Source: Minisyncoccota bacterium (GTDB taxonomy: Bacteria; Patescibacteriota; Microgenomatia; UBA1400; UBA12028). From it: DNA of 64,000 nucleotides. The DNA lies in the NCBI GenBank assembly GCA_016211945.1, contig JACRHV010000006.1, forward strand, positions 146,093 to 210,092. The letters run 5' to 3'. The notes beneath the pieces are model-generated. The model was not told the DNA's origin. It was given only the letters and a program-made list of their open reading frames with translations, and ran no database searches. Of the stretch, positions 1-64,000 are shown one piece after another. Numbering within the stretch: the stretch's first letter is position 1; each line of letters opens with the position of its first letter. The position numbers were made by a program, and so were the translations under genes.

Positions 1-436
1 CACAAAAGGCGAATATGTGCCGTCACTAAGCGGCGAAGGGAAAATGAGCAAGTCGGTTGAGGGGAGCTTTATTAATTTAACAGATTCGCTCGACGAAATT
101 CGCAAAAAAGTACGTTCAGTTCCAACGGCGACGGTAGCAGGCGGGGAGATGACCGGGGGAGTAAAAACGCTTTTCACTTTCCTCGAATTGTGTTCACCAG
201 ACCAAGTCGCGTCATTCAAAAATGAGTTTGAAGAGAGGACATTGAAGTTTGTTGCACTAAAAGATGCGGTAACCGATGCGATCTATACAATGCTCAAACC
301 ATTGCAGGAAAAACGCGTCAAGTTAGTGCAAGATCAAGCATATATCGACAATGTCATTTGTGAAGGCGCAGAAAAAGCACGTCATATTGCTCGAAAAACA
401 GTAAATGAAGTCAAAGAAAAAATGGGGTTGGAGTGA
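1..436 (+). CDS. trpS: Tryptophan--tRNA ligase, C-terminal fragment (the gene starts upstream of the window)
   Basis: Class I aaRS KMSKS motif ('GEGKMSKS') followed by a TrpRS-like C-terminal anticodon-binding region. The ORF is open to the window edge. Confidence 0.8.
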   Translation, partial: TKGEYVPSLSGEGKMSKSVEGSFINLTDSLDEIRKKVRSVPTATVAGGEMTGGVKTLFTFLELCSPDQVASFKNEFEERTLKFVALKDAVTDAIYTMLKPLQEKRVKLVQDQAYIDNVICEGAEKARHIARKTVNEVKEKMGLE

Positions 437-460
437 GGAGGAAACATTTCAAGTGAAGTT

Positions 461-742
461 GTGAAGATGGCTGAAGAGTTAGAGAGAAAGCATGGACGTT
501 CTCCTGCAAGAACGTTTCAACTTGCTGTGACTGTGTGTGATAAACAGAAAATTTATGGCGCTTCTTCAAAAGAAGAAAGGGAAGATTGCAAAAGAGAAAT
601 GGAAAAATTTCAGGCAATCTTAAAAAAGATTATTGAATCCTATGGAGGCATTGAGGTTATTGATAATTGGCTCATAGCACACGACACACATCAATTACTC
701 AATGGAATTAAGGATATGGATTGGGATTTTTTATCCAAATAA
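461..742 (+). CDS. Hypothetical protein (93 aa)
   Basis: Intact ORF between trpS and the tRNA-binding protein gene. No recognisable motif. Confidence 0.35.
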   Translation: MKMAEELERKHGRSPARTFQLAVTVCDKQKIYGASSKEEREDCKREMEKFQAILKKIIESYGGIEVIDNWLIAHDTHQLLNGIKDMDWDFLSK

Positions 743-790
743 TACTTTCATTGCCCCCATCTTTCCCGCATGCTACAATCGCGCATGCTC

Positions 791-1126
791 ATGAAAACGT
801 CTATCGCATATTCAGATTTTGAGAAGCTTGATTTTCGCATCGGAACAATTGTAGAGGCATCGGCGCCAGAGTGGTCCTCGAAGCTTCTTCGATTTGTTGT
901 TGATTTTGGCGCAGAAATCGGGAAAAGGATTATTTTTTCCGGGATTCGAAAATGGTATGCTCCGGAAGATTGTATCGGCAAACAATACATTTTTCTTGTC
1001 AACCTCGAATCAAAGAAAATGGGTGATGAAGAAAGTCAGGGAATGATGGTCATGATAGATACCGATGAGCAACCCATCGTTGTTACACTTCAACAAACGG
1101 TTGCAAACGGAACGACTGTTCGTTAA
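791..1126 (+). CDS. tRNA-binding domain protein (CsaA/EMAP/Myf-like OB fold)
   Basis: 'DFEKLDFRIGTIVEA' is typical of the tRNA-binding OB domain found in CsaA and the MetRS C-terminus. The start was chosen at the internal Met 'MKTSIAYSDF'. Confidence 0.65.
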   Translation: MKTSIAYSDFEKLDFRIGTIVEASAPEWSSKLLRFVVDFGAEIGKRIIFSGIRKWYAPEDCIGKQYIFLVNLESKKMGDEESQGMMVMIDTDEQPIVVTLQQTVANGTTVR

Positions 1127-1161
1127 TTTCAGGTACAATACTAGAAGAAGGGACTGGTGAT

Positions 1162-3036
1162 ATGGAAGAGAAGAAAAAATCCAACGGCAAACACATGAAG
1201 AAAATTGAGATGCAGATTAATGTAAATCCCAAAAACATGGTGTTGTGGGTCATGATTGGCCTTCTCTTTTTGCCATACCTTTTCTCACTCATATCCGGAG
1301 GGAACGGAAATAAAATTGCACTTTCCCAATTAGTGAATGATGTGCGTGATCAAAAAGTGCAAAAAATTAAAATTACAGGACAAGATGTTGATGTTTTATA
1401 TAAAGATGGCGGAAAGAAAATAACGCGAAAAGAAGAATCACAACAACTGACGGAAGTATTTCAAGCTTCAAGCATCGATCCTTCTTCTGTAGAAACAGAG
1501 GTTGTGATACCTTCACTTACTACACAGTTTTTTTCCTTTTTTGCAAACTACGTATTACCTGCGCTTATTATTGGGGTGTTGATTCTCGTTCTCATGCGTC
1601 GTCAAATGGGCGGTGATGGCGGCATTTTTGCAATGGGCAAGTCTCGAGCCAAGTTGTTTAATAAGGGAAAGCAGGACGTAAAGTTTGGTGATGTTGGTGG
1701 GTTGAAAGAGGCGAAGCGAGAGCTAGAGGAAGTCGTTGACTTCCTCAAAAATCCAAAAAAATATAAAGATGTTGGGGCGCGTGTTCCCAAGGGTGTTTTA
1801 TTAGTTGGTCCAAGTGGAACCGGTAAAACCATGCTCGCCCGTGCTGTCGCCGGAGAAGCCAACGTCCCCTTCCTTTCCATGGCTGGTTCGGAGTTCATGG
1901 AGATGTTGGTTGGTGTTGGAGCCTCGCGTGCGCGCGATCTTTTTGAGACGGCAAAAAAGACTGCGCCGTCGATTATTTTTATCGATGAAATTGATGCGAT
2001 TGGCCGCATGCGCGGATTTGGCTCAATGGGTGGTCACGATGAACGCGAGCAAACACTCAATCAAATCTTAGTTGAAATGGATGGATTTACCCAGAACGAT
2101 GCAGTCATTGTGTTGGCTGCAACAAACCGTGGGGATCTTCTTGATCCTGCGCTCGTGCGTCCGGGACGATTCGACCGTCGCGTAACCTTAGATCTTCCAG
2201 ATCTTGAAGAACGCAAGTTTATTTTAAATATTCACTCAAAGAACAAACCATTCGTGAAAAACATTGATTGGGATAAAATTTCTAAACGAACCGTTGGATT
2301 TTCTGGTGCTGATCTTGAAAACATGCTCAACGAGGCTGCTATTCTCATCGCACGTGAAGGTCGAACAGAGATTAACACAAAAGATATCGAAGAAGCAGCG
2401 CTAAAAGTTAAACTCGGTCCGGAGAAGAAAAAACTCCAGTCCGACCTTGAAAGAAAAATGACGGCGTACCACGAGGGTGGCCACGCGATTCTTGCGCACT
2501 TCTTGCCAAATACAGATCCCGTCCACCGGATCTCCATTGTGTCTCGTGGACATGCGCTTGGGTTTACCATGACGCCTCCAGAACAAGATAAGTACCAGCA
2601 AACACAGTCAGAATTAGAAGATCAAATCGTGGTGTTGTTTGGCGGACGCACCGCTGAAAAATTGGTGTTCGAAGAACTCACGGGCGGCGCAAGTAGTGAT
2701 ATTGAACGTGCCACACGTATTGCACGTGCCATGGTGATTGACTATGGCATGTCGCCACTTGGTCCTATGAATTTTGGTCCGTTGTACGATACCTCGGACT
2801 ATGGACGTGTGATGGGAGAGCCGCCACGGTTGTCTGATGCGCTCCAAGCAAAGGTGGACCATGAGATTACATCGATTGTTGATCGTGCAACCAAAAAGGC
2901 AGAGGTATTGCTGAAGAAATATATGAAAAAATTGGATCTCGTGGCAGAAAAATTGCTTGAAATTGAGACGGTAGAAGGGGACGAATTTGAAGCACTTATG
3001 GGTGAGAAAAAAACACGCGCAACACCATTGTTGTAA
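1162..3036 (+). CDS. ftsH: ATP-dependent zinc metalloprotease FtsH
   Basis: N-terminal TM helices, AAA+ Walker A 'GPSGTGKT' and Walker B 'IIFIDEID', the SRH, and the zinc-binding 'HEGGHA' HExxH motif. Confidence 0.95.
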
Positions 3037-3056
3037 TTCAATGATACACTAGAAAG

Positions 3057-3521
3057 ATGTCTGAATTTTCTGCCCATAAAACATTTACGAGGCGTTTAAT
3101 CCATCACCGTCCTTTTCGTAACGCACTTCTTTTTCTTCTCGTTTTTTCGATTTTTCTCGGTGTCATCATCGTTCCAATAGAGTCCACACATCGATTTGCA
3201 AAGATCCATACCACTGAAGAGGGATTATGGTGGGCCGTGACAACGGTGACGGGAGTTGGTTTTGGCGACTATGTTCCTGTGACAACGTTGGGAAGAATAA
3301 TAGGAGCCGTATTGGAGATAACCGGTGTTACGATGTTTGGGTTGCTGATAGGTATCATCGGCATTACCATGACAAAGAGACAGGAAGAGTATACATGGTT
3401 TCGATTATTTGATCGGCTCGATCAAATTGAAACACGCATTGGACATATGGAAAAAGGAAACTCAACAATTATTAAACATAATTTTGAAGAAGAAAAAACT
3501 ACGTCTCAAAAAATTTCTTAA
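3057..3521 (+). CDS. Minimal two-TM potassium channel (KcsA-like pore domain)
   Basis: TM1, a pore helix, a selectivity-filter-like 'TVTGVGFGDY', then TM2. Confidence 0.55.
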   Translation: MSEFSAHKTFTRRLIHHRPFRNALLFLLVFSIFLGVIIVPIESTHRFAKIHTTEEGLWWAVTTVTGVGFGDYVPVTTLGRIIGAVLEITGVTMFGLLIGIIGITMTKRQEEYTWFRLFDRLDQIETRIGHMEKGNSTIIKHNFEEEKTTSQKIS

Positions 3522-3948
3522 AAACAAACTGTTGCTTGATTTTTTTATATCCGAGATGTTCGTAAAATCCATGCGCTTGTGTACGTGAAACATTGCTAGA
3601 AAGAACGATGATATGAATGTCTTGTCTTTTTGTCCATTCTTCAACACTCTTTATGAGTTGAGACCCTACTCCTTTTCCTTGATATTTATCAAGAACAGCG
3701 AGTCCGTGGAGCTCAACTGATCGTGGAGTTTCCAAAAGGTCGCGAATATATGCATGACAAAAACCAATAATCTTATCATCGTCTTTTGCAATATACAGTA
3801 CATGTGAAACTTGAGAGCAGATGCGTTGAAGTTTTTGTGTAATTTCTTCCAGGGTGTTGGGATATCCCATCATCTCAACGAGGGGTAGCATATCGTATGC
3901 TATTTTTGCATCCGCAAGCGAAATAGAAATATTCATGATATAAATCAT
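3499..3948 (-). CDS. GNAT family N-acetyltransferase
   Basis: Acetyl-CoA binding motif 'HGLAVLDKYQGKGVGSQL' (Q/RxxGxG/A). Confidence 0.7.
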   Translation of the reverse strand: MIYIMNISISLADAKIAYDMLPLVEMMGYPNTLEEITQKLQRICSQVSHVLYIAKDDDKIIGFCHAYIRDLLETPRSVELHGLAVLDKYQGKGVGSQLIKSVEEWTKRQDIHIIVLSSNVSRTQAHGFYEHLGYKKIKQQFVFKKFFET

Positions 3949-3978
3949 ATCCTATCAAATCTTTGCTACAATGTTCCA

Positions 3979-4920
3979 ATGGCGGACAAGAAAAAAGAAA
4001 CACTTGTACTCATCGATGGACATGCATTGGTGTTTCGCGCTTTTCACGCCTTTCCACCACTTACAACGTCCGATGGTGAACTTGTAAATGCAGTCTACGG
4101 CTTTACGCGTATTTTGTTAAAGGTTATTAAAGATCTCCAGCCAAAATATATTGCGGTTGCGTTTGATATGGGAAAGCCGACCTTTCGGCACACAGAGTTT
4201 GTGGGATATAAAGCACAAAGAAAAGAAACACCAAGCGAACTTATCAGTCAGCTTGGTCGTGTGCAGGACATGGTTCGCGCACTCAATATTCCGATTTTTG
4301 GCGTGGAAGGATATGAAGCAGACGATGTGATTGGAACAATTGCCGAAACAATGAAAAACAAGGTGAAGGTGTTGATTGTGACGGGGGATAAGGATGCGTT
4401 TCAACTCGTTCAAGATGATAAGGTAATGGTTTACATGCCCCCGCGCCAGCGTGAGGATGCGAAAGAATACAACGAAAAAGATGTTGAGGAAAAAATGGGA
4501 ATTCCGCCGTCGCTCATTGTAGACTATAAAGCACTTTCCGGTGATCAATCGGACAATATTCCAGGAGTTCAAGGTGTGGGCCCAAAGACAGCGGTGACAT
4601 TATTGAAAACATTTGGATCGGTAGATGGGATATATGAGGCCCTACAAGATCCGTCAAAACTCAATGGTGAACAAAAAACAGTACTTAAAGAAAAACTTGT
4701 GGAGAAACTTGTGAATGGTCACGACTCAGCACGCATGAGTCGGCATCTTGCAACCATTGATCGCACCGTCCCGCTTTCATTTGTTCTGGACAATTGTGCT
4801 GTAAGTGGGTATGACAAACAGAAAACCGTTGAGCTGTTGGACAAACTTGGATTTAAAAGTTTGGTAAATCTTTTGCCTGCTGATGAGTTTGAAAAAGGCG
4901 TTCAGGAGGCGCTTTTTTAA
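3979..4920 (+). CDS. Stand-alone 5'-3' exonuclease (Pol I N-terminal / FEN-like)
   Basis: 'LVLIDGHALVFRAFHA', 'GYKAQR', 'GYEADDVIGT', 'VTGDKDAFQL', and the H3TH region 'SDNIPGVQGVGPKTA'. The ORF ends without a polymerase domain. Confidence 0.85.
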   Translation: MADKKKETLVLIDGHALVFRAFHAFPPLTTSDGELVNAVYGFTRILLKVIKDLQPKYIAVAFDMGKPTFRHTEFVGYKAQRKETPSELISQLGRVQDMVRALNIPIFGVEGYEADDVIGTIAETMKNKVKVLIVTGDKDAFQLVQDDKVMVYMPPRQREDAKEYNEKDVEEKMGIPPSLIVDYKALSGDQSDNIPGVQGVGPKTAVTLLKTFGSVDGIYEALQDPSKLNGEQKTVLKEKLVEKLVNGHDSARMSRHLATIDRTVPLSFVLDNCAVSGYDKQKTVELLDKLGFKSLVNLLPADEFEKGVQEALF

Positions 4921-6020
4921 TGGACAAAAAAACACTACGTATCGCACTTGTTCACGATTACCTACGAGAGTACGGTGGGGCGGAACGGGTGGTGGAAGCG
5001 CTGCATGAGATGTTCCCATCCGCTCCGCTATACACCGCATTTGTAGACAAGGAGGCGATGGGGACACAGTGGAAACGATTTGAGAACTGGGATGTTCGTG
5101 AATCGTGGGCAAAGAACATCCCTGGGATAAAAATGTTGTATTCACCATTGCGTGTTTTTGCAGACAAATTTTTTCAATCATTTAATCTTTCTACATACGA
5201 TATTGTGATTTCATCAACCAATGTGTATATGGCAAAGAGCGTGCGTACAGCAAAAAATGCGAGGCATTTTTGTTATTGTCACACTCCACCAAGATCGCTG
5301 TATGGATATACCACCATGACTGACTGGAAGAAAAACCCATTCATTCGTGTAGCTGGAGAACTTGTAAATCATTACATGCGTATTGTTGATTTCAAAACAG
5401 CACAGAATCCTACACAGTTCATTGCGAACTCCAAAGAAGTCCAAAAAAGAATAACAAAATTTTATCGAAGAGACTCGATTGTTGTGTATCCGCCCATTTT
5501 AGTTCCTCCCTTTCCTCCTCATGATGAAAAAGAAGATTTTTGTTTGTATGTTGGACGACTCGCAGCGAGCAAACACGTTGATTTGGTTGTCAAAACATGT
5601 ACGACGATGAAACAGAAATTGTTTGTTGTTGGATCAGGTAAATTACCTGCATACCTCCGATCACTTGCAGGAGACTCTGTATCATTTTTGGGATCTGTTT
5701 CTGACGAAGTATTGAATCGACTTTACGAAAAGGCAAAGGTTGTCATCTATCCCGCAGAAGATGAAGATTTTGGCATGATTCCCGTTGAGGCGATGGCACG
5801 CGGAACTCCTGTTATTGTGCACCGATCCGGAGGCTTCCTCGAGTCCGTCGTCGACGGGAAAACTGGAATATTTATCGACGATTTTACCGAGAAAACATTG
5901 CAAACTGCAATTCATACATGCGAGAAAACGCATTGGGATCACGCCGCAATTTACCGGCACGCAAAACGGTTTTCAAAAGAACGATTTCAAAAAGAAATAC
6001 TGGAACTGATTTCAGGGTGA
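4920..6020 (+). CDS. Glycosyltransferase family 4 (GT-B fold)
   Basis: C-terminal 'EDFGMIPVEAMARGTPVIVHRSGGFLESVVDGKTG' is the EX7E-type GT4 signature. Confidence 0.8.
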   Translation: MDKKTLRIALVHDYLREYGGAERVVEALHEMFPSAPLYTAFVDKEAMGTQWKRFENWDVRESWAKNIPGIKMLYSPLRVFADKFFQSFNLSTYDIVISSTNVYMAKSVRTAKNARHFCYCHTPPRSLYGYTTMTDWKKNPFIRVAGELVNHYMRIVDFKTAQNPTQFIANSKEVQKRITKFYRRDSIVVYPPILVPPFPPHDEKEDFCLYVGRLAASKHVDLVVKTCTTMKQKLFVVGSGKLPAYLRSLAGDSVSFLGSVSDEVLNRLYEKAKVVIYPAEDEDFGMIPVEAMARGTPVIVHRSGGFLESVVDGKTGIFIDDFTEKTLQTAIHTCEKTHWDHAAIYRHAKRFSKERFQKEILELISG

Positions 6021-6028
6021 CGCATTTC

Positions 6029-7513
6029 TTATGGTGTCGCAGGCGACGTTGCCGTTATTTCAGCTGCCGGTGTTACCACTTGTGACTCCAACGGAATCAA
6101 TCGAATCGACGCAACGGAGTTCACGGTCATCGGTATTACGATCCTCAACTCAGCAGAAGTAGTAGACACTTCTTGCCTATCGTTTCTTCCATCCAAAAAT
6201 TGTTGGTCCACAACAAATCGTGATCCAACAACATTGCGAAATGTTACAGGAACATTCTCGTTATGTTTTCCTGCGGGATCGTAGTTTGCCAAAACAACAG
6301 TTGTCGTGTCACCGGATCGTGCGGCCATTCCCTTTACCCAGCTTCCCTTTCCCAAAATAGGCAAGCGTTGGTTTCCAATACCATCAATCATGCGAAGTGC
6401 GCGATATCGAGGTTTCACTTTTGCGCCAAAGTCTTTGTGTGTAAACAACCCCCATCTCCCCCAATACTCCTTTCCCTCCGGGCCTTTCCCATCTTGGATC
6501 TCAAATACAAATCCGCGCTGAATTTGTCCCACCATCTCGGTTGCAACCGCAGCAGTATGTGCCGCACCAAAAATACCGTCGTACCCAAAATCAACCTCAG
6601 AGTCGTGTCCCCATTCTGTAATATGAAACTCCACGTTTGCGAACTGCGGGAACGACGCAACCCAGTTTTGAATATCGCGAAAGTCCCGGCGGTACGCGTC
6701 AATATCGCGTGCGTACCGATGCCAGGAAAGAAAATCCAAGCGCAAGTTGTTTTTACTCACATGATCCAAAAGCTCAGTGATCCAGTTTTTGTATAAACCG
6801 GTTGTTGCGGGTCCACCAAACGTAAATGTTTTTGCGCCGTTTGCCGCAGCCTGTTGCGCACCACGGGAGGCGTAGGTATACAGTGTTAAGTAATTTTTTG
6901 AACTCCCAATTCTCCATTTTCCAAACAAGTCTGGCTCGTTCCACACTTCATATGCGACATTCTCAATTCCACGATCCTTACTAAAATGCTCAACGGTGCG
7001 CTGGATAACCTGTTGGTACTCGTTCCAGTTCGAAGGTTGGCCTACAATGTCGCCACTTGGCGCAAGAACAGATGGAGTATATGACAAAGCGATGTACGGT
7101 TTTGCTCCGGTATTCAAAATATCGGTCACAACAGCGTCCATTTTTGTCCAGTTGTATTGGAGTCCGCCATTTCCACCACGCGACACAATGTCAAAAAAAT
7201 CGTAGATGTGATCGATGCGAATATACTCCGGCTGAAGTGCTTTCACTTGTGCGACGAGTGGCTGGAGTCTCCAATCTTTATCTTCCCCTCCTTGTGCAAG
7301 GTTGCGCCACGGTCTCGGCATAGGGCCTAAAATTGCCTGTGTATCAATGGAAATATTCGCCTCTTCACCAGAGGCCCCAATAAAAAGATCGCGAATAGTA
7401 CTCAGATTGGACACCCCAATAAAAATGCTCACAGTTAAAAGGATGATAGGAATAAGAGTAAAGATTGTTTTTCTTAGGTAGGTTTGACGATGTTTAGCTG
7501 CGGCAGTTGGCAT
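6029..7513 (-). CDS. Membrane-anchored glycoside hydrolase, clan GH-A (GH5/GH39-like)
   Basis: N-terminal TM anchor. Acid/base motif 'EVWNEPD' and nucleophile motif 'HITEWG', spaced as expected for a (beta/alpha)8 retaining glycosidase. Confidence 0.65.
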   Translation of the reverse strand: MPTAAAKHRQTYLRKTIFTLIPIILLTVSIFIGVSNLSTIRDLFIGASGEEANISIDTQAILGPMPRPWRNLAQGGEDKDWRLQPLVAQVKALQPEYIRIDHIYDFFDIVSRGGNGGLQYNWTKMDAVVTDILNTGAKPYIALSYTPSVLAPSGDIVGQPSNWNEYQQVIQRTVEHFSKDRGIENVAYEVWNEPDLFGKWRIGSSKNYLTLYTYASRGAQQAAANGAKTFTFGGPATTGLYKNWITELLDHVSKNNLRLDFLSWHRYARDIDAYRRDFRDIQNWVASFPQFANVEFHITEWGHDSEVDFGYDGIFGAAHTAAVATEMVGQIQRGFVFEIQDGKGPEGKEYWGRWGLFTHKDFGAKVKPRYRALRMIDGIGNQRLPILGKGSWVKGMAARSGDTTTVVLANYDPAGKHNENVPVTFRNVVGSRFVVDQQFLDGRNDRQEVSTTSAELRIVIPMTVNSVASIRLIPLESQVVTPAAEITATSPATP

Positions 7514-7582
7514 ACTCTACTAGAGTACTCAGTTTTCAGGAGAATCACAAGTATTCTCATTCCATTTACTGTTGACACGCCA

Positions 7583-7609
7583 TTAGCACTCATGATAGTA
7601 TTCTGCTAA
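7583..7609 (+). promoter_or_regulatory. CIRCE-like HrcA operator overlapping a sigma70-like promoter
   Basis: TTAGCACTC-N9-TTCTGCTAA. The left arm is a perfect CIRCE half-site and the right arm matches 6/9. A TTGACA -35 box sits at 7572-7577, and the element lies about 40 nt upstream of hrcA. Confidence 0.55.
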
Positions 7610-7645
7610 TTCGTCTGCGTTTTGCAGAAGAATCAAAGGAAATAT

Positions 7646-8377
7646 ATGGTCGATCTTACATCAAGACAAGTCCAGATCCTCAAAGCTGTTATTGAGGAAT
7701 ATCTCGAAACAGCTGAGCCCGTTGGGTCTGATACCATCGACAAGAAGTATAACCTCGGGGTTTCTCCCGCAACCATCCGCAACGAGATGGTGAATTTGTC
7801 TGAACAAGGCTATCTTAAACAACCCCACACTTCAGCTGGCCGCATCCCCACAGCAACCGCACTCAAACTTTATGTCAAAGAACTCATGAACAAGAAGAAC
7901 CTGTCTGTTGCAGACGAAGTATCCATGAAGGAGCGGATTTGGGAGACAAAAGACGATCTCAACACACTTCTCCAGGAGTCCGCAAAGGTTTTAGCTGAGC
8001 GGACAAAATCCATTGGGATTGCGTTTACCGATGACAATAAACACGCCTATCACGCGGGATACGCACATATTCTCGATGCACCGGAATTTTTTGATCTTGA
8101 TGTGACACGCACCGTCCTTTCTCTCTTGGAAGAAACACGCCAACTTGATACGATCTTCAATAAAGTGTGGGGTGATGATGTTGTTCATCTTGTGTTAGGA
8201 GAGGACCTTGGGAATGTCTACCTCGAACCCGTAAGCATCATGTTTACAGATTTTACTTGTGCAAATCGACATTGTTCACTCGGAGTTATTGGTCCAAGTC
8301 GACTAAACTATCAACGCGTGGTACCAATGCTTGAGTATTTTCATGATCTCATCACAAGTGTGATTCCAAATAAGTAA
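7646..8377 (+). CDS. hrcA: Heat-inducible transcription repressor HrcA
   Basis: N-terminal wHTH 'LTSRQVQILKAVIEEY...VGSDTI...GVSPATIRNEM..LSEQGYL'. It is the first gene of a hrcA-grpE-dnaK-dnaJ operon. The alternative upstream start is at 7622. Confidence 0.9.
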   Translation: MVDLTSRQVQILKAVIEEYLETAEPVGSDTIDKKYNLGVSPATIRNEMVNLSEQGYLKQPHTSAGRIPTATALKLYVKELMNKKNLSVADEVSMKERIWETKDDLNTLLQESAKVLAERTKSIGIAFTDDNKHAYHAGYAHILDAPEFFDLDVTRTVLSLLEETRQLDTIFNKVWGDDVVHLVLGEDLGNVYLEPVSIMFTDFTCANRHCSLGVIGPSRLNYQRVVPMLEYFHDLITSVIPNK

Positions 8378-8386
8378 AGAAAAACT

Positions 8387-8902
8387 ATGCCAACACATCA
8401 AAAACAACCACAAAAAGACGCACATCTTGCCCAAGAAATTGAGGCATTGAAGAAATTGGTGCAGGAAAAAGACGATGTGAATAAGCGCGCACTGGCAGAT
8501 TATATCAATCTTCAAAAGCGCACCGAGGAAGATCGAAAAAAGCTCGCAAAGATTATTATCGCAACCTTCGCGTCGCAACTCTTAGAACCGTTGCGTAATC
8601 TTGAGTTGCAGTTTGACCACGCAAAAGATCCCGTGATTGGTCTTGTGATTAAACAAATCAAGCAGACGTTTGGACAAGAAGGGATTATTGAGGTTGGAAA
8701 TGTGGGAGACGAATACTCGGAAGAATCTATGGAGGTTGTGGAGACTACAGATGGAGAGAAAAACAAGGTGGTGCGAGTGGTGCAAAAAGGATATGTACTG
8801 GATGGATTTGTATTACAGCCGGCAAAAGTTGTGGTTGGCCACACGGAACACATTGAAAAACAGGAAGATAAAAAAATAGAAAAGCAAAGTTCAGAAAAAT
8901 AA
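8387..8902 (+). CDS. grpE: Nucleotide exchange factor GrpE
   Basis: A coiled-coil N-terminus, '[12 protein letters not shown]', and a C-terminal beta domain. The gene sits between hrcA and dnaK. Confidence 0.85.
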
Positions 8903-8912
8903 AGGAGGAACT

Positions 8913-10865
8913 ATGGCAAACTCAGGAAAAATTATCGGTATTGACCTCGGAACAACAAACTCCGCAGTCGCGGTGATGGAAGGTGGATCGCCAAAGGTCA
9001 TCCCAACCGCTGAGGGTTCAAATACGTTTCCGTCAATCGTGAGTCTCACAAAAAAAGGTGACTCGGTCGTGGTGGGAACGCCCGCAAAACGGCAAGCAAT
9101 CTTGAATCCAAAGAACACCATTGTTTCTGTCAAAAGACTTATGGGCCGCAAGCTTAAGGATGCCGAGGTTGAGAAGACCAAGAAACATGTGTCGTACACC
9201 ATTGTTGGTGGGAAAGACGACATGGCCGCGGTAGAGGTTGAGGGGAAAACATATACCCCACAAGAAATCTCGGCAAAAATCTTAATGAAAGCAAAGGCTG
9301 ATGCAGAGGCCTATTTGGGCGGCACGGTTGATCGTGCAGTGATTACCGTTCCGGCATATTTTGATGACTCACAACGCCAGGCAACCAAGCAGGCTGGTGA
9401 GATTGCGGGACTCAAAGTTGAGCGTATTTTGAACGAACCAACAGCCGCAGCTCTTGCCTACGGACTCGACAAAAAAACAAACGAAACGATCGTTGTCTAC
9501 GATCTTGGCGGTGGTACGTTTGATGTCACGGTGTTGGAAATCGGTGGCGGGGTTTTTGAGGTGAAAGCCACAAACGGCGATACCTTTTTAGGTGGTGACG
9601 ACTTTGATGCAAAGATCATTGAATGGATCGTTGCGGAGTTCAAGAAAGAAAACAGTATTGATTTGTCGAAGGACAACCAAGCGCTTCAACGTGTCCGTGA
9701 CGCTGCGGAACGGGCAAAGATCGAGTTGTCATCTGCACAGCAAACAGAGATCAATCAGCCATTCATTACACAAGGGCCGAATGGTCCGCTTCACCTTACC
9801 ATGACGCTTACGCGCGCCAAGATGGAAACGCTCGTTGATGAGTTGATCCAGAAGACATTTGGACCGGTGAAGCAAGCAATGAAGGATGCGGGAATTGGTG
9901 TGGACAAAGTAAATGAAGTTGTGTTGGTTGGTGGAATGACCCGTATGCCAAAGGTGCAGGACGAGGTGAAAAAGTTTTTTGGCAAGGAGCCGCACAAAGG
10001 TGTAAACCCCGATGAGGTGGTGGCGGTTGGTGCCGCGGTACAGGCCGGTGTCATTGGCGGTGACGTCAAAGATATTTTGTTGTTGGATGTCACACCACTA
10101 ACTTTGGGCCTAGAAACGCTTGGTGGTGTTCGCACAGCATTGATCCCGCGTAACACGACCGTTCCAACGAGCAAGTCGCAGATCTTCTCTACTGCCGCGG
10201 ACAATCAAACCTCGGTTGAGATCAATGTTTTGCAGGGTGAACGTGAGTTTGCCGCGGACAACAAGTCACTCGGCCGATTCATCTTGGATGGTATTCCGCC
10301 AGCTATGCGTGGTGTCCCGCAGGTTGAGGTAACCTTCGACATTGATGCCAACGGTATTCTACACGTCACTGCGAAAGATAAAACGAGTGGGAAAGAACAG
10401 AAAATCTCTATTCAGAACTCCACGAACTTGTCACAGGAAGAAATCGAGAAGATGAAGGCCGACGCAGAGAAGCATGCTGACGAGGACCGCAAGAAAAAGG
10501 AAGTGGTTGAGGCACGCAACAAAGCAAGTGGTGTCGCGTTTGAAATAGACAAACAGCTGAAGGAATATGGTGACAAAATTCCTGAAAGTGACAAGAAGGC
10601 GATTGAGGAAAACGTCAAGAAACTGAAGGAGTTGGCGGAAAAGCCGGAGTCTTCAAAAGAAGATTTGGAGAAGGCTACCGAGGAAACGCTCAAATCTGCA
10701 CAGAAGATTGGTGAAGCGATGGCAAAAGTACAACAGACAACGGCGGGAGCTGGAGCAGCAAGTGCCTCGGGTGCGGGTGCCGCCGGAGCGAAAGACGAGA
10801 AGAGCGCCAAAAGCGACAAAAAAGCAGACGGAAAAGTAGAGGAAGGTGAGGTTGTGAAGGAATAG
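8913..10865 (+). CDS. dnaK: Molecular chaperone DnaK (Hsp70)
   Basis: '[10 protein letters not shown]', 'DLGGGTFD', 'VGGMTRMP' and a C-terminal lid with a Gly/Ala-rich tail. Confidence 0.97.
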
Positions 10866-10887
10866 TTCCTTTGCACTCAAATACACG

Positions 10888-11748
10888 GTGAGCAAACGCG
10901 ACTTCTACGACGTCCTCGGTGTTTCTAAGTCTGCCTCTCAAGCGGAGATTAAAGCCGCGTATAGAAAGCTCGCATTGCAGTACCATCCGGATCGCAACAA
11001 AGCATCAGATGCGGAAACAAAATTCAAGGAAGTAAACGAGGCGTACCAAGTCTTAGGTGACGAGAAAAAACGCGAACAATACAACCAATTTGGTCATAAT
11101 GCTTTTGATCCTAACAGCGGTTTTGGTGGCGGCAATCCATTTTCCGGCGGATTTCAGCAAGGGCCGTTTACCTATCAATACAGTTCAAGTGGGGGAAACC
11201 CATTTGGCGGATTTGATTTTGGACAAGGTGGCGATCCGTTTGAAATTTTTGAGAGTTTCTTTGGCGGCAATCCGTTTGGCGGGCGCGCACAGCGTAAACC
11301 TCGATACACACTCACTGTCTCTTTTATGGACGCGGCAAAAGGTGCCGAGAAAGCCGTTTCTATTGAAGGGAAAAAACATACTATAAAGATCCCGGCGGGT
11401 GCGGATGACGGGACGCGCATTCGATTTTCCGAGTTTGATATTACCTTGGACGTGAAACCCGATGCTGTGTTTAGGCGCGATGGGTATGATGTCTATGTCG
11501 ATCAGGAAATTCCATTAACCACCGCGATCTTGGGAGGAATGGTTGACGTTCCCACCCTGGATGGTCCTTTGACGTTGAAGGTGCGGCCGGGGACACAGCC
11601 GAACACCATGGTCCGCCTTCGCGAGCAAGGTATTCAATATCTCCAGCGGAGAGCAAAAGGCGACCAGTATATTCGCTTGATCGTAAAAATTCCGGAAAAA
11701 CTTTCTCGTCAACAAAAAGAATTGATCGAGGAATTGGCGAGGTTATAG
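10888..11748 (+). CDS. J-domain co-chaperone, DnaJ/CbpA-like class B (no zinc-finger domain)
   Basis: J domain with 'HPD' ('[14 protein letters not shown]') followed by a G/F-rich region and a C-terminal substrate-binding domain. The protein contains no cysteines, so the CxxCxGxG zinc centre is absent. Confidence 0.85.
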
Positions 11749-12405
11749 CACCCCCCTTTCTTTCATCGAGACATACCCTTGTTTTGCCAAAATAATGTGG
11801 TCAGAAAACTCGATTCCAAAGAGTTCAGCTGCCTGCTTGATCCGTGTAGTAAAGATTTTGTCATCCTCAGACGGTTCCGGTACTCCGGACGGATGATTAT
11901 GTGCCAGCACAATCGCAGCCACCGGGAGTCCCGCAATCGGAATAAACACGTCGCGCGGATGGATCAATGTTTGGTTGAGCGATCCTACCGCCACCACCTC
12001 CCGATGCACCAGCTGATACCGTGCGTTCAAATACAAACAAATCAACTGCTCGCGTTTTGACTGCTGGAGATCATGCAGATACGACGCAATAACTCCCGGC
12101 GAGGTAAACACCGTCTCGTTCCGGCGTTGGAATCGATCCATGAGTTCAAAGATCGCCAAAAGTTGCACAGCCTTTGTTTGGCCAATTCCCCTGATGCACA
12201 AAAATTTTTCTAACGATAACTCACTACGCGATGTGGAGTACAAGAGGTGTTCCAATGATCGCGCCACCTTCTCCACAGGAGTTCCGAGTATGCCGTTTCC
12301 CAAAATCACCATTAATAGTTCATGTGTAGACAAAATTTGTGCGCCACGAGCCACGAGTTTTTCTCGCGGGCGGGATCGTATCGGCAAGGCGTGAAGTAAA
12401 GTCAT
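11743..12405 (-). CDS. radC: RadC-like JAB/MPN domain protein
   Basis: N-terminal HhH region and a C-terminal JAMM motif 'HNHPSG'. Confidence 0.8.
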
Positions 12406-12408
12406 GCG

Positions 12409-12756
12409 CTACATCGTAGCGCACAAATCTTTCAATAACCTTACAAAATGTGAACTGCTCTCACAGTACACGGAACGCTTGGGCAACATATGCCGTTTCC
12501 CTTCGAATCCAATCGCGATAATCGGAACATCCGCCCACCCGGATTTTTGATCGATCACATCAAAAAATGTGCAAACTTCGAACATCGGTAACGATTCTTC
12601 AATAACTATGAGTGAAAATGGATTCATCACAAGTTGCAGTAATGCCTCTGTGATGCTTTTTGTCGGAATCAATTCATACTCTGCTTGCATCGCAGATTGA
12701 TGGTATAATCTTCTGAGACGAGAGTTTTGACTGATAAATAAAACTTGAGGAAGCAT
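12409..12756 (-). CDS. Hypothetical protein (115 aa), possibly a degenerate receiver-like fold
   Basis: Directly upstream of radC on the same strand. An alternating hydrophobic pattern ('LIVIEE', 'IPIIAIG') is present but no clear phospho-acceptor context. Confidence 0.35.
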   Translation of the reverse strand: MLPQVLFISQNSRLRRLYHQSAMQAEYELIPTKSITEALLQLVMNPFSLIVIEESLPMFEVCTFFDVIDQKSGWADVPIIAIGFEGKRHMLPKRSVYCESSSHFVRLLKDLCATM

Positions 12757-12820
12757 AGGTAATGATCTAATACAAGTAGAATTTACTCTACTATGAGAAG
12801 ATGATCATGTCAAGAGGAAT

Positions 12821-13159
12821 ATGTTGAATCGAACACAACTCGGCAAAAGAATTAAGGAAGCTCGCCTCCGATCCGGCTTATCGCAACAACAGTTGGCGAC
12901 AGTGGTCGGGGTGTCGGACAAGACAATCTCTGCGTATGAAGTCGGTCGCGTTGATCCTCCACTGGAGTCATTGGAAAAATTGAGCGGTGCAACCGCGCAT
13001 CCGATCGCCTATTTTATCGGTGATGTACAGAGCAATATTGAGGCAAAACTAGATCGCATTGCACGTGAGCTAACAGAGATTCGGCAGTCTCTCCAAAAAC
13101 CTGAACAAGCAGAACAAACAGAAACCACCGCAGTGCCGACAAACGCAAAACAAGAATAG
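12821..13159 (+). CDS. XRE-family HTH transcriptional regulator
   Basis: 'LGKRIKEARLRSGLSQQQLATVVGVSDKTISAYEVGR' is an HTH_3 Cro/C1-type motif. Confidence 0.75.
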   Translation: MLNRTQLGKRIKEARLRSGLSQQQLATVVGVSDKTISAYEVGRVDPPLESLEKLSGATAHPIAYFIGDVQSNIEAKLDRIARELTEIRQSLQKPEQAEQTETTAVPTNAKQE

Positions 13160-13214
13160 TTTCCTGATGTATAATTGGTGAACTTTCGTGGTAAGTGTTT
13201 TTTCACACATCATG

Positions 13215-13302
13215 GGAGGAGTCGCCTAGTGGTCAATGGCAATTGCCTGGAAAGCAATGACTCGCAAGGGTCCCGTGGGTTCGAATCCCTCCTCCTCCGC
13301 AA
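13215..13302 (+). tRNA. tRNA-Ser (anticodon GGA), type II
   Basis: Acceptor GGAGGAG/CTCCTCC, anticodon loop CTGGAAA, a long variable arm, T-loop TTCGAAT, G73, and no encoded CCA. Confidence 0.8.
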
Positions 13303-13305
13303 ATA

Positions 13306-14030
13306 TGAACATTCAACCAGTTAGTATCTCAGTTGGATCAGAAAAATTATCGGGATTACTCTATATTCCTCAAAATGTAAATAATACAAAATTTCCTTCA
13401 GTCGTAATTTTTCATGGACGAGGAAGTAATAAAAATCGATATGTTGACCGAGGTGAAGTTCTTGTTGAAAAAGGTATACTCACTTTGATCTATGATTTTC
13501 GTGGTTGTGGTGAAAGCGATGGTTACCTTAAGAAACAAACTATCGCTATGGGATTTGCAGATGCAGTTGCCGGATATGAGTTTCTAAAAAATCATCCCTT
13601 ATGTGATAAAAATAGACTTGGTGTTTTGGGAGGAAGTTTTGGCGGATATCAAGCTGCGTTATTATCTGAAAAATATCCAATTACCTCACTAGTATTATCT
13701 GTCCCAGCAATCTATCAAGATAAGTGGTGGAATGTTGTTCCGGAGACTATGGATCCTGAAAGAAAAAACTTATATAAACAACAATCTGGACTCGAGAATA
13801 CAAAAGCAATACGCGCCATCCGTAAATATTCCGAGAAAATCCTTGTTATAGAACATGAAAATGATGAGGTTATTCCTCATAAAGTTATTGAAGCTTATTA
13901 TTCAAATGCTTCAAACGCCAAATTGAAAGAAATGAAAATAATTCCAAACGCTCCTCACGCCCTACATGACCAATTATTTGTTAAACAGTCAATAGACATC
14001 GTTGTTAAGTGGTTTATGAAAACACTGTGA
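13306..14030 (+). CDS. Alpha/beta-hydrolase (dienelactone hydrolase / S9-like)
   Basis: 'VVIFHGRGS' and the nucleophile elbow 'GGSFGG'. The start was set at 'MNIQP', downstream of the tRNA. The tracked ORF start at 13236 lies inside the tRNA. Confidence 0.7.
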
Positions 14031-14042
14031 GAATATTTATAT

Positions 14043-14726
14043 CTATCCTCTCCTCTTCACCACAAACCAGTCCTCTTTTGGCACATTCTTACTTCTTCCC
14101 AATATATTTTCCACATCTTTCATCTGTGTTTTATGACAATACATCGCCTTCACCCGGAGCTCCCATACACTAGAAGTATCAATAATCAAATTTACTTCGT
14201 GACGTTCTTTTCCGTCGGGGAAATAAATAAAATACTCGGTGATTTGATCGGTAAAATATTTTTTTGAAACAAAATAATAAAGCGCCTGCGGAATTGTATT
14301 TTTTCTAAACGCTTGTGTTGTTGAAGATGCAATAGCGATATGATCCATATGACCGGAAATGCCATTCAGGTCATAGGTGAGCACAGCATCCGGTTTATAT
14401 TTTTTGATAAAACGAAGAAAATCTTTTTCCAATTTCTGTAGTTGATCGTTTGAAATTTTCCCATCGTTATATCTCAAAAATTCTACGGACGTTACTCCTA
14501 ACAATTTCGCAGCAATCCTCAATTCTTTTGTGCGAACACGTCCATCGCCGCCACCCTCTCCCTTCGTTGCGCACACCACATGAATCTCCACGCCGCGCTG
14601 TGCCCATAGTGCCAACGATGCCCCAGGTCCAAATGTTTCATCATCAGGATGCGCGAAAAAACATACAACCTTTATTGGCAACGGAATATCTTTTGATGAA
14701 TATGAAACAAGTCTCGGTGTATTCAT
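14043..14726 (-). CDS. PIG-L/LmbE family deacetylase
   Basis: 'AHPDDE' zinc-binding motif near the N-terminus and 'HxDH'-like 'GHMDH'. Confidence 0.8.
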   Translation of the reverse strand: MNTPRLVSYSSKDIPLPIKVVCFFAHPDDETFGPGASLALWAQRGVEIHVVCATKGEGGGDGRVRTKELRIAAKLLGVTSVEFLRYNDGKISNDQLQKLEKDFLRFIKKYKPDAVLTYDLNGISGHMDHIAIASSTTQAFRKNTIPQALYYFVSKKYFTDQITEYFIYFPDGKERHEVNLIIDTSSVWELRVKAMYCHKTQMKDVENILGRSKNVPKEDWFVVKRRG

Positions 14727-15481
14727 CGTGAGTATGGTACCTCCAGTTTGAACGCCTGTTGATGGACGTGGTGAACAATGCGTTGAATAATTTCCTGATC
14801 AATTCCTTCAATGACAAGAGAAGATGGTGACTTCTTTTTATCAATCAATTGTTCCAGTACTTGATCCGCTTGTTCATAGGTAAATCCCAATTCATTCTCA
14901 TCGGTTTGGTTATTCCACAACCCAGCGGATGGCGCTTTAGAAAGAATCTGCTGAGGAATTCCCAACTCCTGTGCAAGCGCATACACCTCTGTTTTGTACA
15001 GATGCGCAATCGGTTCAATATCCGATGCCGCATCGCCAAAACGTGTGAAATATCCCAAGTAATGTTCTGATTTATTTTCTGTTCCGCACACCAGCGCACG
15101 TTTTTCTTTTGCGGTATCGTACACCGCGATCATACGGACGCGCGCCATCACATTTCCTTTTCTCAGATGATCGTTTGATGAAATATTGAGCACAGAGCAC
15201 AACGCATTCACCGGCGATTGAATGTTACGTTCAACCCACTGCGACTTTGGTAGCGAGTTCCATACACACATCGTTTTCGCGTCATCCATGTTTTGTCTTC
15301 CATATGGCAGAAGAACGGGAAATATGTGTTCTCTCGGAACTGCGCGGGCAAGGAGACTTAAGGAGACTGCGGAGTCAATGCCACCAGATACCGCAACAAC
15401 AGCATGTGCGATGCCATGTTTCGCATAGGTGTGTGTCAAAAACTGAGTGATCTGTGTAATTTCTTGTGCCGCATTACGCAT
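14723..15481 (-). CDS. nadE: NH3-dependent NAD+ synthetase
   Basis: PP-loop 'AVSGGIDSAV'. The start was chosen at the Met 'MRNAAQ', giving a 2-nt gap after the nadD stop. The longest ORF runs to 15613 and would overlap nadD by 140 nt. Confidence 0.8.
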   Translation of the reverse strand: MRNAAQEITQITQFLTHTYAKHGIAHAVVAVSGGIDSAVSLSLLARAVPREHIFPVLLPYGRQNMDDAKTMCVWNSLPKSQWVERNIQSPVNALCSVLNISSNDHLRKGNVMARVRMIAVYDTAKEKRALVCGTENKSEHYLGYFTRFGDAASDIEPIAHLYKTEVYALAQELGIPQQILSKAPSAGLWNNQTDENELGFTYEQADQVLEQLIDKKKSPSSLVIEGIDQEIIQRIVHHVHQQAFKLEVPYSR

Positions 15482-16046
15482 GGTTCTGATTATACAATGC
15501 GTTTTCTCTGATGTACTCAGTGATTTGATGGGGGACATATGACTGAATATCTGCTCCACGATGTACTGCCTCACGCACGAGTGTTGAGGACACATTGATT
15601 TCCTCCATTTCACGAAGGGGGATCATATTTGAATAGAGTGGTTCAAACGGAAAATTGGCACGGGGATACACATAGACGCGGAATTGGTCGAGGAGCTCTT
15701 GGTATCGATGCCATTTGTGAAACGACTGCAGTTGGTCTGAGCCGATGAGCCAAGAAATCTCATCTTGTGGATGTTTCTCTGCAAAATAGCGCAGTGTATC
15801 AAAAGAATAACTTTTTTCTTTTCGATTAAGTTCATAGGGATCTATCGTGATGTTGGGAAGAAGGTTGAGCATTGCGAGCCGATAATGTGCTGGGCTCATT
15901 TCCTTTGCAAATGGATGATTTGCACATGGAATAAAAATCACCTGGTCAGCAATGTTCTGATCAACAATATTTTGGGCAATAGCAAGGTGTCCGTTATGCG
16001 GGGGATCAAAGCTACCGCCAAAGAGTATGAGATGCATGATGCGCAT
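15474..16046 (-). CDS. nadD: Nicotinate-nucleotide adenylyltransferase
   Basis: 'GGSFDPPHNGH' (H/T)xGH nucleotidyltransferase motif and a later 'ISSTLVR'-like 'VSSTLVR'. Confidence 0.85.
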   Translation of the reverse strand: MRIMHLILFGGSFDPPHNGHLAIAQNIVDQNIADQVIFIPCANHPFAKEMSPAHYRLAMLNLLPNITIDPYELNRKEKSYSFDTLRYFAEKHPQDEISWLIGSDQLQSFHKWHRYQELLDQFRVYVYPRANFPFEPLYSNMIPLREMEEINVSSTLVREAVHRGADIQSYVPHQITEYIRENALYNQNHA

Positions 16047-16106
16047 TGTATCTCCTTCATTCCTACCATGAAAGGTCTAGTATAATGTTCAAAAGGGGAT
16101 TTTCTT

Positions 16107-17345
16107 ATGCCAAAATCAGCGTTTTTTTCTGCGTTACAAGCAGAACTTGATCGTTTGGATCAAGCAAAAGTGAGCAAGAGAAATGAGAATGTTATCGAGA
16201 GTTTTACGAGTGACCCGTCACCCAAAGCGGTGATACAAGGAAAACAGTACACCATTTTTAACTCAAATGATTACCTCGGACTACGCCATCATCCAGTATT
16301 AAAAGAAGCGGATCATGCCACAGTGGAAAAATTTGGAACCGGTCCGGGCGCAGTGCGATTTATTTCCGGCTCGTTACAAATGTATAAAGATTTGGAACAG
16401 GCAATCGCGAAGTTTCATGGTCGTGAGGATGCGATGGTGGTGTCCTCTGCATTTGCCACAAACGTCGCCGTGATGTCATGTCTCATTAAAGGACAAAGTA
16501 AAGAATCGATGGTGTCCGAGAATAGTTTAGTGATATCCGATGAACTGAATCATCGGAGTATCATTGAAGGAATCCGCGCGGCAAGCATCGACAGTACACA
16601 CAAAGCGATTTTCAAGCACATGGATGCGGAAGATTTACGACGCGTACTCGAAGAAAATAAAGGGAAGTTTGCACGCATCATTGTGGTAACGGATGGTGTG
16701 TTTAGTATGTTGGGTGAATACCAGGACCTCGCAAAACTCCGTGCGGTGATTGATGCGTACGACGCTACGTACCCGGAGGGAATTGTGCTTGTTGTTGACG
16801 ATGCACACGGCGTTGGATGTTTTGGTACCACAGGCCGTGGGGTAGAGGAAGTGTGTGGGGCGAAAGCCGACGTTTTGGTGGGAACATTGGGGAAAGCATT
16901 TGGTACGGATGGCGGATATGTGGTGGGAGATAAAGTAGTGATTGATTATTTGCGTGAGTCTGCGGCAACATACGTCTACTCGAACTCAATTTCACCGGGA
17001 ACTGCGGGGGCGGCGCTCAAAGCATTTGAGATGATGCAGGAAGCAGAGGGTACGCAACTTCTTAAACAGTCGCGTGACAACATTGCGCTGTTTAAAAAGC
17101 TCATGTCGGAAGAGGGGTTGGTGTTTGCAGCAGAGTCAACACATCCTATCCAACCACTGCTCATTGGTGATCCTGCAAAGGCAAAACAAGTGAAACTGGG
17201 GTTGTATGAAATGGGATACTTGGTGACGAACATTAATTACCCTGTTGTTTCAAAGGGGAGAGATGAAATTCGCATCCAAATTAGTGCAGCACATACGCAA
17301 ACAGAGATCGAAACGTTCGTAAAAGCAGTAAAAAGTGTGATGTAA
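16107..17345 (+). CDS. PLP-dependent alpha-oxoamine synthase family acyltransferase (Kbl/BioF/SPT-like)
   Basis: Fold-type I aminotransferase class II, with the PLP-lysine motif 'GTLGKAFG' and 'DDAHGVG'. Confidence 0.8.
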   Translation: MPKSAFFSALQAELDRLDQAKVSKRNENVIESFTSDPSPKAVIQGKQYTIFNSNDYLGLRHHPVLKEADHATVEKFGTGPGAVRFISGSLQMYKDLEQAIAKFHGREDAMVVSSAFATNVAVMSCLIKGQSKESMVSENSLVISDELNHRSIIEGIRAASIDSTHKAIFKHMDAEDLRRVLEENKGKFARIIVVTDGVFSMLGEYQDLAKLRAVIDAYDATYPEGIVLVVDDAHGVGCFGTTGRGVEEVCGAKADVLVGTLGKAFGTDGGYVVGDKVVIDYLRESAATYVYSNSISPGTAGAALKAFEMMQEAEGTQLLKQSRDNIALFKKLMSEEGLVFAAESTHPIQPLLIGDPAKAKQVKLGLYEMGYLVTNINYPVVSKGRDEIRIQISAAHTQTEIETFVKAVKSVM

Positions 17346-17414
17346 AAAGCATTGATTTATACATTACTATTTATATAGTAGAACATTATTATTACTCATA
17401 TAGAAAACTCCTCC

Positions 17415-17443
17415 TTGTGCCAATATTTTTCGGCGGGTATAAT
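17415..17443 (+). promoter_or_regulatory. Sigma70-like promoter (TTGTGC-17 nt-TATAAT) followed by a structured leader
   Basis: -35 at 17415-17420 and -10 at 17438-17443 with a 17-nt spacer. The downstream leader has an inverted repeat GGCAGT...ACTGCC before the transporter-like ORF. Confidence 0.3.
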
Positions 17444-17545
17444 ACCGGCAGTTTCCAAAAACCTTAACAAGTACTGCCTTGGAGCCGAGATTAACGGAGT
17501 GCTTTTTGCCCCCAAGTGAGGGTTTTGAACAAAAAAGGAGGACGT

Positions 17546-18214
17546 ATGACAAAACGACAGCGCGTCTTATTCCTCGGGAGTTCGTTGTGGGCGTTTAGCG
17601 AAGGTTTGTTCGGTCCACTCTTTGCTGTGTTTACCGAACAAATTGGTGGAAATCTTCTTGACGTTTCATGGGCGTGGACAATTTACCTCGTAGTGACAGG
17701 CTCACTTATTATTCTGATTGGTAAAGTTTCAGATAAAAAGTGGTTTAGCAAGTCATACGCAATGTATGCAGGATATGCGATCAACGCGTTGTGCACTTTT
17801 GCATATCTCCTCATCCGAACACCGACACAGTTGTTTCTCGTTGGAGCATTAAGTGGGTTGGCTAATGCTCTTATCGAACCAAATTGGAACAGTCTTTTTA
17901 CGCGATACGAAGATAAAAAACAATCAGGATCTGCCTGGGGATGGGTTGGCGGACAGGCACAAATACTCAGTGGTCTTGCGGTATTGATTGGTGGGCTTAT
18001 TGTACAATATTTCTCATTTTCTGCGCTCTTCATTACGATGGGAATCGTACAAGTGATATCATTGTATGTGCAGATTGACGTGCTTCAGTTCCAGGTACGA
18101 AAAAGCACGAAAAAACTTTTATCAAAAAGGGTGTCTCTGCGGGTGCGAGTGAGGTATGGAAAAATCCGTCGTCGAACTCGAAAAACGCGAAGAATTGCTT
18201 GGGGACTTGCATAA
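17546..18214 (+). CDS. MFS-like 6-TM membrane protein, probably truncated (half-transporter with a basic non-native tail)
   Basis: Six hydrophobic helices resembling one MFS repeat. The C-terminal 40 aa are an Arg/Lys-rich low-complexity tail that looks like out-of-frame read-through. Confidence 0.45.
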   Translation: MTKRQRVLFLGSSLWAFSEGLFGPLFAVFTEQIGGNLLDVSWAWTIYLVVTGSLIILIGKVSDKKWFSKSYAMYAGYAINALCTFAYLLIRTPTQLFLVGALSGLANALIEPNWNSLFTRYEDKKQSGSAWGWVGGQAQILSGLAVLIGGLIVQYFSFSALFITMGIVQVISLYVQIDVLQFQVRKSTKKLLSKRVSLRVRVRYGKIRRRTRKTRRIAWGLA

Positions 18215-18274
18215 ATTTGGCCGAATTTCTCGATATGTTCCGTGTTAAAATAACCTCGCTTTGAGACCTTGTAT

Positions 18275-18359
18275 GGAGACGTCGGATAGTGGTCATTCCA
18301 GAGGTTTGCTAAACCTCGGCCTCAAAAGGGCCTCGTGGGTTCGAGTCCCACCGTCTCCG
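18275..18359 (+). tRNA. tRNA-Ser (anticodon GCU), type II
   Basis: Acceptor GGAGACG/CGTCTCC, anticodon loop TTGCTAA, a long variable arm, T-loop TTCGAGT, G73. Confidence 0.8.
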
Positions 18360-18388
18360 CAATCGAAAATTCGGGCTATAATTTCACC

Positions 18389-19015
18389 ATGAAACTTTTT
18401 TTATTTGGTGGCGCAGAGTTGAATCTCGGTCAGGGACAACCACTTAAAGATTTGATAAAGCGAACGATCCAAAGACTTCACCCCACATCAATTCTTCACA
18501 TTCCATTTGCCAGATTACATCCAACAGAAGAAGCGTTTAAGGAGGGATGGTTCAAGGAAATTATGCAAAACACTGGTATTGAAATTCTTGATGCGCGCAT
18601 AGAAACCGATGTTGAAAAAGCTCATCATCCTCTCGTTTTTATTAATGGAGGACACGATAAAGCAGATTTGATTGAAGGAATAAAAAATAATAAGAAAATT
18701 CTGAACATCATTCTCAATGCAGATTATATTGTGTCAGAATCTTCGGGTTCTATGGTGACTGCCGAATATATGAAACTAGACAAAAAAGGCGAAGAAATTG
18801 TCAGGGGATTGGGGATTCTCAAAGACACAATAATAGAACCCCACTACTCTGAGCGAAATTCTCAACACCTTCTCATACATGAAATGAAACAAGCACACGC
18901 AAAATATGGAATTGGAATTGATTGTGTAACGGCTATTGTTATTGATCCGGCAACATTTCCTTCAACATGGGATAAGATTGGAGATGGAAATGTCGAGGTT
19001 AAACGTGCGGGGTAA
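18389..19015 (+). CDS. Peptidase family S51 (dipeptidase E / cyanophycinase-like)
   Basis: Colinear with PepE: 'IPFA', 'INGGH', a nucleophile-Ser region 'SESSGS', and a His in 'EPHYSE'. The start was set at 'MKLFLFGG', downstream of the tRNA. Confidence 0.55.
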   Translation: MKLFLFGGAELNLGQGQPLKDLIKRTIQRLHPTSILHIPFARLHPTEEAFKEGWFKEIMQNTGIEILDARIETDVEKAHHPLVFINGGHDKADLIEGIKNNKKILNIILNADYIVSESSGSMVTAEYMKLDKKGEEIVRGLGILKDTIIEPHYSERNSQHLLIHEMKQAHAKYGIGIDCVTAIVIDPATFPSTWDKIGDGNVEVKRAG

Positions 19016-19063
19016 ACTCAAAAGATCTCTTTTATAAGTACGGAATGATAGAATTGCTTACCT

Positions 19064-19151
19064 GGAGAGGTCGCCTAGTGGTCGATGGCATCAGTTTACT
19101 AAACTGACATATCGCAAGATATCGAGGGTTCGAATCCCTCCCTCTCCGCCA
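19064..19151 (+). tRNA. Type-II (Ser-like) tRNA with an atypical anticodon loop TTACTAA (anticodon ACU) and a genomically encoded CCA
   Basis: Acceptor GGAGAGG/CCTCTCC, a perfect T-arm GAGGG-TTCGAAT-CCCTC, a long variable arm, G73, and a CCA at 19149-19151. The D-arm is nearly identical to the tRNA-Ser(GGA) gene. Positions 34-36 read A-C-U. Confidence 0.65.
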
Positions 19152-19159
19152 AAACTTAC

Positions 19160-19830
19160 AGTAATCAACACAAACTAACAGAAAATAACAATTATCTTCA
19201 CTAATCTAAATATAAAAGAGCTTATTAACGAGTTGTCTGTCACTTTTCAAATTCATCAGGTACCTTATAGGGTCTTTTCCATTGTGTTTTTATGTATTCT
19301 TTGACCACATCACTGGTCGCACCGTCTGAGACGGATGCCACATAATAACCCGTCGCCCAAAGCACTCCCTCTTTCCATATGTACTGTTTCAATTGTGGAA
19401 GAAATTCTTCTCTAAGTTTTTTTGAGGAAATTCCTTTGAGTAATTGGACTATCTTTGTCGGAGAATATGTGGGAGGAGCATCCACTAACACATGTATGTG
19501 ATCGGGCATGACCTCTTGCGCAATGATTTTAAATTTATAGGCTTTAGCAATTTCTTCAAGTATTTCTTTTAGCCTTACAGGTATCTTCCCTACAAGAACT
19601 TCCCGTCGATATTTAGGAATCCACACAAAATGATATTTAATGTTATGACGAGAATGGGAGCCAGATCGCGTATTATCGCGATAAAAATAATGTAGAACAG
19701 CTTTTAGTGTCTCAAATCTTTGAAGTTGAGTTTCTGAAAGAGCCATAGTCAAATTGTACCAAACGAACCCCGCCCCATTCGGATATTCTTTGTATCCCTT
19801 GCCAATATTAAAATATGTGAATGACAAAGT
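19160..19830 (-). mobile_element. IS200/IS605-family element or remnant (tnpA only; ends not defined)
   Basis: Contains a Y1 HUH transposase gene but no tnpB. It lies 90 nt downstream of a tRNA 3' end. The boundaries are approximate. Confidence 0.4.
19240..19827 (-). CDS. tnpA: IS200-type Y1 (HUH) transposase TnpA
   Basis: 'YHFVWIPKYRR', the HUH motif 'HIHVLV', and the catalytic-Tyr region 'LWATGYYVASVSDG'. The probable true start is the internal Met 'MALSETQ' at about 19746. Confidence 0.85.
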   Translation of the reverse strand: MSFTYFNIGKGYKEYPNGAGFVWYNLTMALSETQLQRFETLKAVLHYFYRDNTRSGSHSRHNIKYHFVWIPKYRREVLVGKIPVRLKEILEEIAKAYKFKIIAQEVMPDHIHVLVDAPPTYSPTKIVQLLKGISSKKLREEFLPQLKQYIWKEGVLWATGYYVASVSDGATSDVVKEYIKTQWKRPYKVPDEFEK

Positions 19831-20327
19831 TTGATACAGAAAGATTATTTCTCTTTACCCATTCTTACTCAGGAAAAGTCATCGCAGAACACATCACGAA
19901 ACGGTGTAAGGATGACACAGCCCGATTCGAAAGAGAGGTCCATCTTTTAGCCAAAGTGTTACGCTTTCGACATGCTGACCTCAAAAAACTTATCATTTAT
20001 CCCATAACTCTTGATGTCTCTATAAAAATTATGAAGCCAGATCTTCTGGCGTTTCTTGAGGTGGAAAGAGAACTTGAATGTATCGCTTCAGAAAAATTGG
20101 ATGAGTATTCAACTGCCAAAGAAGACTACCAACGACAAATGCTCACACCAGCCATTGAACGAGTTGCTGGAAATGCACTTGCGGGAATTGACGATGATTC
20201 TGAGTTTCAGAATAAAATTCAAGAAAAAATACAGGAACATGGGCGAGTATATTATAAAGTGGCTCGAAAGTATCGACTTCCCACAATGCGGATTGTGCCT
20301 TTTCTCTTGAGGCTCATTGCTTGTTAA
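19821..20327 (+). CDS. Hypothetical protein (168 aa)
   Basis: Intact ORF divergent from tnpA and convergent with the helicase gene, with overlapping stops. No recognisable motif. Confidence 0.4.
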   Translation: MTKFDTERLFLFTHSYSGKVIAEHITKRCKDDTARFEREVHLLAKVLRFRHADLKKLIIYPITLDVSIKIMKPDLLAFLEVERELECIASEKLDEYSTAKEDYQRQMLTPAIERVAGNALAGIDDDSEFQNKIQEKIQEHGRVYYKVARKYRLPTMRIVPFLLRLIAC

Positions 20328-22612
20328 ATCGAAAACAGGCTTTGTTGGTTTTCATCAATCTGTTTTCTTTTTGTTACTGGGGTAGTTATTTTGGTGAGTC
20401 CTAATGTTCGATATGTTCGCAGTCTTTTAAAGTACATCAACTTGAGCATTGGCACCTGGTCATCAAAATAATCATGAACTACTGCTATTGTTTTTCCCTC
20501 AAATGGTCGCTGGACTCTGCCCACATATTGAATAAGCTTGCCCTTCCACGAAAAAGGGAATGCAAAAAAGACGTGGGAAACTGCTGGCCAGTCAAAGCCT
20601 TCACCAATTAGCTTGCCAGTTGCGATTAAAAGCTGGAAACGCTCTTGCATCATGCGTTTTGCAATGCGCTCACGATTCTTTTTGGTCATATTTCCGGTAG
20701 CAATAGCAGCATGAATATTTTTTATTTTTTCGCGAATCAAAGTCATGAGAGTTTCACAGTGTTCGATGCGCTCAGTCAGAACAATGCATTTTGCTCCTGT
20801 ATTCAAAACCTCCACAATGTCACTAGCAATTTGGTCATTACGTTTTGCATCAGCAATAAGAAACTTTCCTAACTCTTGAAATTCGTCTATTTTGTGAGCA
20901 ACTGTAAAAGCTGTTTTTCGTGTCATAAGTTGTGTCTCTACAGATGGTGACTCCACATTTTGCGGATTCTCTTTTGTCTGCTCAGCTACCGAAATAATAG
21001 TGTCACTTACGTAAAAGTGCATCAGTTTTTCCAGTTTATCTTTTCGATACGCTGTTGCGGTTAATCCCAATACATATTTGGCAGAAAATTGTTTAACCAC
21101 ATCGCTGAATGTGTTTGCTGGCACGTGATGGCACTCATCAATAATGACCAATCCAAATTGATTTTTGACGTCATCTAAATTCCTGCGCGTTAGTGTCATG
21201 TAGGAAGCAACGGTGACTTTTTTTCCGATTCGCCATTTATTGCCAATGGTACCTAAGTCTTCCTTGGTGAGTTTGAAATAGGTATTGAATCGTCTGATCC
21301 ATTGATCAAGCAATATCGTTGTGTGGACGACAATAAGTGTTTTTTGCTGAAGTTTCTTCATCAGAGCTAATGCCACCATCGTTTTACCAAAACCAGGATG
21401 AGCCTCCAGAATGCTGCGATTTTGTAGCAGGAGAGATTTGAGAATTTTTTGCTGATCCGCGTGCAATTTTAGCGTTGATGGAAATTGCATCTTTTTTGTG
21501 GTGATTCGTTCATCTTTTATTTCAACTGTTAGTTGTTCTTTTTTGATAAAGGCAAGAAGTTTATTTAAAAATCCAAGTGGCAAAGCAACATGATCAGGAA
21601 ATACTTCTAGAGTTTTGATGGACCGAGCGGTCTGCCATGTTGAGTACCCAAATCGTTCTTTGACATAAAATTCAGGATTGGGAAAATTCAGCTCTCTTTT
21701 CAGGAATCGATACAATTTATCTGGTAACCAAAGGCTTGGAATAACAATGTTGGACGAAAGCATGGCATGAACTTCCTGGCCTTGGGTTGTTGAAACTGTT
21801 GGTTCACTTTCTTCTTGAGTTACAATTTCTCTTTTTGTTTCGTCTTTGCTCTGTTCCATTTTATATTCAGCAGAGGTTTCTTTCACTAAATGAGCTGTAA
21901 TTGGGTTTGCCTGATACTGAATTTTTGTTTTCTCGTTCATGCAATGATCAATATCATTCAGGCTCACTCTTTTGATCGACTCAAGGAATTGCCATTGATC
22001 TAGACAAACTTCACCAACAGAATCAATAAACACTGTATTTCCTTCTATCACCGCTTTTCCCTGCAACGGCAAACAAATCAGATTCCCAAACCCTTTTCCG
22101 GTATGTTCATCCTGACTGGGAAACATGCGGTCAAACGTCTTACGAGTGGTTATTCCAGCTTGAAAGAGCAACAGTTTCCCTATTTGTCGTGCTTTGTATG
22201 CAACAATGCGCTGATCAAAAAAGATCCATACATGTCCGCCCTCACCCGAACGGGATCGTTCAATATATGCAGAGATGTTGAGTAGCTTTGCCTGCTCAAT
22301 GATTTTGCGAGCCAATATAAGCCAATCTTTCCCATCAAAATCAATGACGAGAAACGCTGCCGTATTATCAGGAAATAACGGATACACGCCAATCGTTTGA
22401 TTCCCAAGCAAGTGATCACGAATCACATCATCCGTTAATACGTGTGATTTTTGATTCAAGTTATACACTGGGGCGTAACCAGTCTTTTTGTTCATCATGT
22501 CCACCCAATAGTGTGCAAAGACATCGTCGCGAGTGGAAAAAAGCGAACGAAATAGATGTATTTGACTAGGCAAAAATGTGAGCATGTGAGCTCTATTATA
22601 TCTCGAGGTCAA
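20324..22612 (-). CDS. Fusion protein: N-terminal archaeo-eukaryotic-primase-type primase-polymerase (PrimPol) domain and C-terminal DExH SF2 helicase
   Basis: N-terminus: AEP motif I 'FLVIDFDGKD' (DxD) and motif II 'RSGEGGHVWIFF' (sGxGxH). C-terminus: helicase motif I 'HPGFGKTM', motif II 'VIIDECHH', motif III 'GLTATAYR', and motif VI 'QYVGRVQRP'. A single 762-aa ORF. Confidence 0.7.
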   Translation of the reverse strand: MTSRYNRAHMLTFLPSQIHLFRSLFSTRDDVFAHYWVDMMNKKTGYAPVYNLNQKSHVLTDDVIRDHLLGNQTIGVYPLFPDNTAAFLVIDFDGKDWLILARKIIEQAKLLNISAYIERSRSGEGGHVWIFFDQRIVAYKARQIGKLLLFQAGITTRKTFDRMFPSQDEHTGKGFGNLICLPLQGKAVIEGNTVFIDSVGEVCLDQWQFLESIKRVSLNDIDHCMNEKTKIQYQANPITAHLVKETSAEYKMEQSKDETKREIVTQEESEPTVSTTQGQEVHAMLSSNIVIPSLWLPDKLYRFLKRELNFPNPEFYVKERFGYSTWQTARSIKTLEVFPDHVALPLGFLNKLLAFIKKEQLTVEIKDERITTKKMQFPSTLKLHADQQKILKSLLLQNRSILEAHPGFGKTMVALALMKKLQQKTLIVVHTTILLDQWIRRFNTYFKLTKEDLGTIGNKWRIGKKVTVASYMTLTRRNLDDVKNQFGLVIIDECHHVPANTFSDVVKQFSAKYVLGLTATAYRKDKLEKLMHFYVSDTIISVAEQTKENPQNVESPSVETQLMTRKTAFTVAHKIDEFQELGKFLIADAKRNDQIASDIVEVLNTGAKCIVLTERIEHCETLMTLIREKIKNIHAAIATGNMTKKNRERIAKRMMQERFQLLIATGKLIGEGFDWPAVSHVFFAFPFSWKGKLIQYVGRVQRPFEGKTIAVVHDYFDDQVPMLKLMYFKRLRTYRTLGLTKITTPVTKRKQIDENQQSLFSI

Positions 22613-22691
22613 AATAGCTACTTAATCAGTTCGAGTAGGCTGTCCAAATGGTGAAGGATTGGATTCAGCAAAATTCACTATGTTTTTGCAG

Positions 22692-23897
22692 CTAAGCAAG
22701 CTTAATTTCATCTGGAATGAACGTGAGTTTAGTTTTAATGAAGTCCAACATCGTATTAAAAGTTCCTTCTTCCTGCGGAGAGATATTCAGACTGTAAAAG
22801 GTTGTTTTGCCTACTTCTCTTCTGTTAACAATTTTTTGGTCAGTCGCTTGCTGGAGGTAGGTGACGAATGTTTGGCGAGCCATTTTGCCGTTAACATTTT
22901 TGAAAAGATTTTTAAACTGGACTTCATGTTTTTTAATCAGGGGTTTGCAGATACGAGTGATCTGCTCATCGGTGTTCTGACTATCCAGAAATGCCTTTCG
23001 TTTTACTTCAAGGCTTGTTTTCACTACTGACAAGATGGATAAAGCAAAGGCTTCCTGAAAAAATCCCACAAAATGATTCAAGTTCTTTCGTTCCAAAGAA
23101 AACAATAAGTACTTATAGTACCGTGCTTTTTCTTTATGATAGTAATAGGAGGTACTGTACAGATTTTTTTTGTTCACTCCTAATGAACGAAGAAAAATGT
23201 GTTCGAGAATTCTTGATACTCGTTTATTGCCATTAGTGAAGGGATGGAGGGCATATAAAGCAGTATGAAAAATGCCAATACTAGTAATAGCTCTATTATT
23301 TTGAATCCAAATAACGAGCTCTTGTACACCAGTCTCGATTTCATGATAAGGTGCTGGTTTATACTCGCCCACACGAATATTGTCATTGTCTCGCCATTTT
23401 CCTGATTTATAGACATCGAAATGTGGTAAGTGCGTTTGAAACACATCCAAACCTTGGGTTAATTTTTGATGAAGCTGCAAAATAAAGTCTGGAGTAACTT
23501 CATCAATCTGAATCTCTTGATATTCTCGAAAGGTTTTGGCAATGTTAAAGAATTCCAGTTTTTCATAATCCTTCTGCAATAGCTTCTTTCCCTTTTTCAA
23601 CTTACCACTGATAAACGAATAGTCTTCATTTTTGAGTAAAAAGTCATATACATCCTGGGCTTCTTGAAGCGTTAATGTCGAGTTTTCGGCTTTTGAGATC
23701 GCAAACGAAGCCAACAGTTCATTTTTGCTCAGTAGATTCTTTTCAATATCTGGATCTAAAAAGAGCTGTTCATATTGGTTTAAATCCCTGTCTAAATCAA
23801 GCAATTCCTCATTGGAGAATGGTAAAAGACTTGGGGTTAGGATCAATTGATTCAGAAAAGGGCTGGTGAAGGGGTTATTGGTAGTAATTGTGGTCAT
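22692..23897 (-). CDS. Fic/Doc family protein (Doc-like 'NGNKR' variant of the Fic motif)
   Basis: Core motif 'HPFTNGNKRVSR', with HxFx(D/N)GN(G/K)R and a Lys at the second Gly position as in Doc. It has extended N- and C-terminal regions and sits on the same strand 80 nt upstream of the PrimPol-helicase gene. Confidence 0.8.
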   Translation of the reverse strand: MTTITTNNPFTSPFLNQLILTPSLLPFSNEELLDLDRDLNQYEQLFLDPDIEKNLLSKNELLASFAISKAENSTLTLQEAQDVYDFLLKNEDYSFISGKLKKGKKLLQKDYEKLEFFNIAKTFREYQEIQIDEVTPDFILQLHQKLTQGLDVFQTHLPHFDVYKSGKWRDNDNIRVGEYKPAPYHEIETGVQELVIWIQNNRAITSIGIFHTALYALHPFTNGNKRVSRILEHIFLRSLGVNKKNLYSTSYYYHKEKARYYKYLLFSLERKNLNHFVGFFQEAFALSILSVVKTSLEVKRKAFLDSQNTDEQITRICKPLIKKHEVQFKNLFKNVNGKMARQTFVTYLQQATDQKIVNRREVGKTTFYSLNISPQEEGTFNTMLDFIKTKLTFIPDEIKLA

Positions 23898-23935
23898 AAG
23901 ATTAGTCTAATTTCAGTCTAATGATTAGTCTGAAT
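23898..23935 (-). promoter_or_regulatory. Triple operator-like repeat abutting the fic start codon
   Basis: On the coding strand, AGACTAAT / TAGACTGA / TAGACTAAT recur with about 11-bp periodicity (plus strand: ATTAGTCTAA, AGTCTAA, ATTAGTCTGA) within 40 nt upstream of the fic ATG. Confidence 0.35.
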
Positions 23936-24164
23936 TATAGTCAACAACTGATCCAGTGTCAATTTTTTTTCAGGTCAAGTAGCCGGTGCATACAAATTTT
24001 CTTTATTGATACCCTTTAGCTTGTAAAGTAAATAATCTGGCCGTTTCCAATGTGTATGAGTTATCTTCAGTAGGTTACGACAGGTCTTACATCCGGAATG
24101 TAGATATGCTCCGTTGTCTCCTGTAAAATAGTTCTAACGTTGTTCACAACGTTCCGCCATTACT

Positions 24165-24386
24165 ATGCACAAAGTACCAACGGATTTACGAAAAGTCATT
24201 ATTTCTTTTCCAAAGGCGCGAGCAGCATGGAAGGGTATTACACCACTTGCGCGCAATGAGTGGATCTGCTGGATTGAGTCTGCCAAAAAAACGGAAACAA
24301 GGATCCACCGGATTGAGAGGGCGCGTGCAGAGCTTATAGACGGAAAGCGCAGGCCTTGCTGTTGGGCCGGTTGTATTCATCGTTGA
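24165..24386 (+). CDS. YdeI/OmpD-associated family small protein
   Basis: 'ARNEWICWIESAKKTETRIHRIERA...RRPCCWAGC' matches the YdeI_OmdA-type C-terminal signature. Confidence 0.55.
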   Translation: MHKVPTDLRKVIISFPKARAAWKGITPLARNEWICWIESAKKTETRIHRIERARAELIDGKRRPCCWAGCIHR

Positions 24387-24456
24387 GATAATCGAAGGTG
24401 GCGCACTACATCAATTTTTTCTATAAACAAAGTGATAAAATAATCGATGAATAAAT

Positions 24457-24927
24457 ATGATGATAAGACACGCAAAAATAACCGATAAAGAAATTGTCTT
24501 AAAATTGCTCGATGAATTCAGAAGTGACTGTGCAGAACAAATTACAGGGGAGTATGTTGAGTCTCATACCGCCAGAGAAGGTGGTCGTTTACTTTATGAA
24601 TCTCTCTTATCTCGAAATGATTATGGTATTTTCTTGTTGGTTGATTTGCATTCAAAAGTTGTAGGGGTAATTACTGGCTATCTCTGTCCTATGTTGCGAA
24701 ATGGCGGTGTGAGAGCAGAGGTAGAGGAATTTTTTGTACAGAAAGAGCATAGAGGAAATGGTAACGCAAAGAAATTAATGGATGCTTTTTTTGCTTGGTG
24801 CAAAATGAACCAAGTCCGAAAGGTGAACCTAGAGTCGGAAAATAAACTAAATAGAGCACACAGTTTTTATAAGAAATATGGTTTTGAGACCAAAGCTCAA
24901 AGGTTTATTAAAAAACTAGAGAGTTAA
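24457..24927 (+). CDS. GNAT family N-acetyltransferase
   Basis: 'FFVQKEHRGNGNAKKLMDAFFAWC' and the typical GNAT beta-alpha topology. Confidence 0.75.
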   Translation: MMIRHAKITDKEIVLKLLDEFRSDCAEQITGEYVESHTAREGGRLLYESLLSRNDYGIFLLVDLHSKVVGVITGYLCPMLRNGGVRAEVEEFFVQKEHRGNGNAKKLMDAFFAWCKMNQVRKVNLESENKLNRAHSFYKKYGFETKAQRFIKKLES

Positions 24928-24980
24928 CGTATAAGCTTATTTGGGTTCCAGAACCGAGTACACTGTAAAGAAAGGTAGAT

Positions 24981-25394
24981 ATGGAAATAACGCAGGCAGA
25001 TCATGAACTTATCAAACATGCAGAACAAACAATTACGCGCCACTTTTCTCCAAAACACCATCGACTCGCCACCTGTATTGCAACAAAATCAGGGCAAATT
25101 ATCACAGGAATTAATGTTGAGGGATCATTTGGGTGCAATGATGTGTGTGCGGAACAAATAACTTTGGGGAATGTCTTGTCTCATGGAGTAAAAGACATTG
25201 CATGTATGGTTACGGTAAAACATCCAAAAGCAGAGGATCCAAATCAATCACTACGCGTAGTTTCGCCCTGTGGGAAATGTCGAGAACTTATTCTCGACTA
25301 TGCGCCAGAAGCCTGGGTTATCATCAAAAATGGGAGCACGCTCATAAAAGTACATGCAAAAGACCTCTTGCCATATCGGTATTCCAAGGCATAA
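24981..25394 (+). CDS. Cytidine deaminase-family zinc enzyme, blasticidin-S-deaminase-like
   Basis: 'GINVEGSFGCNDVCAEQ' (C/H-A-E) and 'SPCGKCRELILD' (PCxxC), with an overall 137-aa layout colinear with BSD/CDA tetrameric deaminases. Confidence 0.8.
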   Translation: MEITQADHELIKHAEQTITRHFSPKHHRLATCIATKSGQIITGINVEGSFGCNDVCAEQITLGNVLSHGVKDIACMVTVKHPKAEDPNQSLRVVSPCGKCRELILDYAPEAWVIIKNGSTLIKVHAKDLLPYRYSKA

Positions 25395-25409
25395 TAGAGG
25401 AAGAAAACT

Positions 25410-25628
25410 ATGCAAAAAGATACGCATTCCTTATCTCGTACCTGCGAACATACATGTTCGCAATCATATACAACATCAAACACGGTTTATGGACTCGCGT
25501 TTCTTGGTTCTGTCGTCTATTTTATTCAACATGCAACAACATTTTGGGAAGGTGTTTTGGGTGTGGGAAAGGCAGTGATTTGGCCCGCCCTCCTCGCATA
25601 TAAATTGCTCGAATTTTTCAAATTCTAA
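25410..25628 (+). CDS. Small putative membrane protein (72 aa)
   Basis: A hydrophobic C-terminal half forming two predicted helices. Weak evidence. Confidence 0.3.
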   Translation: MQKDTHSLSRTCEHTCSQSYTTSNTVYGLAFLGSVVYFIQHATTFWEGVLGVGKAVIWPALLAYKLLEFFKF

Positions 25629-25634
25629 TACCCT

Positions 25635-26036
25635 ATGAACTTACCTTTTGATGTTGGTATCTCCCCAACACTTCACATTCGTGGCCTCATTGCAAATCGC
25701 AATATTAAAAAAGGCGAAGTTGTTGAACGTGCTCCGGTGGTTTTGATCAGTAAAAAAGAAGAGGAGCATCTCAAAAAAACTGTGCTTTGGAAGTATTACT
25801 ACGAATGGTCAAACAAACATCATGTGATTGTGTTGGGATATGGCAGTCTATACAACCATTCATATGAACCAAACGTGCGGTATGGGTTTAATTTTAAATG
25901 GAAAGTACTTGTGTATAAGGCGATTAAACCAATAAAAAAAGGTGAGGAATTGATGGTGAACTACAACTGGGATCCGGATAACAAAGACCCTGTTGATGAT
26001 TTTTTGATGGACTTCAACGCGCATATGAAAGCGTAG
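25635..26036 (+). CDS. SET-domain protein (putative lysine methyltransferase)
   Basis: 'GYGSLYNHSYEPN' (NHSxxPN) and 'EELMVNY' (ELxxxY) SET signatures. Confidence 0.75.
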   Translation: MNLPFDVGISPTLHIRGLIANRNIKKGEVVERAPVVLISKKEEEHLKKTVLWKYYYEWSNKHHVIVLGYGSLYNHSYEPNVRYGFNFKWKVLVYKAIKPIKKGEELMVNYNWDPDNKDPVDDFLMDFNAHMKA

Positions 26037-26100
26037 GTCGTGCACGTTGCGTTAACCTTGTTTTCATGGTACACTATACTCTGGAATTGTGAGAAATGAA

Positions 26101-26128
26101 GGTGGGTTTGGAACCCGCCTTTTTTATT
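26101..26128 (+). terminator. Rho-independent terminator-like hairpin plus U-tract just upstream of nusA
   Basis: GGTGGGTT-TGG-AACCCGCC stem-loop followed by TTTTTTATT. The nusA RBS and ATG follow 15 nt later. Confidence 0.45.
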
Positions 26129-26142
26129 AAAGAAGGAGAAAA

Positions 26143-27399
26143 ATGTCAGCTACAACACAACATTCGCAAACACGATCAGAGTTTACTGCCGCACTCAACC
26201 AGATTGCCGCCGAACGAAATATTGATCCATCAGTTGTCCTTTCTTCTATTGAAGAAGCTATTGTTGCCGCATATAAAAAGGATGCAGTTGGAGTGTTGGA
26301 AGATGATGTGTTTATTGCGCAAATCGACCCACTTACCGGTGAGTCAAATGTATACAAAGTTGTGGGGAAAAAACAGATCGATGTTACCCCCGCAGGCTTT
26401 GGGCGTATCGCAGCGCAAACTGCAAAACAAGTCATCCTCCAAAAAGTTCGCGAGGCAGAGCGCGATGCCGTCATCCAGTACTACAGCGCAAAAATTGGCA
26501 CTATCGTTACCGGTATGGTGCTCAGGCACGATGGCAAGAATGTCATCATGGATATTGGCAAGGGCCAGGCGTATATGCCGCCGGAAGAGCAGATGCGCGG
26601 AGAGTTTTACCGCCTGAATACTCGGCTAACGGTCTATATTGCAGACATCCGTGAAACCATGCGCGGAAAAACAGTGATTGTGTCTCGTGCCGCAAAAGAA
26701 CTCGTGAAAGAATTGTTTGCACGTGAGGTTCCGGAAGTCTCTTCTGGAGCGGTGGAAGTTAAGGCAATCGCACGTGAGGCCGGTGTTCGCGCAAAACTCG
26801 CGGTGTTTTCTTCACAACAAGGGGTTGACCCCGTGGGTTCATGTGTGGGTCAAAAGGGCGTTCGTGTTCAAGAAGTCATTAAAGAACTGAACAACGAAAA
26901 AATCGATATTATTCAATACACGGAAGATCCTCGATTGTTTGTTGAGCAAGCGCTTGCTCCGGCAGAGAATCTCAAGATTGAGATTGATGAGAAAAAGAAA
27001 TTGGCAACCGTGACTGCACCAGACGATCAAGTGTCCCTAGCGATCGGTCGCGGTGGGCAGAATGCTCGATTAGCTGCAAAGCTAACAGAGTACAAGATTA
27101 CGATTAAGTCACAATCCGGCATTCAAGCTGCTTCCGTTACAGGGAGCGAGGAGTTTGAGATCGATCAGCTCGACTTGAAAGAGGATGTTCGGAAGCTACT
27201 TGTTGAAAAGGGGTATACTTTGCTCTATCAACTTCGTGATCATCTTGATGAAATTGAGACACTCGGGGGCGTTGGGCCAAAAGCGGTAGAGGCGATTCGT
27301 GCAGCGCTAACGTTAAGTCAACCTCCAAGACCAATGTACCAAGAAACAGTAGTCGAAACGCCCGCACCAGTTATCGCGGAGACTCAAAAAACAGAGTAA
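26143..27399 (+). CDS. nusA: Transcription termination/antitermination factor NusA
   Basis: N-terminal domain, S1, and two KH domains ('GxxG' regions), plus a C-terminal extension. Confidence 0.93.
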   Translation: MSATTQHSQTRSEFTAALNQIAAERNIDPSVVLSSIEEAIVAAYKKDAVGVLEDDVFIAQIDPLTGESNVYKVVGKKQIDVTPAGFGRIAAQTAKQVILQKVREAERDAVIQYYSAKIGTIVTGMVLRHDGKNVIMDIGKGQAYMPPEEQMRGEFYRLNTRLTVYIADIRETMRGKTVIVSRAAKELVKELFAREVPEVSSGAVEVKAIAREAGVRAKLAVFSSQQGVDPVGSCVGQKGVRVQEVIKELNNEKIDIIQYTEDPRLFVEQALAPAENLKIEIDEKKKLATVTAPDDQVSLAIGRGGQNARLAAKLTEYKITIKSQSGIQAASVTGSEEFEIDQLDLKEDVRKLLVEKGYTLLYQLRDHLDEIETLGGVGPKAVEAIRAALTLSQPPRPMYQETVVETPAPVIAETQKTE

Positions 27400-27433
27400 T
27401 GAGTGCGAAATGTAAAGAGAAAAGAGGTTTGGC

Positions 27434-28864
27434 ATGAGTGTGCAGGCAAGACCACCAGTTGTTACCATTATGGGTCATGTTGACCATGGCAAGACTTCGC
27501 TTTTAGATGCAATTCGACATACCACCGTTGCGGCCAAAGAGGCCGGTGGTATTACGCAGCACATTGGTGCCTACCAGGTTGAACACGCCAAAAAAACTAT
27601 TACTTTTATCGATACTCCAGGCCACGCGGCGTTTACCAAGATGCGCTCCCGTGGGGCGCAGGCTACCGATATTGTTGTTCTCGTTGTTTCGGCTTCAGAG
27701 GGGGTAAAACCGCAGACTGTGGAGTCGATTCAGCACATCAAAAAAGCAGGCGTCCAATATCTTGTTGCGCTGACAAAAACAGATTTGCCAGACTCAGACA
27801 TTGAGCGTGTGAAGGCGCAGCTGACGGAATATGAGGTGTTTGTTGAGGGGTATGGCGGTGACATCGTGTGTGTTCCTGTTTCCGCAAAGACCGGAGATGG
27901 ATTGGATAAATTACTTGAAATGATCTCTCTTATTGCCGAGATGATGGATCTCAAGGCCGATGCTTCTGCCTCGATTGAAGGGGTGATTATTGAATCGAAG
28001 ATGGAGGCGCGTCGCGGTGCTGTGGCGACGGTACTCGTAAAAAACGGCACACTTCACCTTGGCGATACCATCTATGTTGATCAGGTAAGCGCAAAGGTAA
28101 AGGCAATGACCGACGCACTTGCAAAACCAGTGAAAGAGGCAGGTCCATCAACGCCAGTTGAAGTGTTGGGATGGAACACAGCTCCGTTGATCGGCGGACT
28201 TGTGATGGCGACAGCCTCGCAACCAATAGAGAACCAGAGTGGAGAAAAAAGCGTATCGAGCGAGCATGATGACGAGAGTCCAACGAAGCTGAAACTTATT
28301 ATTAAGTCCGATACTGCTGGGACATTAGAGGCAATTGAAAACAGTATTGTAACGGACGAGATTGTGGTGATTAGTAAAGGCATTGGAGATGTTGGTGAGG
28401 CAGATGTTCTTATGGCCGAGTCAACTGGCGCGCGTATCATCGGGTTCCATGTGAAGGTGCCGTCTGCGGTGTTAGCGATGGCGGAGAACATGAAGGTAAA
28501 GATTAAGACATACACCATTATCTTTGACATGATCGAAGATATTCAGAAACAAGTTTTGTTGCTGATTGAGCCTTCCATGAACGAGGAAGAGTTGGGAACC
28601 GCAGAGATTGTGATGATTTTTGACATGAAAGGTGAACGCGTTGCGGGATGCAAGATTAAAACCGGAGAAATTGGTCGAGGACAACTCTACCACATTAAAC
28701 GTGGTGATGTGGTTATTGCCGATCCAAAAATGAAATCGATGAAGACTGGAAAGCAAGATATTGAGTCGATGAAGGCCGGCGGCGAGTGCGGTATTGTGTT
28801 CCGCAACTATACTGATCTCCAAAAAGGGGATGTGATTCTCGCGTATAAAATAAAAGAGATATGA
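27434..28864 (+). CDS. infB: Translation initiation factor IF-2 (short form beginning at the G domain)
   Basis: G1 'GHVDHGKTS', G3 'DTPGH', G4 'TKTD', followed by beta-barrel and C2 domains. No N-terminal extension. Confidence 0.93.
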
Positions 28865-28933
28865 AGACACTGGTTTTCTAAGGCGCATCTTTCCCAAACA
28901 AAAAAGAACATTAGTTTGATTTTTCCACCTTAA

Positions 28934-30004
28934 ATGGAGTATTATGTGCGCATGATCTCGGTGAATGAATGTGCGGCGCTCAAGGACATGGTAAAAAATG
29001 CCAAATCAATCTATGTTGTGTTGGGTGCGAATCCAAATTATGATGCGGTTGCGGCCGCGCTTTCTCTCTATCTCTCGTTCCAACAAGCAGGAAAATATGT
29101 GCAGATTTCGTGTGCAACACCCATGCGCGTAGAGTTTTCATATTTAGTTGGTGTGGATCAAATCAAAGAAAAACTGGGGTCAAAAAACTTAGTGATCTCG
29201 TTCAATTACTCCGAGGAAAGTGTTGAAAAAGTTACCTATGCCATTGATGAAGCGACCAAGCGTTTTAATTTAGTGATTGCGCCGCGAACTGGCGGAAAGC
29301 CGTTGGATCCGGCAACCGTTGACTACACCTTAGCTGGGGCAGAGGCAGATCTTGTGTTTTTGGTGGGAGTCTCGCAACTTGAAGACTTGGGCGCGTTGTA
29401 CACGGCGGAACAATATTTCTTTGACAGTTCCTACACCATTAGTTTGACGACCTATCAATCACAGCCATTTGCACGAATGACCTTGGATACCACCGGGCAG
29501 ACTTGTCTTGCCGAGGGGGTTGGTGTATTACTTACTCAAGTTGAGTTTGAGCCAAAAGATGATATCGCGACAAATTTATTATCTTCAATAGAACAGGCGA
29601 CGAATCGATTCCAGTCATTGGGAGTTGGTCCGGACACATTCGAGTTGATCGCTAAACTGATGCGAAATGGTGCGAGGCGGTCTGCAACAAATCCGGCGCT
29701 GGGTGGAACAGTTCAGCAAGGTGTTGTAGTACCAACGCCCACGATATCACCACAGTTCCAGGCAGTTCCCGCGTCCACGAGCACGTTTGCGGAGGCAATG
29801 AAAGCAAAAAGCGCGGGGCAACAACCAGTAATGCAGGCACAGCAGTCAGTAGTGCAGCCCCCACAACAACCCCCCTCGCAACAGATTATTCAATTAGAAC
29901 GAACAGATCAAATATCCTCAAGTAATGGGGCGTACCAGCCAACACAACCTCCACCACAAGAATGGACACAGCCAAAGATCTTTACTGGGGCGACGAAGGT
30001 GTAA
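28934..30004 (+). CDS. DHH/DHHA1-like protein with degenerate catalytic motifs, and a Q/P-rich C-terminal tail
   Basis: Occupies the position after infB where NrnA-type DHH proteins occur in some lineages. Motif I reads 'GANPNYDAV' instead of 'HxxPDGDAxGS'. Confidence 0.4.
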   Translation: MEYYVRMISVNECAALKDMVKNAKSIYVVLGANPNYDAVAAALSLYLSFQQAGKYVQISCATPMRVEFSYLVGVDQIKEKLGSKNLVISFNYSEESVEKVTYAIDEATKRFNLVIAPRTGGKPLDPATVDYTLAGAEADLVFLVGVSQLEDLGALYTAEQYFFDSSYTISLTTYQSQPFARMTLDTTGQTCLAEGVGVLLTQVEFEPKDDIATNLLSSIEQATNRFQSLGVGPDTFELIAKLMRNGARRSATNPALGGTVQQGVVVPTPTISPQFQAVPASTSTFAEAMKAKSAGQQPVMQAQQSVVQPPQQPPSQQIIQLERTDQISSSNGAYQPTQPPPQEWTQPKIFTGATKV

Positions 30005-30010
30005 ATTCCG

Positions 30011-30958
30011 CTAGCGTGAAAGACCAAAGAAAAACTGTTTGATTTTCATATTTTCTTCTAAAATGGTTTGATACTTTGGTTTTGCCAACTCTTTTTGCAT
30101 GTACTCATACCGAGGCTGATTTCCTACGCGCCAGACTCTCTTTACTTTTTCTGGTGGAGTATCTGAAGTAGCAGCTACTCGTTGTTTTGTCCAAACCTGT
30201 TTTGTCCTATCATTGGGGTCATCCTGCCACATCTCTACTTCAGTTTCTAAATCAACATGTGATCCAGCAGCTTTTTCGTCGGGTCCCAATGTAAGTGCGA
30301 GAATCAGATTCTCAATGGTTGTCATCCGTGCTTCTGTTGTTCCCTGTTCAAAAGAGTCTTGAGTAAAATCATGTGTTTTTTTAAGCAAATCATTCCCAAT
30401 ATATTTCACAGTGTTCACAATTTCACCAAGATTGAAAGGAGATTCATGTTTATCTATCGCGCGTCTTCTATTCTCTTTGTAACTTTCTGGTGGTCGGTGT
30501 ATTGCCCAGGAGACATCACTCTTACTCTCACTCTTTAACTCGGAAATGGCCATATGAATATAAAATTGTATGGCTAACCCCACCTCTTCGGGAGTAAGCG
30601 ATGCATCTCTCGTGAAGTCATGATTACTAATGCTAGTAACTTTATCAGAACTCATTTTTTTTAATGCTTCTCCAACAACGGTCGTAATGCTTTTTAACAC
30701 AGTCGTCACTCTTTCCCTATCCCCACAGGCTGTTTCTAATGCATGTTGTGTTTGCTTCACAATATCTGGACCTAGGTTGAGAAGCAACAAATCAAACTCA
30801 CTCCTCTTAACTTCTGGAACAAGCCGATCAGTATCGAGTTTTCCTGACATAACGCTCCTTGCTTTACTATTTATCTGCATTTCTAGCATATATGGTATAA
30901 TCCCCAAGTACAAGAAGCTTTTCTCGCCCTGCGGCGCACCAATTTGGGGAAATCCCAT
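30011..30958 (-). CDS. Hypothetical protein (start uncertain; alternative Met at about 30847)
   Basis: Long intact ORF. No recognisable motif. Confidence 0.4.
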
Positions 30959-31002
30959 TGCGCACTCGCAAGAGACAACGCTCGGCAGAGATAGGAGGAA
31001 CT

Positions 31003-31272
31003 ATGGCACTACCAACAGTTGCCAAAACAAAAATCATTAAAGACTTTGCCACAAAGGCGGGAGACACGGGTTCCCCGGAGGTTCAAGTCGCATTGCTGAC
31101 CAATAAGATCAACATGTTAACGGATCACCTCAAGAAACACAAGAAAGACAATCACTCTCGCAAGGGCCTCTTAAAGATGGTCGCCAAGCGTCGTCGCCTT
31201 CTCAACTTCTTGGAACGTCAAGATGAAAAGCGCTACAAGGTTTTGATTAAGAAACTCGATCTTACGAAGTAA
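31003..31272 (+). CDS. rpsO: 30S ribosomal protein S15
   Basis: '[13 protein letters not shown]......[29 protein letters not shown]' is the canonical S15 sequence. Confidence 0.93.
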
Positions 31273-31745
31273 ATTCGTTTTCTATTTCATCAGTTTTCCT
31301 CGAGGAAAGTTGATCTCAAAACGAAATGGCTAATTTGTTAGGATTAAATTCGGTAGTTAAAAGTTCGTTCACTTAACCACATAATTTCGCAGGACATTGA
31401 TCTCGTTGTAGGACAGGGCAATCTTGATCACTACCTCAAGTATACCTCAAGAATTCCCGGGCACACCAGAGGGAAAGTGTCATTTCGTGGTTTAAGTCGC
31501 TATATATACACGTCTTCATGTGTTCCCATCATATAAAAGTATGCGTCACTATCAAAAAGGATGCGCGTATTTAAATACGATCAAGTACGTTCTTTACGGA
31601 AGATCCGACAACATATAGACCCTTTTTTCAGAAATAAGTGACATTTTGTATGTTTTCTCTGTTTTGGCATGTGCACGGAAAACAGGAATATATTCCTGTT
31701 TAAGATCGCTTACCACGAGGTGTCGAATATATAGCCAAGAAAAAA

Positions 31746-32066
31746 CTATTCGCTTTTATTTAACTCATTTGGAGATAGCTGTAATCTACCAGCAATTTGC
31801 TCCAAGGCTTCCCAATAGTTGTAGGAGAGCTGATCGAGTTTATTAAAATCGAACCTATCTTTATCTTGAATCTCTTTTCTCTGTTCTCCACCGAAGGGTT
31901 TATCACCAAGGCCTTCAAGTAACTCGAGAAGATTTTTTAAAGTAGAGATGTGATATTCCTTACGTTCAAGGTATAGCTGTTTTGCTTTCTCAACATCTTC
32001 TAGTGTGAAGGTTTTCATATACGGATTATTAGTTGGGTTTTGTACTACTGCATCTACATCATTCAT
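31746..32066 (-). CDS. Hypothetical protein (106 aa) in an rpsO-pnp insertion
   Basis: Intact ORF in an AT-rich segment. No recognisable motif. Confidence 0.35.
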   Translation of the reverse strand: MNDVDAVVQNPTNNPYMKTFTLEDVEKAKQLYLERKEYHISTLKNLLELLEGLGDKPFGGEQRKEIQDKDRFDFNKLDQLSYNYWEALEQIAGRLQLSPNELNKSE

Positions 32067-32308
32067 ATACTTACTCCATTAGTACTTATATGGGCCCATA
32101 CTAACAGATAGGTGTATCGTAATCAATTAAGCACTTTCATTCGTAAAGTGAAAACTAAAATTGGGGCTATAGCTGTTCAAATTGCTCGGAAAGAAAGTGG
32201 GAACATCGTTAGTTTACAGCATGTAGGTAGTGTTCCACACAGAAACCGATGTGTGAAGCTTACTTGTATTGGCTAGAGCACAAATTCATAGAGATCAATT
32301 GTCGTTTT

Positions 32309-32869
32309 TTATGGTAAAAAAGTGACTTTTCCATGATTATCTGTATCCACTTCTCTAAAGGAAAACCATTTTTTGTAGTAGTCCTCATCACCTCTAAGTG
32401 CAACATTCACCATACAAAAATATTTCATATCCCAAGTGTTGCTATATTGTGGCAACTCCAATACAGTTTGTCCTGTTTGCAAATCGTTAATAACTCTTTC
32501 TGGAATAACATTTAATTTCTGTTTACACCAAGCAAATAAAATATTTTCTGGATTTTCATCTTTAGAACAGATAAAATCTGCTTGGAAAACAACGAAAAAA
32601 CCATAATCTGTAGAAATAAGATGGGCATTACAATCAGCGTCCACATTTTGAACTCTAAAAATTTCTCTTTTTAATGTTCCAACTGAGAGAAAATGAGAGA
32701 TAATTTTTTGAATTTCTTCAACTTTTACCATAGATAAACGTATTGCCTCACGATAAAATGTAACGAAACTACGAATTCGTTGCCTCAGTAATAATGTAAC
32801 ATCTCGCAACCTGTATGCAGTATAGCAATATGGTACAATACTATACATAAAACGTAAAAGAATAGGCAC
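32309..32869 (-). CDS. Hypothetical protein (186 aa) in an rpsO-pnp insertion
   Basis: Intact ORF in an AT-rich segment. A C-terminal 'REVDTDNH' fits R-x6-H, but that is not enough to call HEPN. Confidence 0.35.
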   Translation of the reverse strand: MPILLRFMYSIVPYCYTAYRLRDVTLLLRQRIRSFVTFYREAIRLSMVKVEEIQKIISHFLSVGTLKREIFRVQNVDADCNAHLISTDYGFFVVFQADFICSKDENPENILFAWCKQKLNVIPERVINDLQTGQTVLELPQYSNTWDMKYFCMVNVALRGDEDYYKKWFSFREVDTDNHGKVTFLP

Positions 32870-33002
32870 GGGTACGTGCAGAGAAGAAAGGACTGGATTA
32901 CCTCGGGGAAATTAAGTATTCACATGTGCGCCTTTGCTCAAACAGCAAACTCTGGCAGATGCGAACACTGAATTTCTTCTCTGGTTCTCCACAATATATA
33001 TG

Positions 33003-35411
33003 AATAAACCAAATTTCTCGAATGTATATTCGAAAATTGTTCGCGTGGGCGACAAAGAGATTACACTCGAAGTTGGAAAGTTTGCAGAGCAGACAAGCGC
33101 CGCTGTGCTCGCCACATGCGGAGAGACCACGGTTCACGCAACTGTTGTTTCTGGTGGAGTAAGCAAGTTGGGGTACTTCCCACTTCAAGTGGAATACATA
33201 GAAAAGCTCTACGCCGGTGGTCGCATTAAAGGGTCCCGATGGGTCAAGCGTGATGGTCGGCCAAATGATGAGGCGGTTTTGAAAGGTCGTCTTATTGACC
33301 GATCTGTCCGCCCCATGTTCCCAACAGGCCTTATGAATGAGGTGCAGGCAATTGCGACGGTCCTTTCTGTTGATATGGAGAATGATCCGGATATGGTGGC
33401 AATGGTTGCGATCTCGGCCGCATTGAGTATTTCTGACATTCCATTTGATGGACCAATCGCAGGAATTCGCATTGGATTTGATAAAACATCACAAGAATTC
33501 GTGTTGAACCCAACCTATACGCAAAGAAAAAATTCTGACTTAGACTTAGTTGTTTCTGGTGCACAAGACGCCATTGTTATGGTTGAGGCTGGATGTAACG
33601 AGGTATCAGAAGAACTGATGCTTAAGGCATTCGCAAAAGCGCAGGAAGCAATTAATAGCATCGTGAGTGATATAGCAAAAATGGTAAAAGATGTTGGTCA
33701 AGAAAAATTTACATTCGACCCTATTTTGCCAGATGCAGAGCTTATGAAAACACTCGGCAAGAAATATGCCAAAGAGATAAAAGAATTTGTCCATCGCGAG
33801 GCGCTGTTAGAAGATGTGGGCGTTGATACGCTCGTCGCAAAAATTGTGGCAGATGATGAAACGCAAGATTTTAGTAAACTCAAGGAAGCATTCCACGAGC
33901 TAATTCGCGAGGAAGCTTGCCGACAGACTTTGGAAGACAGAATGCGCCCGGATGGCAGAAAACTCGACCAAATCCGCCCGCTCACCTGCGCAGTTGATAT
34001 TTTGCCAAGACCTCATGGCACGGCAATGTTCAAACGCGGTTCCACACAAGTGCTAACAATTACAACATTGGGTGCCCCATCATTGGGTCAGCTTATTGAG
34101 GACATGGAAGGCGAGGAAGAAAAGCACTACATTCATCACTACAGCATGCCTCCGTATGCTTCTGGTGAGGTCGGCCGCATTGGGAGTCCCAAGCGCCGGG
34201 AGATCGGACACGGGGCGCTCGCAGAACGCGCGCTTTGGCCAATGATTCCTCCACAAAACGAGTTTCCGTACACCATTCATGTGGTCTCTGAAGTAATGAG
34301 CTCAAACGGTTCAACATCGATGGCCTCGACTTGTGGAAGTACGATGTCGCTCATGGCGGCAGGTGTCCCACTGAAAAAGCCGGTTGCTGGTATTGCGATG
34401 GGTCTCATGACCGATGGAAAAAGCAACTATGCAGTGCTTTCTGACATTCAAGGAATGGAAGATCACACCGGTGATATGGACTTCAAGGTTGCCGGAACCG
34501 CAGATGGTATTACCGCACTCCAAATGGATATTAAAGTGAAAGGAATTTCGCTGGATATCATGACCGAAGCATTGAAACAGGCAAAGGTCGGTCGTATGTT
34601 TATCTTGAGTAAAATGCTTGAAGCCATTGCAGAGCCACGCAAGAGTTTGTCCAAGTATGCACCAAAGATTGTTCAAATAGAGATTCCATATGATCGTATT
34701 GGTGAGTTGATTGGTCCCGGCGGCAAGGTGATCAAGAATATTATTGCGGTCACCGGTGCGCAGGTTGACGTAGATGAGAACGAGGATCAAACCAAGGGCA
34801 TTGTTAATATTTCATCACAAGATGACGCATCTATTGAGAAAGCAAAGAGTTGGATCAGTGGCATGATGCGCGAGGTTCTTCCAGGTGAAGAGTTTGATGG
34901 AACCGTCACACGCGTTGAGCGGTTTGGATGTTTTGTTGAGTTCTTACCAGGAAAAGAGGGATTGGTACACGTTTCTCGTATGAGCCCAACATTTGTTTCT
35001 GATCCAAATGATATTGTGAAAATAGGCGACACAGTCCATGTGCGCTTAACTGAGATTGATGATCAAGGTCGCAACAATCTTACGATGTTGACCAAAGAAC
35101 AAGAACAGCAAGCGCGTGAACAACGCGAAAGCGGTGGTGGTCAAGGTGGCTTTGGCGGTGGAAACAGCGGCGGAAACGGCGGAGGTTTTGGCGGTGGCGG
35201 ACGAGGATATAGTGGTGATAGAGGCGGCCGAGGTGGATTCCGTGGCGGACGCGATGATCACAGAGGTGGTGGGGATCGAGGAGGCCGCAGTGGCGGCTTT
35301 GGCGGTGGACGGAGCTTTGGTGGAAATCGTGGTGGAAGCAGACCATCGTCTTCCGGATCATCCGGCGGCCAGCCATTTGGTGGATATAGTGAACAGAAGA
35401 AGTATGAGTAG
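33003..35411 (+). CDS. pnp: Polyribonucleotide nucleotidyltransferase (PNPase) with an RGG/Gly-Arg-rich C-terminal tail
   Basis: Two RNase PH domains, KH and S1 domains ('GTVTRVERFGCFVEF'). The final ~90 aa are GGxGG/RGG repeats. The start was set at 'MNKPNF'. Confidence 0.95.
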   Translation, partial: NKPNFSNVYSKIVRVGDKEITLEVGKFAEQTSAAVLATCGETTVHATVVSGGVSKLGYFPLQVEYIEKLYAGGRIKGSRWVKRDGRPNDEAVLKGRLIDRSVRPMFPTGLMNEVQAIATVLSVDMENDPDMVAMVAISAALSISDIPFDGPIAGIRIGFDKTSQEFVLNPTYTQRKNSDLDLVVSGAQDAIVMVEAGCNEVSEELMLKAFAKAQEAINSIVSDIAKMVKDVGQEKFTFDPILPDAELMKTLGKKYAKEIKEFVHREALLEDVGVDTLVAKIVADDETQDFSKLKEAFHELIREEACRQTLEDRMRPDGRKLDQIRPLTCAVDILPRPHGTAMFKRGSTQVLTITTLGAPSLGQLIEDMEGEEEKHYIHHYSMPPYASGEVGRIGSPKRREIGHGALAERALWPMIPPQNEFPYTIHVVSEVMSSNGSTSMASTCGSTMSLMAAGVPLKKPVAGIAMGLMTDGKSNYAVLSDIQGMEDHTGDMDFKVAGTADGITALQMDIKVKGISLDIMTEALKQAKVGRMFILSKMLEAIAEPRKSLSKYAPKIVQIEIPYDRIGELIGPGGKVIKNIIAVTGAQVDVDENEDQTKGIVNISSQDDASIEKAKSWISGMMREVLPGEEFDGTVTRVERFGCFVEFLPGKEGLVHVSRMSPTFVSDPNDIVKIGDTVHVRLTEIDDQGRNNLTMLTKEQEQQAREQRESGGGQGGFGGGNSGGNGGGFGGGGRGYSGDRGGRGGFRGGRDDHRGGGDRGGRSGGFGGGRSFGGNRGGSRPSSSGSSGGQPFGGYSEQKKYE

Positions 35412-35418
35412 TTGAATA

Positions 35419-36030
35419 ATGAGTCAAACAGAGCAGAGACTACTGCCCCAATCCCTTAAGACGTTTAGCGTGGATAAGAGAAAAGCACAGCTTGATCTTC
35501 TTTTTGCAACAGTGATGGTGTCACTTGGAGTTCTATCATGGATTACACGGTTGACCGAGCAGGGAGCATTTGGGTATGGCCATCTTCAACAACTCTTGAC
35601 TCATTTGAAAATAATCAGTACAACAATGGAGTATTTCCAACACTCGATACCTGACTTTGCTTGGATTGGCGCCATAGCGGGGGCTACACTCTATATCCTC
35701 GGTTCATTATCTGAGGCAAGAAATACTTTTCTTATTCAAGTGCGAGGGAAAGATCTCCAAAAGAAATTAGTTGACAGTGAAATAAGTATTACGAGTCTAG
35801 CATTACTTTTCACCCTGATATTCTATATTTTTTATATGACTCATGAGTTCTCTCAATGCCGTGGAGTGGTCGAGGGAACATGTCAAATAGATGACTTTCG
35901 TGCATATACAGAAGCATTTCTTTCGGTATTAACATACACAATTTCTAGCAGGACATTCCTTTTTCTTTCCGCCATACACCATACGCAAAAAACTCTCAGT
36001 AAAGAATCTTCTACTCTTGTGCTACCATAA
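35419..36030 (+). CDS. Hypothetical membrane protein (203 aa)
   Basis: Several predicted TM helices. No motif. Confidence 0.4.
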   Translation: MSQTEQRLLPQSLKTFSVDKRKAQLDLLFATVMVSLGVLSWITRLTEQGAFGYGHLQQLLTHLKIISTTMEYFQHSIPDFAWIGAIAGATLYILGSLSEARNTFLIQVRGKDLQKKLVDSEISITSLALLFTLIFYIFYMTHEFSQCRGVVEGTCQIDDFRAYTEAFLSVLTYTISSRTFLFLSAIHHTQKTLSKESSTLVLP

Positions 36031-36034
36031 CCAT

Positions 36035-37093
36035 ATGCCCGACGATCAAACACTTCTTCAAGAAATCCAAGTACTCCAACAAAAGGTTCAGCAGGCGACG
36101 CTTCCGGAAGAACTCAAGCTCAAGATAGATCAAATGATTGTTCGGTTGCAACGCATGGTTTCTCTTTCAAATTATACGGAAGAGTATGAGCGAACCTCAC
36201 ACTATATCGAATGGGTGGTATCGCTTCCATGGGATAAAACCTCAACAGATATTCTTGATGTTCAAAAAACCAAGGAGGTGTTTGAGAAACATCACTACGG
36301 TATGCAGGATGTGAAGGATCGATTTTTAGAGTATGTCTCTGTCTTGGCGTTACGTGCGAAACAGAACAATGATAAGGGTATTGTGCACGCACCGGTTTTA
36401 CTCTTACATGGATTGGTTGGTACTGGGAAAACAACATTTGCATATTCTTTAGCAGAGGCGCTTGGAAGAAAAGTGGTTCGTATTCCGTTTGGCGGCATGA
36501 GTTCGGCCCGCGATCTGCGTGGGCAGTCTCGCCTTCACTTGGAGGCAGAGCCGGGATATGTGATCAAATCATTGCGATCCGCAGGTGTTCGCAATCCAGT
36601 CATTTTGCTTGATGAAATTGATCGTGTTTCCGATGAAGCGCGTGGTGAGATCATGGGTGTGTTGGTTGAGTTGCTCGATCCAGAACAGAACAGTGCATTT
36701 ACAGACAACTATATGGATTATCCATTCAATTTATCCGAGGCAATCTTTTTGGCGACATGCAACAACACCGAGAAAATCGCAACAGCTGTGTTTGATCGAT
36801 TAGAAGTGATTGAGATGCCGTCCTACACAGACAAGGAAAAGATTGAGATTGCCCGGAACTACTTGTTGCCCAAAGCGTTGGAGGAAGCAGGTTTGACCAA
36901 AGAGCAAGTGACCATTGCAGAAGACGTGTGGCCGCTCGTGGTTCGTCCGCTTGGATTTGACGCGGGTATTCGTACCTTACAACGTACGATTAAAGGTGCG
37001 GTGCGTAAGGCCGCACGGCAGATTGTGGAAGGAGCGGTACAAAGGGTAGAATTAACACAGGCGAGCATTAAAGAATATTTGCCATCGTATTAA
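36035..37093 (+). CDS. Lon-type AAA+ ATPase module without an N-domain or an S16 protease domain
   Basis: Colinear with the LonA ATPase: 'LPWDK', 'HYGMQDVKDRFLEY', Walker A 'GLVGTGKTT', 'GGMSSARDLRG', Walker B 'ILLDEIDR', 'LVELLDPEQNSAFTDNYMD', 'FLATCNN', and 'VFDRLEVIEM'. The ORF stops where the protease domain would begin. Confidence 0.75.
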   Translation: MPDDQTLLQEIQVLQQKVQQATLPEELKLKIDQMIVRLQRMVSLSNYTEEYERTSHYIEWVVSLPWDKTSTDILDVQKTKEVFEKHHYGMQDVKDRFLEYVSVLALRAKQNNDKGIVHAPVLLLHGLVGTGKTTFAYSLAEALGRKVVRIPFGGMSSARDLRGQSRLHLEAEPGYVIKSLRSAGVRNPVILLDEIDRVSDEARGEIMGVLVELLDPEQNSAFTDNYMDYPFNLSEAIFLATCNNTEKIATAVFDRLEVIEMPSYTDKEKIEIARNYLLPKALEEAGLTKEQVTIAEDVWPLVVRPLGFDAGIRTLQRTIKGAVRKAARQIVEGAVQRVELTQASIKEYLPSY

Positions 37094-37111
37094 GTAGGCC
37101 TCGAAACATGT

Positions 37112-37738
37112 ATGACAAAAGCAGATGAACTTCAAAAAATTCGTGAACAGCTCGAAGCTGACTACGCCTCACTCCCCCTCGTAACCAAAGCAACAGACAC
37201 CGTTCCCGGTGAAGGAAATCCAAATGCAGAGATCATGTTTATTGGTGAGGCTGCTGGGCGTAACGAGGCTCTTTTACGCCGCCCATTTGTAGGATTGGCA
37301 GGTAAGCTTGTAGATAAACAACTGGAGGCGATTGGGATTCCTCGCAAAGAGGTGTACATCAGCAACGTCGTGAAATGTCGTCCGCCGGACAATCGCGATC
37401 CATTGCCAGAAGAGATTGCGGCGTTTGCGCCGTATCTGGATAAAGAAATTGAGGTAGTAAATCCAAAACTTATTATTACCTTGGGTAGATTTAGCATGGG
37501 GAAGTTTATTCCCGATGTAAAAATTAGTCAGATTCACGGGCGATTGCACAAAGTAAAGTTTCAGGGACAACTTCGGTTTGTCCTCCCATTTTATCATCCA
37601 GCGGCTGCAATGCGTCAAGGCAAAGTGATGGAGATGTTTGTGGCTGATTTTCAAAAAGTGCCAAAAATATTAGCGTATGTCAAAACAAAGGAAGCTGATG
37701 AAGCATTTGTTGATGACATTAAAGATGCGCTGTTATAG
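37112..37738 (+). CDS. Uracil-DNA glycosylase, family 4
   Basis: 'IMFIGEAAGRNE' (GEAPG-type), 'FVGLAGKLL'-like, and 'HPAAAMR'. Confidence 0.85.
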   Translation: MTKADELQKIREQLEADYASLPLVTKATDTVPGEGNPNAEIMFIGEAAGRNEALLRRPFVGLAGKLVDKQLEAIGIPRKEVYISNVVKCRPPDNRDPLPEEIAAFAPYLDKEIEVVNPKLIITLGRFSMGKFIPDVKISQIHGRLHKVKFQGQLRFVLPFYHPAAAMRQGKVMEMFVADFQKVPKILAYVKTKEADEAFVDDIKDALL

Positions 37739-37765
37739 CGCATGTGTAATCGAAAGGGAAAATTT

Positions 37766-39430
37766 ATGAATACACAAAAATTGCGGATTATTCCGTTGGG
37801 TGGAATGGGCAACGTCACCAAAAACATGTTTGCCTACGAATACGACGACGAGATCTTGCTCGTGGACTGCGGAATTGGATTTCCGGAACAGTATATGTTG
37901 GGCGTTGATGTGCTCATTCCCGATGTGAGTTATATTCAAAAACGATTAGGAGAGGGGGCAAGAATTGTTGGTCTTTGTCTCACACATGGACATGACGATC
38001 ACATTGCGGCGTTGCCGTACATTCTCCCCACACTTCCATCTGATTTTGAGATCTACGGTTCTCCGCTTACCGCGGCGTTTGCGCAGGCACGTATGGCAGA
38101 TAGCGGGGTTGAACGTAAAGTGCTTGTCTATGACGAGGATCGTCCATTTCAACTTGGAAAGTATTTTTCAGTTGAACCAGTGCGCGTAACGCACTCTGTC
38201 CCAGATACGCGTCATCTTATTATCACAACACCAGAAGGTGTGTGTTATCACGGATCAGATTTCAAGTTTGATATGAACCCAGTAGATGGAGTACGATCCG
38301 ACTTTGGAAAGATTGCAGCGGTTGGACAACATGGCATATTATGCGCATTAGTAGACTGTTTGCGTGTTGAGCGTGAAGTTTGGGCTCCATCCGAGTCAAC
38401 GATTTATAACACACTCGAACAAGAAATTCGTGACTGTAAAGGGAAGTTTTTTGTCACGCTCATGAGTTCAAATATTCACCGTGTTCAATTGGCAATTAAT
38501 GTTGCCATAAATCATGGGCGTAAAGTTGTTTTTATGGGACGTTCAATCGAGCAAAACGCGAAGATCGCGCAGGAACTGGGGATGTTGCGCATTCCAAAAG
38601 GTCTTCTTGTGAACAAGAAAAGTATGGAAGAGTATAAGGATGAGCAGTTGTGTGTCATTATTGCAGGAAGCCAAGGACAGCCGGGGTCCTCGTTAGTGCG
38701 CGCCGTGTATGGAGATCATCCGTTAGTAACGGTGACCAAACGAGACAAAGTTGTGTTCAGCACAGAGCCTATTCCTGGAAATGAAGGCAATGTCTACGGA
38801 ACAATCGACGAACTTTCGCGCAACGGTGTTGATGTTGCGTACTCTGATGTTGATGATGGACTACATGTCTCTGGGCACGCGGGGTTAGTAGAGCAACAAC
38901 TTCTCATTTCGTTGATGAAGGCGAAATATCTTTTTCCAATTGGCGGAACAGATCGCCACCGAGTGCAGTTTGCTAGGGTTGCACACGAACTTGGATACGC
39001 ACCGTCAAATGTGTTATTACCAGTTTCTGGGCAGGTTGTTGAATATACGATGAGTAAGGCGATGATGGGTGAAACTCTTACCTTAAAGGACTTGATGGTC
39101 GATGGACTCGGAGTTGGTGATGTTGGTGCTGTTGTCCTTGCTGACCGCAAGACCATGGCAGAAGAAGGTATGGTTACCGTCATTATTCCGGAGCAAGAAG
39201 GCCGATATGATTTCGATCATATCTATGTCGCAAGCCGTGGGTTTGTGTTTATGAAACAAGCGGACGAGATGGTGTCGGCGATTAAAGAAACAACATCGAA
39301 TGTGCTACGCGAGTTCGGTAATCTACAGGAAAATGATCTCAAGAAAAAAATTGAGAAGCAGTTAACGAAACGGCTGGGAGAACTGATTGGAAGAACTCCT
39401 TTGATTTTGCCGGTGTTTATGGAGGTGTAG
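37766..39430 (+). CDS. rnj: Ribonuclease J (metallo-beta-lactamase / beta-CASP)
   Basis: 'IPLGGMGNVTKNM', 'HGHDDH', and beta-CASP motifs with a C-terminal domain. Confidence 0.9.
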   Translation: MNTQKLRIIPLGGMGNVTKNMFAYEYDDEILLVDCGIGFPEQYMLGVDVLIPDVSYIQKRLGEGARIVGLCLTHGHDDHIAALPYILPTLPSDFEIYGSPLTAAFAQARMADSGVERKVLVYDEDRPFQLGKYFSVEPVRVTHSVPDTRHLIITTPEGVCYHGSDFKFDMNPVDGVRSDFGKIAAVGQHGILCALVDCLRVEREVWAPSESTIYNTLEQEIRDCKGKFFVTLMSSNIHRVQLAINVAINHGRKVVFMGRSIEQNAKIAQELGMLRIPKGLLVNKKSMEEYKDEQLCVIIAGSQGQPGSSLVRAVYGDHPLVTVTKRDKVVFSTEPIPGNEGNVYGTIDELSRNGVDVAYSDVDDGLHVSGHAGLVEQQLLISLMKAKYLFPIGGTDRHRVQFARVAHELGYAPSNVLLPVSGQVVEYTMSKAMMGETLTLKDLMVDGLGVGDVGAVVLADRKTMAEEGMVTVIIPEQEGRYDFDHIYVASRGFVFMKQADEMVSAIKETTSNVLREFGNLQENDLKKKIEKQLTKRLGELIGRTPLILPVFMEV

Positions 39431-39497
39431 TTTTTCATTGAATCATTCAGCATTTTTTCTTCTTGCTGATATGTTCTTTATATGGCACAATACAGAA

Positions 39498-39824
39498 ATG
39501 AGGAAATATGTTGTGTTTGAGAAACACGCACAAAAAGAAATACGCACTTTTCCTCAAACTGTTCAAATAAAATTCAAAGCAATACTAAAAATTTTAGAGG
39601 AGAAAGGAGAACTGCATTATCCGGATGCGAAAAAAATAGAACATAAAAATAATCTTTTTGAAATAAGAATAAAACATAGGGGGGAATGGAGGGCAATATA
39701 CACATATTCAACGCGGAATTATATTATTATCCTTTCCGCTTTTTATAAAAAAACACAAAAAACTCCAAAAGAAGAACTCGAGAAAGCAATAAGAAGATTG
39801 AACTTTCTTAAAGGAAAAATATGA
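39498..39824 (+). CDS. Type II toxin, RelE/ParE superfamily (HigB / Gp49-like)
   Basis: 'LFEIRIKHRGEWRAIYTY' and 'FYKKTQKTPKEELEKA', with a 4-nt overlap to a downstream HTH gene. The start was set at 'MRKYVVF'. Confidence 0.65.
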   Translation: MRKYVVFEKHAQKEIRTFPQTVQIKFKAILKILEEKGELHYPDAKKIEHKNNLFEIRIKHRGEWRAIYTYSTRNYIIILSAFYKKTQKTPKEELEKAIRRLNFLKGKI

Positions 39825-40132
39825 ACAAACTACACACTATTTCATTAAAAAATCTTAAAAAATACACTATTCCTGCGGAGAAATTTTATAAAACGTCTTC
39901 CCCTACAGAACAACATCAAGTTGAGAAGTATAAAAAGCAATTTGAAATGGTGATGGAGCTTCGTAAGGCTCGTAAATCGTTGAATATGACGCAGGAGACA
40001 CTAGCAAAAAAAGCACGTCTTCCACGTACAACTATTACAAAAGTTGAATCTGGAACACGAAATGTCACCTTAGAAACATTGATGATTATTGCACGTGCAA
40101 TGGGTAAACGCGTTGAGATTCGATTGAGATAA
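39821..40132 (+). CDS. XRE-family HTH antitoxin (HigA-like)
   Basis: 'LNMTQETLAKKARLPRTTITKVESGTRNVTLETL' is an HTH_3 motif. Toxin-then-antitoxin order as in higBA. Confidence 0.7.
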   Translation: MNKLHTISLKNLKKYTIPAEKFYKTSSPTEQHQVEKYKKQFEMVMELRKARKSLNMTQETLAKKARLPRTTITKVESGTRNVTLETLMIIARAMGKRVEIRLR

Positions 40133-40185
40133 AAACAGCAGAATCTCGTTTGCCGTACTCAAGAGATTTGTGCTATCCTTTTGAT

Positions 40186-42354
40186 ATGGCTCGTCGGGGA
40201 AGAAAAAAAGCACCATTTAAGTTAAAAATTCGGATTGAGACGATCTACTCGCTTGGTTCATTACTTTTGTTTGCTGTTGGTGGACTTACGATCATTTCTT
40301 TTTCTGGCCAAGGAGAGCTTCTCCAGACAATGAACGATGGCTTGCGTCATTTGTTTGGCCCCGCAGCTCTCATTGTTCCGTTCCTCTTTTTTTCTGCGGG
40401 GTTGGTGTTGACGGGAGCGAAATGGTCATTTGCAAAACCGCAAGTCCTCCTCGGCGCCATCCTCCTCCTACTTTCTGTATCTACTTTAGGTGGTATGGGA
40501 TCAATTGGTGTTGATCTTTTCACCAATGTAAGCTCGCTCATTCAACCGTATGGAACGTACATCTTATTTTCACTTCTTGCAGTGGCATCGGTGCTCATTA
40601 TTTCAGACACCTCTATTCGGGAGCTTGTGCACATGTTCACCTCGGTTATTGATGTTCAGCCGAGCGTCGCAAAAACTGAAAAGCCGATCATGAAACTCCC
40701 ATTTGGTGGAACTGCAAAGGCGCTTGATGAGGGAGAGTTCAAGATTCGCGGCGGACAAGCACAAAAGCAACAGGAAATGAATGCGCTAAGACAGCAAACC
40801 GCCCAACCACAATCGCAAGATCAGCAGGTTCAGGTAAAGAAGGCAGCAATCCCCATGGCTCCCGAGATTCCGAACATGTTGTTGGTAAACCAGACGAACG
40901 ATCAGCAGATTTGGGAATACCCGCCAACCTCTCTACTCAATGCCAAGCCTCGAGGTCAGGCCGACCGTGGTGATGTGAAAGGGAACGCTTCTACTATTGA
41001 AAAGACGTTGGAATCCTTTGGTATTCGAGCAAAGGTACGTGAAGTGAATCTTGGGCCGGCGGTGACCCAGTATGCGTTAGAAATTTCACTCGGTACAAAA
41101 CTATCAAAAATCACTGCGCTTGCCAACGATCTGGCACTGGCACTTGCCGCGCCAACAGGGCAGATTCGTATAGAGGCTCCGATCCCCGGCCGCAACCTTG
41201 TTGGTATAGAAATTCCGAACAGATCGCCGGAAATTGTCACAATGCACACCGTCATGATGAGCGAACCGATGAAGAAACATCATTCCAAGTTGGCGGTAGG
41301 GTTAGGATTGAATGTTGCGGGTGAGGTCATTGTCGCGGACATTGCAAAGATGCCGCATGTGTTGATTGCTGGATCCACAGGCTCCGGTAAATCCGTGGCA
41401 GTGAACTCGTTCCTTGCCTCTATGTTATTCCGCGCCTCGCCGAATGAACTCAAATTGATTTTGGTTGATCCAAAGCGCGTGGAGTTGACGGGATACAACG
41501 ACATTCCACACCTTTTGACGCCGGTTATTGTGGAGCCGGACAAGGTAGTCTCGGCGCTCAAGTGGGCAACAAAAGAGATGGACCGACGCTACAAGGTGTT
41601 TGCGGAAGTTGGAGCGCGGAACATCGAAAGTTACAATGAGCTTGCAGGATTCCAAGCAATGCCATACATCGTGATTGTGATTGACGAGTTGGCCGATATC
41701 ATGTTATTCTCACCTGCGGAAGTTGAGGAGGCGGTGACGCGCATTGCGCAGATGGCGCGTGCAACAGGAATGCACTTGGTATTGGCAACACAACGCCCAT
41801 CTGTTGATGTTATTACAGGTCTCATTAAGGCGAACATCCCAACACGTATCGCATTTAACGTTGCGTCCATGATGGACTCGCGCGTGATCCTAGACAGTCC
41901 GGGTGCGGAAAAGCTGCTTGGCAGAGGAGACATGCTTTACGTTCCACCAGATCAAGCAAAACCCACACGTATTCAAGGGACCTTTATCTCTGACAAAGAG
42001 ATTCACGCAATGATTGATTTTCTGCGGAAGTCCGGAAAACAACCAGAGTATCAGGAGGATATTACGACGAAGTTCCAGTCTGCAAAATTGACTGGAAAAG
42101 TAGCAGGCGGGACGGGTGGAGATGGCGGTGGGGACGCACTCATTGATGAAGCGGTGAAAATTGTGATGGAGTACGATCGTGCCTCTGCATCGGTACTACA
42201 ACGCCGCTTGTCTGTGGGATACTCACGTGCGGCAAGGATGATCGACACCTTGTTCGAGATGGGTATCGTGAGTCCTCCGGATGGAAGCAAACCTCGCGAA
42301 GTAAATATGAAGGCTGCGCAGGACTACCTCAATACAAAACAGCAGATGTCGTAA
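40186..42354 (+). CDS. ftsK: DNA translocase FtsK/SpoIIIE
   Basis: N-terminal TM region, a linker, motor Walker A 'GSTGSGKS' and Walker B 'IVIVIDE', and a gamma wHTH. The alternative start is at 40150. Confidence 0.93.
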   Translation: MARRGRKKAPFKLKIRIETIYSLGSLLLFAVGGLTIISFSGQGELLQTMNDGLRHLFGPAALIVPFLFFSAGLVLTGAKWSFAKPQVLLGAILLLLSVSTLGGMGSIGVDLFTNVSSLIQPYGTYILFSLLAVASVLIISDTSIRELVHMFTSVIDVQPSVAKTEKPIMKLPFGGTAKALDEGEFKIRGGQAQKQQEMNALRQQTAQPQSQDQQVQVKKAAIPMAPEIPNMLLVNQTNDQQIWEYPPTSLLNAKPRGQADRGDVKGNASTIEKTLESFGIRAKVREVNLGPAVTQYALEISLGTKLSKITALANDLALALAAPTGQIRIEAPIPGRNLVGIEIPNRSPEIVTMHTVMMSEPMKKHHSKLAVGLGLNVAGEVIVADIAKMPHVLIAGSTGSGKSVAVNSFLASMLFRASPNELKLILVDPKRVELTGYNDIPHLLTPVIVEPDKVVSALKWATKEMDRRYKVFAEVGARNIESYNELAGFQAMPYIVIVIDELADIMLFSPAEVEEAVTRIAQMARATGMHLVLATQRPSVDVITGLIKANIPTRIAFNVASMMDSRVILDSPGAEKLLGRGDMLYVPPDQAKPTRIQGTFISDKEIHAMIDFLRKSGKQPEYQEDITTKFQSAKLTGKVAGGTGGDGGGDALIDEAVKIVMEYDRASASVLQRRLSVGYSRAARMIDTLFEMGIVSPPDGSKPREVNMKAAQDYLNTKQQMS

Positions 42355-42357
42355 CAT

Positions 42358-42990
42358 ATGAAAACGGTTGGTGAACTGCTCCATGATGGTCGTGTTTCTC
42401 TAAAAAAAGACGTCCATGAGATTGCTCGGACAACACACATCCGTGAAGAATATTTGGAAGCGATGGAACAAAACGCGTTCGAGAAGCTCCCTGAAGGTCC
42501 TTTTGTAAAAGGATTTCTCCGTACCTATGCGCTCGAACTCAATATGGAGCCAGACCACGTCCTCGCAGTGTATCGGCGTGATTTTGGAGATAAAAAAATA
42601 CCACAGCTTTTTCCAAAAGGATTGGTTTATCCGATTCGCCGCCTATCCTATCTCACGATTCACCCGTTCGTTTTTGGTATAGGAGTGGTATGTTGCGTTG
42701 TTGGATTCTTTTTGGCATACCAATGGTATGTATTCACACAGCCGCCGGAAGTTATTGTGTATGAACCAACCGAAAAGCAGGAAACACACTCTCCACTGCA
42801 AGTTCGCGGAAAGACCTCAACAGATGCTGTAGTCTATGTGAATGCCAATCCCGTTGCACTAGATCAAGATGGAAAATTTACAACAAATATTGAGTTGCAG
42901 GTTGGCGAGCAAACGGTGCGTGTTGAAGTACAAAGCCGACAGGGGAAAAGGAGAGTGATTCAGCGAGTTGTACGTGTCCTCGAAAAATGA
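42358..42990 (+). CDS. RodZ-like protein (HTH + TM + C-terminal domain)
   Basis: N-terminal 'LKKDVHEIARTTHIREEYLEAMEQ' HTH_25-type, then a single TM, then a beta-rich C-terminus. Confidence 0.6.
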   Translation: MKTVGELLHDGRVSLKKDVHEIARTTHIREEYLEAMEQNAFEKLPEGPFVKGFLRTYALELNMEPDHVLAVYRRDFGDKKIPQLFPKGLVYPIRRLSYLTIHPFVFGIGVVCCVVGFFLAYQWYVFTQPPEVIVYEPTEKQETHSPLQVRGKTSTDAVVYVNANPVALDQDGKFTTNIELQVGEQTVRVEVQSRQGKRRVIQRVVRVLEK

Positions 42991-43024
42991 TACGCTCTTC
43001 TTGATAGAAAAAAGGAAAAAATCT

Positions 43025-43294
43025 ATGGATCCACTTGTTCTTACACTAACGATTGTGAGTTCAGTCTTAGCAGTTTTTTTGATTGCATTAGGAGTACAGG
43101 CGTTTTTAGTGTTACGCGAGACACGGAAAACACTGCAACGCGTAAATGGCATAATTGATGTTGCAGAGCACACCGTTGTTCGCGCATTGGTGCCACTTTC
43201 TAGCTTGGGAGGTTTCGTGACCGGTATGAAAAGCGGGATGAAGGTATTTGAACATTTTGTGCAGTACGTGAAGAAGGTTGCAGATGAAGAATAA
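43025..43294 (+). CDS. Small membrane protein, DUF948/YtxG-like
   Basis: An N-terminal TM then a helical region. Weak similarity of pattern only. Confidence 0.35.
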   Translation: MDPLVLTLTIVSSVLAVFLIALGVQAFLVLRETRKTLQRVNGIIDVAEHTVVRALVPLSSLGGFVTGMKSGMKVFEHFVQYVKKVADEE

Positions 43295-43598
43295 TGATCT
43301 CCAGGTGTTGAGTTCTTCAGCTGAACCACATGATAACGGGTTTTTGCCAGGTCTTGTCTTTGGCGCATTCGCCGGTATTGCCGGAATGTTTTTGTTTGGG
43401 ACAAAGAAGGGGCAGAAAACCGTTGAGCAGATGAAAAAGACATGGAGAAAGATGAAGCCGGAGGTAGAGGAAGAGTTGGAGAAGGCGGGACATAAGATGG
43501 AGAAGACAAATAGGCCCGTGTTACAAGCATTGGGTGAAATTGCACAGTATGTGGCGGAGAAGTTAGATGATGGTAGAGGAAAAAAGGGTAAAAAATAA
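43278..43598 (+). CDS. YtxH-like small membrane protein
   Basis: 'GLVFGAFAGIAGMFLF' glycine-zipper TM followed by a charged helical tail. Confidence 0.4.
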   Translation: MQMKNNDLQVLSSSAEPHDNGFLPGLVFGAFAGIAGMFLFGTKKGQKTVEQMKKTWRKMKPEVEEELEKAGHKMEKTNRPVLQALGEIAQYVAEKLDDGRGKKGKK

Positions 43599-43664
43599 CA
43601 CGAATAGGTCAGTTATTTCGTGATTTTTTATTGAATTACTACACGAAATGGGTACAATAAACAT

Positions 43665-45269
43665 ATGAACGAAGCAAATCAGCCAGATCCTTTAGCAATG
43701 CTTGATAGACAGATTGGTGTCGTAAAAGGTTATGCAGATCGTTTGGACACTGCTAAAACGGTGGTTGATGAACAAAAGACAGCAGCGGACAGGGATGTTA
43801 ACAATCTGGTACAAAAGGCAGAAATATTTACTGGTACAGATGCGAATCTCGCACAAGTTCAAGACAATTTAAAAGCTGTTCAACAAAGAAATGATCCTCA
43901 AGAAAACGGTCTTTTTAATCTGGGTAAATATTTCAACAGAGCTGCTAAAGAAGAAGAAAGAAAACTTCAAGGTGTTGTTAATAATCTACAGGAGCAAAAA
44001 CAGACAACACAACACGAATATGAGGAAGCAGTGAAAGTTGCTGCAGAATCATCTTTACCGCTACAACGTACAGAAGAAGACTTGAAAAGAATGCCTGAAT
44101 TGTTGGGTGCAAATAGCAGAGGCGGTGGGTATGAAACTTCAGAAAAAATGACGTCTGCTCTTGAAAAACAAGACAAACTTGCATCCTCTTTGAAGTGGTA
44201 TGAGGGTTTACATTATGATGTAAACCCAGAATGTGCATTCTCGGTGGACGCAATTGGGGCAATGAAAGATAAATTCATTGCAGTATATTGGCAAAAAAAA
44301 TTTGATGAGAATGCAAAAACAGTAGCTGAAGAAAAACAGTATATTGAAGAGTTAAAACAAAAGAAGGGATACGAACAATATTCTATAGACCAAGCTATTG
44401 GTAATGCACAAAAAACAATAGATCGCATTGTAGCAAGTGATGAGTATGAAAGAAAGAAAGCGGATCGAGAAGCAAATGAAGCTGTTGTAACGATGACAGG
44501 ATTTTTTGAGAAAGCTGTGGAGTATGCAGATGAACATGGAATCGAGGTAAGTAGAAATGTATTGGAACAAGCGTTGTCACGTGGTTTTCTTGAGGGAAGT
44601 ACTCGAAGAAGAATTGGTCAGTATAATAATGAAGATGGTAAATTTGAGGCGGGTTACAAAGCATATTTGGCCGAATTGCTTAAAACAAAGCCAGAGGAAA
44701 TTCATCCAGATCTTTTTTTTACAGATACGTATTCTTTAGCAGCGTTTTCACTTGATGGTTTGGTAAAAAAACACGGCCTTAAGCAAGATGCCTCGCTTAT
44801 TCCAGAGATTATCGCATATATCGGTGGAGTTGCTGCACAGCAAGAATATAGTGGAAGAAGAAAATTAGAAATATTATTAAGAGATCTTCTTGTTGATGTA
44901 CTGGAAGTTGATAAAGATGCTTTTGTCCGAGAAGGTAGAGCTTGGGTAAAGGGACATGTAAAAGAAGGCACCTATCCTTTGGGTGGACAAACTCGGTGGG
45001 GTGGATATGGTTCTGGGGTTGGTGAGGATCATCGATTTTCAACAACAGTAAGTATATCAGCAACAAATTTTGGGACGAGTGATGATGGATTGCGAGAAAA
45101 AATTCGTGAAGCTAATGTTATGGCGAAAAAAATCATTCAGGGAATTTATGACAAAGATTGTCTTCGAAGCATACCTAATGTTGATGAAAATTTTGGTCTT
45201 CCTGATGGTGGACGTGCGATGGATGTGTTAGATATCCATAACCTATCTGAAGCAAGAACTCATTTTTAA
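43665..45269 (+). CDS. Hypothetical coiled-coil protein (534 aa), with no TM or signal peptide
   Basis: Long intact ORF. The N-terminal third is heptad-like. Confidence 0.5.
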   Translation: MNEANQPDPLAMLDRQIGVVKGYADRLDTAKTVVDEQKTAADRDVNNLVQKAEIFTGTDANLAQVQDNLKAVQQRNDPQENGLFNLGKYFNRAAKEEERKLQGVVNNLQEQKQTTQHEYEEAVKVAAESSLPLQRTEEDLKRMPELLGANSRGGGYETSEKMTSALEKQDKLASSLKWYEGLHYDVNPECAFSVDAIGAMKDKFIAVYWQKKFDENAKTVAEEKQYIEELKQKKGYEQYSIDQAIGNAQKTIDRIVASDEYERKKADREANEAVVTMTGFFEKAVEYADEHGIEVSRNVLEQALSRGFLEGSTRRRIGQYNNEDGKFEAGYKAYLAELLKTKPEEIHPDLFFTDTYSLAAFSLDGLVKKHGLKQDASLIPEIIAYIGGVAAQQEYSGRRKLEILLRDLLVDVLEVDKDAFVREGRAWVKGHVKEGTYPLGGQTRWGGYGSGVGEDHRFSTTVSISATNFGTSDDGLREKIREANVMAKKIIQGIYDKDCLRSIPNVDENFGLPDGGRAMDVLDIHNLSEARTHF

Positions 45270-45306
45270 TGTTGGATTATTTTCTCCTCTGCTATAATTC
45301 CTCCAT

Positions 45307-47160
45307 ATGACTCCAAATCAGTTGCGCGCAACCTACATCAAGTTTTTTGTTGATCGTGGACATGTTGAAATCCCCTCCGCCTCCTTGGTTCCGGAAAATG
45401 ATCCCACGACCCTATTCACCAGTTCTGGGATGCAACCACTTGTTCCCTACCTCCTCGGGCAGTCCCACCCCTCGGGGAAAAAATTAGTTGACTCACAAAA
45501 GAGCTTTCGGTCACAGGATATTGAGGAAGTGGGCGACAATAGACACACCACATTTTTTGAGATGCTTGGGAACTGGTCGCTCGGTGAATACTTCAAAAAA
45601 GAACAACTTGCATGGTTTTTCGAGTTCCTCACAAAAGAAATCAGACTTGATCCCAACCGCCTCTTTGTGACGGTCTTCGCGGGAAACCCCGCAGTTCCCC
45701 GTGACATAGACTCGGTAGGAATCTGGAAATCACTTTTTTCGTCCGCCAACATACAAGCAAAAGACGTTGAGGATGCCGAGAATAAGGGTATGCAGGGTGG
45801 CCGTATCTTTTACTACGGTGAAAAGAAAAATTGGTGGTCGCGATCTGGCGTTCCGTCGGCGATGCCTGCGGGTGAACCGGGTGGACCAGACAGTGAAATA
45901 TTTTACGATTTTGGTGCGGAACTTCAACTCCACGAAACCTCGCAGTTCGCACATCAAGACTGTCACGTGAACTGCGACTGCGGCCGGTTCATGGAGATTG
46001 GAAACAGTGTATTCATGCAATATCAAAAACAGGCGGATGGATCGTTCAAAGAACTACCACAGAAGAATGTGGATTTTGGCGGTGGATTCGAACGCATTCT
46101 CGCAGCGATGGATAACACACTTGATGTATTCACCACCGATCTTTTTCGTCCAATTCTTACCACAATAGAAGAAATTTCGCACATATCGTATGATGGCAAA
46201 CACAAGCGCAACTTCCGTATTATTGCCGACCATGTTCGTGCCTCGGTCATGTTAGCGGCTGATGGTGTTGTGCCATCGAACAAAGAACAAGGCTACGTAT
46301 TGCGCCGGCTAATTCGCAGAGCAGTTCGGTTTGGCAAGCTACTCGGCATTCAAATCCCATTCATATTAGAAGTTGCGCAGTCGGTGATTGATCAATACAA
46401 GGAAATATACTCGGACGTTGGAGAAAATTCCGCTGCAATTCTCAGCACGCTCCAAGAAGAAGAACAAAAATTTGGCAAAACGATCACCAAAGGACTCAAA
46501 GAAATTGAAAAAGTTCCAACACTCAATGGTGAGATCGCGTTTACGCTCTATGAGACCTATGGTTTTCCATTCGAGTTAACCGAGGAAATTGCCCGAGAGC
46601 GCGGGCAACAGGTGGAGTATGGAACATTCCGCAAAGCATTTGAAAAACACCAAGAGCTTTCTCGTACCACGTCCAAAGGAATGTTTAAGGGTGGGCTTGC
46701 GGATCATTCTGAAATAGTGACAAAATATCACACCGCAACACACCTTCTTCATGCCGCACTCCGTGAGGTATTAGGAAAACATGTTACACAGCAAGGCTCA
46801 AATCTCACGGCAGAACGGTTGCGGTTTGATTTTTCGCACCCCCAACCATTAACAGAAGATCAAAAGAAAAAAGTTGAGTCGATCATCAATGAAAAAATTG
46901 CAGATGCTCTTCCGGTCACACCACAGTTCATGAAAAAAGACGAGGCATTGGCACAGGGAGCACTCGCATTTTTCCAAGAAAAATATGGAGACACCGTTTC
47001 TGTGTATACCATTGGACATGATCCGGAAAAAGATTGGTATTCAAAGGAGTTGTGTGGTGGGCCGCATGTTAAAAATACACAAGACATTGGAAAAATGAAG
47101 ATTACAAAAGAAGAGTCTATTGGATCTGGGAAGAGACGTATTTATCTCCAACTGGCTTAA
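45307..47160 (+). CDS. alaS: Alanine--tRNA ligase (catalytic + tRNA-binding + editing domains; no C-Ala domain)
   Basis: Class II core 'FTSSGMQP', 'FEMLGNWSLGEYFK', the editing-domain zinc motif 'HTATHLLH', and 'CGGPH'. The ORF ends directly after the editing domain. Confidence 0.93.
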   Translation: MTPNQLRATYIKFFVDRGHVEIPSASLVPENDPTTLFTSSGMQPLVPYLLGQSHPSGKKLVDSQKSFRSQDIEEVGDNRHTTFFEMLGNWSLGEYFKKEQLAWFFEFLTKEIRLDPNRLFVTVFAGNPAVPRDIDSVGIWKSLFSSANIQAKDVEDAENKGMQGGRIFYYGEKKNWWSRSGVPSAMPAGEPGGPDSEIFYDFGAELQLHETSQFAHQDCHVNCDCGRFMEIGNSVFMQYQKQADGSFKELPQKNVDFGGGFERILAAMDNTLDVFTTDLFRPILTTIEEISHISYDGKHKRNFRIIADHVRASVMLAADGVVPSNKEQGYVLRRLIRRAVRFGKLLGIQIPFILEVAQSVIDQYKEIYSDVGENSAAILSTLQEEEQKFGKTITKGLKEIEKVPTLNGEIAFTLYETYGFPFELTEEIARERGQQVEYGTFRKAFEKHQELSRTTSKGMFKGGLADHSEIVTKYHTATHLLHAALREVLGKHVTQQGSNLTAERLRFDFSHPQPLTEDQKKKVESIINEKIADALPVTPQFMKKDEALAQGALAFFQEKYGDTVSVYTIGHDPEKDWYSKELCGGPHVKNTQDIGKMKITKEESIGSGKRRIYLQLA

Positions 47161-47390
47161 TTGCGAGCACGTTGTTCTACAACACTAAGTCGTGTTTCAT
47201 GATTTTCAACAACGTCTTGTAACTCGCTGACGTGGTGAACAGTAACAATGTGGTCTTCTTGAAGTGGATGAAGTTCTGCGAGAATTTCATCTTTAAACTT
47301 TGCCATATCACTTAAGAGCGACTGTCGCACTTCTGCGAATTTTTCATCAAATATATCCTTTATAATCTGTACATCACGTTTTGTGAGCAT
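47157..47390 (-). CDS. Hypothetical small protein (77 aa)
   Basis: Intact ORF convergent with alaS. No motif. Confidence 0.3.
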   Translation of the reverse strand: MLTKRDVQIIKDIFDEKFAEVRQSLLSDMAKFKDEILAELHPLQEDHIVTVHHVSELQDVVENHETRLSVVEQRARN

Positions 47391-47565
47391 AGTACCTCCT
47401 ACTTTAACAAGATCTCATCGCTCTTTCAACGAGATCTTACTTGTCGAATATGTATCGCTATAGTACAAACAGAACCTTACAATTACCTTACAAAAACATA
47501 ACTGCTCCTTATGTAGTCAAAGAGACTTTAAACTTGAGGCAGAACCTTCTATACTGTTTGTATAT

Positions 47566-49788
47566 ATGGCCCTGCCAAACGTTTTTGGTACAAAAAAATC
47601 GTCTGATCTCAAGCGTATGCTCGCGCTTGATATCGGATATGAAGTTGTGACTGCAGCGGTGTGGGAACTTCAGGATGGTCACGCAAAAGTCATCAAAACG
47701 AGCAGTCCCATAGAGTGGCACGAGGAGCGTGTTGAGGAGCTTACCGAAGCATCTGATGTTGCGTTTGAGGAACTCGGCAAGGAGTCGGTGGAGATTGACG
47801 AGGTACTACTTGGGTTACAGGAGGAGTGGGTCGAGGGAGCGCACATCAAAGAAGACCGTAAAAAATATTTACGTGGACTTAAAGATCAACTCGCGCTCAA
47901 ACCCATAGGATTTGTGGTGACGCATGAAGCACTTTCTACCTATCTCCAGGAACTAGAGGGTGGTCCGGTCAATGCACTGCTTGTTGAGTACACCACCGCA
48001 GTTATCGCGGTGTGTATAGTTCGGGCAAAAACGAAAACACCGGTTGTTGTGGTTGGTAGGAGTGGTGAGAGTATCGCAGATCTCTCCGAGGCGCTGACGA
48101 GGATAAAAGAAAATCAATATCCCGCGCGTATTATTGTCTATAGTGCGCGAATGAAACAGGAGGAGTTGGATAAAGAGAAACAAACTCTTCTTGCGCATGA
48201 TTGGCAGAAAGTCTTTCCATTTCAACACATACCAAAAGTTGAGACATTGCCCCATAACGTTGTGATCTCTGCTGTGTGTTTGGCGGGCGGAGGAGGAACA
48301 TCACAGATGGCAGAAGCGACACAAGGAGAGACACAACCACTTTTCGTGGATCAAGAAGTACATCAAAATGTGCAAGATGTATCAACTGATTTTGGATTCC
48401 AAGAGGTACAGATGGACAATCTAAAATCAGAGCAGATCGGAATGCAAACAGAGACAGAGCAAGAAGAGATGAACAGAGATGAGGAAGAGTCTGTCGTGTC
48501 TCCTTCAAGAAAACAATTTTCATTTTCGCCCATGCCGTTTTTTCATGCACTCAAAACTCCAGTACAAAAAATGTGGAACAGTCTCTCCGCCGGACAAACA
48601 TTAAGTGCGAAGTTTCATTCGGATGTGCGTGGGACAAAAACATTGCGCATTTTGAGTGTTTGTGTTGTTGTCGCACTTCTTGGCGGAACGGTGTTTGGGT
48701 GGTGGTATCTTTCCACAACAATGACAGCACAGGTCATCCTTTCACTCAAAACACAGCCATTTGCACAGGACGTGGAGATCACGCTCGATTCATCATTGAA
48801 GCAGAGTGATCCGGAAGGCGGAATATTGAAGGTAGATCGGGTGGAAAAAGAGGTAGAGGGCGAAAGAGAAACAAATACAACAGGAATAAAGATTGTTGGC
48901 GATCGGGCAAAAGGCAAAGTGACGCTGTTCAACGCGACAAGTGGAGAAAAAACATTTCCAGCGGGGACGATACTCCAAGGTCCAAATAATCTAAAGTTCA
49001 CATTAGATGAAAAGGTTGTTGTTGCGAGCAGCGGTGGCTCGGCACAGAGTCTTCAACCTGGAACAGCATCCGCAAACGCAACTGCCTCAAACATTGGGAC
49101 AGAGTCAAATGTTTCGGAGAAAACCGAGTTTCTCATTGCGAATTTTGATAAGAAATCGTATGTTGCAGTGAGTGATGGGGCGTTTACTGGCGGCTCAAGC
49201 CGTGAAATTCAAGCTGTTGCAAAAGAAGATCAAGCAAAACTTGAACAACTTCTGATGAAAGATTTGCAAAAGCGGGCTATTGATGCACTCCAGCAAGAAC
49301 AGAAAGACGGGACAAAGATTATTCCTATTGGTGATGTCGCGGTAAAAACAAAAATCTTTGATGCTAAGGTTGGCGAGGAAGCGAAACTTGTCAATCTCAA
49401 GTTGACGGTGACCGCGCATGCGTTGCGGTATACCACGGCAGACCTCCTTCCAGTCGCACAGTATATGTTGCGGTCGTCACTCCCCTCAACAATGGTACTC
49501 AGAGAAGAAAAAACACAGATTGATCCACAAGAAATTCAAGATACAACAGAAACAAGTGTGAAGCTAAAGGCTACGCTGTCATCTGAGGGAATTCCGACCG
49601 TTGATCGATCAGCAATTGTTCAATCTATCCAAGGAAAAACAACAGCACAGGCAACCTCGATCTTGAAAGAACGGTCAGAAATCGGAGAATCTGTAATTCG
49701 TATAACTCCTTCTTTTGCGGGTCTCCTTTTTGGATCACTTCCAGAATCAGCAGCAAATATTCAAATACAGACAAAGGTGGGGTTATGA
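47566..49788 (+). CDS. Large protein with an N-terminal actin-like ATPase (FtsA/PilM-like) domain, an acidic linker, one TM, and a ~380-aa extracytoplasmic region
   Basis: N-terminus 'LALDIGYEVVTAAVWELQDG' (ASKHA phosphate-1 type), then low-complexity, then TM 'ILSVCVVVALLGGTVFGWWYL', then a Ser/Thr-rich beta-like region. The stop overlaps the sortase start. Confidence 0.6.
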   Translation: MALPNVFGTKKSSDLKRMLALDIGYEVVTAAVWELQDGHAKVIKTSSPIEWHEERVEELTEASDVAFEELGKESVEIDEVLLGLQEEWVEGAHIKEDRKKYLRGLKDQLALKPIGFVVTHEALSTYLQELEGGPVNALLVEYTTAVIAVCIVRAKTKTPVVVVGRSGESIADLSEALTRIKENQYPARIIVYSARMKQEELDKEKQTLLAHDWQKVFPFQHIPKVETLPHNVVISAVCLAGGGGTSQMAEATQGETQPLFVDQEVHQNVQDVSTDFGFQEVQMDNLKSEQIGMQTETEQEEMNRDEEESVVSPSRKQFSFSPMPFFHALKTPVQKMWNSLSAGQTLSAKFHSDVRGTKTLRILSVCVVVALLGGTVFGWWYLSTTMTAQVILSLKTQPFAQDVEITLDSSLKQSDPEGGILKVDRVEKEVEGERETNTTGIKIVGDRAKGKVTLFNATSGEKTFPAGTILQGPNNLKFTLDEKVVVASSGGSAQSLQPGTASANATASNIGTESNVSEKTEFLIANFDKKSYVAVSDGAFTGGSSREIQAVAKEDQAKLEQLLMKDLQKRAIDALQQEQKDGTKIIPIGDVAVKTKIFDAKVGEEAKLVNLKLTVTAHALRYTTADLLPVAQYMLRSSLPSTMVLREEKTQIDPQEIQDTTETSVKLKATLSSEGIPTVDRSAIVQSIQGKTTAQATSILKERSEIGESVIRITPSFAGLLFGSLPESAANIQIQTKVGL

Positions 49789-50600
49789 GTGTGGTTTACA
49801 CAAAAGCGAAACCGGCGTATGTACCGCCACATCAAACCCGGGTGCAAAAAACACACATCCACCGGTTTGTGAATATACTCCCCGCAGTCCTCGTGACATT
49901 CGGTAGTGTACTCATTGCAAACGTGCTATGGCCTATTCTTTCTTTTCAGATCTTTACCTCACCGCTTCTCCAGACACCCACTTTTGTTGCTCCTGTTGCG
50001 GAAGAGCAGATGGTGCAGTACCAGCCTGCAGTGTTGCCGGTGAAAGCGGCAGAGGAGACACAAAATCTTCCAACTCCCACACCGACGATCTTGGATGGCG
50101 AACTGGATTACACGAACCTCGCGCTTTGGTTTCCGTCACAGCATTTGCAGGATTTTAAAGAGCAGGAAGCAAAAAGTTACTCTCTCACTATCCCTGAACT
50201 TGATATAGAAAATGCGGTAGTAAAAATCGGTGGTTTGAATCTTGATAAAAACCTCATCCAATACCCTGGAACGGCAAATCCCGGTGAACTCGGTTCGCCT
50301 ATTATTTTTGGCCATTCAGTTTCACCGCTGTTTTATAATCCATCAATAAACAATTCAAAACGTTACACATCAATCTTTACGAAAATTATGACCTTGAAAA
50401 AAGATGATAAAATCATCGTCAATTACGATGGTATTACCTATACCTATCGTGTAACAAATAAAATCGAGGTAAAGCCGGACGATACCTATATCCTTGAACA
50501 ACGGTATGACGTGCGGGAACTCAAACTCGTGACATGCACACCGCCGGGAACCTATCTGCGTCGGGGTATTGTATTTGCACAGCTGGAAGATTTTGAATGA
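49785..50600 (+). CDS. Sortase family transpeptidase
   Basis: N-terminal TM anchor, 'IIFGHS' (catalytic His), 'LKLVTCTPPG' (TLxTC active-site Cys), and a downstream Arg. Confidence 0.75.
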   Translation: MSVVYTKAKPAYVPPHQTRVQKTHIHRFVNILPAVLVTFGSVLIANVLWPILSFQIFTSPLLQTPTFVAPVAEEQMVQYQPAVLPVKAAEETQNLPTPTPTILDGELDYTNLALWFPSQHLQDFKEQEAKSYSLTIPELDIENAVVKIGGLNLDKNLIQYPGTANPGELGSPIIFGHSVSPLFYNPSINNSKRYTSIFTKIMTLKKDDKIIVNYDGITYTYRVTNKIEVKPDDTYILEQRYDVRELKLVTCTPPGTYLRRGIVFAQLEDFE

Positions 50601-50989
50601 AATATCTTGCAATTGACTATGGAACAAAACGGGTTGGTGTTGCGGTAAGCCGCGCTTGGCTGGCGGAACCGTTGGCGGTTTTTCCTCGTGACAGAGCGAT
50701 TGAAAAAATTACGTCTTACATTCATGAAGAACGCCCTCATGCTGTATTAATTGGTATTGCAGATGGCCCAATAGCAGAGGAGGCACGTCTTTTTGCACAG
50801 GAACTCCAGAAAAAAATCGGTGATATAAAAATTATTGAAGCTGATGAAACATTGAGTAGTGTTGAGACGCATACGAAGTTAGCAACAAGCGGAATGTCTC
50901 GCTCAAAAAGACAAGGGGACATAGATCATTATGCCGCCGCCGCTTTTCTTCAAGATTACCTTGATATGCATAAGGAAGATGGTGAATAA
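50597..50989 (+). CDS. ruvX: Holliday-junction resolvase-like YqgF/RuvX
   Basis: 'YLAIDYGTKRVGVAVS' and an RNase H-like fold. Confidence 0.85.
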   Translation: MKYLAIDYGTKRVGVAVSRAWLAEPLAVFPRDRAIEKITSYIHEERPHAVLIGIADGPIAEEARLFAQELQKKIGDIKIIEADETLSSVETHTKLATSGMSRSKRQGDIDHYAAAAFLQDYLDMHKEDGE

Positions 50990-51869
50990 GACGCGCGCAA
51001 TGGTCATGCTCATGATAAGTGCGTTATGCTACGCGCTGTTGAATGTCGTCGCAAGACTTCTCAACCTAGGTTTTGAGCCGATGACACAAACATATCTTCG
51101 CATTTTTCTTGGCGCGGTTGTTGTAGGCATGATTTTTTCAAGAAAAATTCGGTGGAGCAGACTCTCTCATATTCCAAAGCAAGATTGGATATACCTCACT
51201 ATTATTGGTGTCTTGGGATATGGACTCATGGTGTACTTTATCTCAATGGGTGCGATTCGAGCGAAATTGCTGAATGTTGCGGTTGTCTATGCAACGATTA
51301 CGATGTTCACATATCTTTACTCGCTCATCTTTTTTAGAAAGAAGTTCCGATGGTCAATCATGATCATATTATTCATCTCATTGTTCGGCGTTGCGGTGCT
51401 TGCGAGTAAATCATATATACCGCAACTTGACCATTTTGGGATAGGAGAACTTTTTGTTCTCATTTCTGCCGCAATGGGAGCTTGGTATGCGGTTGCAAGA
51501 AAAAAACTTTCCACATATCTGAACAATGCAGAGATCTCGTTTATTGTCATGAGTATTGCCAGTATTGCTACTTTTCTTCTTGCTCTGATTTCAGGTGAAT
51601 CATTTTCGTTTTCATCGTTTTCTATCCCAGGAGTGTTTATAGGGCTGTTACTAGGAGCAACGCTCAACATCATATCTACCTATGCGGAAAACTATGCATT
51701 CCAACATATTGATGCGGTTGTGGGGAATCAAATGCTCTTGTCAGAGAATATTTTTGCATTGGTATTAGGATTGACGTTATATAAAGAAGTTGTGACTCCG
51801 CCGGAATTGGTGGGAGCAGTGATTATTGTCGGATCGGTATATGTGATGAATAGGATGGAAAAGGGGTAA
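50979..51869 (+). CDS. EamA/DMT family transporter
   Basis: Ten predicted TM helices in two EamA repeats. Confidence 0.75.
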   Translation: MVNKTRAMVMLMISALCYALLNVVARLLNLGFEPMTQTYLRIFLGAVVVGMIFSRKIRWSRLSHIPKQDWIYLTIIGVLGYGLMVYFISMGAIRAKLLNVAVVYATITMFTYLYSLIFFRKKFRWSIMIILFISLFGVAVLASKSYIPQLDHFGIGELFVLISAAMGAWYAVARKKLSTYLNNAEISFIVMSIASIATFLLALISGESFSFSSFSIPGVFIGLLLGATLNIISTYAENYAFQHIDAVVGNQMLLSENIFALVLGLTLYKEVVTPPELVGAVIIVGSVYVMNRMEKG

Positions 51870-51917
51870 GTGTTCGGATTCATTCTAGAATGTACTCCAG
51901 TGATACAATAGAAATGA

Positions 51918-52871
51918 ATGAAATTCAAGAAAATTCTTGTTATTGGAATTGATAAAGCGCAACTCGATGCATGGTCTTGGGATGATATAGATTCGCTTAC
52001 TGAGAAACGCATTTGTCTCCCCGCAGATAGTTCAGAAATAGATTCAGAACTCAAAGATGCAGATTGTTTATTAGTTTACTTTAATAAAGCAGATAAAAAG
52101 ATGATAGATAAAGCATCTACTCTCAAGTATATCGGTGCTTTAGCCACTGGAGTTGGGAAAATTGATATTTCCTACGCCACAAAAAAAGGAATAATTGTTA
52201 CGAATGTTCCCGGATACAGTACAGAATCTGTTGCAGAGTTTGTTCTTGCAATACTTCTAGAAAATCTTCGAGAAATTTCCCGAGCGAAAGGAGAATCGAA
52301 AAAAGGTAATCGTTCTGAATTAGGATTTTCATCTAGAGAAATTAAAGGAAAGAAATTTGGGATTATTGGTTTAGGGAGTATAGGATTGAGGACCGCTCAG
52401 TTAGCACAGGCTTTTGGAGCACATGTTTTCTATTGGTCTAGAAGGAGGAAGAAAGATGTTGAAAAGAAGGGCATTGTGTTTTCGCAACTGAAAGATCTAT
52501 TAAAAACATCTGATATATTATCTTTTCATCTTTCATTAAATCCGGAAACAAAAAACATTATGGATAAAGAAAATATCGAACAAATCAAAACAGGGTCGAT
52601 TGTTATAAACACCGCACCAATGGAGTTATTTAATGGTGCATCACTTGAAAAAAGAATACGTGGAGGAGATATTACCTTTATATTTGATCACACAGATATT
52701 GGTGATATATCAGAAGAAAATTTGAAACGATTCCAGAAATATAAAAACTGTATAACATATCCTGCTATTGGATATATATCAAATGAGGCGAGAATTGCAA
52801 AACAAAAAATATTTATACTAAATATGAAAAAATTTCTTCATGGTACACCAATCAATAGAGTGGTTGCATAG
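51918..52871 (+). CDS. D-isomer-specific 2-hydroxyacid dehydrogenase family
   Basis: NAD-binding 'GIIGLGSIGLRTAQLA' (GxGxxG), with catalytic-domain His/Glu/Arg positions retained. Confidence 0.85.
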   Translation: MKFKKILVIGIDKAQLDAWSWDDIDSLTEKRICLPADSSEIDSELKDADCLLVYFNKADKKMIDKASTLKYIGALATGVGKIDISYATKKGIIVTNVPGYSTESVAEFVLAILLENLREISRAKGESKKGNRSELGFSSREIKGKKFGIIGLGSIGLRTAQLAQAFGAHVFYWSRRRKKDVEKKGIVFSQLKDLLKTSDILSFHLSLNPETKNIMDKENIEQIKTGSIVINTAPMELFNGASLEKRIRGGDITFIFDHTDIGDISEENLKRFQKYKNCITYPAIGYISNEARIAKQKIFILNMKKFLHGTPINRVVA

Positions 52872-52899
52872 TCTTTTAATGAGGAAGAGTGTAGTACTT

Positions 52900-53217
52900 T
52901 TATCTGCACCGAAAAACATCCGCCAAAGCAGTTGCGTATATTACGTGGGCATCCATCTCAATGTCATCACCAGAGTGTAATGCTTGGTGTGTATACACCC
53001 AATCAAGTTGGCTGAAAATATGCTGGTTTCCAATAATGATATATGGATCAATAGAGGTAATATCAATGCCAAGTTTTTCTTGTTCTCGTTGAATTGCTTG
53101 GCACACAATCTTGTTATTCCCTCTGCCCTCACTAAACGCAAGAATAAGAATTTTTGCGATGTCTTTTTCGTGAGCTTGAACTTCTTGTCGTTGTCGATCC
53201 CAGTGTTCTTGCATCAT
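52900..53217 (-). CDS. Hypothetical protein (start trimmed to avoid a tRNA overlap)
   Basis: The ORF continues from an in-frame start inside the tRNA-Arg gene, so I used an internal Met. No motif. Confidence 0.3.
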   Translation of the reverse strand: MMQEHWDRQRQEVQAHEKDIAKILILAFSEGRGNNKIVCQAIQREQEKLGIDITSIDPYIIIGNQHIFSQLDWVYTHQALHSGDDIEMDAHVIYATALADVFRCR

Positions 53218-53253
53218 AGCGTTTATGGTTAAGAAAATGAATGTCGAGCTTTG

Positions 53254-53325
53254 TGCTCCCAAGTGGAATTGAACCACTATCTCAAGGTTCGGAACCTCAC
53301 GGTCTATCCATTAGCCTATGGGAGC
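53254..53325 (-). tRNA. tRNA-Arg (anticodon CCG)
   Basis: Reverse complement GCTCCCA...TGGGAGC-A, anticodon loop TTCCGAA, T-arm AGTGG-TTCAATT-CCACT. 72 nt. Confidence 0.75.
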
Positions 53326-53349
53326 AGGGTAAAGTTCTAGGCTATTGTA

Positions 53350-54345
53350 TCATCTGTGTTTTGCAAAAAATCTTGCGGCTATGTAGGTAGAAAGGGGGAT
53401 GGAAAGGACTAAACCAATAGAACCTGTCAGTGTACGCACAATCTCTTCCGCGATCATTTGGTCGTTCAGCACAACCCAGAGCGGTTGCGTGCTTTGAATG
53501 AAAAGCAAAAACAACGGTAAGCTTGATCCTGCATACGCCAACACCAACGTATTTACCAAGGTAGAAACGTGGTTTTTCCCTACCTCCATACCGCGTTTGT
53601 ATAACTCACGAAATGACATGGTCGGATTCGTGTGATGCAGTTCTTCCACTACGGAAACTTGTGACACTACACTATCGTCCAACACACTCAATGTTGCGAG
53701 CATAATGCCACCAAGCAAAAGTCCCTGAAGATTGAGTGAAATGGTACTACTGAACTGAAGATACATTACCTCCTCATTTCCAAATCCTGTGAGTTGCGCC
53801 AGTTTTACTACAAAGAACGAAAGGCCAGACACAAACAGAAGTGTGGTCGACATACAAAAAAAGATTATGCGAGATGTTGCAGAATATCCATGTGAAAGAA
53901 GGACGGTTACCACACTAATAGTAAGCGAAGTAATAAGGCTGATGATAAGTGGATTTGAGCCATGCAGAATCTGTGGAACAGTGAAAGAAAAAAGAAGTGT
54001 TATAGTAATTGCCAAACTAACAAGTGAGGAGACCCCTTTTTTCTGCGTGAACAGAAGAACAATGAAGACGAACGCAATAAAAAGGCCAGCAAGTGCAGGA
54101 AGACGATATGTATCCACAATTGCATATGAGTCATTCGTTTTTGCGAGCACAACACGTTGTCCTACACGATATCGTTGTTCTGCTTGAAGTGGTTGTTCCT
54201 CACTGCCCACAATAATCATTTTTCGAGAAGACTCTTGTGAAACTTCAAGAGCAAGCTCCTGGATGTATCCCACCGCGTTATTTTGTGTGATTGTTGTTTC
54301 CTTATTTAGGGAACGAATGGTGCCGATGACAAAAGTGGGAATCAT
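53350..54345 (-). CDS. YibE/F family membrane protein
   Basis: An N-terminal extracytoplasmic segment followed by multiple TM helices, in the pattern typical of YibE/F. Confidence 0.65.
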   Translation of the reverse strand: MIPTFVIGTIRSLNKETTITQNNAVGYIQELALEVSQESSRKMIIVGSEEQPLQAEQRYRVGQRVVLAKTNDSYAIVDTYRLPALAGLFIAFVFIVLLFTQKKGVSSLVSLAITITLLFSFTVPQILHGSNPLIISLITSLTISVVTVLLSHGYSATSRIIFFCMSTTLLFVSGLSFFVVKLAQLTGFGNEEVMYLQFSSTISLNLQGLLLGGIMLATLSVLDDSVVSQVSVVEELHHTNPTMSFRELYKRGMEVGKNHVSTLVNTLVLAYAGSSLPLFLLFIQSTQPLWVVLNDQMIAEEIVRTLTGSIGLVLSIPLSTYIAARFFAKHR

Positions 54346-54369
54346 AGGGAATAGCGTATCATATTGCCT

Positions 54370-55137
54370 TTATTGAGGTCTGCAAACACAAATCATATTG
54401 TTCGCTTCTCTCAAATGGAATATGGTATTGATCCATGTTTTAACTCTATACATGTTTGGGAAGGCGGTGAGATATTTCACATGTTCCACAAAAAATCCTG
54501 CATGACGCAACTCGAAAAGAACGAGTTTTGGAGAATACACACGCACATGTGCATTCGGGTTTTGCGGATACATATATTCAAGTCCTTCATTGAGTGGGAC
54601 ACTGATAATAAATCGGCCGTTTGGTTTTATCACTCTTCGTATCTCTTGCAATACGTGAAATGTATGGTGAGGACTTACGTGTTCAAGCACCTCTAAGAGA
54701 AAAATAGTATCAAATGTTTTATCTAAAAAAGGTAATTTTTCCAACGCAGTTTGAATAAACGACCATCGTGGAAATTGATGACGAAGTGAGTTGAGCGATT
54801 GTGTAGTAATATCGGTTCCAGTCCATTGGACCTTATTTCCTAAAGATTGATGCACCATATTTTCTACCATTCCTCCTCCGGATCCCAAGTTCAACACTTT
54901 TGTATTTTTCTGAACAAATGTTGAGACAAACCTATTTCGATCAATCTCCATATGATGAACACTCTCACCATGTTCTTTCGTAAATCTTGTATCCCAAAAT
55001 AATCCTGTGTTGTTATTTGGAATGGCAGGAAAACGTGACGAATATGTTTGCAGGAGTTTTTTATACGAATGCTTTTGAAGTAAAGAGTTCCGTAGTCTCT
55101 CGGTATCAAATCCGGCATGTTTTTTTGATGATGACAT
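54370..55137 (-). CDS. Class I SAM-dependent methyltransferase
   Basis: Motif I 'VLNLGSGGG' and 'IKPNGRFIISVP'. The start was set at an internal Met to avoid a 53-nt overlap with the upstream gene. Confidence 0.75.
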   Translation of the reverse strand: MSSSKKHAGFDTERLRNSLLQKHSYKKLLQTYSSRFPAIPNNNTGLFWDTRFTKEHGESVHHMEIDRNRFVSTFVQKNTKVLNLGSGGGMVENMVHQSLGNKVQWTGTDITTQSLNSLRHQFPRWSFIQTALEKLPFLDKTFDTIFLLEVLEHVSPHHTFHVLQEIRRVIKPNGRFIISVPLNEGLEYMYPQNPNAHVRVYSPKLVLFELRHAGFFVEHVKYLTAFPNMYRVKTWINTIFHLREANNMICVCRPQ

Positions 55138-55141
55138 GGTG

Positions 55142-55888
55142 TTAATCCGCGACAACATAGCGGAATCGTTCATACCGCTTTCCGCTATCATCAAGTTTTG
55201 TGAAGAAATCTGTAGAATCTTGCGCTTTTTTCTGCGGGTACTGTGACTGATGTGCAGCTATCGCCTTGGTTCGCGTCTCAGCAAACGCAGTCATATCAAT
55301 ATGCACGGTGTCTTTATGGTCGTAATAATCAACGAGCAAGAACTCTGAAACTGCATGCGACTCTGTTTTGGGGTCTTGAAAATGTTCTGGAAAGAATAAA
55401 AGGTCTCTGCTATATGGATATGCCGCATCAATCGCCGTTTTTCCTGTGTTACGATGATCGCGGTGATTCACCCAGTTCACATCTTGGTCGAATCGGATAA
55501 TCATATCTTCTGGATTATGAGTGATGATAAGTTCAGGTTGAAAAATACGAATCTGTTTGGCAACGAGTCCAATCGTTGGAATATCATTTTCCACACTTCC
55601 GTCGCCAATCTTAAGACACGCAGTATATTCTTTGGAGACACCAAGAACCTCCATGGCTTTTGCATCCTCGCGTTCGCGCAACTCTCCCAACTCCTGTTCA
55701 CTGATTTTTTCTTGTCGCGATCCTTTATTTCCCACAGTCATTTTGACTACCATTACCTTTTTGTTATCATGCCTCAGCCGAGCTATCGTTCCACCGCAAT
55801 AAATCTCAGCATCATCAGGATGTGCCATCACCACAAGAATGCGTTGTTTCTCACTGAAAATTCTTGTGTATTCATCGGTGTGTGTCAT
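55142..55888 (-). CDS. PIG-L/LmbE family deacetylase (second copy)
   Basis: 'MAHPDDAE' motif and 'HRDHRN'. Confidence 0.8.
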   Translation of the reverse strand: MTHTDEYTRIFSEKQRILVVMAHPDDAEIYCGGTIARLRHDNKKVMVVKMTVGNKGSRQEKISEQELGELREREDAKAMEVLGVSKEYTACLKIGDGSVENDIPTIGLVAKQIRIFQPELIITHNPEDMIIRFDQDVNWVNHRDHRNTGKTAIDAAYPYSRDLLFFPEHFQDPKTESHAVSEFLLVDYYDHKDTVHIDMTAFAETRTKAIAAHQSQYPQKKAQDSTDFFTKLDDSGKRYERFRYVVAD

Positions 55889-56481
55889 GGTGTTCCTTTC
55901 TCCAAAAATGGCTGAATCTTTTCTGCAAATCGTGGATCAAAATTTTCTTCTTTGTGTTGTACGATCCAATGTTTGACCGCGTGAAATATTTTTGTCTCCT
56001 TGCCTTCCAGTGCGAGTATACCAAACATTTCTTCCATCGCAGAAGCGACTTGCGCATGTTGTTCAAGGAGATACGGCTGCATTGCTAAAAGGGCGGTGCG
56101 ATAGAACGCGGGGACAATCGCAATAGCGAGTTGAACGGGATCCTGCATGTTTTTGATGAACTGAAACTTGTCAAAAAGAGCAAGTATTTTTTCTGTAGAA
56201 TCGGCATCAAAAGACGAGAGTTCATTTATTGAAGGGAGTTTTTTCCCGTTAAGAATCTCACTCAAATGATTCGCATTTTTGAGGTACGGAGAAAATGGTG
56301 TGAGGGTGTGATCAGAGGAGTATTGGTTAAAAAGATTGATTGCTGATTGAAGCTCATCCAAAAGCGTGGGTAAAAGACTTTCATCCTTGTCATAGACGAG
56401 AAAAGCAGATCGGCAGAGCGGGAATTGTTCCGCGTGCGTTCTGAGTTGGTGAAGGTAAAAATCTAAAAACGGTTGCATCAC
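55885..56481 (-). CDS. Hypothetical protein (198 aa)
   Basis: Intact ORF translationally coupled to the PIG-L gene. No motif. Confidence 0.4.
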   Translation of the reverse strand: MMQPFLDFYLHQLRTHAEQFPLCRSAFLVYDKDESLLPTLLDELQSAINLFNQYSSDHTLTPFSPYLKNANHLSEILNGKKLPSINELSSFDADSTEKILALFDKFQFIKNMQDPVQLAIAIVPAFYRTALLAMQPYLLEQHAQVASAMEEMFGILALEGKETKIFHAVKHWIVQHKEENFDPRFAEKIQPFLEKGTP

Positions 56482-56541
56482 CCCAGTATACCAGAGGTGT
56501 GATATAATTCCCCCATATGATATTCACGATGGAGCTCCGCC

Positions 56542-57321
56542 ATGTACAAGTTACGGCGGGCGCTCTTCTCCCAGAATTTTCTGCATAACCACAAGCTGGT
56601 TTCTTCCCTTGTTGGACGTTCTTCTGTTGGCAAACATGATCTGGTTCTCGAGATTGGGTCAGGCAAGGGAATAATCACCTTCGAGTTAGCCCAGCGGGTT
56701 GGGCATGTGATCGCGGTGGAGATAGATGCACATTGGTATCAGTATCTCCAGGAGAAATTAGAAAATCTGTCAAACGTTACGGTCTATAGGCAGGATTTTC
56801 TCGAGTTTACGCTTCCGCGTTTACCATATAAAGTGTTTGCAAACATTCCGTTTGCGATCGAGGGGAAGGTGGTTCGAAAATTGTTAGAAGACGCTAACCC
56901 GCCGTATGATTGCTATCTCGTGGTGATGAAGGAGTTGGCGCAGCGGTTTTGCATGGGCCACACCATGTTTTCTGCGATGCACAGTCCATGGTTTGATTTT
57001 TCGATCGCGCATTATTTTGATCGGTGCGATTTTACTCCCATGCCGAACGTTGATGCGGTACTTCTGCGTATTGTTCAAAAAAGTATGCTGCTTTTGCCAT
57101 GGCAAGAAAGAAAACGATATATGCGATTCATTCAAACAGCGTTTTGTGACGGGCAAGCAGTGCGGCATAACCTCAAAAGGATAGTTTCACTGGAAAAGAT
57201 CGATCATGCGCTCCATTCTATGTCGCTGAGGAGAAATATACGGCCAGCGGACTTAACGCAGGAGCAATGGAGAAGATTATACGAAGCACTTTATGATTTT
57301 TCCGGTCGTTCAACTGACTGA
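56542..57321 (+). CDS. rRNA adenine N6-methyltransferase family (Erm/KsgA); Erm-like by motif
   Basis: 'SQNFLHN', 'EIGSGKGIIT', 'YKVFANIPF'. The last motif is closer to ErmC 'YKIFGNIPY' than to KsgA 'VANLPYNIST'. Confidence 0.7.
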   Translation: MYKLRRALFSQNFLHNHKLVSSLVGRSSVGKHDLVLEIGSGKGIITFELAQRVGHVIAVEIDAHWYQYLQEKLENLSNVTVYRQDFLEFTLPRLPYKVFANIPFAIEGKVVRKLLEDANPPYDCYLVVMKELAQRFCMGHTMFSAMHSPWFDFSIAHYFDRCDFTPMPNVDAVLLRIVQKSMLLLPWQERKRYMRFIQTAFCDGQAVRHNLKRIVSLEKIDHALHSMSLRRNIRPADLTQEQWRRLYEALYDFSGRSTD

Positions 57322-58172
57322 AGCGCGATTGCACACACCAACACAGCAAGTCCAACAAAAGAGGCGGGTTCTATCTTTTCTCCAACAAAAAGACGGATAA
57401 ACACGAGCGAGAGAAATGGAGTGAGGAAAGAGGCATTCGATATTATTGATGTATCACCGTGTTTAAGCGCGAGGAACCAACACACCGTTGCAATGCCACT
57501 AATAAATACACCTCCCCAAAGCAGGCCAAGCAGTTGAGGAAAGTTCACTGTGGGAATGTGTGAAAAGATGAGCGTCGCAACAGTAATATATATGACCGAG
57601 TATCCGCTCATCATAGTCATACTAGAAAATTGTTCATATGGATATTTCTTGCCTAATACAGAAAATAAACCATAACATACTGCGCCAAATAATGCAGACA
57701 ACACTCCGGGAAAACTTTGAAACTTCAAGGTGTCAATCTGTCCTTTTGAAACAACAAGAATAATTGCGATAAATGAAAGCAGTAACGCAAAAAATTTCCT
57801 TACGGTCAGTTTCTCACCAAGTAGTATGACTGCCCAAAGAACGGTCATGATCGGCCACAAATAATTCACAATGTACGCCTCTTGCGCAGGTAACTTGGAA
57901 AGTGCAAAAAGAAATGCAACACCATACAAGAAAAAACCAACAAGACCCATGAATGCAAAAAAGAGATGGTCGCGGAATGAGTATGATTGCATGATATGAG
58001 CTTTTTTCTGTGTCATGGCGATAATAAAAAGGCTGATTGTACTGAACACACCGGAATAGAACTCCACTTGAAAGAAATCGAGGCTTCCCAAAAGAAGTTT
58101 TCCAATGGTTGCGGATGAACCCCAAATAATGATGGTGAGAAAGACAAAAAGATAGGCGAGTTTGGATGAGTT
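57291..58172 (-). CDS. EamA/DMT family transporter
   Basis: Ten TM helices. The start was set at 'MNSSKLAYLF'. Confidence 0.7.
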   Translation of the reverse strand, partial: NSSKLAYLFVFLTIIIWGSSATIGKLLLGSLDFFQVEFYSGVFSTISLFIIAMTQKKAHIMQSYSFRDHLFFAFMGLVGFFLYGVAFLFALSKLPAQEAYIVNYLWPIMTVLWAVILLGEKLTVRKFFALLLSFIAIILVVSKGQIDTLKFQSFPGVLSALFGAVCYGLFSVLGKKYPYEQFSSMTMMSGYSVIYITVATLIFSHIPTVNFPQLLGLLWGGVFISGIATVCWFLALKHGDTSIISNASFLTPFLSLVFIRLFVGEKIEPASFVGLAVLVCAIALQSVERPEKS

Positions 58173-58212
58173 CATGATTCCCACGAGTATATAACCATGA
58201 TAACATTTAGAC

Positions 58213-59910
58213 ATGAAAATAACACAAATTGGAGAGCTCGTATCGGATTTGCACAACGAAACTGATGAAAAAAGATTAATTGAAAGAATTTTCTCACCAG
58301 TATTAGAGAAAGATGAAGGGGGTTTTTGGAGAAAAATTTATACGTACGGTGAAACTAAATTTGTATTCAGAGGCAGAGAAGAATTACCAACTTTCGATTC
58401 GTATAAAGATGGTGAAAAAATGCTTGGTTCCACACCGATTCATATTAATGAGGATGAATATGGTTCATATTTAGAACAATCTAAAAATAATAGTCATCCT
58501 TTTGTCATTACAACTATGGATATACAGGGAGTTATAGAAATTGCTGATAATCTTGGTGTCAAACAAATGAATCAACCCTTACGCGATATAAAAGTTGGGG
58601 GGTATACACAAGAGATAACAGATTTAATAGACAAAATTATTGCTTGTAGGATAAAAATAAATAAAGAAGGTAGTGATGGTGAGGCTATTGTTTTAGCCTC
58701 GATGCTTGGGGATGATGAGGCGATGCAATTTGTTCAGCTTGCGATGAAAGAAATGGAGGATTCTGATAAGGTAATCTTGCAGGAAAAAAGAGATTCTCTT
58801 CGTGAACAATGGGAATATCAAAAAAGATTTGAGAAAGCAGATGTCAAAGATCTGATTGTTGTTCATGCCACTCGTTATCTTCCACAATATTCCAAAGAAA
58901 TCCATGGATTTGAGGTATTGCCTACTGGAGAATCAACTTCTTGGAAATATTTGCGAAATACAGTGCATACAACCTTAAATCATAAAGTTAAAGGACATTA
59001 TGGGGGACATTGGGATAATACTCCACACGTAATAATAAGCCCCTTTACAGAAGTTAGGGATGCAAATGGTAATCCATTTGGCTTAGATATGCTAGATACT
59101 TGGTGGGTATTGGGACCTGGAGAAAGACTAAAATTTCCTAAAGCAAAGCTTGTAACTCCGGGAGATGTTTTGGATGGTGAGCTGATCGAATTTGGAGAAG
59201 ACAATACTTATTTTAAGTCTAAAGACTACACTATCAGGGATGTGTTTCGTATTGATAGCGGACATCCAATATTGTGGAAACACATGAGAGGCGTTTTAAA
59301 TGAACATTTGTCTAAATTAACAAATACATACAAAGTTGATCAATTTTGGGAGGAAATCAAAACAAAATATTTTCCGGATATGCCAGATATGTCAACTGAT
59401 TATCTAAAAGAAAACAGCGGTATTGATCCTGAAAGTATTCAAAAACGATTTATTCATGGCGACATAAATGAATCTCTTAATAAGAGAATTGGTCAGATAT
59501 TGATGGAATTAGGATTGAATAGTTTTGATATTGAACTAGAACAAATCGCAAATGAGATATCTATAGATATTGAAAAGCGTTTATTTGGTGAACTAAATGA
59601 AATGGCTGTAAATCAAACTATTCAAAAAATGAAATTTCCATTAAGAAATGATTTAGTGGGTAGTACTGCGCCTTTGGGAGAGGAATTAGATTCGTATATT
59701 ACTCCAACAAGCCATAATTATTCAATTTATAATTTCCTTGAACATGGCCATGCCCATGATGTTCAGTCTGCCGTTGATGAATCCTCAGGTAAATTTATTT
59801 GGACGAAATATTCTTCAGAACAAAACATGTTAAGAGCCAAAGGACTTGATCCAAAAACCAGAAGAGTTTTGTACGTTTCTGGTATGTTCAATTCTAGATT
59901 TGAAAGATAA
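58213..59910 (+). CDS. Hypothetical protein (565 aa), AT-rich, no TM
   Basis: Long intact ORF with noticeably lower GC than its neighbours. No recognisable catalytic motif. Confidence 0.5.
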   Translation: MKITQIGELVSDLHNETDEKRLIERIFSPVLEKDEGGFWRKIYTYGETKFVFRGREELPTFDSYKDGEKMLGSTPIHINEDEYGSYLEQSKNNSHPFVITTMDIQGVIEIADNLGVKQMNQPLRDIKVGGYTQEITDLIDKIIACRIKINKEGSDGEAIVLASMLGDDEAMQFVQLAMKEMEDSDKVILQEKRDSLREQWEYQKRFEKADVKDLIVVHATRYLPQYSKEIHGFEVLPTGESTSWKYLRNTVHTTLNHKVKGHYGGHWDNTPHVIISPFTEVRDANGNPFGLDMLDTWWVLGPGERLKFPKAKLVTPGDVLDGELIEFGEDNTYFKSKDYTIRDVFRIDSGHPILWKHMRGVLNEHLSKLTNTYKVDQFWEEIKTKYFPDMPDMSTDYLKENSGIDPESIQKRFIHGDINESLNKRIGQILMELGLNSFDIELEQIANEISIDIEKRLFGELNEMAVNQTIQKMKFPLRNDLVGSTAPLGEELDSYITPTSHNYSIYNFLEHGHAHDVQSAVDESSGKFIWTKYSSEQNMLRAKGLDPKTRRVLYVSGMFNSRFER

Positions 59911-59913
59911 TTC

Positions 59914-60609
59914 CTATTCTTCTTCTTTTTCTGTATCTTTTGCGCTGTAGTACGAAATATACGCGCGAATTTTGAATGCCGTATAAATCGCCATAGCAAG
60001 GGCGAAACCATAAAGATACGCATACAAATCTTCGATTTGACCTGTTTGTTTTCTATCTGCATAGTAGACACCTACTGTTAATTGAGCCAATTCGTCCAGG
60101 AGCCACATCGATGTATTTATGGCGCCAAGAAACGATACTGCTGTAAATTCAACACCTTCTATGGCAAAAGTAAGCCCAACTTCAAGCTTCTCAAGTAACA
60201 CGATTGTTTCTTTATTTTCTTGAGTCTTTTTCAATGCAATAAATTTTTCATGAATTCGTTCAATCATTACCCCCTTTAGAAGGTTCGTCATAGCAGCAAA
60301 GCCCAATGTTCCAGTGAAAACTACGGCAAAATCTGATCCACTATATACAAGGAGGTAAAATGACCGCTCGTGTTGGATGAGTGAATGAAAAAGTTCAGTT
60401 AATTGTGGAAAAAGAGATCCACCAATAACCATACGCGAAAGTTCTGCACTAATGGTTGCAGCAATACCAATACTGCTTGCTCCTAAAAATACAGCAGATT
60501 GAGCATAAAGTTTATCTTCAGTAGTTTTTGGTGACAGAAGACTATTAAGGAATGTGTTGATATCCTGTGTGTGTGTGACTACTATTTGTGGTTCAGTATT
60601 GGTTGTCAT
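59914..60609 (-). CDS. Hypothetical membrane protein
   Basis: Several hydrophobic helices. The start was set at 'MTTNTEP', because the tracked ORF start lies inside the tRNA-Ser gene. Confidence 0.4.
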   Translation of the reverse strand: MTTNTEPQIVVTHTQDINTFLNSLLSPKTTEDKLYAQSAVFLGASSIGIAATISAELSRMVIGGSLFPQLTELFHSLIQHERSFYLLVYSGSDFAVVFTGTLGFAAMTNLLKGVMIERIHEKFIALKKTQENKETIVLLEKLEVGLTFAIEGVEFTAVSFLGAINTSMWLLDELAQLTVGVYYADRKQTGQIEDLYAYLYGFALAMAIYTAFKIRAYISYYSAKDTEKEEE

Positions 60610-60617
60610 ATTTTCTG

Positions 60618-60704
60618 CGGAGAGGGTGGGATTTGAACCCACGGTATGCTTGCGCACACAGAGCTTTTCGAGAGCTCCGCACTAGACCACTATGCGACCT
60701 CTCC
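60618..60704 (-). tRNA. tRNA-Ser (anticodon CGA), type II
   Basis: Reverse complement GGAGAGG...CCTCTCC-G, anticodon loop CTCGAAA, a long variable arm, T-arm GTGGG-TTCAAAT-CCCAC. Confidence 0.8.
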
Positions 60705-60815
60705 CTTTCTTATGCAAGGTGGTCTGCGAATGCATCACCTTGCGTGAGCGAAACAATCTCATGCAAGCAAAAATGATGTCTTTTTGCGAAGCATGATGAT
60801 TGATGAGCGAACCTG

Positions 60816-60887
60816 TGCCTCCATGTGGAATCGAACCACAACCCCAAGCTCCGCAAGCTCGTATTCTATCCATTGAACTATGGAGGC
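60816..60887 (-). tRNA. tRNA-Arg (anticodon GCG)
   Basis: Reverse complement GCCTCCA...TGGAGGC-A, anticodon loop TTGCGGA. Same 72-nt architecture as the tRNA-Arg(CCG) gene. Confidence 0.7.
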
Positions 60888-60921
60888 GTATCTGCTTTTC
60901 TATCCAGACGATTGTACCAGA

Positions 60922-61491
60922 CTATCCATTTTTTTCGAGGGGAAATTTTTCTTGTAGCCAAGCCGCAGCTTTCTCAACAGAGGTAGGGGGCGGGGTGTCG
61001 TGGATCAAGAAATTGACTAGTAAATTCTCCATATCGTCCTTCTTTACCTCGCCCAACAGCATGAGGAGGCGCGGGGGGAGGCCGTTGTGGTGCTCCACAT
61101 GGAGGAGGGACTGCTGAAGCGTTGTGTTGAACCAAAACCGGCCGAGTTCGTGCCACTGATAGAGTTTTCCGCCGGTGTGAATGCCGTAGGTGGTGATTTG
61201 ATGGTGGGCGGACTCCGGCGGAACTGCCGCGAGCGCGTAGCTCACAAACGCGAACGAGACCACCACCGCGATGGGAAGAAACTGGCCCGCAAAGAACAGA
61301 ATAATGCTTAAGAGAAACACGATGACCGCAATCGTGGTGTAGTACTCGCGGTCGCGTTTCTTGAAGGCCCGCTCCGGCGCGCTCCACTCCAACAGAAGCT
61401 CTTCTTTGGCCGGCTGCTGCGGTGGCACAAACTGCTGGTGATCGATGCCGGCATCTTGGGAAGCGCTGGCAGGCTCTTGGTGTTCTTCCAT
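60922..61491 (-). CDS. GC-rich hypothetical membrane protein (two TM helices plus a C-terminal soluble domain; YdbS/bPH-like architecture)
   Basis: Intact ORF whose GC content is clearly higher than the rest of the window. Disordered N-terminus, then two adjacent TM helices, then a ~110-aa domain. Confidence 0.5.
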   Translation of the reverse strand: MEEHQEPASASQDAGIDHQQFVPPQQPAKEELLLEWSAPERAFKKRDREYYTTIAVIVFLLSIILFFAGQFLPIAVVVSFAFVSYALAAVPPESAHHQITTYGIHTGGKLYQWHELGRFWFNTTLQQSLLHVEHHNGLPPRLLMLLGEVKKDDMENLLVNFLIHDTPPPTSVEKAAAWLQEKFPLEKNG

Positions 61492-61846
61492 GATGAAGAC
61501 ATCATAGCGAAGTGGGAGGGGGATGGCAAGGAAAAAGAGTGGGGTTTAAGATTTTTGAACAGTCACCTTAATTTTTTCTTTTCTGTGAGTGACACATAGT
61601 TCTGTGGCGTTGATACTTTTTTCCCACTCTTCATCTCCAAATCTTTCAGCAGTAAGAATCGCGTACTCGCGGTTTGTGCCCACATTGCGCTTTTTCCATT
61701 CATCCATTAAATATGGTCTTTCTTACTTTTTTCCTTGGAAAATGGCAGTTTTAGTGGTGATGTTCGTTTATATATTCATAGACGTTCTGTTTTTATGTCC
61801 TTGTATTTTACCATCGTTTCGTCATGTGAGATACACATTTTCGCTT

Positions 61847-63703
61847 CTACACTTGATCCATCAGCGCTTGAATACTCTGCGCGTATTCTCCATGAACCTG
61901 AACAGTGTGTTTCATATTTTCTATCATCATGAAGAAATGTTCTGGATGGATACAAGAAAATTGATGCATATGTTCCTCCGCAGTATCCAGCGCCCTCATG
62001 ATCCGTTTGTGCATAACGTAAAACGTTGTTGTCCAGAATATTTCTGTATACACTTCCTGTGTTTGAGTGTGCGCATGAAGGAGAATATGTCGAACAACCT
62101 CCGTATATTTTTTTGCACGGAGATCCTCTTCCCAATCGTGCATATCGTCTTGCAGTTGTCTCGCTTTGAGGTAATGCCAAAAAAATGATCGAACATGCCG
62201 CTGTTCTTTTTCTGTCTGTGCAACATTGAAATATCGCAAAACGGCAAAGCATCCGAGTGAAGCACTGAATGATCGTTGCACCGATGTTTGAATGTCAATA
62301 GTCCGTGCGTTTTGTGCAATGATATGTGCGTTTTCACAGTGTTGTATCATATCCTCCATCATTCGTAAAAAGGAAGGATCACTTGAAAAATACTGCGCAT
62401 AAAAAGACTGCGATTGGCGAAGAAACCAAATAATGTCATGGAACGTATCAAGTCGTGTATTTTCTTGATCAATAAGGTCATCAAGTAATGTGTACGCAAT
62501 CCATCCAAAGAGTTGTGCACAACCAAACGCGGAGAGTACTGTAAGCGCATGCGAATCAATATCCGTTTGTACGGTTGAAACATACAGTGTTGTAGGAAGC
62601 ATACATATTTCTTGGATAGGGATACGTTTCCACATCATCGAGATATCGTTTTCTAGTCGGATTCGGAGGTGTTTGGGAACTGTTTTGAGTATGGAGTGTA
62701 TGCGAAGTTTAATCGTGGAAATGATAATAGTATGTTGTGTTTGAGCTTTTTCAAAAAGAGATTGGTATAAAGATAACGCCTCCAAACAAAAAAGATCTGT
62801 TAGTAACGGCGATCCTGCGTAGGTAGTTTGAGATGATCGTTTTGTATTGAGGCAGACAATTCCACGACATTCTCTCTGTGCTTGTGTGCATAAGATTCGT
62901 ACATACGGCAACAAAGATTCATAATCTTTCCCTAATCTCATGAGAATAGTAAGGGAAAGCGCAAGACGATGTTTATCTCCCGGTGTGCGAAGGCTGTGTT
63001 CTATTTCAACAATAACGGTTGTAACAGCTTGAAAAACGCGCGGCAATTTTTGTACGGTATTTGGTAGAAGAGCATACATGCGCGCAAAGAAATAGTATGC
63101 AGAAAGAGGTGGGTAAAATTCCGAGTGAGTTTTTTGTGTTATCGACTGTATAACATACTCTAAACATGACTCCAATGTTATGTTCCAATATGAAAGAAGG
63201 TACAAAACGTTACACTGCACGACAAAATCAACAGTATTCCAAACAGGATTGTTATTGCCCACAATCCATGTTTTGTATGGACCTCCAGGTTTTTCTTCTA
63301 GTGCAAAAAGAAGTTGAAGTAAGCGAGCAAGGAGGTTTGAAGGTTTTTGTATATGCGAATAAAGAAATAGTGCATGCCATGCACAAGCCGTATCATCAAT
63401 GTCATCAGGATATTCATGCGTAGGCGATGTACTATTCCACCAATTGTATGTCTCCGTTGTTTCATTTCTTTGTTGATAAAGCCAAGAAGATAAACGATCA
63501 CAAAGTGAAAAAAGACGACTATCATGTTGCATTGTACTGAGCGGACTAAGGATTTCTAATGCGATTGTTAATGGAAAAATGACGGGAAGATGACTGATTG
63601 GAATATTTTTTGAGGAAAGACTTTCACACTCGCAAAATTTTTCTATCGGTGTATTGAGAATCAAGTTGAGTAGAGCGCTGATTGTTTTTTTGACGTAGAA
63701 CAT
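61847..63703 (-). CDS. Putative terpene-cyclase-like protein: class-II 'DxDDTA' motif N-terminally and a 'DDxxD' motif C-terminally
   Basis: 'HEYPDDIDDTACAWHAL' closely resembles the squalene-hopene / class II diterpene cyclase catalytic motif YPDVDDTAVV. About 270 aa later, 'TLLDDLIDQ' and 'QDDMHDWEED' are Asp-rich class-I-like motifs. The start is uncertain: the first Met overlaps the upstream HK gene by 80 nt, and the next Met is at about 63532. Confidence 0.5.
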   Translation of the reverse strand: MFYVKKTISALLNLILNTPIEKFCECESLSSKNIPISHLPVIFPLTIALEILSPLSTMQHDSRLFSLCDRLSSWLYQQRNETTETYNWWNSTSPTHEYPDDIDDTACAWHALFLYSHIQKPSNLLARLLQLLFALEEKPGGPYKTWIVGNNNPVWNTVDFVVQCNVLYLLSYWNITLESCLEYVIQSITQKTHSEFYPPLSAYYFFARMYALLPNTVQKLPRVFQAVTTVIVEIEHSLRTPGDKHRLALSLTILMRLGKDYESLLPYVRILCTQAQRECRGIVCLNTKRSSQTTYAGSPLLTDLFCLEALSLYQSLFEKAQTQHTIIISTIKLRIHSILKTVPKHLRIRLENDISMMWKRIPIQEICMLPTTLYVSTVQTDIDSHALTVLSAFGCAQLFGWIAYTLLDDLIDQENTRLDTFHDIIWFLRQSQSFYAQYFSSDPSFLRMMEDMIQHCENAHIIAQNARTIDIQTSVQRSFSASLGCFAVLRYFNVAQTEKEQRHVRSFFWHYLKARQLQDDMHDWEEDLRAKKYTEVVRHILLHAHTQTQEVYTEIFWTTTFYVMHKRIMRALDTAEEHMHQFSCIHPEHFFMMIENMKHTVQVHGEYAQSIQALMDQV

Positions 63704-64000
63704 AATGTGTTTGAGGGATCGATAGAATAAATCGTGTCCCCTTTTGTGGTTTTGTTATAAAATGTATCGATCCATGGAATGATTGTTCGATACTTTCTTT
63801 TACCGTAGTAAGTCCAATCCCAGTTCCAATTGATGCCTTTTTTGTTGTGAAAAAAGGTTGAAAAATATTCTTTTTATTTTTAATAGAAATGCCATTAGCA
63901 AAGTCTTGTATTTCAATATGCAATTTTTTTGCAAAAATTTTTGCGAAAATACGGACAATCTTTTCCGCCATTGGTTTGTTTGGCACATCGTCATATGCTT
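63624..64000 (-). CDS. Sensor histidine kinase, C-terminal HATPase_c fragment (the gene continues beyond the window)
   Basis: G1/G2 boxes 'FQPFFTTK' and 'GTGIGLTTVKESIE'. The ORF is open at the window edge. Confidence 0.7.
   Translation of the reverse strand, partial: AYDDVPNKPMAEKIVRIFAKIFAKKLHIEIQDFANGISIKNKKNIFQPFFTTKKASIGTGIGLTTVKESIEQSFHGSIHFITKPQKGTRFILSIPQTHYVLRQKNNQRSTQLDSQYTDRKILRV

What the first reader, a model, noticed from the sequence alone, without database searches (positions are those of the whole stretch)
19064..19830. Atypical Ser-like type-II tRNA (anticodon ACU, encoded CCA) directly flanked by an IS200 transposase
The tRNA at 19064-19151 has perfect acceptor and T arms, a long variable arm, G73 and a Ser-type D-arm nearly identical to the tRNA-Ser(GGA) gene. 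Its 7-nt anticodon loop is TTACTAA, placing A-C-U at positions 34-36. A34 is otherwise essentially restricted to tRNA-Arg(ACG, inosine). AGY codons are already served by the tRNA-Ser(GCU) gene 800 nt upstream. It is also the only tRNA in the window with a genomically encoded CCA. An IS200-type tnpA lies 90 nt downstream. Three readings are possible: a recently duplicated and mutated tRNA-Ser (G34A), a tRNA whose A34 is deaminated to I and so expands decoding (AGA would then be misread), or a tRNA-like attachment site or remnant of a mobile element that brought its own tRNA copy.
Basis: seen in the sequence. Interest (0 to 1): 0.5.

Follow-up and report, generated by a model that had tools for sequence, protein, structure and literature searches.

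The report
Serine tRNA with "forbidden" ACU anticodon
This is a genuine serine tRNA gene with anticodon ACU, a type that reviews call universally absent, and it belongs to a conserved family found in over 100 ultra-small (CPR) bacterial species and many phages; the transposase beside it is incidental.

Summary
Window 19064-19151(+) is a well-formed type-II tRNA-Ser with loop UUACUAA (anticodon ACU) and an encoded CCA. An IS200 tnpA ends 88 nt downstream on the other strand.

- **Not a recent G34A copy.** It is 67-68% identical to this genome's other Ser tRNAs, but 89% identical to a tRNA-Ser(ACU) from another CPR genome.
- **A real family.** A restrictive scan found the family in 108 species genomes, mostly titled Patescibacteria/CPR. 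It coexists there with Ser GCU, UGA, CGA and GGA, and often sits just downstream of tRNA-Ser(GCU), as here. Thirteen stem pairs show compensatory changes.
- **Not element-borne.** None of the 108 loci has the IS200 or the neighbouring island genes, and there is no att-like repeat.
- **Also in phages.** At least 112 viral contigs carry tRNA-Ser(ACU) in tRNA arrays.

AGA codons sit at invariant Arg positions, so the code is standard.

Most likely this is a fifth serine isoacceptor that reads AGU by Watson-Crick pairing, with A34 left unmodified. Reviews state that A34 in the Ser/Arg box is universally missing, so the family is a natural counter-example. The state of A34 and whether the genome has TadA were not determined.

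The parts
19064..19151 (+). tRNA-Ser(ACU) gene, type II, with encoded CCA. A member of the CPR tRNA-Ser(ACU) family.
   Evidence: ARAGORN. Rfam RF00005 at 57.5 bits. Identical in an independent Logan contig. 89% identical, with the anticodon masked, to the ACU tRNA of L212. Fits the family cloverleaf.
19098..19100 (+). Anticodon A34-C35-U36 within the 7-nt loop TTACTAA (19096-19102).
   Evidence: Read directly from the sequence. ARAGORN places the anticodon at position 35 of the gene.
19149..19151 (+). Genomically encoded 3' CCA.
   Evidence: Encoded CCA is variable across CPR Ser tRNAs: 36 of 104 ACU genes and 15 of 55 GCU genes have it. It is therefore not diagnostic.
18275..18360 (+). tRNA-Ser(GCU), the conserved upstream partner of the ACU gene.
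   Evidence: In 44 of 108 related loci a GCU gene lies within 1 kb of the ACU gene, and in 35 of them it is upstream on the same strand.
19240..19749 (-). IS200-type Y1 transposase gene. It is adjacent but not part of the tRNA feature (an incidental insertion). Other in-frame starts lie upstream, up to the TTG at 19827; the Logan gene call starts one codon inside the 19749 ATG (168 aa).
   Evidence: PF01797 at E=2e-40. PHROG transposase. No homologue beside the ACU tRNA in any of 108 loci (tblastn).

Best explanation
This is a functional chromosomal gene for a fifth serine isoacceptor, tRNA-Ser(ACU). It is inherited within Patescibacteria (CPR) as a distinct orthologous family.

**Proposed mechanism.**
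1. SerRS charges it through the long variable arm, G73 and the acceptor and D-stem elements. SerRS does not read the anticodon, so a G34-to-A34 change costs nothing in charging. This step is inferred from established SerRS biology.
2. A34 most likely stays unmodified. It pairs by Watson-Crick geometry with the U of AGU, the more frequent AGY codon. This relieves tRNA-Ser(GCU) of a G:U wobble. GCU is still needed for AGC, and AGA/AGG remain arginine codons. This step is inferred.

**What is shown:** the gene, its structure, its conservation and covariation, its coexistence and linkage with tRNA-Ser(GCU), and the standard meaning of AGA.

**Neighbours.** The IS200 and the PrimPol-helicase/Fic genes downstream are unrelated later insertions next to a tRNA gene.
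For: - **Intact tRNA.** Its score is typical of the window's tRNAs. G1-C72, G2-C71, A3-U70, C11-G24, G73 and a 5-bp variable-arm stem are all visible in the sequence.
- **Family membership.** A scan of 185,579 species genomes with a restrictive pattern gave 111 loci, 108 of them with ARAGORN tRNA-Ser(act). By their titles they span many CPR classes.
- **Orthology.** With the anticodon masked, the best match of each ACU tRNA is an ACU tRNA from another genome (mean 0.96; 0.89 for the window). Identity to Ser tRNAs of the same locus is only 0.60-0.68.
- **Structural selection.** 13 of 27 pairs show compensatory changes and almost no pair is broken.
- **Long residence in the host.** The D-arm type of the ACU tRNA tracks that of the host's own GCU tRNA.
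- **Coexistence.** ACU occurs with Ser GCU, UGA, CGA and GGA in the same 8-kb loci. GCU lies within 1 kb in 44 loci, upstream on the same strand in 35, as in the window. A G34 and an A34 tRNA kept together in one box is the opposite of the pattern in inosine-using boxes, where the G34 gene is lost (PMC8007984).
- **Standard code.** AGA encodes invariant Arg in DnaK (KRLxGR, residue 75), AlaRS (RHxTFFEMLGN, residue 79, and residue 338) and PNPase (residues 342 and 359). AGU encodes the conserved Ser469 of PNPase.
- **Codon demand.** AGU is about twice as frequent as AGC in the window. It is the most used Ser codon in the viral loci that carry ACU.
- **No tRNA-Arg(ACG).** The CPR loci have GCG 18 times and ACG never, and the window also has GCG. 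ACG is the anticodon whose presence correlates with tadA (PMC8007984).
- **Phage parallel.** 112 of 120 viral loci have tRNA-Ser(ACU) in arrays of A/U-ending-codon readers. Only 2 of them also carry GCU.
- **Experimental precedent.** An engineered E. coli Ser-tRNA(ACU) improved growth in several media (preprint 10.64898/2026.05.15.725136). Unmodified A34 pairs best with U (PMC11066159 abstract).
Against: - Nothing here shows expression, charging or the chemical state of A34.
- No sigma-70-type promoter was called upstream. There is only a TGATAGAAT extended -10-like motif at 19046-19054, seen by eye.
- AGU is not enriched relative to other NNU/NNC boxes. The U-fraction is 0.65 for AGY against 0.60-0.74 for the others, so there is no codon-usage signature specific to this tRNA.
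- The family is patchy. Only 11 of the 61 complete Patescibacteria genomes I could read in a published table have a fifth Ser gene by tRNAscan-SE (PMC13011429 supplement), so it is dispensable.
- The scan pattern fixed the loop, T-arm and acceptor 3' strand. This inflates similarity among ACU members.
- Absence of TadA from this genome was not shown. In E. coli an engineered split-box A34 tRNA (Phe-AAA) appeared to be deaminated.
Confidence: 0.7

Rival explanations
1. A34 is deaminated to inosine by a TadA-like enzyme. The tRNA then reads AGU, AGC and AGA, which expands decoding or causes regulated Ser/Arg ambiguity at AGA.
For: The loop shares U33-A34-C35 and A37-A38 with the TadA substrate tRNA-Arg(ACG) (sequence; substrate loop recalled from memory). 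An engineered split-box A34 tRNA seemed to be deaminated in E. coli. One related locus (L190) has a TadA-like deaminase gene 7 nt (start codon at 7753) after the tRNA.
Against: - AGA is frequent (9.4 per 1000 codons) and sits at invariant Arg positions in DnaK, AlaRS and PNPase.
- tRNA-Ser(GCU) is retained next to ACU, unlike in inosine-using boxes.
- No tRNA-Arg(ACG) occurs in the window or in the 108 loci; GCG is used instead.
- The L190 deaminase family scores 69-77 bits against a cut-off of 150 for TadA. Elsewhere it sits among purine-metabolism genes with no ACU tRNA nearby.
- The only deaminase found in the window (24981-25394) has a CAE motif, which is the cytidine-deaminase type.
- U36 replaces the G36 of the TACG editing motif.
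Confidence: 0.1
2. The tRNA arrived on, or marks the integration site of, a mobile element. The candidates are the IS200 or the low-GC segment with PrimPol-helicase and Fic genes, or a CPR phage. Under this reading it is accessory cargo, not a host gene.
For: The segment at about 18.3-26.1 kb has lower GC (0.35-0.41, against 0.43-0.50 in the flanks). It holds an IS200 tnpA, a PrimPol-SF2 helicase and a SoFic-like gene. tRNA-Ser(ACU) is common in phage tRNA arrays. The distribution across CPR genomes is patchy.
Against: - No direct repeat of the tRNA 3' end of 14 nt or more occurs within 17-27 kb, and no integrase-type Pfam match among the genes scanned downstream of the tRNA.
- None of the island proteins has a homologue within a few hundred nt of the ACU tRNA in the 108 loci. 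The only hits are weak Fic and GNAT matches in L139 and L227.
- The tRNA body is host-like. Its D-arm is nearly identical to that of the genome's own tRNA-Ser(GGA), and its acceptor stem is identical to that of its tRNA-Ser(CGA).
- The linkage to tRNA-Ser(GCU) is conserved.
- No tRNA with the main CPR-type D-arm and an ACU loop was found in 2.9 million viral contigs.
- The Logan contig break at the tRNA is a 25-nt overlap between two contigs, which points to a repeated k-mer and not to an insertion polymorphism.
Confidence: 0.08
3. It is a decaying or neutral copy: a recent G34A mutant of a tRNA-Ser(GCU) paralogue, or a pseudogene with no role.
For: AGY codons are already covered by tRNA-Ser(GCU) 703 nt upstream. 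The lower anticodon stem and the loop (GTTT-N-CTAAAC) are the same as in the GCU tRNA apart from position 34.
Against: It is 67% identical to the window's GCU tRNA outside the anticodon. All stems are perfect and the Rfam score is normal. The same anticodon is kept in 108 species while the stems covary.
Confidence: 0.03
4. The tRNA has a role outside ordinary decoding. It could be a Ser donor for cell-wall or natural-product synthesis, or an AGY reader that escapes an anticodon nuclease aimed at tRNA-Ser(GCU). The second idea suits the phage copies.
For: The tRNA is redundant with GCU for decoding. It is enriched in phages, which are known to carry nuclease-resistant tRNA variants (established knowledge, not tested here). 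Defence-type genes lie nearby in the window.
Against: G18-G19, the TTCGAAT T-loop and a G/C-rich T-stem are those of ordinary elongator tRNAs. They do not resemble the EF-Tu-avoiding non-proteinogenic tRNAs (recalled from memory). In phages it sits among ordinary decoders. No Fem/MurM-type gene was seen nearby.
Confidence: 0.07

Closest known systems
Bacterial tRNA-Ser(GCU), the canonical AGY reader
   Same: Type-II architecture, G73, Ser acceptor and D-stem elements, and the same lower anticodon stem and loop context (G30-U31 / UU-N-CUAA / A39-C40). It serves the same codon box.
   Different: Position 34 is A, not G. The body is only 60-68% identical to the GCU tRNA of the same genome. It forms its own orthologous group and coexists with GCU.
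tRNA-Arg(ACG) with TadA, the only widespread bacterial A34 tRNA (read as ICG)
   Same: A34 with U33, C35, A37 and A38 in a 7-nt loop.
   Different: ACG serves a four-codon family box, where inosine is harmless. It has C32 and G36. These genomes do not have it and encode tRNA-Arg(GCG) instead. Inosine in ACU would misread AGA (Arg).
Unmodified-A34 tRNAs of Mollicutes and organelles, such as Mycoplasma tRNA-Thr(AGU) and Mollicutes lacking TadA (PMC3711424)
   Same: A34 left unmodified in reduced genomes that have lost tadA. This is the proposed state here.
   Different: Those tRNAs sit in four-fold family boxes, where reading all four codons is safe. This one sits in a split Ser/Arg box.
Engineered E. 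coli Ser-tRNA(ACU) (serV G34A; preprint 10.64898/2026.05.15.725136)
   Same: Same anticodon on a native Ser backbone. It was translationally active, had a low predicted risk of mistranslation and improved growth in several media.
   Different: It is a laboratory construct, and the authors state that this anticodon is absent from bacterial repertoires. The gene here is natural and conserved.
Phage-encoded tRNA-Ser(act), for example Rhizobium phage RHph_Y65 (MN988525.1) and at least 112 IMG/VR contigs
   Same: Type-II Ser tRNA with a TTACTAA loop, often with an encoded CCA.
   Different: The phage copies have ordinary bacterial GGC(C/T)GAG-type D-arms. They sit in tRNA arrays and almost never accompany a GCU gene (2 of 112). 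The main CPR body type was not found in viral contigs.

Membership tests
Bacterial type-II tRNA-Ser | Cloverleaf that scores as a tRNA with a covariance model | tested here: met
   RF00005 at 57.5 bits against a gathering score of 29, full-length match to positions 1-71. ARAGORN tRNA-Ser.
Bacterial type-II tRNA-Ser | Long variable arm with a stem, which is the main SerRS recognition element (established knowledge) | tested here: met
   ATATC-GCAA-GATAT forms a 5-bp stem with a GNRA loop. The arm covaries across the family.
Bacterial type-II tRNA-Ser | G73 discriminator, G1-C72, G2-C71, A3-U70 and C11-G24 (E. coli Ser identity set, recalled from memory) | tested here: met
   All are present in the sequence. 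G1-C72, G2-C71, A3-U70, G4-C69 and G73 (100 of 101) are invariant or nearly so in 101 family members; C11-G24 is kept in 92 and covaries in the rest. Part of that invariance was imposed by the scan pattern.
Bacterial type-II tRNA-Ser | Aminoacylation with serine by SerRS | not testable with these tools
   This needs a charging assay or acylation-sensitive tRNA-seq.
CPR tRNA-Ser(ACU) orthologous group (defined here) | Closest relatives outside the anticodon are ACU tRNAs of other genomes, not paralogues of the same genome | tested here: met
   Window: 0.89 to the ACU tRNA of L212, against 0.67-0.68 to its own GCU, CGA and GGA tRNAs. All 109 ACU tRNAs have an ACU nearest neighbour.
CPR tRNA-Ser(ACU) orthologous group (defined here) | Linkage to tRNA-Ser(GCU) upstream on the same strand | tested here: met
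   In the window GCU lies 703 nt upstream on the + strand. The same arrangement within 1 kb occurs in 35 of 108 loci.
TadA substrate (tRNA-Arg ACG-like anticodon arm) | Loop C32-U33-A34-C35-G36-A37-A38 (TACG motif), with tadA present in the genome | tested here: inconclusive
   The loop is UUACUAA, so positions 32 and 36 differ. No TadA homologue was found in the 64-kb window by tblastn. The rest of the genome could not be searched.
IS200/IS605 element (the neighbour) | Y1 HUH transposase | tested here: met
   PF01797 at 138 bits. The HIHVLV and EYIKTQ motifs are visible in the translation.
IS200/IS605 element (the neighbour) | Subterminal hairpin ends and additional copies | not tested
   The element ends were not mapped. 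No second copy was looked for outside 17-27 kb; exact-protein look-ups with two of the possible start codons found nothing, and the Logan gene call (168 aa) was not tried.
tRNA-targeted integrative element (att site) | Direct repeat of the tRNA 3' end at the far border, plus an integrase | tested here: not met
   No such repeat of 14 nt or more occurs in 17-27 kb. No integrase-type Pfam match in any of the genes scanned downstream of the tRNA (not all ORFs up to NusA were scanned).

The most novel reading that the evidence does not exclude
tRNA-Ser(ACU) is a natural, conserved tRNA with unmodified A34 in a split codon box. It is used by many CPR bacteria and many phages as a dedicated AGU reader. 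It would be tolerated because SerRS ignores the anticodon and, in CPR, because tRNA-Arg(GCG) has replaced ACG and TadA is presumably gone. That would overturn the stated rule that A34 is universally missing from the Ser/Arg box in cells and phages. It would also give a natural system for asking why ANN anticodons are otherwise avoided.
Probability: 0.55. Interest if true: 0.75.

Novelty: new variant of a known kind. Interest (0 to 1): 0.6.

Why it matters
Reviews and a 2026 experimental study treat A-starting anticodons in split codon boxes as universally missing or "prohibited" in bacteria and phages, and they call the reason a deep mystery (PMC8007984; preprint 10.64898/2026.05.15.725136).

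A conserved, structurally constrained tRNA-Ser(ACU) family in more than 100 CPR species and more than 100 viral contigs is a natural exception, and it occurs in exactly the one split box whose synthetase ignores the anticodon. In the E. coli experiments, Ser-tRNA(ACU) was one of the two split-box ANN tRNAs reported as improving fitness (with Ile-tRNA(AAU)).

This turns an argument from absence into something testable:
- Is A34 left unmodified?
- How is AGA protected from misreading?
- Does loss of TadA permit the tRNA to exist?

For annotation, the practical message is that such genes in CPR genomes and phages should not be dismissed as errors or pseudogenes.

Tried and rejected
- **Synteny through the neighbouring S51 peptidase.** Its homologues (59-70% identity) sit in unrelated contexts, so they gave no orthologous site.
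- **"TOTE conflict system" as a tRNA-linked system.** TOTE stands for TPR/OB/TBP/Effector. The Pfam hit only names the primase domain and has no tRNA connection.
- **TadA-like deaminase directly after the ACU tRNA in L190.** Its family is small and scores below the TadA cut-off. Elsewhere it lies among purine-metabolism genes with no ACU tRNA, so I treat the adjacency as coincidence.
- **Deaminase in the window (24981-25394).** It has the CAE...PCGKC motifs of cytidine deaminases, not the HAE motif of TadA.
- **Logan contig ending at the tRNA 3' end.** I first read this as an insertion polymorphism. Two contigs in fact overlap by 25 nt in the T-arm and acceptor, which indicates a repeated k-mer.
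- **The 232-aa MFS protein upstream as a gene truncated by an island.** No C-terminal half is present in the window, and a similar match of about 180 aa exists in L208 with no long ORF there. This is unresolved and probably not a truncation.
- **BLAST of viral ACU tRNAs against cultured phages.** Most hits were UGA, GCU or CGA Ser tRNAs. Only Rhizobium phage RHph_Y65 was confirmed as ACU.
- **Other searches that found nothing.** An exact-allele scan of JGI metagenomes gave no match. Exact-protein look-ups of the transposase gave no match.
- **Literature.** Full-text searches for the anticodon in bacteria, CPR or phages found no description of this tRNA.
- **Codon usage.** I looked for AGU enrichment specific to the AGY box and found none.
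Full report

Yes. ARAGORN calls a tRNA-Ser with anticodon ACT at 19064-19151(+). The Rfam tRNA model scores it 57.5 bits against a gathering score of 29, which is in the middle of the range for the six tRNAs of the window (53.7-62.6).

Read directly, the gene has these features:
- a perfect 7-bp acceptor stem, GGAGAGG/CCTCTCC;
- a D-arm that differs at one base from that of tRNA-Ser(GGA) at 13215-13300;
- a 5-bp anticodon stem, TCAGT/ACTGA, around the loop TTACTAA, which places A34-C35-U36 at 19098-19100;
- a variable arm, ATATC-GCAA-GATAT;
- a canonical T arm, G73 and an encoded CCA.

It is the only window tRNA with an encoded CCA. tRNA-Ser(GCU) lies 703 nt upstream on the same strand. An IS200-type Y1 transposase ORF (19240-19749, minus strand, PF01797 at E=2e-40) ends 88 nt downstream.

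A sequencing error is excluded. An independent Logan assembly of run SRR12113407 has the identical sequence, and the same anticodon recurs in many other genomes (section 3).

**2. What organism is this?**

The neighbouring S51-peptidase gene is identical to a protein from a "Candidatus Pacebacteria" MAG, on a 228-kb contig. Its homologues are all from Patescibacteria/CPR. The window has 43% GC, uses all three stop codons and has ordinary codon usage.

**3. The tRNA belongs to a large family.**

*In phages.* I scanned IMG/VR viral contigs for a type-II tRNA with the loop TTACTAA and a standard T-loop. ARAGORN finds tRNA-Ser(ACT) in 112 of those loci, with 75 distinct sequences, mostly inside phage tRNA arrays. 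ARAGORN's call includes a terminal CCA in 47 of them.

*In species genomes.* I then scanned 185,579 species-representative genomes with a stricter pattern that also fixes a CPR-like T-arm and acceptor 3' strand. This returned 111 loci, 108 of them with tRNA-Ser(ACT). By record title they come from Levy-, Gottesman-, Woese-, Roizman-, Collier-, Nomura- and Magasanikbacteria, Paceibacterota, Saccharibacteria, WWE3 and unclassified Patescibacteria.

Many TPA MAGs titled "uncultured Gammaproteobacteria/Pseudomonadales", and a few with other non-CPR titles, carry the same CPR-type tRNA body. One of these sits on a 936-kb contig. I suspect these titles are wrong but did not verify the taxonomy.

The count of 108 is a lower bound, because the pattern was restrictive.

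**4. It is an orthologous, selected gene, not a fresh mutant.**

- With the anticodon masked, every ACU tRNA is most similar to an ACU tRNA of another genome (mean best identity 0.96). Identity to Ser tRNAs of the same locus is 0.60-0.68.
- The window's gene is 0.89 identical to the ACU tRNA of L212, with the same acceptor, variable arm, T arm and CCA. It is 0.67-0.68 identical to its own GCU, CGA and GGA tRNAs.
- Part of the similarity among ACU genes was imposed by the scan pattern. The low identity to same-genome paralogues was not.
- RNAalifold on 101 distinct sequences recovers the cloverleaf with the extra arm. Thirteen of 27 pairs show changes on both sides. For example, D-stem pair 13:25 is AU 72, UA 21, CG 8; anticodon-stem pair 31:43 is GC 69, AU 32; T-stem pair 66:80 is UA 40, AU 29, CG 18, GC 12. 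Almost no pair is broken.
- The D-arm type of the ACU tRNA follows that of the host's own GCU tRNA (19 of 23 in the GAG class). This argues for long residence in the host rather than recent import.

**5. It is a fifth isoacceptor with conserved linkage.**

In the same 8-kb loci the ACU gene occurs together with Ser GCU (61 genes), UGA (25), CGA (19) and GGA (14). A GCU gene lies within 1 kb in 44 loci, and in 35 of them it is upstream on the same strand. That is the arrangement in the window.

Encoded CCA is found in 36 of 104 ACU genes and in similar fractions of the other Ser tRNAs, so it says nothing special about this gene.

The family is not universal in CPR. In a published table of complete Patescibacteria genomes, tRNAscan-SE finds five Ser genes instead of four in only 11 of the 61 rows I could read (5 of 12 Microgenomatia, 4 of 20 Paceibacteria). 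This comes from the PMC13011429 supplement. The table does not give anticodons, so it is only a proxy for the presence of ACU.

**6. The IS200 and the mobile-element idea.**

- No homologue of the transposase or of the PrimPol-helicase occurs in any of the 108 loci. Fic and GNAT give only weak matches, in L139 and L227 (tblastn).
- The stretch 17-27 kb contains no repeat of the tRNA 3' end and, among the genes scanned there, no integrase-type match.
- The segment from about 18.3 to 26.1 kb is lower in GC. It carries an IS200 tnpA, a PrimPol-SF2 helicase fusion, a SoFic-like protein, a GNAT, a cytidine-deaminase-like protein and a SET-domain protein. It is probably a variable region. The tRNA is simply its neighbour.
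- The main CPR body type (GTCGCATAGTGG...TTACTAAA) does not occur in 2.9 million viral contigs.
- The Logan contig that ends at the tRNA overlaps the next contig by 25 nt in the T-arm and acceptor. That is an assembly break at a repeated k-mer, not evidence of polymorphism.

**7. How does it most likely work?**

*Charging (inferred).* SerRS does not use the anticodon; this is established knowledge. A Ser tRNA can therefore change position 34 without losing its identity. AGY is the only NNY half-box whose synthetase has this property. That would explain why ACU, and not AUU, AUC or AUA, is the A34 anticodon found in nature.

*Decoding (inferred).* The simplest reading is that A34 stays unmodified and pairs with U, so that AGU is read without G:U wobble. 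Several results point that way:
- AGA is common (9.4 per 1000 codons in the window and 11.8 in the CPR loci).
- In the window AGA encodes invariant arginines: DnaK residue 75 in KRLxGR, AlaRS residue 79 in RHxTFFEMLGN and residue 338, and PNPase residues 342 and 359. AGU encodes the conserved Ser469 of PNPase. An inosine that reads AGA would therefore be costly.
- The GCU gene is kept next to ACU. Boxes that use inosine lose the G34 gene (PMC8007984).
- The window and the CPR loci encode tRNA-Arg(GCG) and CCG but never ACG. ACG is the tRNA whose presence correlates with tadA (PMC8007984).
- In phages the ACU gene sits among readers of A/U-ending codons and almost never with GCU (2 of 112). AGU is the most used Ser codon in those loci, at 19 per 1000.
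- Unmodified A34 pairs best with U (PMC11066159 abstract). An engineered E. coli Ser-tRNA(ACU) improved growth and had a low predicted risk of mistranslation.

*Weaknesses.*
- Expression, charging and the state of A34 are untested.
- There is no codon-usage signature specific to the AGY box.
- No promoter was called upstream. Only a TGATAGAAT motif at 19046-19054 was seen by eye.
- I could not establish whether this genome lacks TadA. The one TadA-like gene found next to an ACU tRNA (L190) belongs to a sub-threshold family that sits among purine-metabolism genes elsewhere.

**8. How does it compare with what is known?**

It meets every sequence-level criterion of a bacterial type-II tRNA-Ser. 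What is unusual is the anticodon.
- A 2026 preprint says fifteen ANN anticodons are absent from bacterial repertoires and calls this a deep mystery.
- My full-text searches found no description of a natural bacterial or phage tRNA-Ser(ACU).
- Automated annotation does record one, in Rhizobium phage RHph_Y65 (MN988525.1, note "tRNA-Ser(act)"). So the genes are in databases but seem not to have been recognised as a class. I cannot exclude a description in literature outside the searchable library.

**9. Verdict.**

The finding is real. The IS200 link and the three proposed origins do not hold. The gene is one member of a conserved tRNA-Ser(ACU) family in CPR bacteria, with a parallel in phages, and that family contradicts a stated general rule. 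I classify it as a new variant of a known kind, with interest 0.6. The decisive missing piece is direct tRNA sequencing to settle A versus I at position 34.

Noticed in passing
window 60815-60887(-) and 53253-53325(-); CPR loci L128-L238: The window encodes tRNA-Arg(GCG) and tRNA-Arg(CCG). Across the 108 CPR loci GCG occurs 18 times, CCG 8 times and ACG never. So these CPR genomes seem to use G34 for CGY, like Thermotogae and Spirochaetes, which suggests that TadA is absent.
   Followed up: partly
window 20324-22612(-) and 22692-23897(-): A PrimPol/AEP domain fused to an SF2 helicase (Pfam AEP-TOTE; PADLOC CRISPR-associated PrimPol, 184 bits) sits next to a SoFic-like Fic protein (PADLOC SoFic, 105 bits). 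This is a possible defence or mobile-element module in a low-GC stretch.
   Followed up: partly
window 24981-25394(+), 25635-26036(+): A 137-aa deaminase with CAE and PCGKC motifs (cytidine-deaminase or blasticidin-S-deaminase type, not TadA), followed by a small SET-domain protein, lies just upstream of nusA.
   Followed up: partly
L190:7753-8000 (CAZSJW010000021.1): A TadA-like CDA-fold deaminase gene starts 7 nt after a tRNA-Ser(ACU) (start codon at 7753). Its few homologues score below the TadA cut-off and lie among purine-metabolism genes. In two short contigs they lie after a tRNA-Ser(GGA). The repeated position after a Ser tRNA is unexplained.
   Followed up: partly
viral loci L008-L127; CPR loci L134, L218: Other supposedly missing anticodons turn up. 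In the viral loci there are tRNA-Gly(ACC) three times, tRNA-Phe(AAA) once and tRNA-Ile(UAU) 21 times. Two CPR loci have tRNA-Ile(UAU). These are ARAGORN calls only and were not inspected.
   Followed up: no
L131, L132, L149, L167, L168 and others (record titles): Many TPA MAGs titled "uncultured Gammaproteobacteria" or "Pseudomonadales" carry CPR-type Ser tRNAs and tRNA-Arg(GCG). One sits on a 936-kb contig. The titles look wrong, or the bins are contaminated.
   Followed up: no
window 19125-19149; L001 end and L253 start: Two Logan contigs of run SRR12113407 overlap by exactly 25 nt (AGGGTTCGAATCCCTCCCTCTCCGC) inside the tRNA. This implies that another locus in that sample shares the same T-arm and acceptor sequence, probably another Ser tRNA such as the UGA isoacceptor, which is missing from the window.
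   Followed up: partly
window 17516-18214(+): A 232-aa protein covers only the N-terminal half of the MFS_1 profile and ends about 60 nt before tRNA-Ser(GCU). No C-terminal half is present in the window. A match of similar length exists in L208. It may be a natural half-size protein or a truncation.
   Followed up: partly
window 19046-19054: A TGATAGAAT motif, which resembles an extended -10 element, lies 10-18 nt upstream of the tRNA 5' end. The consensus promoter scan did not call it, because there is no -35 element.
   Followed up: no

Follow-up and report, generated by a model that had tools for sequence, protein, structure and literature searches.

What is a Fic-family gene doing directly upstream of a gene that fuses a PrimPol-type polymerase domain (AEP) to an SF2 DExH ATPase, and do the two work together? 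We asked this of a minus-strand gene pair in a bacterium of the candidate phyla radiation (CPR), within a 64-kb stretch of DNA that we call the window. A first, sequence-only reading took the fusion to be undescribed and offered two hypotheses, (a) a replication module and (b) a two-gene conflict pair. Our analysis reveals that the fusion is already known as the architecture of E. coli IEE, the "IS-excision enhancer", and that the pairing with Fic is recurrent but optional. The explanation that fits best overall, which we hold with moderate confidence, is an IEE-family enzyme and a separate, mobile Fic juxtaposed as one instance of this optional pattern.

Gene arrangement and surroundings

Both open reading frames were found where the sequence-only reading had placed them, with the Fic gene upstream and the AEP–DExH SF2 gene downstream; their sizes hold, and the gap between them is 79 nt. 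The features of the locus are as follows.

19064..19151, plus strand: tRNA-Ser, anticodon ACT (ARAGORN; Rfam tRNA, 57.5 bits), bordering the accessory stretch
19240..19827, minus strand: IS200-type Y1 (HUH) transposase gene (PF01797, 3.2e-40)
19821..20327, plus strand: conserved hypothetical gene, 168 aa, all-helical; converges on the IEE-like gene, whose stop it overlaps by 4 nt
20324..22612, minus strand: IEE-family gene, with N-terminal AEP (PrimPol), conserved linker and C-terminal SF2 DExH ATPase
20507..21472, minus strand: SF2 ATPase core, residues 381-702 (ResIII, 4.7e-27; Helicase_C, 3.3e-13)
21944..22564, minus strand: AEP domain, residues 17-223 (PF22548 AEP-TOTE, 7.5e-66)
22613..22691, minus strand: spacer between the Fic and IEE-like genes, 79 nt (106 nt with the ATG at 22585)
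22692..23897, minus strand: Fic-family gene, 401 aa, ATG start (Pfam Fic, 6.1e-15; SoFic-like architecture)
23211..23246, minus strand: Fic active-site motif HPFTNGNKRVSR, residues 218-229, with Asn for the consensus Asp/Glu and Lys for the second Gly
23934..23962, minus strand: promoter-like site TTGACA-17 nt-TATAAT, 12/12 sigma-70 consensus matches, about 37 nt before the Fic start codon

The IEE-like protein has 762 aa when read from a TTG; gene callers start instead at the ATG at 22585, which leaves 753 aa. No terminator-like hairpin was found on the minus strand between the two genes. The promoter-like site is a consensus match only; the region scanned holds 14 sites, of which this one alone is perfect, and that total does not exceed the number from shuffles. 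A consensus promoter before Fic and a terminator-free spacer make co-transcription plausible, and the two genes are probably transcribed together from this site.

The neighbouring genes are also those that had been claimed. A second tRNA-Ser gene lies at 18275-18360, and the other flank carries YdeI/OmdA, GNAT, cytidine deaminase and SET genes. The IS200 transposase gene is present in a single copy within the window, and its probable start near 19746 would give a protein of 168 aa, as in the gene call in locus L088. The GC content is slightly lower across 18-25 kb (0.37-0.40) than on both flanks (0.42-0.48).

The large protein and E. coli IEE

Profile searches agree with the domain calls made earlier for both proteins, and all the motifs named there are present, among them the Fic motif with its Lys. 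In the large protein, the AEP domain carries FLVIDFD (D91, D93), RSGEGGHVWIFF (H127) and FDRMFP (D161), as well as Tyr77, while the ATPase core has SF2 motifs I (GFGKT, K410), II (DECHH, 492-496), III (TAT, 518-520) and VI (QYVGRVQR, 695-702), with archaeal XPB/Rad25 as its nearest solved structures (3e-22).

The supposed novelty of this fusion did not survive comparison, as it has its own Pfam family (PF22548) and a PADLOC model. By BLASTP, IEE of E. coli O157:H7 (ECs_1305 / Z1568) is colinear with the window protein from end to end (31% identity, 750 aa, E 2e-128). The two share an identical Pfam set (PF22548 AEP-TOTE, ResIII and Helicase_C; PF22548 matches IEE at 1.7e-98), a similar length class (786 and 762 aa), and the order of AEP, conserved linker and SF2 DEAH ATPase. 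The PADLOC PrimPol model, listed as CRISPR-Cas-associated, covers the window protein and has a hit to E. coli IEE at 2.5e-147. When IEE is part of the alignment, the window residues aligned with the mapped IEE residues Y128, D142, D144, S171, G176, H178, D216 and K451 are invariant (Y77, D91, D93, S120, G125, H127, D161 and K410, respectively), and so are DECH 492-495 and the motif VI arginine, R699. The AEP domain of IEE was placed in the "Z1568-like" AEP family by the IEE paper. Judged by this homology, the large protein is a member of the IEE family, in which a Z1568-like AEP polymerase is joined to an SF2 DExH ATPase.

IEE is described as a dNTP polymerase with microhomology-mediated end joining (MMEJ) and DNA-dependent ATPase activity but without unwinding, and its helicase domain is required for end synapsis. 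It boosts the excision of IS3, IS1 and IS30, for which it needs the transposase, and many bacteria have homologues. Because of the homology, an IEE-like way of working is expected for the window protein, whose activities are predicted at a distance of about 31% identity. The ATPase half would bind DNA, show DNA-dependent ATP hydrolysis without unwinding in the classical sense, and keep two 3' ends together. The AEP half would lengthen these ends from short microhomologies with dNTPs, Tyr77 being at the sugar-selecting position. In this way, breaks that transposases or other mobile DNA produce would be closed by end joining, leading to IS excision and deletions. E. coli iee itself lies among IS elements in accessory DNA. 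However, it belongs to a host of the Enterobacteriaceae and follows a DUF3987 gene and a small unknown gene, whereas the window gene belongs to a CPR bacterium and follows Fic. Since the 64-kb window yielded no element of the IS3, IS1 or IS30 type and its sole IS is IS200 (HUH), the role of E. coli IEE cannot simply be carried over.

The family is widespread. There are more than 3,300 IEE-like homologues, at least 592 loci in species genomes from many phyla and 541 metagenome loci. Full-length matches occur on 96 plasmids, relatives being abundant on large plasmids, and some relatives lie near integrases or relaxases. These last cases would suit hypothesis (a), in which the protein is the primase-helicase that starts replication of an integrative element now decayed, and Fic serves as the addiction toxin of that element. 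Fusions of an AEP to a helicase typically serve as replicases in plasmids and integrative elements, and the adjoining tRNA-Ser genes and IS200, together with the slightly lower GC, point the same way. However, the helicase is of SF2 (XPB/ResIII-like) rather than SF3/D5 or DnaB type, and the characterised family member is an end-joining polymerase that does not unwind DNA. No integrase was found in the window with the one seed tried, and the direct repeat of the tRNA 3' end that might have delimited an island was not found among repeats of at least 14 nt. The one small plasmid examined, pDSJ06, has its own RepA beside the IEE-like gene, and no full-length homologue was found among 50,697 phage genomes. 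We therefore consider a replication module very unlikely.

Still less credence, in our view, is due to another helicase-based system, namely a Type III restriction-modification Res subunit, TOTE, or a CRISPR-associated PrimPol (CAPP). The ResIII match and the Pfam name "AEP-TOTE" are in line with it, and so are the PADLOC and NCBIfam CRISPR-associated PrimPol models that match the N-terminus and the CAPP structures 7nqd/7nqf (e.g., from Marinitoga piezophila) that match residues 16-224 at 3e-14. The AEP domain of CAPP indeed falls in the same Pfam family, but the solved chains are PrimPol domains of about 220 aa without the SF2 ATPase of the window protein, and the NCBIfam CAPP model, with 116 bits, stays below its cut-off of 200 bits. 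CAPP is CRISPR-associated, whereas no cas gene was called within about 3 kb and no CRISPR-like repeat array is present in the whole window. TOTE systems (TPR, OB, TBP, Effector conflict systems; Aravind, Iyer and Burroughs 2022, as cited in PMC12458937) gave the shared AEP domain family its Pfam name. Their name-giving parts, a TPR-cold-shock (TPR-CSD) fusion and a TATA-binding-protein (TBP) homologue, were not called within about 3 kb of the window gene, and neither was a methyltransferase. The best full-length match is IEE.

The Fic protein

The Fic protein consists of N-terminal helices, a Fic core and a C-terminal winged helix, the latter matched by winged-helix repressors in Foldseek. For its AF2 model (pLDDT 76), the best Foldseek matches are 4rgl, 7cb8, 7xux and SoFic 3eqx. 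SoFic of Shewanella oneidensis has the same core and winged helix; its PADLOC model covers residues 35-368 (1.8e-30), its structures 3zcn and 3zec are also matched, and both proteins have a glutamate at the class II inhibitory motif position (E73 in SoFic, E71 here). They differ in the active-site motif, HPFxDGNGRxxR in SoFic and HPFTNGNKRVSR here, and in the inhibitory motif, (S/T)xxxE(G/N) in SoFic-type proteins and ISKAEN here. In addition, the NCBIfam SoFic equivalog gives 35 bits against a 550-bit cut-off, and the spacer of 79-106 nt leaves no room for a small downstream antitoxin ORF of the SoFic-type AS1 kind.

Doc, the death-on-curing kinase of phage P1, also has the Lys of NKR, and there it goes with phosphorylation instead of AMPylation. 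However, the Doc model spans 122 positions and the window protein 401 aa with additional N- and C-terminal domains; TIGR01550, the Doc model, gives 17.8 bits where the cut-off is 38.65, and no Phd-type antitoxin gene lies upstream. The HPFxNGNKRxxR motif is invariant across 20 homologues of 62-93% identity, and the window Fic belongs to a CPR-specific clade with this motif. By motif comparison, the non-canonical HPFxNGNKR may indicate phosphorylation as in Doc or some other nucleotide transfer. SoFic-type proteins have been described as standalone toxins in anti-phage defence, and "SoFic" in PADLOC is a single-gene system. The window Fic would be a separate, horizontally mobile, SoFic-like enzyme of toxin or defence type, probably held inactive by E71.

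Recurrence of the pairing

Of 160 related loci, about 12% have a Fic gene directly upstream of the IEE-like gene and about 1% have one downstream; the pooled counts are 17/143 upstream versus 2/143 downstream (p = 4.9e-4). In the first sample, Fic and AbiEii together occupied 16/52 upstream and 1/74 downstream positions (p = 1.7e-6). The upstream slot is also filled by HipA, RhuM, DUF1016 and AlbA_2 genes, often with gaps of 0-100 nt to the IEE-like gene. Fic–PrimPol-helicase pairs thus do occur in other genomes, as the sequence-only reading had asked, but with Fic genes of other lineages that have the canonical motif. The closest homologues of the window Fic (93, 78, 74 and 64% identity) have no IEE-like neighbour and lie among recombinases, transposases, AbiEii and DGR genes, and no Fic lies upstream of the IEE-like genes closest to that of the window (62-64%).

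Functional coupling would also yield the polar enrichment, the short gaps and the several Fic lineages. Hypothesis (b) would then have the IEE-like enzyme sense invading or transposing DNA, or synthesise DNA on it, and the upstream gene shut down the cell, either as effector or as a back-up that fires when the IEE-like enzyme is inhibited. The proposed analogy is with PrrC, an anticodon nuclease held by the restriction enzyme EcoprrI. The co-directional, toxin-type enrichment at position -1 in two independent samples favours such a module, as do the recruitment of at least three Fic lineages to this position, a moranbacterial homologue of only 36% identity with Fic 3 nt upstream, the promoter and terminator-free spacer described above, and an AEP domain that is named after a conflict system and covered by a CRISPR-Cas-associated PADLOC model. 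On the other hand, most IEE-like loci have no partner, in about one third no gene on the same strand lies within 350 nt upstream, and the nearest relatives of both window genes are unpaired. No toxin-like gene lies upstream of E. coli iee, and the described activity of the enzyme depends on transposase with no toxin partner mentioned. Moreover, SoFic and AbiEi/AbiEii are self-contained systems, and identical polarity is expected if IEE-like genes merely mark one end of small mobile islets. We regard a conflict module as possible but rather doubtful.

Type I restriction-modification operons include embedded toxin-type genes of the same kinds (Fic, AbiEii, RhuM, DUF1016 and HipA), with PrrC-EcoprrI as the studied case. 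At IEE-like loci, the same repertoire stands just before an SF2/ResIII motor gene, but the motor here is joined to a polymerase rather than a nuclease, in a unit without a methyltransferase or specificity subunit. HsdR genes lie 2-3 genes upstream in several IEE-like loci.

Under the favoured reading of an IEE-family enzyme beside a separate Fic, the two genes of this genome, probably a Candidatus Pacebacteria MAG, would have come together within a short accessory region next to tRNA-Ser and IS200. The juxtaposition would be one case of a common, optional pattern in which an IEE-like gene sits 3' of a slot with interchangeable toxin or abortive-infection genes, and we infer that the two proteins function independently.

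The convergent 168-aa hypothetical protein has an AF2 model with pLDDT 87, and a PDB fold search gave no significant match. None of its 69 homologues has a Pfam domain on record, and the few with a named source are from CPR bacteria (Pacebacteria, Roizmanbacteria). One homologue, 31% identical, is encoded directly upstream of the IEE-like gene in another locus, L107.

Organization of the gene pair and its neighbourhood

The sequence-only reading had described two minus-strand ORFs, one for a Fic/Doc-family protein and one for an AEP (PrimPol) domain fused to a DExH SF2 helicase, and ORF calls place both genes where it had put them. We refer to the second as IEE-like, after the IS-excision enhancer (IEE) of E. 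coli O157:H7. A third ORF abuts the pair.

Features at the locus (window coordinates)
22692-23897, minus strand: Fic gene, 401 aa
20324-22612, minus strand: IEE-like large ORF, 762 aa from a TTG start (753 aa in gene calls, which begin at the ATG at 22585)
19821-20327, plus strand: 168-aa ORF, convergent with the IEE-like gene, with a 4-nt overlap at the IEE-like stop

The motifs quoted for the two proteins were also recovered: HPFTNGNKRVSR at Fic residues 218-229 and, in the large protein, the AEP motifs FLVIDFD (D91/D93), RSGEGGHVWIFF (H127) and FDRMFP (D161), together with the helicase motifs GFGKT (K410), DECHH (492-496), TAT and QYVGRVQR. The domain calls held in profile searches (PF22548 AEP-TOTE, 7.5e-66; ResIII, 4.7e-27; Helicase_C, 3.3e-13; Fic, 6.1e-15), and the neighbours that had been named, an IS200-type TnpA, two tRNA-Ser genes, YdeI/OmdA, GNAT, deaminase and SET, are all present. 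Gene calls within about 3 kb comprise Fic, the 168-aa ORF, IS200 TnpA, GNAT, deaminase, SET and NusA; the YdeI/OmdA ORF near Fic was scanned apart from these.

The spacer between Fic and the IEE-like gene is 79 nt from the TTG start or 106 nt from the ATG start. A perfect match to the consensus TTGACA-17-TATAAT lies directly 5' of Fic, and no terminator-like hairpin was found between the two genes on their strand; judged from these features, co-transcription is plausible. The accessory stretch that holds the pair (window 18-25 kb) has a GC content of 0.37-0.40, compared with 0.42-0.48 on both sides. Three further dips, down to 0.35, occur at 31-33, 51-53 and 58-60 kb. One of the tRNA-Ser genes (19064-19151, plus strand) has a predicted ACT anticodon in the anticodon loop TTACTAA. 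The other, at a distance of 0.8 kb (18275-18360), is a normal tRNA-Ser(GCT); the Rfam tRNA matches are solid, at 57.5 and 53.7 bits respectively. A serine tRNA with A34 is unusual among bacteria.

The 168-aa ORF represents a real conserved family with 69 homologues, of which the few with names are from CPR, and an identical protein (HZA34_03510) is found in a Candidatus Pacebacteria MAG. The protein has no Pfam or PADLOC match, and no Pfam domains are on record for the 69 homologues. Its AF2 model is all-helical and confident (pLDDT 87), with no significant fold match in the PDB. The IEE-like gene of a related locus (L107) is directly preceded, in the same orientation, by a homologue with 31% identity (3383-3949).

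The large protein and the IEE family

The AEP-DExH SF2 fusion had been taken for an unrecognised arrangement, but this architecture has already been described and biochemically characterised as the E. coli IEE. In the O157 protein (786 aa), an AEP of the 'Z1568-like family' at the N-terminus is joined to a C-terminal SF2 DEAH domain. With ECs_1305 of the Sakai chromosome as the iee reference, residues 17-738 of the window protein align with IEE 50-774 at 31% identity (BLASTP, E 2e-128), colinear through the inter-domain linker. The two proteins have the same Pfam profile (PF22548 at 1.7e-98 in IEE), and the PADLOC 'PrimPol' model matches both, the window protein at 1.2e-54 and E. coli IEE, along its full length, at 2.5e-147. 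The closest solved structures are the PrimPol domain of CAPP, the CRISPR-associated PrimPol (7nqd/7nqf, 3e-14), and archaeal XPB/Rad25 (3e-22).

In an alignment of the window protein, E. coli IEE and homologues from six phyla, Y77, D91, D93, S120, G125, H127, D161, K410, DECH and R699 (window numbering) are invariant, a set made up of the window residues that match the mapped residues of IEE plus the motif VI arginine. AEP motifs A (DxD), B (sxH) and C (hD) are present as D91/D93, H127 and D161, equivalent to IEE D142/D144, H178 and D216. At the sugar-selecting position, the invariant Y77 (IGVYPL) aligns with IEE Y128 (VGMYPL), a tyrosine that has been linked to dNTP preference. In the SF2 ATPase, K410 (IEE K451), DECH at 492-495 and the motif VI arginine finger R699 are likewise invariant with IEE. 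By all sequence criteria, the large protein is a divergent member of the known IEE family. This assignment extends the range of the family to CPR/Patescibacteria and corrects the labels that such proteins typically carry, "DEAD/DEAH box helicase" and "Type III restriction enzyme, res subunit".

E. coli IEE promotes the excision of elements of the IS3, IS1 and IS30 families, an effect that depends on the transposase. The enzyme is a polymerase that prefers dNTPs and is active in microhomology-mediated end joining (MMEJ); its helicase-like domain hydrolyses ATP in a DNA-dependent manner, shows no unwinding of DNA and is required for synapsis of two 3' ends (PMC9943667). Few other bacterial end-joining polymerases are known to have a role in genome plasticity. 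Because all catalytic residues are conserved, the same mechanism, inferred from about 31% identity, is the best-supported one for the window protein, which would combine dNTP polymerase/MMEJ activity with a non-unwinding, DNA-dependent ATPase. IS3-family (IS629-like) elements co-occur in 94.75% of IEE-positive E. coli assemblies. The only IS element found in the 64-kb window is a single IS200-type (HUH) transposase, and phmmer searches of the window with IS600, IS66 and SpLE1-integrase seeds, which are distant and of low sensitivity, gave no match.

The large protein was also compared with other systems. It shares with TOTE systems ('TPR, OB, TBP, Effector' in PMC12458937) the AEP domain whose Pfam name refers to them; membership was rejected, as no gene for a TPR-OB (cold-shock) fusion or a TBP homologue lies within about 3 kb. 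CAPP membership was rejected on the lack of a cas gene among the neighbours and on a score of 116.5 bits against the 200-bit cut-off of NF040561; spaced direct repeats of a CRISPR-like array are absent from the entire 64-kb window. A Type III restriction-modification Res subunit with an adjacent Mod gene had been named as a finding that would overturn the initial interpretation. No Mod or other methyltransferase was called within about 3 kb, and the fusion is not a Type III Res: it begins with the AEP domain and stops directly after the helicase core, whereas Type III Res proteins have a C-terminal endonuclease.

The proposal that the pair is the replication-initiation module of a decayed integrative element, with Fic as an addiction toxin, finds little support, and we regard such a role for the IEE-like gene as highly improbable. 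The motor belongs to the wrong helicase class (SF2), the characterised member IEE does not unwind DNA, no att repeats were found around the locus, and no integrase was found in the window with the SpLE1 seed. In addition, plasmid pDSJ06, which has its own RepA close to an IEE-like gene, keeps this replicase beside it. The proposed search for a direct repeat of the tRNA 3' end that would delimit an island found none around 17.5-26.5 kb, where neither such a repeat nor any other of at least 14 nt flanks the region, only short matches at chance level.

IEE-like genes are widespread. Scoring covered more than 3,300 homologues, and among the best 100 or so (45-65% identity) those with a named source are Patescibacteria. 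Species-representative genomes from Bacteroidota, Acidobacteriota, Bacillota, Pseudomonadota, Planctomycetota and further groups hold at least 592 loci, and a scan of metagenomes with the family alignment gave 541. Full-length copies are carried on 96 plasmids, while the 50,697 phage genomes searched contain no full-length gene, only matches to the helicase half alone. Many Bacteroidota proteins are longer, about 990-1130 aa (e.g., at loci L017 4989-7973, L035 5001-8390 and L057 1556-4903), and their C-terminal extension of 280-400 aa has no Pfam match. A 954-aa variant in an Acidobacteriota MAG (L069, 4797-7661) has a C-terminal NOV_C domain.

A SoFic-like protein with an unusual motif

The window Fic has the layout of the Shewanella oneidensis protein SoFic, with a PADLOC SoFic model match at 1.8e-30 over residues 35-368 and a phmmer match to SoFic chains over residues 205-365. 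In Foldseek searches its AF2 model (pLDDT 76) matches 4rgl, 7cb8, 7xux and SoFic itself (3eqx), and the C-terminus matches winged-helix repressors of the CadC/SmtB/MarR type; the Fic core and the C-terminal winged helix are thus both shared with SoFic. The motif is different. Compared with the SoFic-type HxFx(D/E)GNGRxxR, HPFTNGNKRVSR has N222 in place of D/E and K225 in place of G, and the Doc-like lysine variant that had been pointed out is indeed there, as K225. The protein departs from the AMPylation consensus at these two positions, and its chemistry may be Doc-like phosphorylation or another nucleotide transfer. SoFic itself reportedly needs no partner to act as a toxin.

Identity with Doc was ruled out. 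Only the lysine of ...NKR is common to both; the window protein has 401 aa, the TIGR01550 Doc model covers 122 positions and gives 17.8 bits, below its cut-off of 38.65, and no Phd antitoxin gene lies upstream, where the genes are the divergent YdeI/GNAT.

The window Fic belongs to a tight clade of 397-406 aa, whose source-named members are mostly Levy- and Daviesbacteria, and HPFxNGNKRxxR and ISKAEN (E71) are invariant throughout it. Compared with (S/T)xxxE(G/N), the motif of the N-terminal inhibitory helix in class II Fic proteins, ISKAEN (67-72) keeps Glu-Asn and has Ile for Ser/Thr, in a part of the model (45-79) with pLDDT below 50. Close homologues also lie in apparent mobile or defence islets (loci L089 3195-5875 and L091 4924-5803, and one JGI contig), which hold a DGR-type bAvd and reverse transcriptase pair, DUF6922 and AbiEii pairs, several AAA_14/DUF4143 genes, AlbA_2 and serine recombinases.

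Toxin-type genes beside IEE-like genes

We compared the neighbourhoods of related loci, 80 in each of two independent samples, using our own ORF calls; the genome sample comprises 82 loci (78 of 80 fetched, plus four found earlier). Among its 52 co-directional genes immediately upstream of the IEE-like gene are AbiEii (9), Fic (7), AlbA_2/HATPase_c_4 (3) and single cases of RhuM, HipA, DUF1016 and HepT, while the 74 downstream genes are mostly housekeeping, with one Fic and no AbiEii (Fisher p = 1.7e-6 for Fic and AbiEii, upstream versus downstream). The second and third upstream positions hold AbiEi antitoxins and, in addition, some HsdR genes. The metagenome sample replicates the result for Fic (9/65 upstream versus 1/69 downstream), and pooled counts are 17/143 versus 2/143 (p = 4.9e-4), so the gene-neighbourhood search that had been proposed shows that Fic and IEE-like pairs recur. 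Toxin-type genes are therefore polarised to the immediate upstream side in both samples, an association of which we found no description in the accessible literature. This polarity and the unusual motif of the window Fic are what remains of interest at the locus.

The Fic partners found by motif scan all carry the canonical HPFxDGNGRxxR, those of the genome sample also (S/T)xxIEG, and they fall into at least two length classes; therefore, the placement of Fic upstream of an IEE-like gene has arisen repeatedly, in independent events. The window Fic is a third such lineage.

However, close relatives of both window genes occur unpaired, which is evidence against an obligate unit. None of the four closest placeable Fic homologues (93, 78, 74 and 64% identity) has an IEE-like neighbour; they adjoin genes for serine recombinases, DDE transposases, AbiEii, DGR reverse transcriptase or AAA_14. 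Upstream of the IEE-like homologues closest to the window gene (62-64%) lies not Fic but either an AAA_14/DUF4143 gene in divergent orientation or an unknown gene of 244 aa. We favour, as the somewhat more probable explanation, that the two genes are independent modules in a shared mobile islet and co-transcribed here, in which the IEE-like enzyme would act as in E. coli and Fic would be a toxin or defence gene that works by itself. The alternative, that effector and IEE-like enzyme form a true modular system, is rather unlikely by comparison: the polar placement of toxin-type genes, the short intergenic gaps and the repeated recruitment of Fic to the upstream slot speak for it, but many IEE-like loci lack any partner, the close relatives of the window genes are unpaired, and IEE-like genes marking one end of small mobile cassettes would yield the same polarity.

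A broader form of this alternative, which we advance only tentatively, is that IEE-family genes may form the invariable 3' part of a modular cassette that is widespread and whose 5' slot takes toxin or abortive-infection genes that can replace one another (Fic, AbiEi/AbiEii, HipA, RhuM, DUF1016, AlbA_2, NYN and, in CPR, several unknown families). If so, IS-excision enhancement in E. coli would be one aspect of a wider system against mobile DNA, in which a DNA-end-sensing polymerase/ATPase is wired to a cell-arresting effector, and the window Fic (HPFxNGNKR) and its IEE-like partner would be a CPR version. Should the polarity reflect function and not shared island structure, IEE would have to be seen as a component of a modular system for defence or conflict, and co-expression with an upstream Fic or AbiEii would offer a concrete clue to the existence of IEE outside IS629-rich E. 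coli. The independent-modules explanation is nevertheless the one we prefer.

Besides the 168-aa family, two more small neighbour families recur at CPR IEE-like genes, one of 240-245 aa directly upstream or directly downstream and one of 166 aa overlapping the 3' end; neither has Pfam or PADLOC matches.

Small CPR neighbours, both families (coordinates within each locus)
L001: 8262-8984
L003: 5261-5995
L101/L102: 3234-3968
L103: 2199-2942
L093/L095: 6189-6689
L008: about 3824-4282

At another CPR locus (L097, 6259-9619), a 50%-identical IEE-like gene is followed by a toxin-antitoxin run (BrnT/CopG, Phd/PIN, RHH/PIN and PemK), with a tyrosine integrase upstream and a relaxase-like gene downstream, a combination that suggests an integrative mobilisable element.

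What the first reader, a model, noticed from the sequence alone, without database searches (positions are those of the whole stretch)
47566..50600. FtsA/PilM-like actin-fold domain fused to a TM and a large extracytoplasmic region, translationally coupled to a sortase
The 740-aa protein begins with an ASKHA/actin-like N-terminal domain (LALDIGYEVVTAAVWELQDG...), continues through an acidic low-complexity linker, crosses the membrane once, and ends in a ~380-aa Ser/Thr-rich extracytoplasmic region. Its stop codon overlaps the start of a sortase gene, and ruvX follows. Cytoplasmic actin-like ATPases coupled through one TM to an external domain resemble PilM-PilN(-PilO) or FtsA-FtsQ fusions. Such an arrangement could link a cytoplasmic filament to cell-surface assembly and fits the unusual division and pilus machinery of reduced epibiotic bacteria. 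The external region has no LPxTG, so it is probably not itself the sortase substrate.
Basis: partly seen in the sequence, partly recalled or inferred. Interest (0 to 1): 0.5.

Follow-up and report, generated by a model that had tools for sequence, protein, structure and literature searches.

The report
FtsA-like domain fused to baseplate-J ectodomain
This gene from an ultra-small (CPR/Patescibacteria) bacterium encodes a membrane-spanning protein that joins a stripped-down, FtsA-like actin-fold domain inside the cell to a phage-baseplate-like module outside it; it belongs to a large, uncharacterised family whose two-gene version was scored fitness-critical in a transposon screen of a cultivated relative.

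Summary

The ectodomain is not PilN/PilO/FtsQ-like. It is a Baseplate-J/gp47-type wedge module by sequence and by fold. The N-domain lacks two large segments (inferred 1C and 2B) and all nucleotide-binding motifs, so it is probably a non-catalytic docking domain.

The ORF is a genuine evolutionary fusion. In other CPR lineages the same alaS-...-ruvX-mltG slot holds two adjacent genes: an FtsA paralogue, and a TM/J-like protein homologous to the ectodomain over its full length. In Southlakia epibionticum the syntenic pair coexists with canonical FtsA-FtsZ and PilM, and Tn-seq calls it essential (J-like gene) and growth-defective (FtsA-like gene). Sortase linkage is specific to the fused form (26/28 loci against 0/23).

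The family is large (about 1,600 clusters at 50% identity) and I found no description of it. Its function is inferred: an envelope-spanning scaffold.

The parts
47566..49788 (+). Whole gene: 740-aa bitopic membrane protein (FtsA-like domain, linker, TM, Baseplate-J-like ectodomain)
   Evidence: ORF. 100% identical to NCBI HZA34_03655 of Ca. Pacebacteria. Full-length architecture conserved in 38 aligned homologues and in all 150 listed hits of an exhaustive profile search, some of them shorter probable fragments.
47566..47613 (+). N-terminal peptide, aa 1-16, with conserved M-x-L-P start; disordered in the model
   Evidence: pLDDT <50 for residues 1-12. M1/L3/P4 conserved in the alignment.
47614..48312 (+). 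Minimal ASKHA/actin-fold domain, aa 17-249 (1A+2A core; 1C and 2B inferred absent; nucleotide motifs degenerate)
48313..48639 (+). Cytoplasmic linker, aa 250-358; acidic and variable, then basic just before the TM
   Evidence: Net charge -11 over aa 251-330. Highly gapped and variable columns in A1.
48385..48408 (+). Conserved linear motif [ED][DE][LF]GFx[DE][IV] (TDFGFQEV, aa 274-281) inside the linker
   Evidence: G277 in 158/169 and F278 in 164/169 full-length members. Function unknown.
48640..48708 (+). Single transmembrane helix, aa 359-381 (LRILSVCVVVALLGGTVFGWWYL)
   Evidence: Kyte-Doolittle 19-residue windows >2.0 only here outside the folded domain. Basic residues on the N-terminal side.
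48712..49785 (+). Extracytoplasmic Baseplate-J/gp47-like module, aa 383-740 (beta-barrel region followed by alpha/beta domains)
48898..49206 (+). Segment with direct sequence similarity to phage baseplate wedge proteins (aa 445-547; contains the invariant AxGKVTxxN, IGxxxN and GGxS motifs)
   Evidence: phrog_6 'baseplate wedge subunit' E 5.8e-6 for this protein, 12/21 members. PF04865 Baseplate_J in 28/38 members. Profile hit to 8v3w_E TRI-2 at E 0.0055. Motifs invariant in fused and split forms.
49785..50600 (+). Membrane-anchored sortase (271 aa); its start overlaps the stop of the 740-aa gene by 4 nt
   Evidence: PF04203 E 1.5e-21. No NCBIfam sortase class reaches its cutoff. LVTC motif. 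ATGA overlap. Directly downstream in 25/27 fused loci and 0/23 split loci.
50597..50989 (+). ruvX (YqgF), overlapping the sortase stop; conserved downstream neighbour of the module
   Evidence: PF03652 E 1e-26 and TIGR00250. Synteny.
45307..47160 (+). alaS (short, 617 aa); conserved upstream neighbour of the module
   Evidence: PF01411 E 1.3e-123. Synteny.

Best explanation
The gene encodes an envelope-spanning scaffold specific to CPR/Patescibacteria. It arose by fusion of a conserved two-gene module.

Shown:
- The cytoplasmic part is a trimmed paralogue of FtsA with an ASKHA fold. Two large segments of the split partners are absent (inferred 1C/SHS2 and 2B), and the nucleotide motifs are degenerate.
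- The extracytoplasmic part is homologous to Baseplate-J/gp47 wedge proteins of contractile tails.
- In other CPR classes the two halves are adjacent, sometimes overlapping, genes in the same alaS-...-ruvX-mltG slot.
- The module is housekeeping-linked and is never accompanied by other tail genes.
- In the fused lineage a membrane sortase is almost always encoded immediately downstream, often with overlapping stop and start codons.

Inferred:
- The N-domain no longer binds ATP or forms FtsA-type filaments. It acts as a docking or oligomerisation module.
- The J-like ectodomain, like its phage relatives, is a protein-protein assembly platform on the outer face of the membrane.
- In the fused lineage this platform positions or partners the co-translated sortase, so that surface-protein or cell-wall anchoring is coupled to a cytoplasmic cue.
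- The covalent fusion replaced a non-covalent interface between the FtsA paralogue's 1C region and the cytoplasmic head of the J-like protein. This would explain why both are missing in the fused form.

For: Trimmed and degenerate: 169-member conservation shows no DxG[ST], no glycine-rich phosphate-2 loop and no GG adenosine motif. hhalign to the split partners (98.1%, E 6.8e-14) places insertions of about 65 and 45 aa only in the partners, which retain DIxGxxTDVA.

The split partners are FtsA-family: PF14450 up to 60.8 bits, above its cutoff. TIGR01174 scores up to 114.8 bits, below the equivalog cutoff of 175.85, with PilM much weaker.

Fusion of adjacent genes. The fused ectodomain matches the split proteins at 100% probability, E 2.2e-59, over 355 columns.

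Synteny alaS-X-sortase-ruvX-mltG holds in homologues of 27-30% identity. A sortase lies downstream in 25/27 fused loci plus the window, and in 0/23 split loci.

Family size: 1,598 clusters at 50% identity.

Biological importance: in S. epibionticum, SEML1_0655 (J-like) is class II essential and SEML1_0656 (FtsA-like) shows a growth defect. Both are Patescibacteria-enriched core families. Canonical FtsA-FtsZ and PilM exist elsewhere in that genome (PMC10633639 Tables S1/S2).

Meheust et al. report the sortase family as near-ubiquitous in Microgenomates (PMC6744442).
Against: No direct functional data exist for any member. The Tn-seq depletion of SEML1_0655 could be partly polar on the essential ruvX just downstream.

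Orthology of the Southlakia genes to this family rests on identical synteny, size and annotation. I could not retrieve their sequences.

No sortase substrate is encoded nearby, so the sortase link is purely genomic. Two fused loci lack the sortase (L019, L021).

Global TM-scores to J proteins are low (about 0.22), so only the barrel region (about 130-140 residues) is firmly superposable.

Loss of ATP binding is inferred from motifs, not measured. The identification of the two missing segments as 1C and 2B is inferred from their positions. Oligomerisation of either domain was not modelled.
Confidence: 0.5

Rival explanations
1. Divisome or cell-wall factor. The protein is a membrane-anchored FtsA variant, analogous to FtsA-FtsN/FtsQ or MreB-RodZ, that links the cytoplasmic division or elongation machinery to peptidoglycan remodelling outside. 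The sortase anchors proteins at the septum.
For: FtsA is the best structural neighbour and the best curated-family hit of the split partners. The locus lies among ftsK, a RodZ-like HTH_25 gene, ruvX and (in other genomes) mltG. One paralogue sits directly upstream of ftsW/rodA (L040).
Against: No POTRA/FtsQ-like or SPOR-like fold is present in the ectodomain. The fused domain lacks the segments inferred to be 1C and 2B; by established FtsA biology these carry the FtsN and FtsZ binding sites. A canonical ftsA-ftsZ pair exists separately in S. epibionticum. The alaS-ruvX-mltG neighbourhood is a general bacterial housekeeping cluster and need not imply shared function.
Confidence: 0.25
2. Pilus or secretion platform. 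The protein is a PilM-PilN(-PilO)/GspL-like inner-membrane assembly platform for a pilus (sortase-dependent or type IV).
Confidence: 0.15
3. Remnant or component of a prophage, tailocin or contractile injection system baseplate.
For: There is sequence and fold similarity to Baseplate_J/gp47/gp6 wedge proteins. NCBI names a family member 'baseplate J/gp47 family protein'.
Against: No other tail, sheath, tube or wedge gene is present in the window or in 50 related loci. Synteny with alaS, ruvX, mltG and rpoB is conserved across CPR classes. The protein is anchored by an N-terminal TM and fused to an actin-fold domain. About 1,600 clusters share the same architecture, which indicates vertical inheritance.
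Confidence: 0.03
4. Assembly or frameshift artefact that joins two separate genes.
For: In other CPR lineages the two halves are indeed separate adjacent genes.
Against: The fused ORF recurs in 27 independent genome assemblies and in the listed hits of the exhaustive profile search, with a conserved linker motif and TM. The fused N-domain differs systematically from the split gene: it lacks the two inserted segments and the nucleotide motifs.
Confidence: 0.01

Closest known systems
SEML1_0656 / SEML1_0655 pair of Southlakia epibionticum ML1 (Saccharibacteria); annotated 'PilM' and 'baseplate J/gp47 family protein'; listed but not discussed in Wang et al., Cell 2023 (PMC10633639)
   Same: Same genomic slot (alaS - pair - ruvX - mltG). 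An FtsA-domain protein sits next to a TM protein with a J-like ectodomain (ECOD: beta-barrel, G3P-like, gp6 C-terminal domain III). Both belong to Patescibacteria-enriched core families. Uncultured Saccharibacteria loci with this arrangement are homologous to the window protein over the full ectodomain (hhalign 100%) and over the ASKHA core (98.1%).
   Different: Two genes instead of one. The FtsA-like protein is full-size (427 aa, with SHS2/1C), and its relatives keep the phosphate-2 motif. The J-like protein carries its own cytoplasmic SpoIIAA-like head. No sortase is adjacent.
FtsA (bacterial actin of the divisome; e.g. S. aureus 3wqt, T. maritima 1e4f)
   Different: Only 13% identity. The segments inferred to be the 1C (SHS2) and 2B subdomains are absent. 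Nucleotide motifs are degenerate. The tether is a transmembrane helix plus a large ectodomain, not a C-terminal amphipathic helix. It is not next to ftsZ. The split partners score below the equivalog cutoff, and the fused protein does not hit the FtsA models at all.
PilM-PilN (type IV pilus alignment complex) and GspL (type II secretion)
   Different: The external domain is Baseplate-J-like, not the ferredoxin-like PilN/PilO/GspL/GspM fold. The gene is not in a pilus or secretion locus. There is no Pfam PilM_2 or GspL hit for the fused protein.
Baseplate J / gp47 / gp6 / TRI-2 / Afp11 / Pvc11 wedge proteins of contractile tails, tailocins and eCIS
   Different: It is a cellular, chromosomally conserved housekeeping-context gene, anchored in the membrane by an N-terminal TM. 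It has no partner wedge (gp7/I/TRI-1), hub, sheath or tube genes. Global superposition is poor (TM about 0.22).
GlxA beta-barrel domain (Streptomyces lividans, 4unm)
   Different: The similarity is confined to one barrel of about 130-140 residues. GlxA is a copper oxidase with no related context, so this is taken as a fold-level resemblance.

Membership tests
ASKHA / actin-fold superfamily | Two RNase-H-like beta-beta-beta-alpha-beta-alpha-beta-alpha subdomains (1A, 2A) | tested here: met
ASKHA / actin-fold superfamily | Conserved nucleotide-binding motifs (phosphate-1 DxG[ST], phosphate-2 DxGGG[T], adenosine GG) | tested here: not met
   In 169 full-length members, position 22 is E79/V28/D19/Q16 and G24 occurs in 38/169. 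There is no glycine-rich phosphate-2 loop and no GG after the 2A beta4 strand.
FtsA | Match to curated FtsA models (PF14450, TIGR01174) above cutoff | tested here: not met
   The fused protein has no Pfam or NCBIfam FtsA hit. The split partners pass PF14450 (up to 60.8 bits, cutoff 31.8) but not TIGR01174 (114.8 or less, cutoff 175.85).
FtsA | 1C (SHS2) subdomain inserted in 1A, and 2B subdomain | tested here: not met
   The domain has 250 aa against 370-420 for FtsA. hhalign shows insertions of about 65 and 45 aa present only in the split FtsA-like partners. Their identification as 1C and 2B is inferred from position.
FtsA | C-terminal amphipathic membrane-targeting helix; gene adjacent to ftsZ | tested here: not met
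   An acidic linker, a TM helix and an ectodomain follow instead. No ftsZ lies among the window ORFs scanned. In S. epibionticum, ftsA-ftsZ is a separate locus.
PilM (type IV pilus) | Match to PF11104 / TIGR01175; location in a pil locus next to pilN/pilO | tested here: not met
   The fused protein has no hit. The split partners score 26.5-39.3 bits on PF11104, but TIGR01175 scores 47.6 or less against a cutoff of 133. No pil genes occur in the 27 fused loci.
PilM (type IV pilus) | Binds the conserved N-terminal peptide of PilN in the 1A/1C groove | not testable with these tools
   No multimer modelling was available. The inferred 1C subdomain is absent.
PilN / PilO / GspL-periplasmic / FtsQ-POTRA | Ferredoxin-like (alpha-beta-beta)x2 or POTRA fold in the extracytoplasmic domain | tested here: not met
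Baseplate_J (PF04865) / gp47 / gp6 wedge proteins | Sequence match to family profiles | tested here: inconclusive
   The window protein itself has no PF04865 hit at E<=1. However, it hits phrog_6 'baseplate wedge subunit' at E 5.8e-6. 28/38 relatives hit PF04865, best E 2.3e-6. The family profile hits TRI-2 8v3w_E at E 0.0055.
Baseplate_J (PF04865) / gp47 / gp6 wedge proteins | Characteristic fold and domain order | tested here: met
Baseplate_J (PF04865) / gp47 / gp6 wedge proteins | Encoded with other baseplate, tail or sheath genes and assembled into a contractile-tail baseplate | tested here: not met
   Neighbours are alaS, sortase, ruvX, mltG, rpoB, ftsK, dnaE and thrS. No tail genes occur in the window or in 50 loci.
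Sortase (neighbouring gene) | Sortase domain with catalytic His / Cys (TLxTC-like) / Arg; N-terminal membrane anchor | tested here: met
   PF04203 covers 1-124 of 125 positions, E 1.5e-21. The sequence shows IIFGHS, LVTC and RRG motifs and a hydrophobic N-terminal segment.
Sortase (neighbouring gene) | Assignment to a defined class (A-F) by curated model | tested here: not met
   Best scores are 39.3 (class C), 36.8 (D) and 34.6 (E) bits, against cutoffs of 160-165.
Sortase substrate (the 740-aa protein itself) | C-terminal LPXTG-like motif, then a hydrophobic segment, then a basic tail | tested here: not met
   No such signal is present. The invariant C-terminal 'LP' (P726) is equally conserved in sortase-less split lineages (20/21).

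The most novel reading that the evidence does not exclude
CPR/Patescibacteria possess a previously undescribed, vertically inherited, fitness-critical envelope machine. It is built from a third FtsA/PilM paralogue and a domesticated contractile-tail wedge (Baseplate-J) protein. The J-like ectodomains would oligomerise into a baseplate-like platform on the cell surface, controlled from the cytoplasm by the actin-fold partner. In Microgenomates the system has been welded into one polypeptide and has recruited a dedicated sortase, which would make it a new kind of surface-assembly or host-contact apparatus.
Probability: 0.2. Interest if true: 0.85.

Novelty: new variant of a known kind. Interest (0 to 1): 0.6.

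Why it matters
CPR/Patescibacteria are a large fraction of bacterial diversity, and their cell-envelope and host-contact biology is mostly unknown.

This family is large (about 1,600 clusters at 50% identity). It sits in a conserved housekeeping locus and is flagged as CPR-enriched. Its split form was scored essential or growth-defective in the only genome-wide genetic screen of a CPR bacterium that I found. I found no description of it in the literature, and databases label it only 'hypothetical' or 'baseplate J/gp47 family'.

Three points give a concrete, testable handle on a conserved dark-matter module. The two halves are a functionally linked pair, as the gene fusion shows. The inner half is a third FtsA paralogue, distinct from the canonical FtsA and PilM. 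The outer half is a domesticated phage-wedge fold.

The work also adds an unusual case of a cellular, membrane-anchored Baseplate-J protein, and a lineage-specific partnership with a sortase.

Tried and rejected
- Direct Pfam and NCBIfam scans of the 740-aa protein gave only noise (Dynamin_N, ABC_tran, LivG).
- phmmer and profile searches against PDB sequences gave nothing for the N-domain except gp41 coiled-coil hits, which I judge spurious.
A closer 8-sequence alignment worked.
- A search for LPXTG-type substrates in the window and in 50 loci found only spurious or unrelated candidates, such as an FtsW C-terminus.
- I considered that the invariant C-terminal LP (P726) might be a sortase signal. 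I rejected this because it is equally conserved in lineages without a sortase.
- I considered that the linker GF motif might be a remnant of an FtsA membrane-targeting helix or of the split protein's N-terminal domain. No counterpart was found.
- I tried to confirm the SpoIIAA-like assignment of the split proteins' cytoplasmic head by sequence. The only relevant hit was non-significant (E 0.56 to RsfB).
- I tried to retrieve the Southlakia/TM7x orthologues by profile search. They were not returned.
- Literature searches for this family returned nothing specific. The 2026 Pam-pilus preprint is unrelated.
- The promoter/terminator scan was at chance level for promoters and uninformative.
Full report

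Yes. The window contains a 740-codon ORF at 47566..49788 on the + strand. It is followed by a 271-codon ORF at 49785..50600 and a 130-codon ORF at 50597..50989. The first stop and the second start share the tetranucleotide ATGA.

The second ORF is a sortase: PF04203 at E 1.5e-21 covers the whole model, and the sequence has an LVTC cysteine motif. No curated sortase class model reaches its cutoff. The third ORF is RuvX/YqgF. A short alaS lies upstream.

The 740-aa protein is identical to a hypothetical protein of a Candidatus Pacebacteria MAG, so the source is a CPR/Patescibacteria genome.

The protein has a single strongly hydrophobic segment outside its folded domains, at about aa 359-381. 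Basic residues on its N-terminal side imply N-in/C-out. The segment at aa 251-330 has net charge -11. The C-terminal 358 aa have 19% Ser+Thr. Neither this protein nor any other window ORF carries an LPXTG-type sorting signal.

**2. The N-terminal domain**

Sequence methods see nothing in this domain. An AlphaFold2 model built on 22 homologues is confident (pLDDT 89.4, pTM 0.85). It shows two consecutive beta-beta-beta-alpha-beta-alpha-beta-alpha units.

The domain has only about 235 residues. In 169 full-length family members the phosphate-1, phosphate-2 and adenosine positions are not conserved: position 22 is E, V, D or Q, and there is no glycine-rich loop. A different set of residues is nearly invariant (W33, D64, W88, G115, R165-S166, D172, P186, W213, F219-x-H221-x-P223). 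I infer a nucleotide-independent scaffold domain, not an ATPase.

**3. The extracytoplasmic region**

This region is a well-folded multidomain module (pLDDT 92.1), not a low-complexity Ser/Thr region. Five independent lines tie it to Baseplate-J/gp47/gp6 wedge proteins of contractile tails:

- PF04865 is hit by 28 of 38 family members.
- The family profile hits diffocin TRI-2 (8v3w_E), with the alignment ending at the GG[ST] motif.
- The window protein itself hits PHROG 6, 'baseplate wedge subunit', at E 5.8e-6.
- Foldseek aligns 340-380 columns, essentially both full lengths, with 346-386-aa J-type proteins at probability 1.00. TM-scores are low (about 0.22), which I attribute to differing inter-domain angles.

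No PilN, PilO, GspL/M or FtsQ/POTRA structure appears in either hit list.

**4. The family and its context**

An exhaustive profile search with the N-domain finds 1,598 clusters at 50% identity (1,071 at E<=1e-30). In all 150 listed hits the domain sits at residues 1 to about 250. Most of these proteins are 680-830 aa; about 20 are shorter and probably fragments.

Homologues of only 27-30% identity keep the gene order RNase J - ftsK - HTH_25 (RodZ-like) - alaS - X - sortase - ruvX - small ORF - mltG - rpoB.

A scan of one genome per species returned 47 loci. I analysed these together with the earlier loci, using HMMs of the two halves and of the neighbours.

- 27 independent loci carry the fused protein. 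25 of them have a sortase immediately downstream. The gap is usually 45 nt or less and is often a 4-nt overlap.
- 23 loci carry only the TM plus J-like half as its own gene. These come from genomes labelled Saccharibacteria, WWE3, Yonathbacteria, Taylorbacteria, Gracilibacteria and Altimarinota. None has an adjacent sortase. Many still lie between alaS and ruvX.

**5. A gene fusion**

In most split loci the ORF directly upstream of the J-like gene has 346-441 aa, and it sometimes overlaps that gene. Five of ten such ORFs tested pass the Pfam FtsA model (PF14450, up to 60.8 bits), and four of those also reach the PilM_2 cutoff. Against NCBI's curated models their best hit is always TIGR01174 ftsA (up to 114.8 bits), which is below the equivalog cutoff of 175.85. 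PilM scores are far weaker. These proteins retain a canonical phosphate-2 motif, DIxGxxTDVA.

Profile-profile comparison links the fused N-domain to these proteins at 98.1% probability (E 6.8e-14, 231 columns). The only large gaps are two insertions in the split proteins. From their positions I infer that these are the FtsA 1C/SHS2 and 2B subdomains.

The fused ectodomain aligns with the split J-like proteins over 355 of 359 columns (100% probability, E 2.2e-59). The AxGKVTxxN, IGxxxN and GG motifs and the C-terminal proline are invariant in both forms.

The window gene is therefore a true evolutionary fusion, a 'Rosetta stone', of an FtsA paralogue with its membrane partner. It is not an assembly artefact. 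The fusion implies that the two halves work together.

Many split J-like proteins carry their own cytoplasmic head of about 75-100 aa, which the fused form lacks. Wang et al. assign this head as SpoIIAA-like. I could not confirm that by sequence. Some Parcubacteria-type proteins have only a short basic N-terminal peptide instead. I infer that the head, or the peptide, is the docking site for the FtsA paralogue, and that covalent fusion made both it and the 1C region dispensable.

**6. Experimental context from the literature**

Tables S1 and S2 of Wang et al. (Cell 2023, PMC10633639) list, for Southlakia epibionticum ML1:

- SEML1_0657: alaS.
- SEML1_0656: annotated 'PilM'; K03590; PF14450; top structural neighbours are SHS2-domain proteins.
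- SEML1_0655: annotated 'baseplate J/gp47 family protein'. Its ECOD domains are SpoIIAA-like, a beta-barrel, G3P pilus-binding-like and gp6 C-terminal domain III.
- SEML1_0654: RuvX.
- SEML1_0653: MltG.

Both 0655 and 0656 are flagged as core, Patescibacteria-enriched families.

The Tn-seq calls are NE/ES/ES for 0655, which makes it class II essential; its normalized reads fall 373, 34, 24. The calls are NE/NE/GD for 0656, with reads 2427, 660, 221.

The same genome has a canonical ftsA-ftsZ pair (SEML1_0174/0175) and a T4P pilM next to a PilN-like gene (SEML1_0104/0105). The alaS-linked gene is thus a third paralogue.

The paper's main text does not mention FtsA, PilM or baseplate, so the pair is not discussed there.

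Two caveats apply. I could not obtain the Southlakia sequences, so orthology is inferred from identical synteny, size and annotation, and from the homology of uncultured Saccharibacteria loci. Insertions in 0655 may also be polar on the essential ruvX.

**7. How it most likely works**

Shown: a bitopic protein with a degenerate FtsA-type domain inside and a J-type wedge module outside; derivation by fusion of a conserved pair; a housekeeping genomic context with no other tail genes; and tight, lineage-specific operonic coupling to a membrane sortase.

Inferred:
- The N-domain is a docking or oligomerisation module. It also carries two conserved short peptides that may bind partners: M-x-L-P at the N-terminus, and [ED][DE][LF]GFx[DE][IV] in the linker.
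- The ectodomain, like phage wedges, is a protein-assembly platform.
- In the fused lineage the platform partners the co-translated sortase, so that surface-protein or wall anchoring is coupled to a cytoplasmic signal.

Whether the cue is division or wall growth, or pilus or adhesin assembly, is open. In favour of division or wall growth are FtsA being the nearest relative, the neighbours ftsK, a RodZ-like gene and mltG, and one paralogue next to ftsW. In favour of pilus or adhesin assembly are the PilM resemblance and one paralogue next to a PilB-type ATPase. I rank the generic scaffold reading first (0.5), the divisome or wall reading second (0.25) and the pilus platform third (0.15). A prophage or CIS remnant and an artefact are effectively excluded.

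**8. Novelty and score**

The principle is known: an actin-fold protein coupled through a single-pass membrane protein to an external domain. Examples are PilM-PilN, GspL, FtsA-FtsN and MreB-RodZ. What is new is the combination. A third FtsA paralogue is paired with, and here fused to, a cellular membrane-anchored Baseplate-J module, with a dedicated sortase in one lineage.

The family is large, CPR-enriched and apparently fitness-critical, and I found no description of it beyond automatic labels. I classify it as a new variant of a known kind and score its interest at 0.6.

The most novel reading not excluded is a baseplate-like surface platform controlled by an actin-fold partner. I give that about 0.2 probability.

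Noticed in passing
window 48385-48408 (aa 274-281 of the 740-aa protein): A short motif, [ED][DE][LF]GFx[DE][IV], is almost invariant (G 158/169, F 164/169) inside an otherwise variable acidic linker. The N-terminal M-x-L-P peptide is also conserved but disordered. Both may be partner-binding peptides. No counterpart was found in the split proteins.
   Followed up: partly
L029-L035, L040, L041, L045, L046, L049 (N-termini of the split J-like proteins); L038, L042-L044, L047: Split J-like proteins carry different cytoplasmic heads. One is a conserved domain of about 75-100 aa (…VELxIPxGSxL…NLKxL…GKxVxFVTxD…), called SpoIIAA-like by Wang et al. but not confirmable by sequence. The other, in Parcubacteria-type loci, is only a short basic peptide (MPRRVQDIVP… / …KDVIVP…) that loosely recalls the PilM-binding N-terminus of PilN.
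   Followed up: partly
L036, L037, L051 (between dnaE and thrS); L048 (next to a PilB-type T2SSE ATPase); L040 (upstream of ftsW/rodA): There is a third architecture: TM plus J-like ectodomain only (381-390 aa), or with other heads. These paralogues sit in different housekeeping neighbourhoods, so some CPR genomes have more than one membrane-anchored J-like protein (L039 has two).
   Followed up: partly
L019 and L021: Two fused-type loci lack the sortase: ruvX follows the fused gene directly. In both, alaS is on the opposite strand, which suggests local rearrangement.
   Followed up: no
window 20324-22612 (-) and 22692-23897 (-): A 762-aa protein carries a TOTE-conflict-system archaeo-eukaryotic primase domain (PF22548, E 7e-66) plus a superfamily-2 helicase. 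It lies next to a Fic/DOC-family protein. This is a likely defence or conflict island in a reduced genome.
   Followed up: no
window 39438-39824 (+): A Gp49-like (PF05973, HigB-type toxin) gene is inserted between RNase J and ftsK. It interrupts a gene order that is contiguous in related genomes.
   Followed up: no
window 43665-45269 (+): A 534-aa protein with no family hit lies between the RodZ-like HTH_25 gene and alaS. Related genomes have only small ORFs there (one is YtxH-like).
   Followed up: no
window 42358-42990 (+): A 210-aa protein has an N-terminal HTH_25 (RodZ-type) domain and a C-terminal Glucodextran_B-like domain. It is conserved immediately downstream of ftsK across distant CPR loci.
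   Followed up: partly
window 47157-47390 (-): A 77-aa ORF lies on the opposite strand between alaS and the 740-aa gene and overlaps the alaS stop. It has no significant family hit, and it is unclear whether it is a real gene.
   Followed up: no
window 50931-51869 (+): In this genome ruvX is followed by an EamA transporter whose longest ORF overlaps ruvX by 59 nt, and then by a 2-hydroxyacid dehydrogenase. In most relatives ruvX is followed by the small ORF, mltG and rpoB.
   Followed up: no
window 45307-47160 (+) and 27434-28864 (+): Housekeeping proteins are shortened. AlaRS has only 617 aa and ends at the tRNA_SAD domain; 588-648-aa versions recur in related loci. IF-2 has only 476 aa.
   Followed up: no
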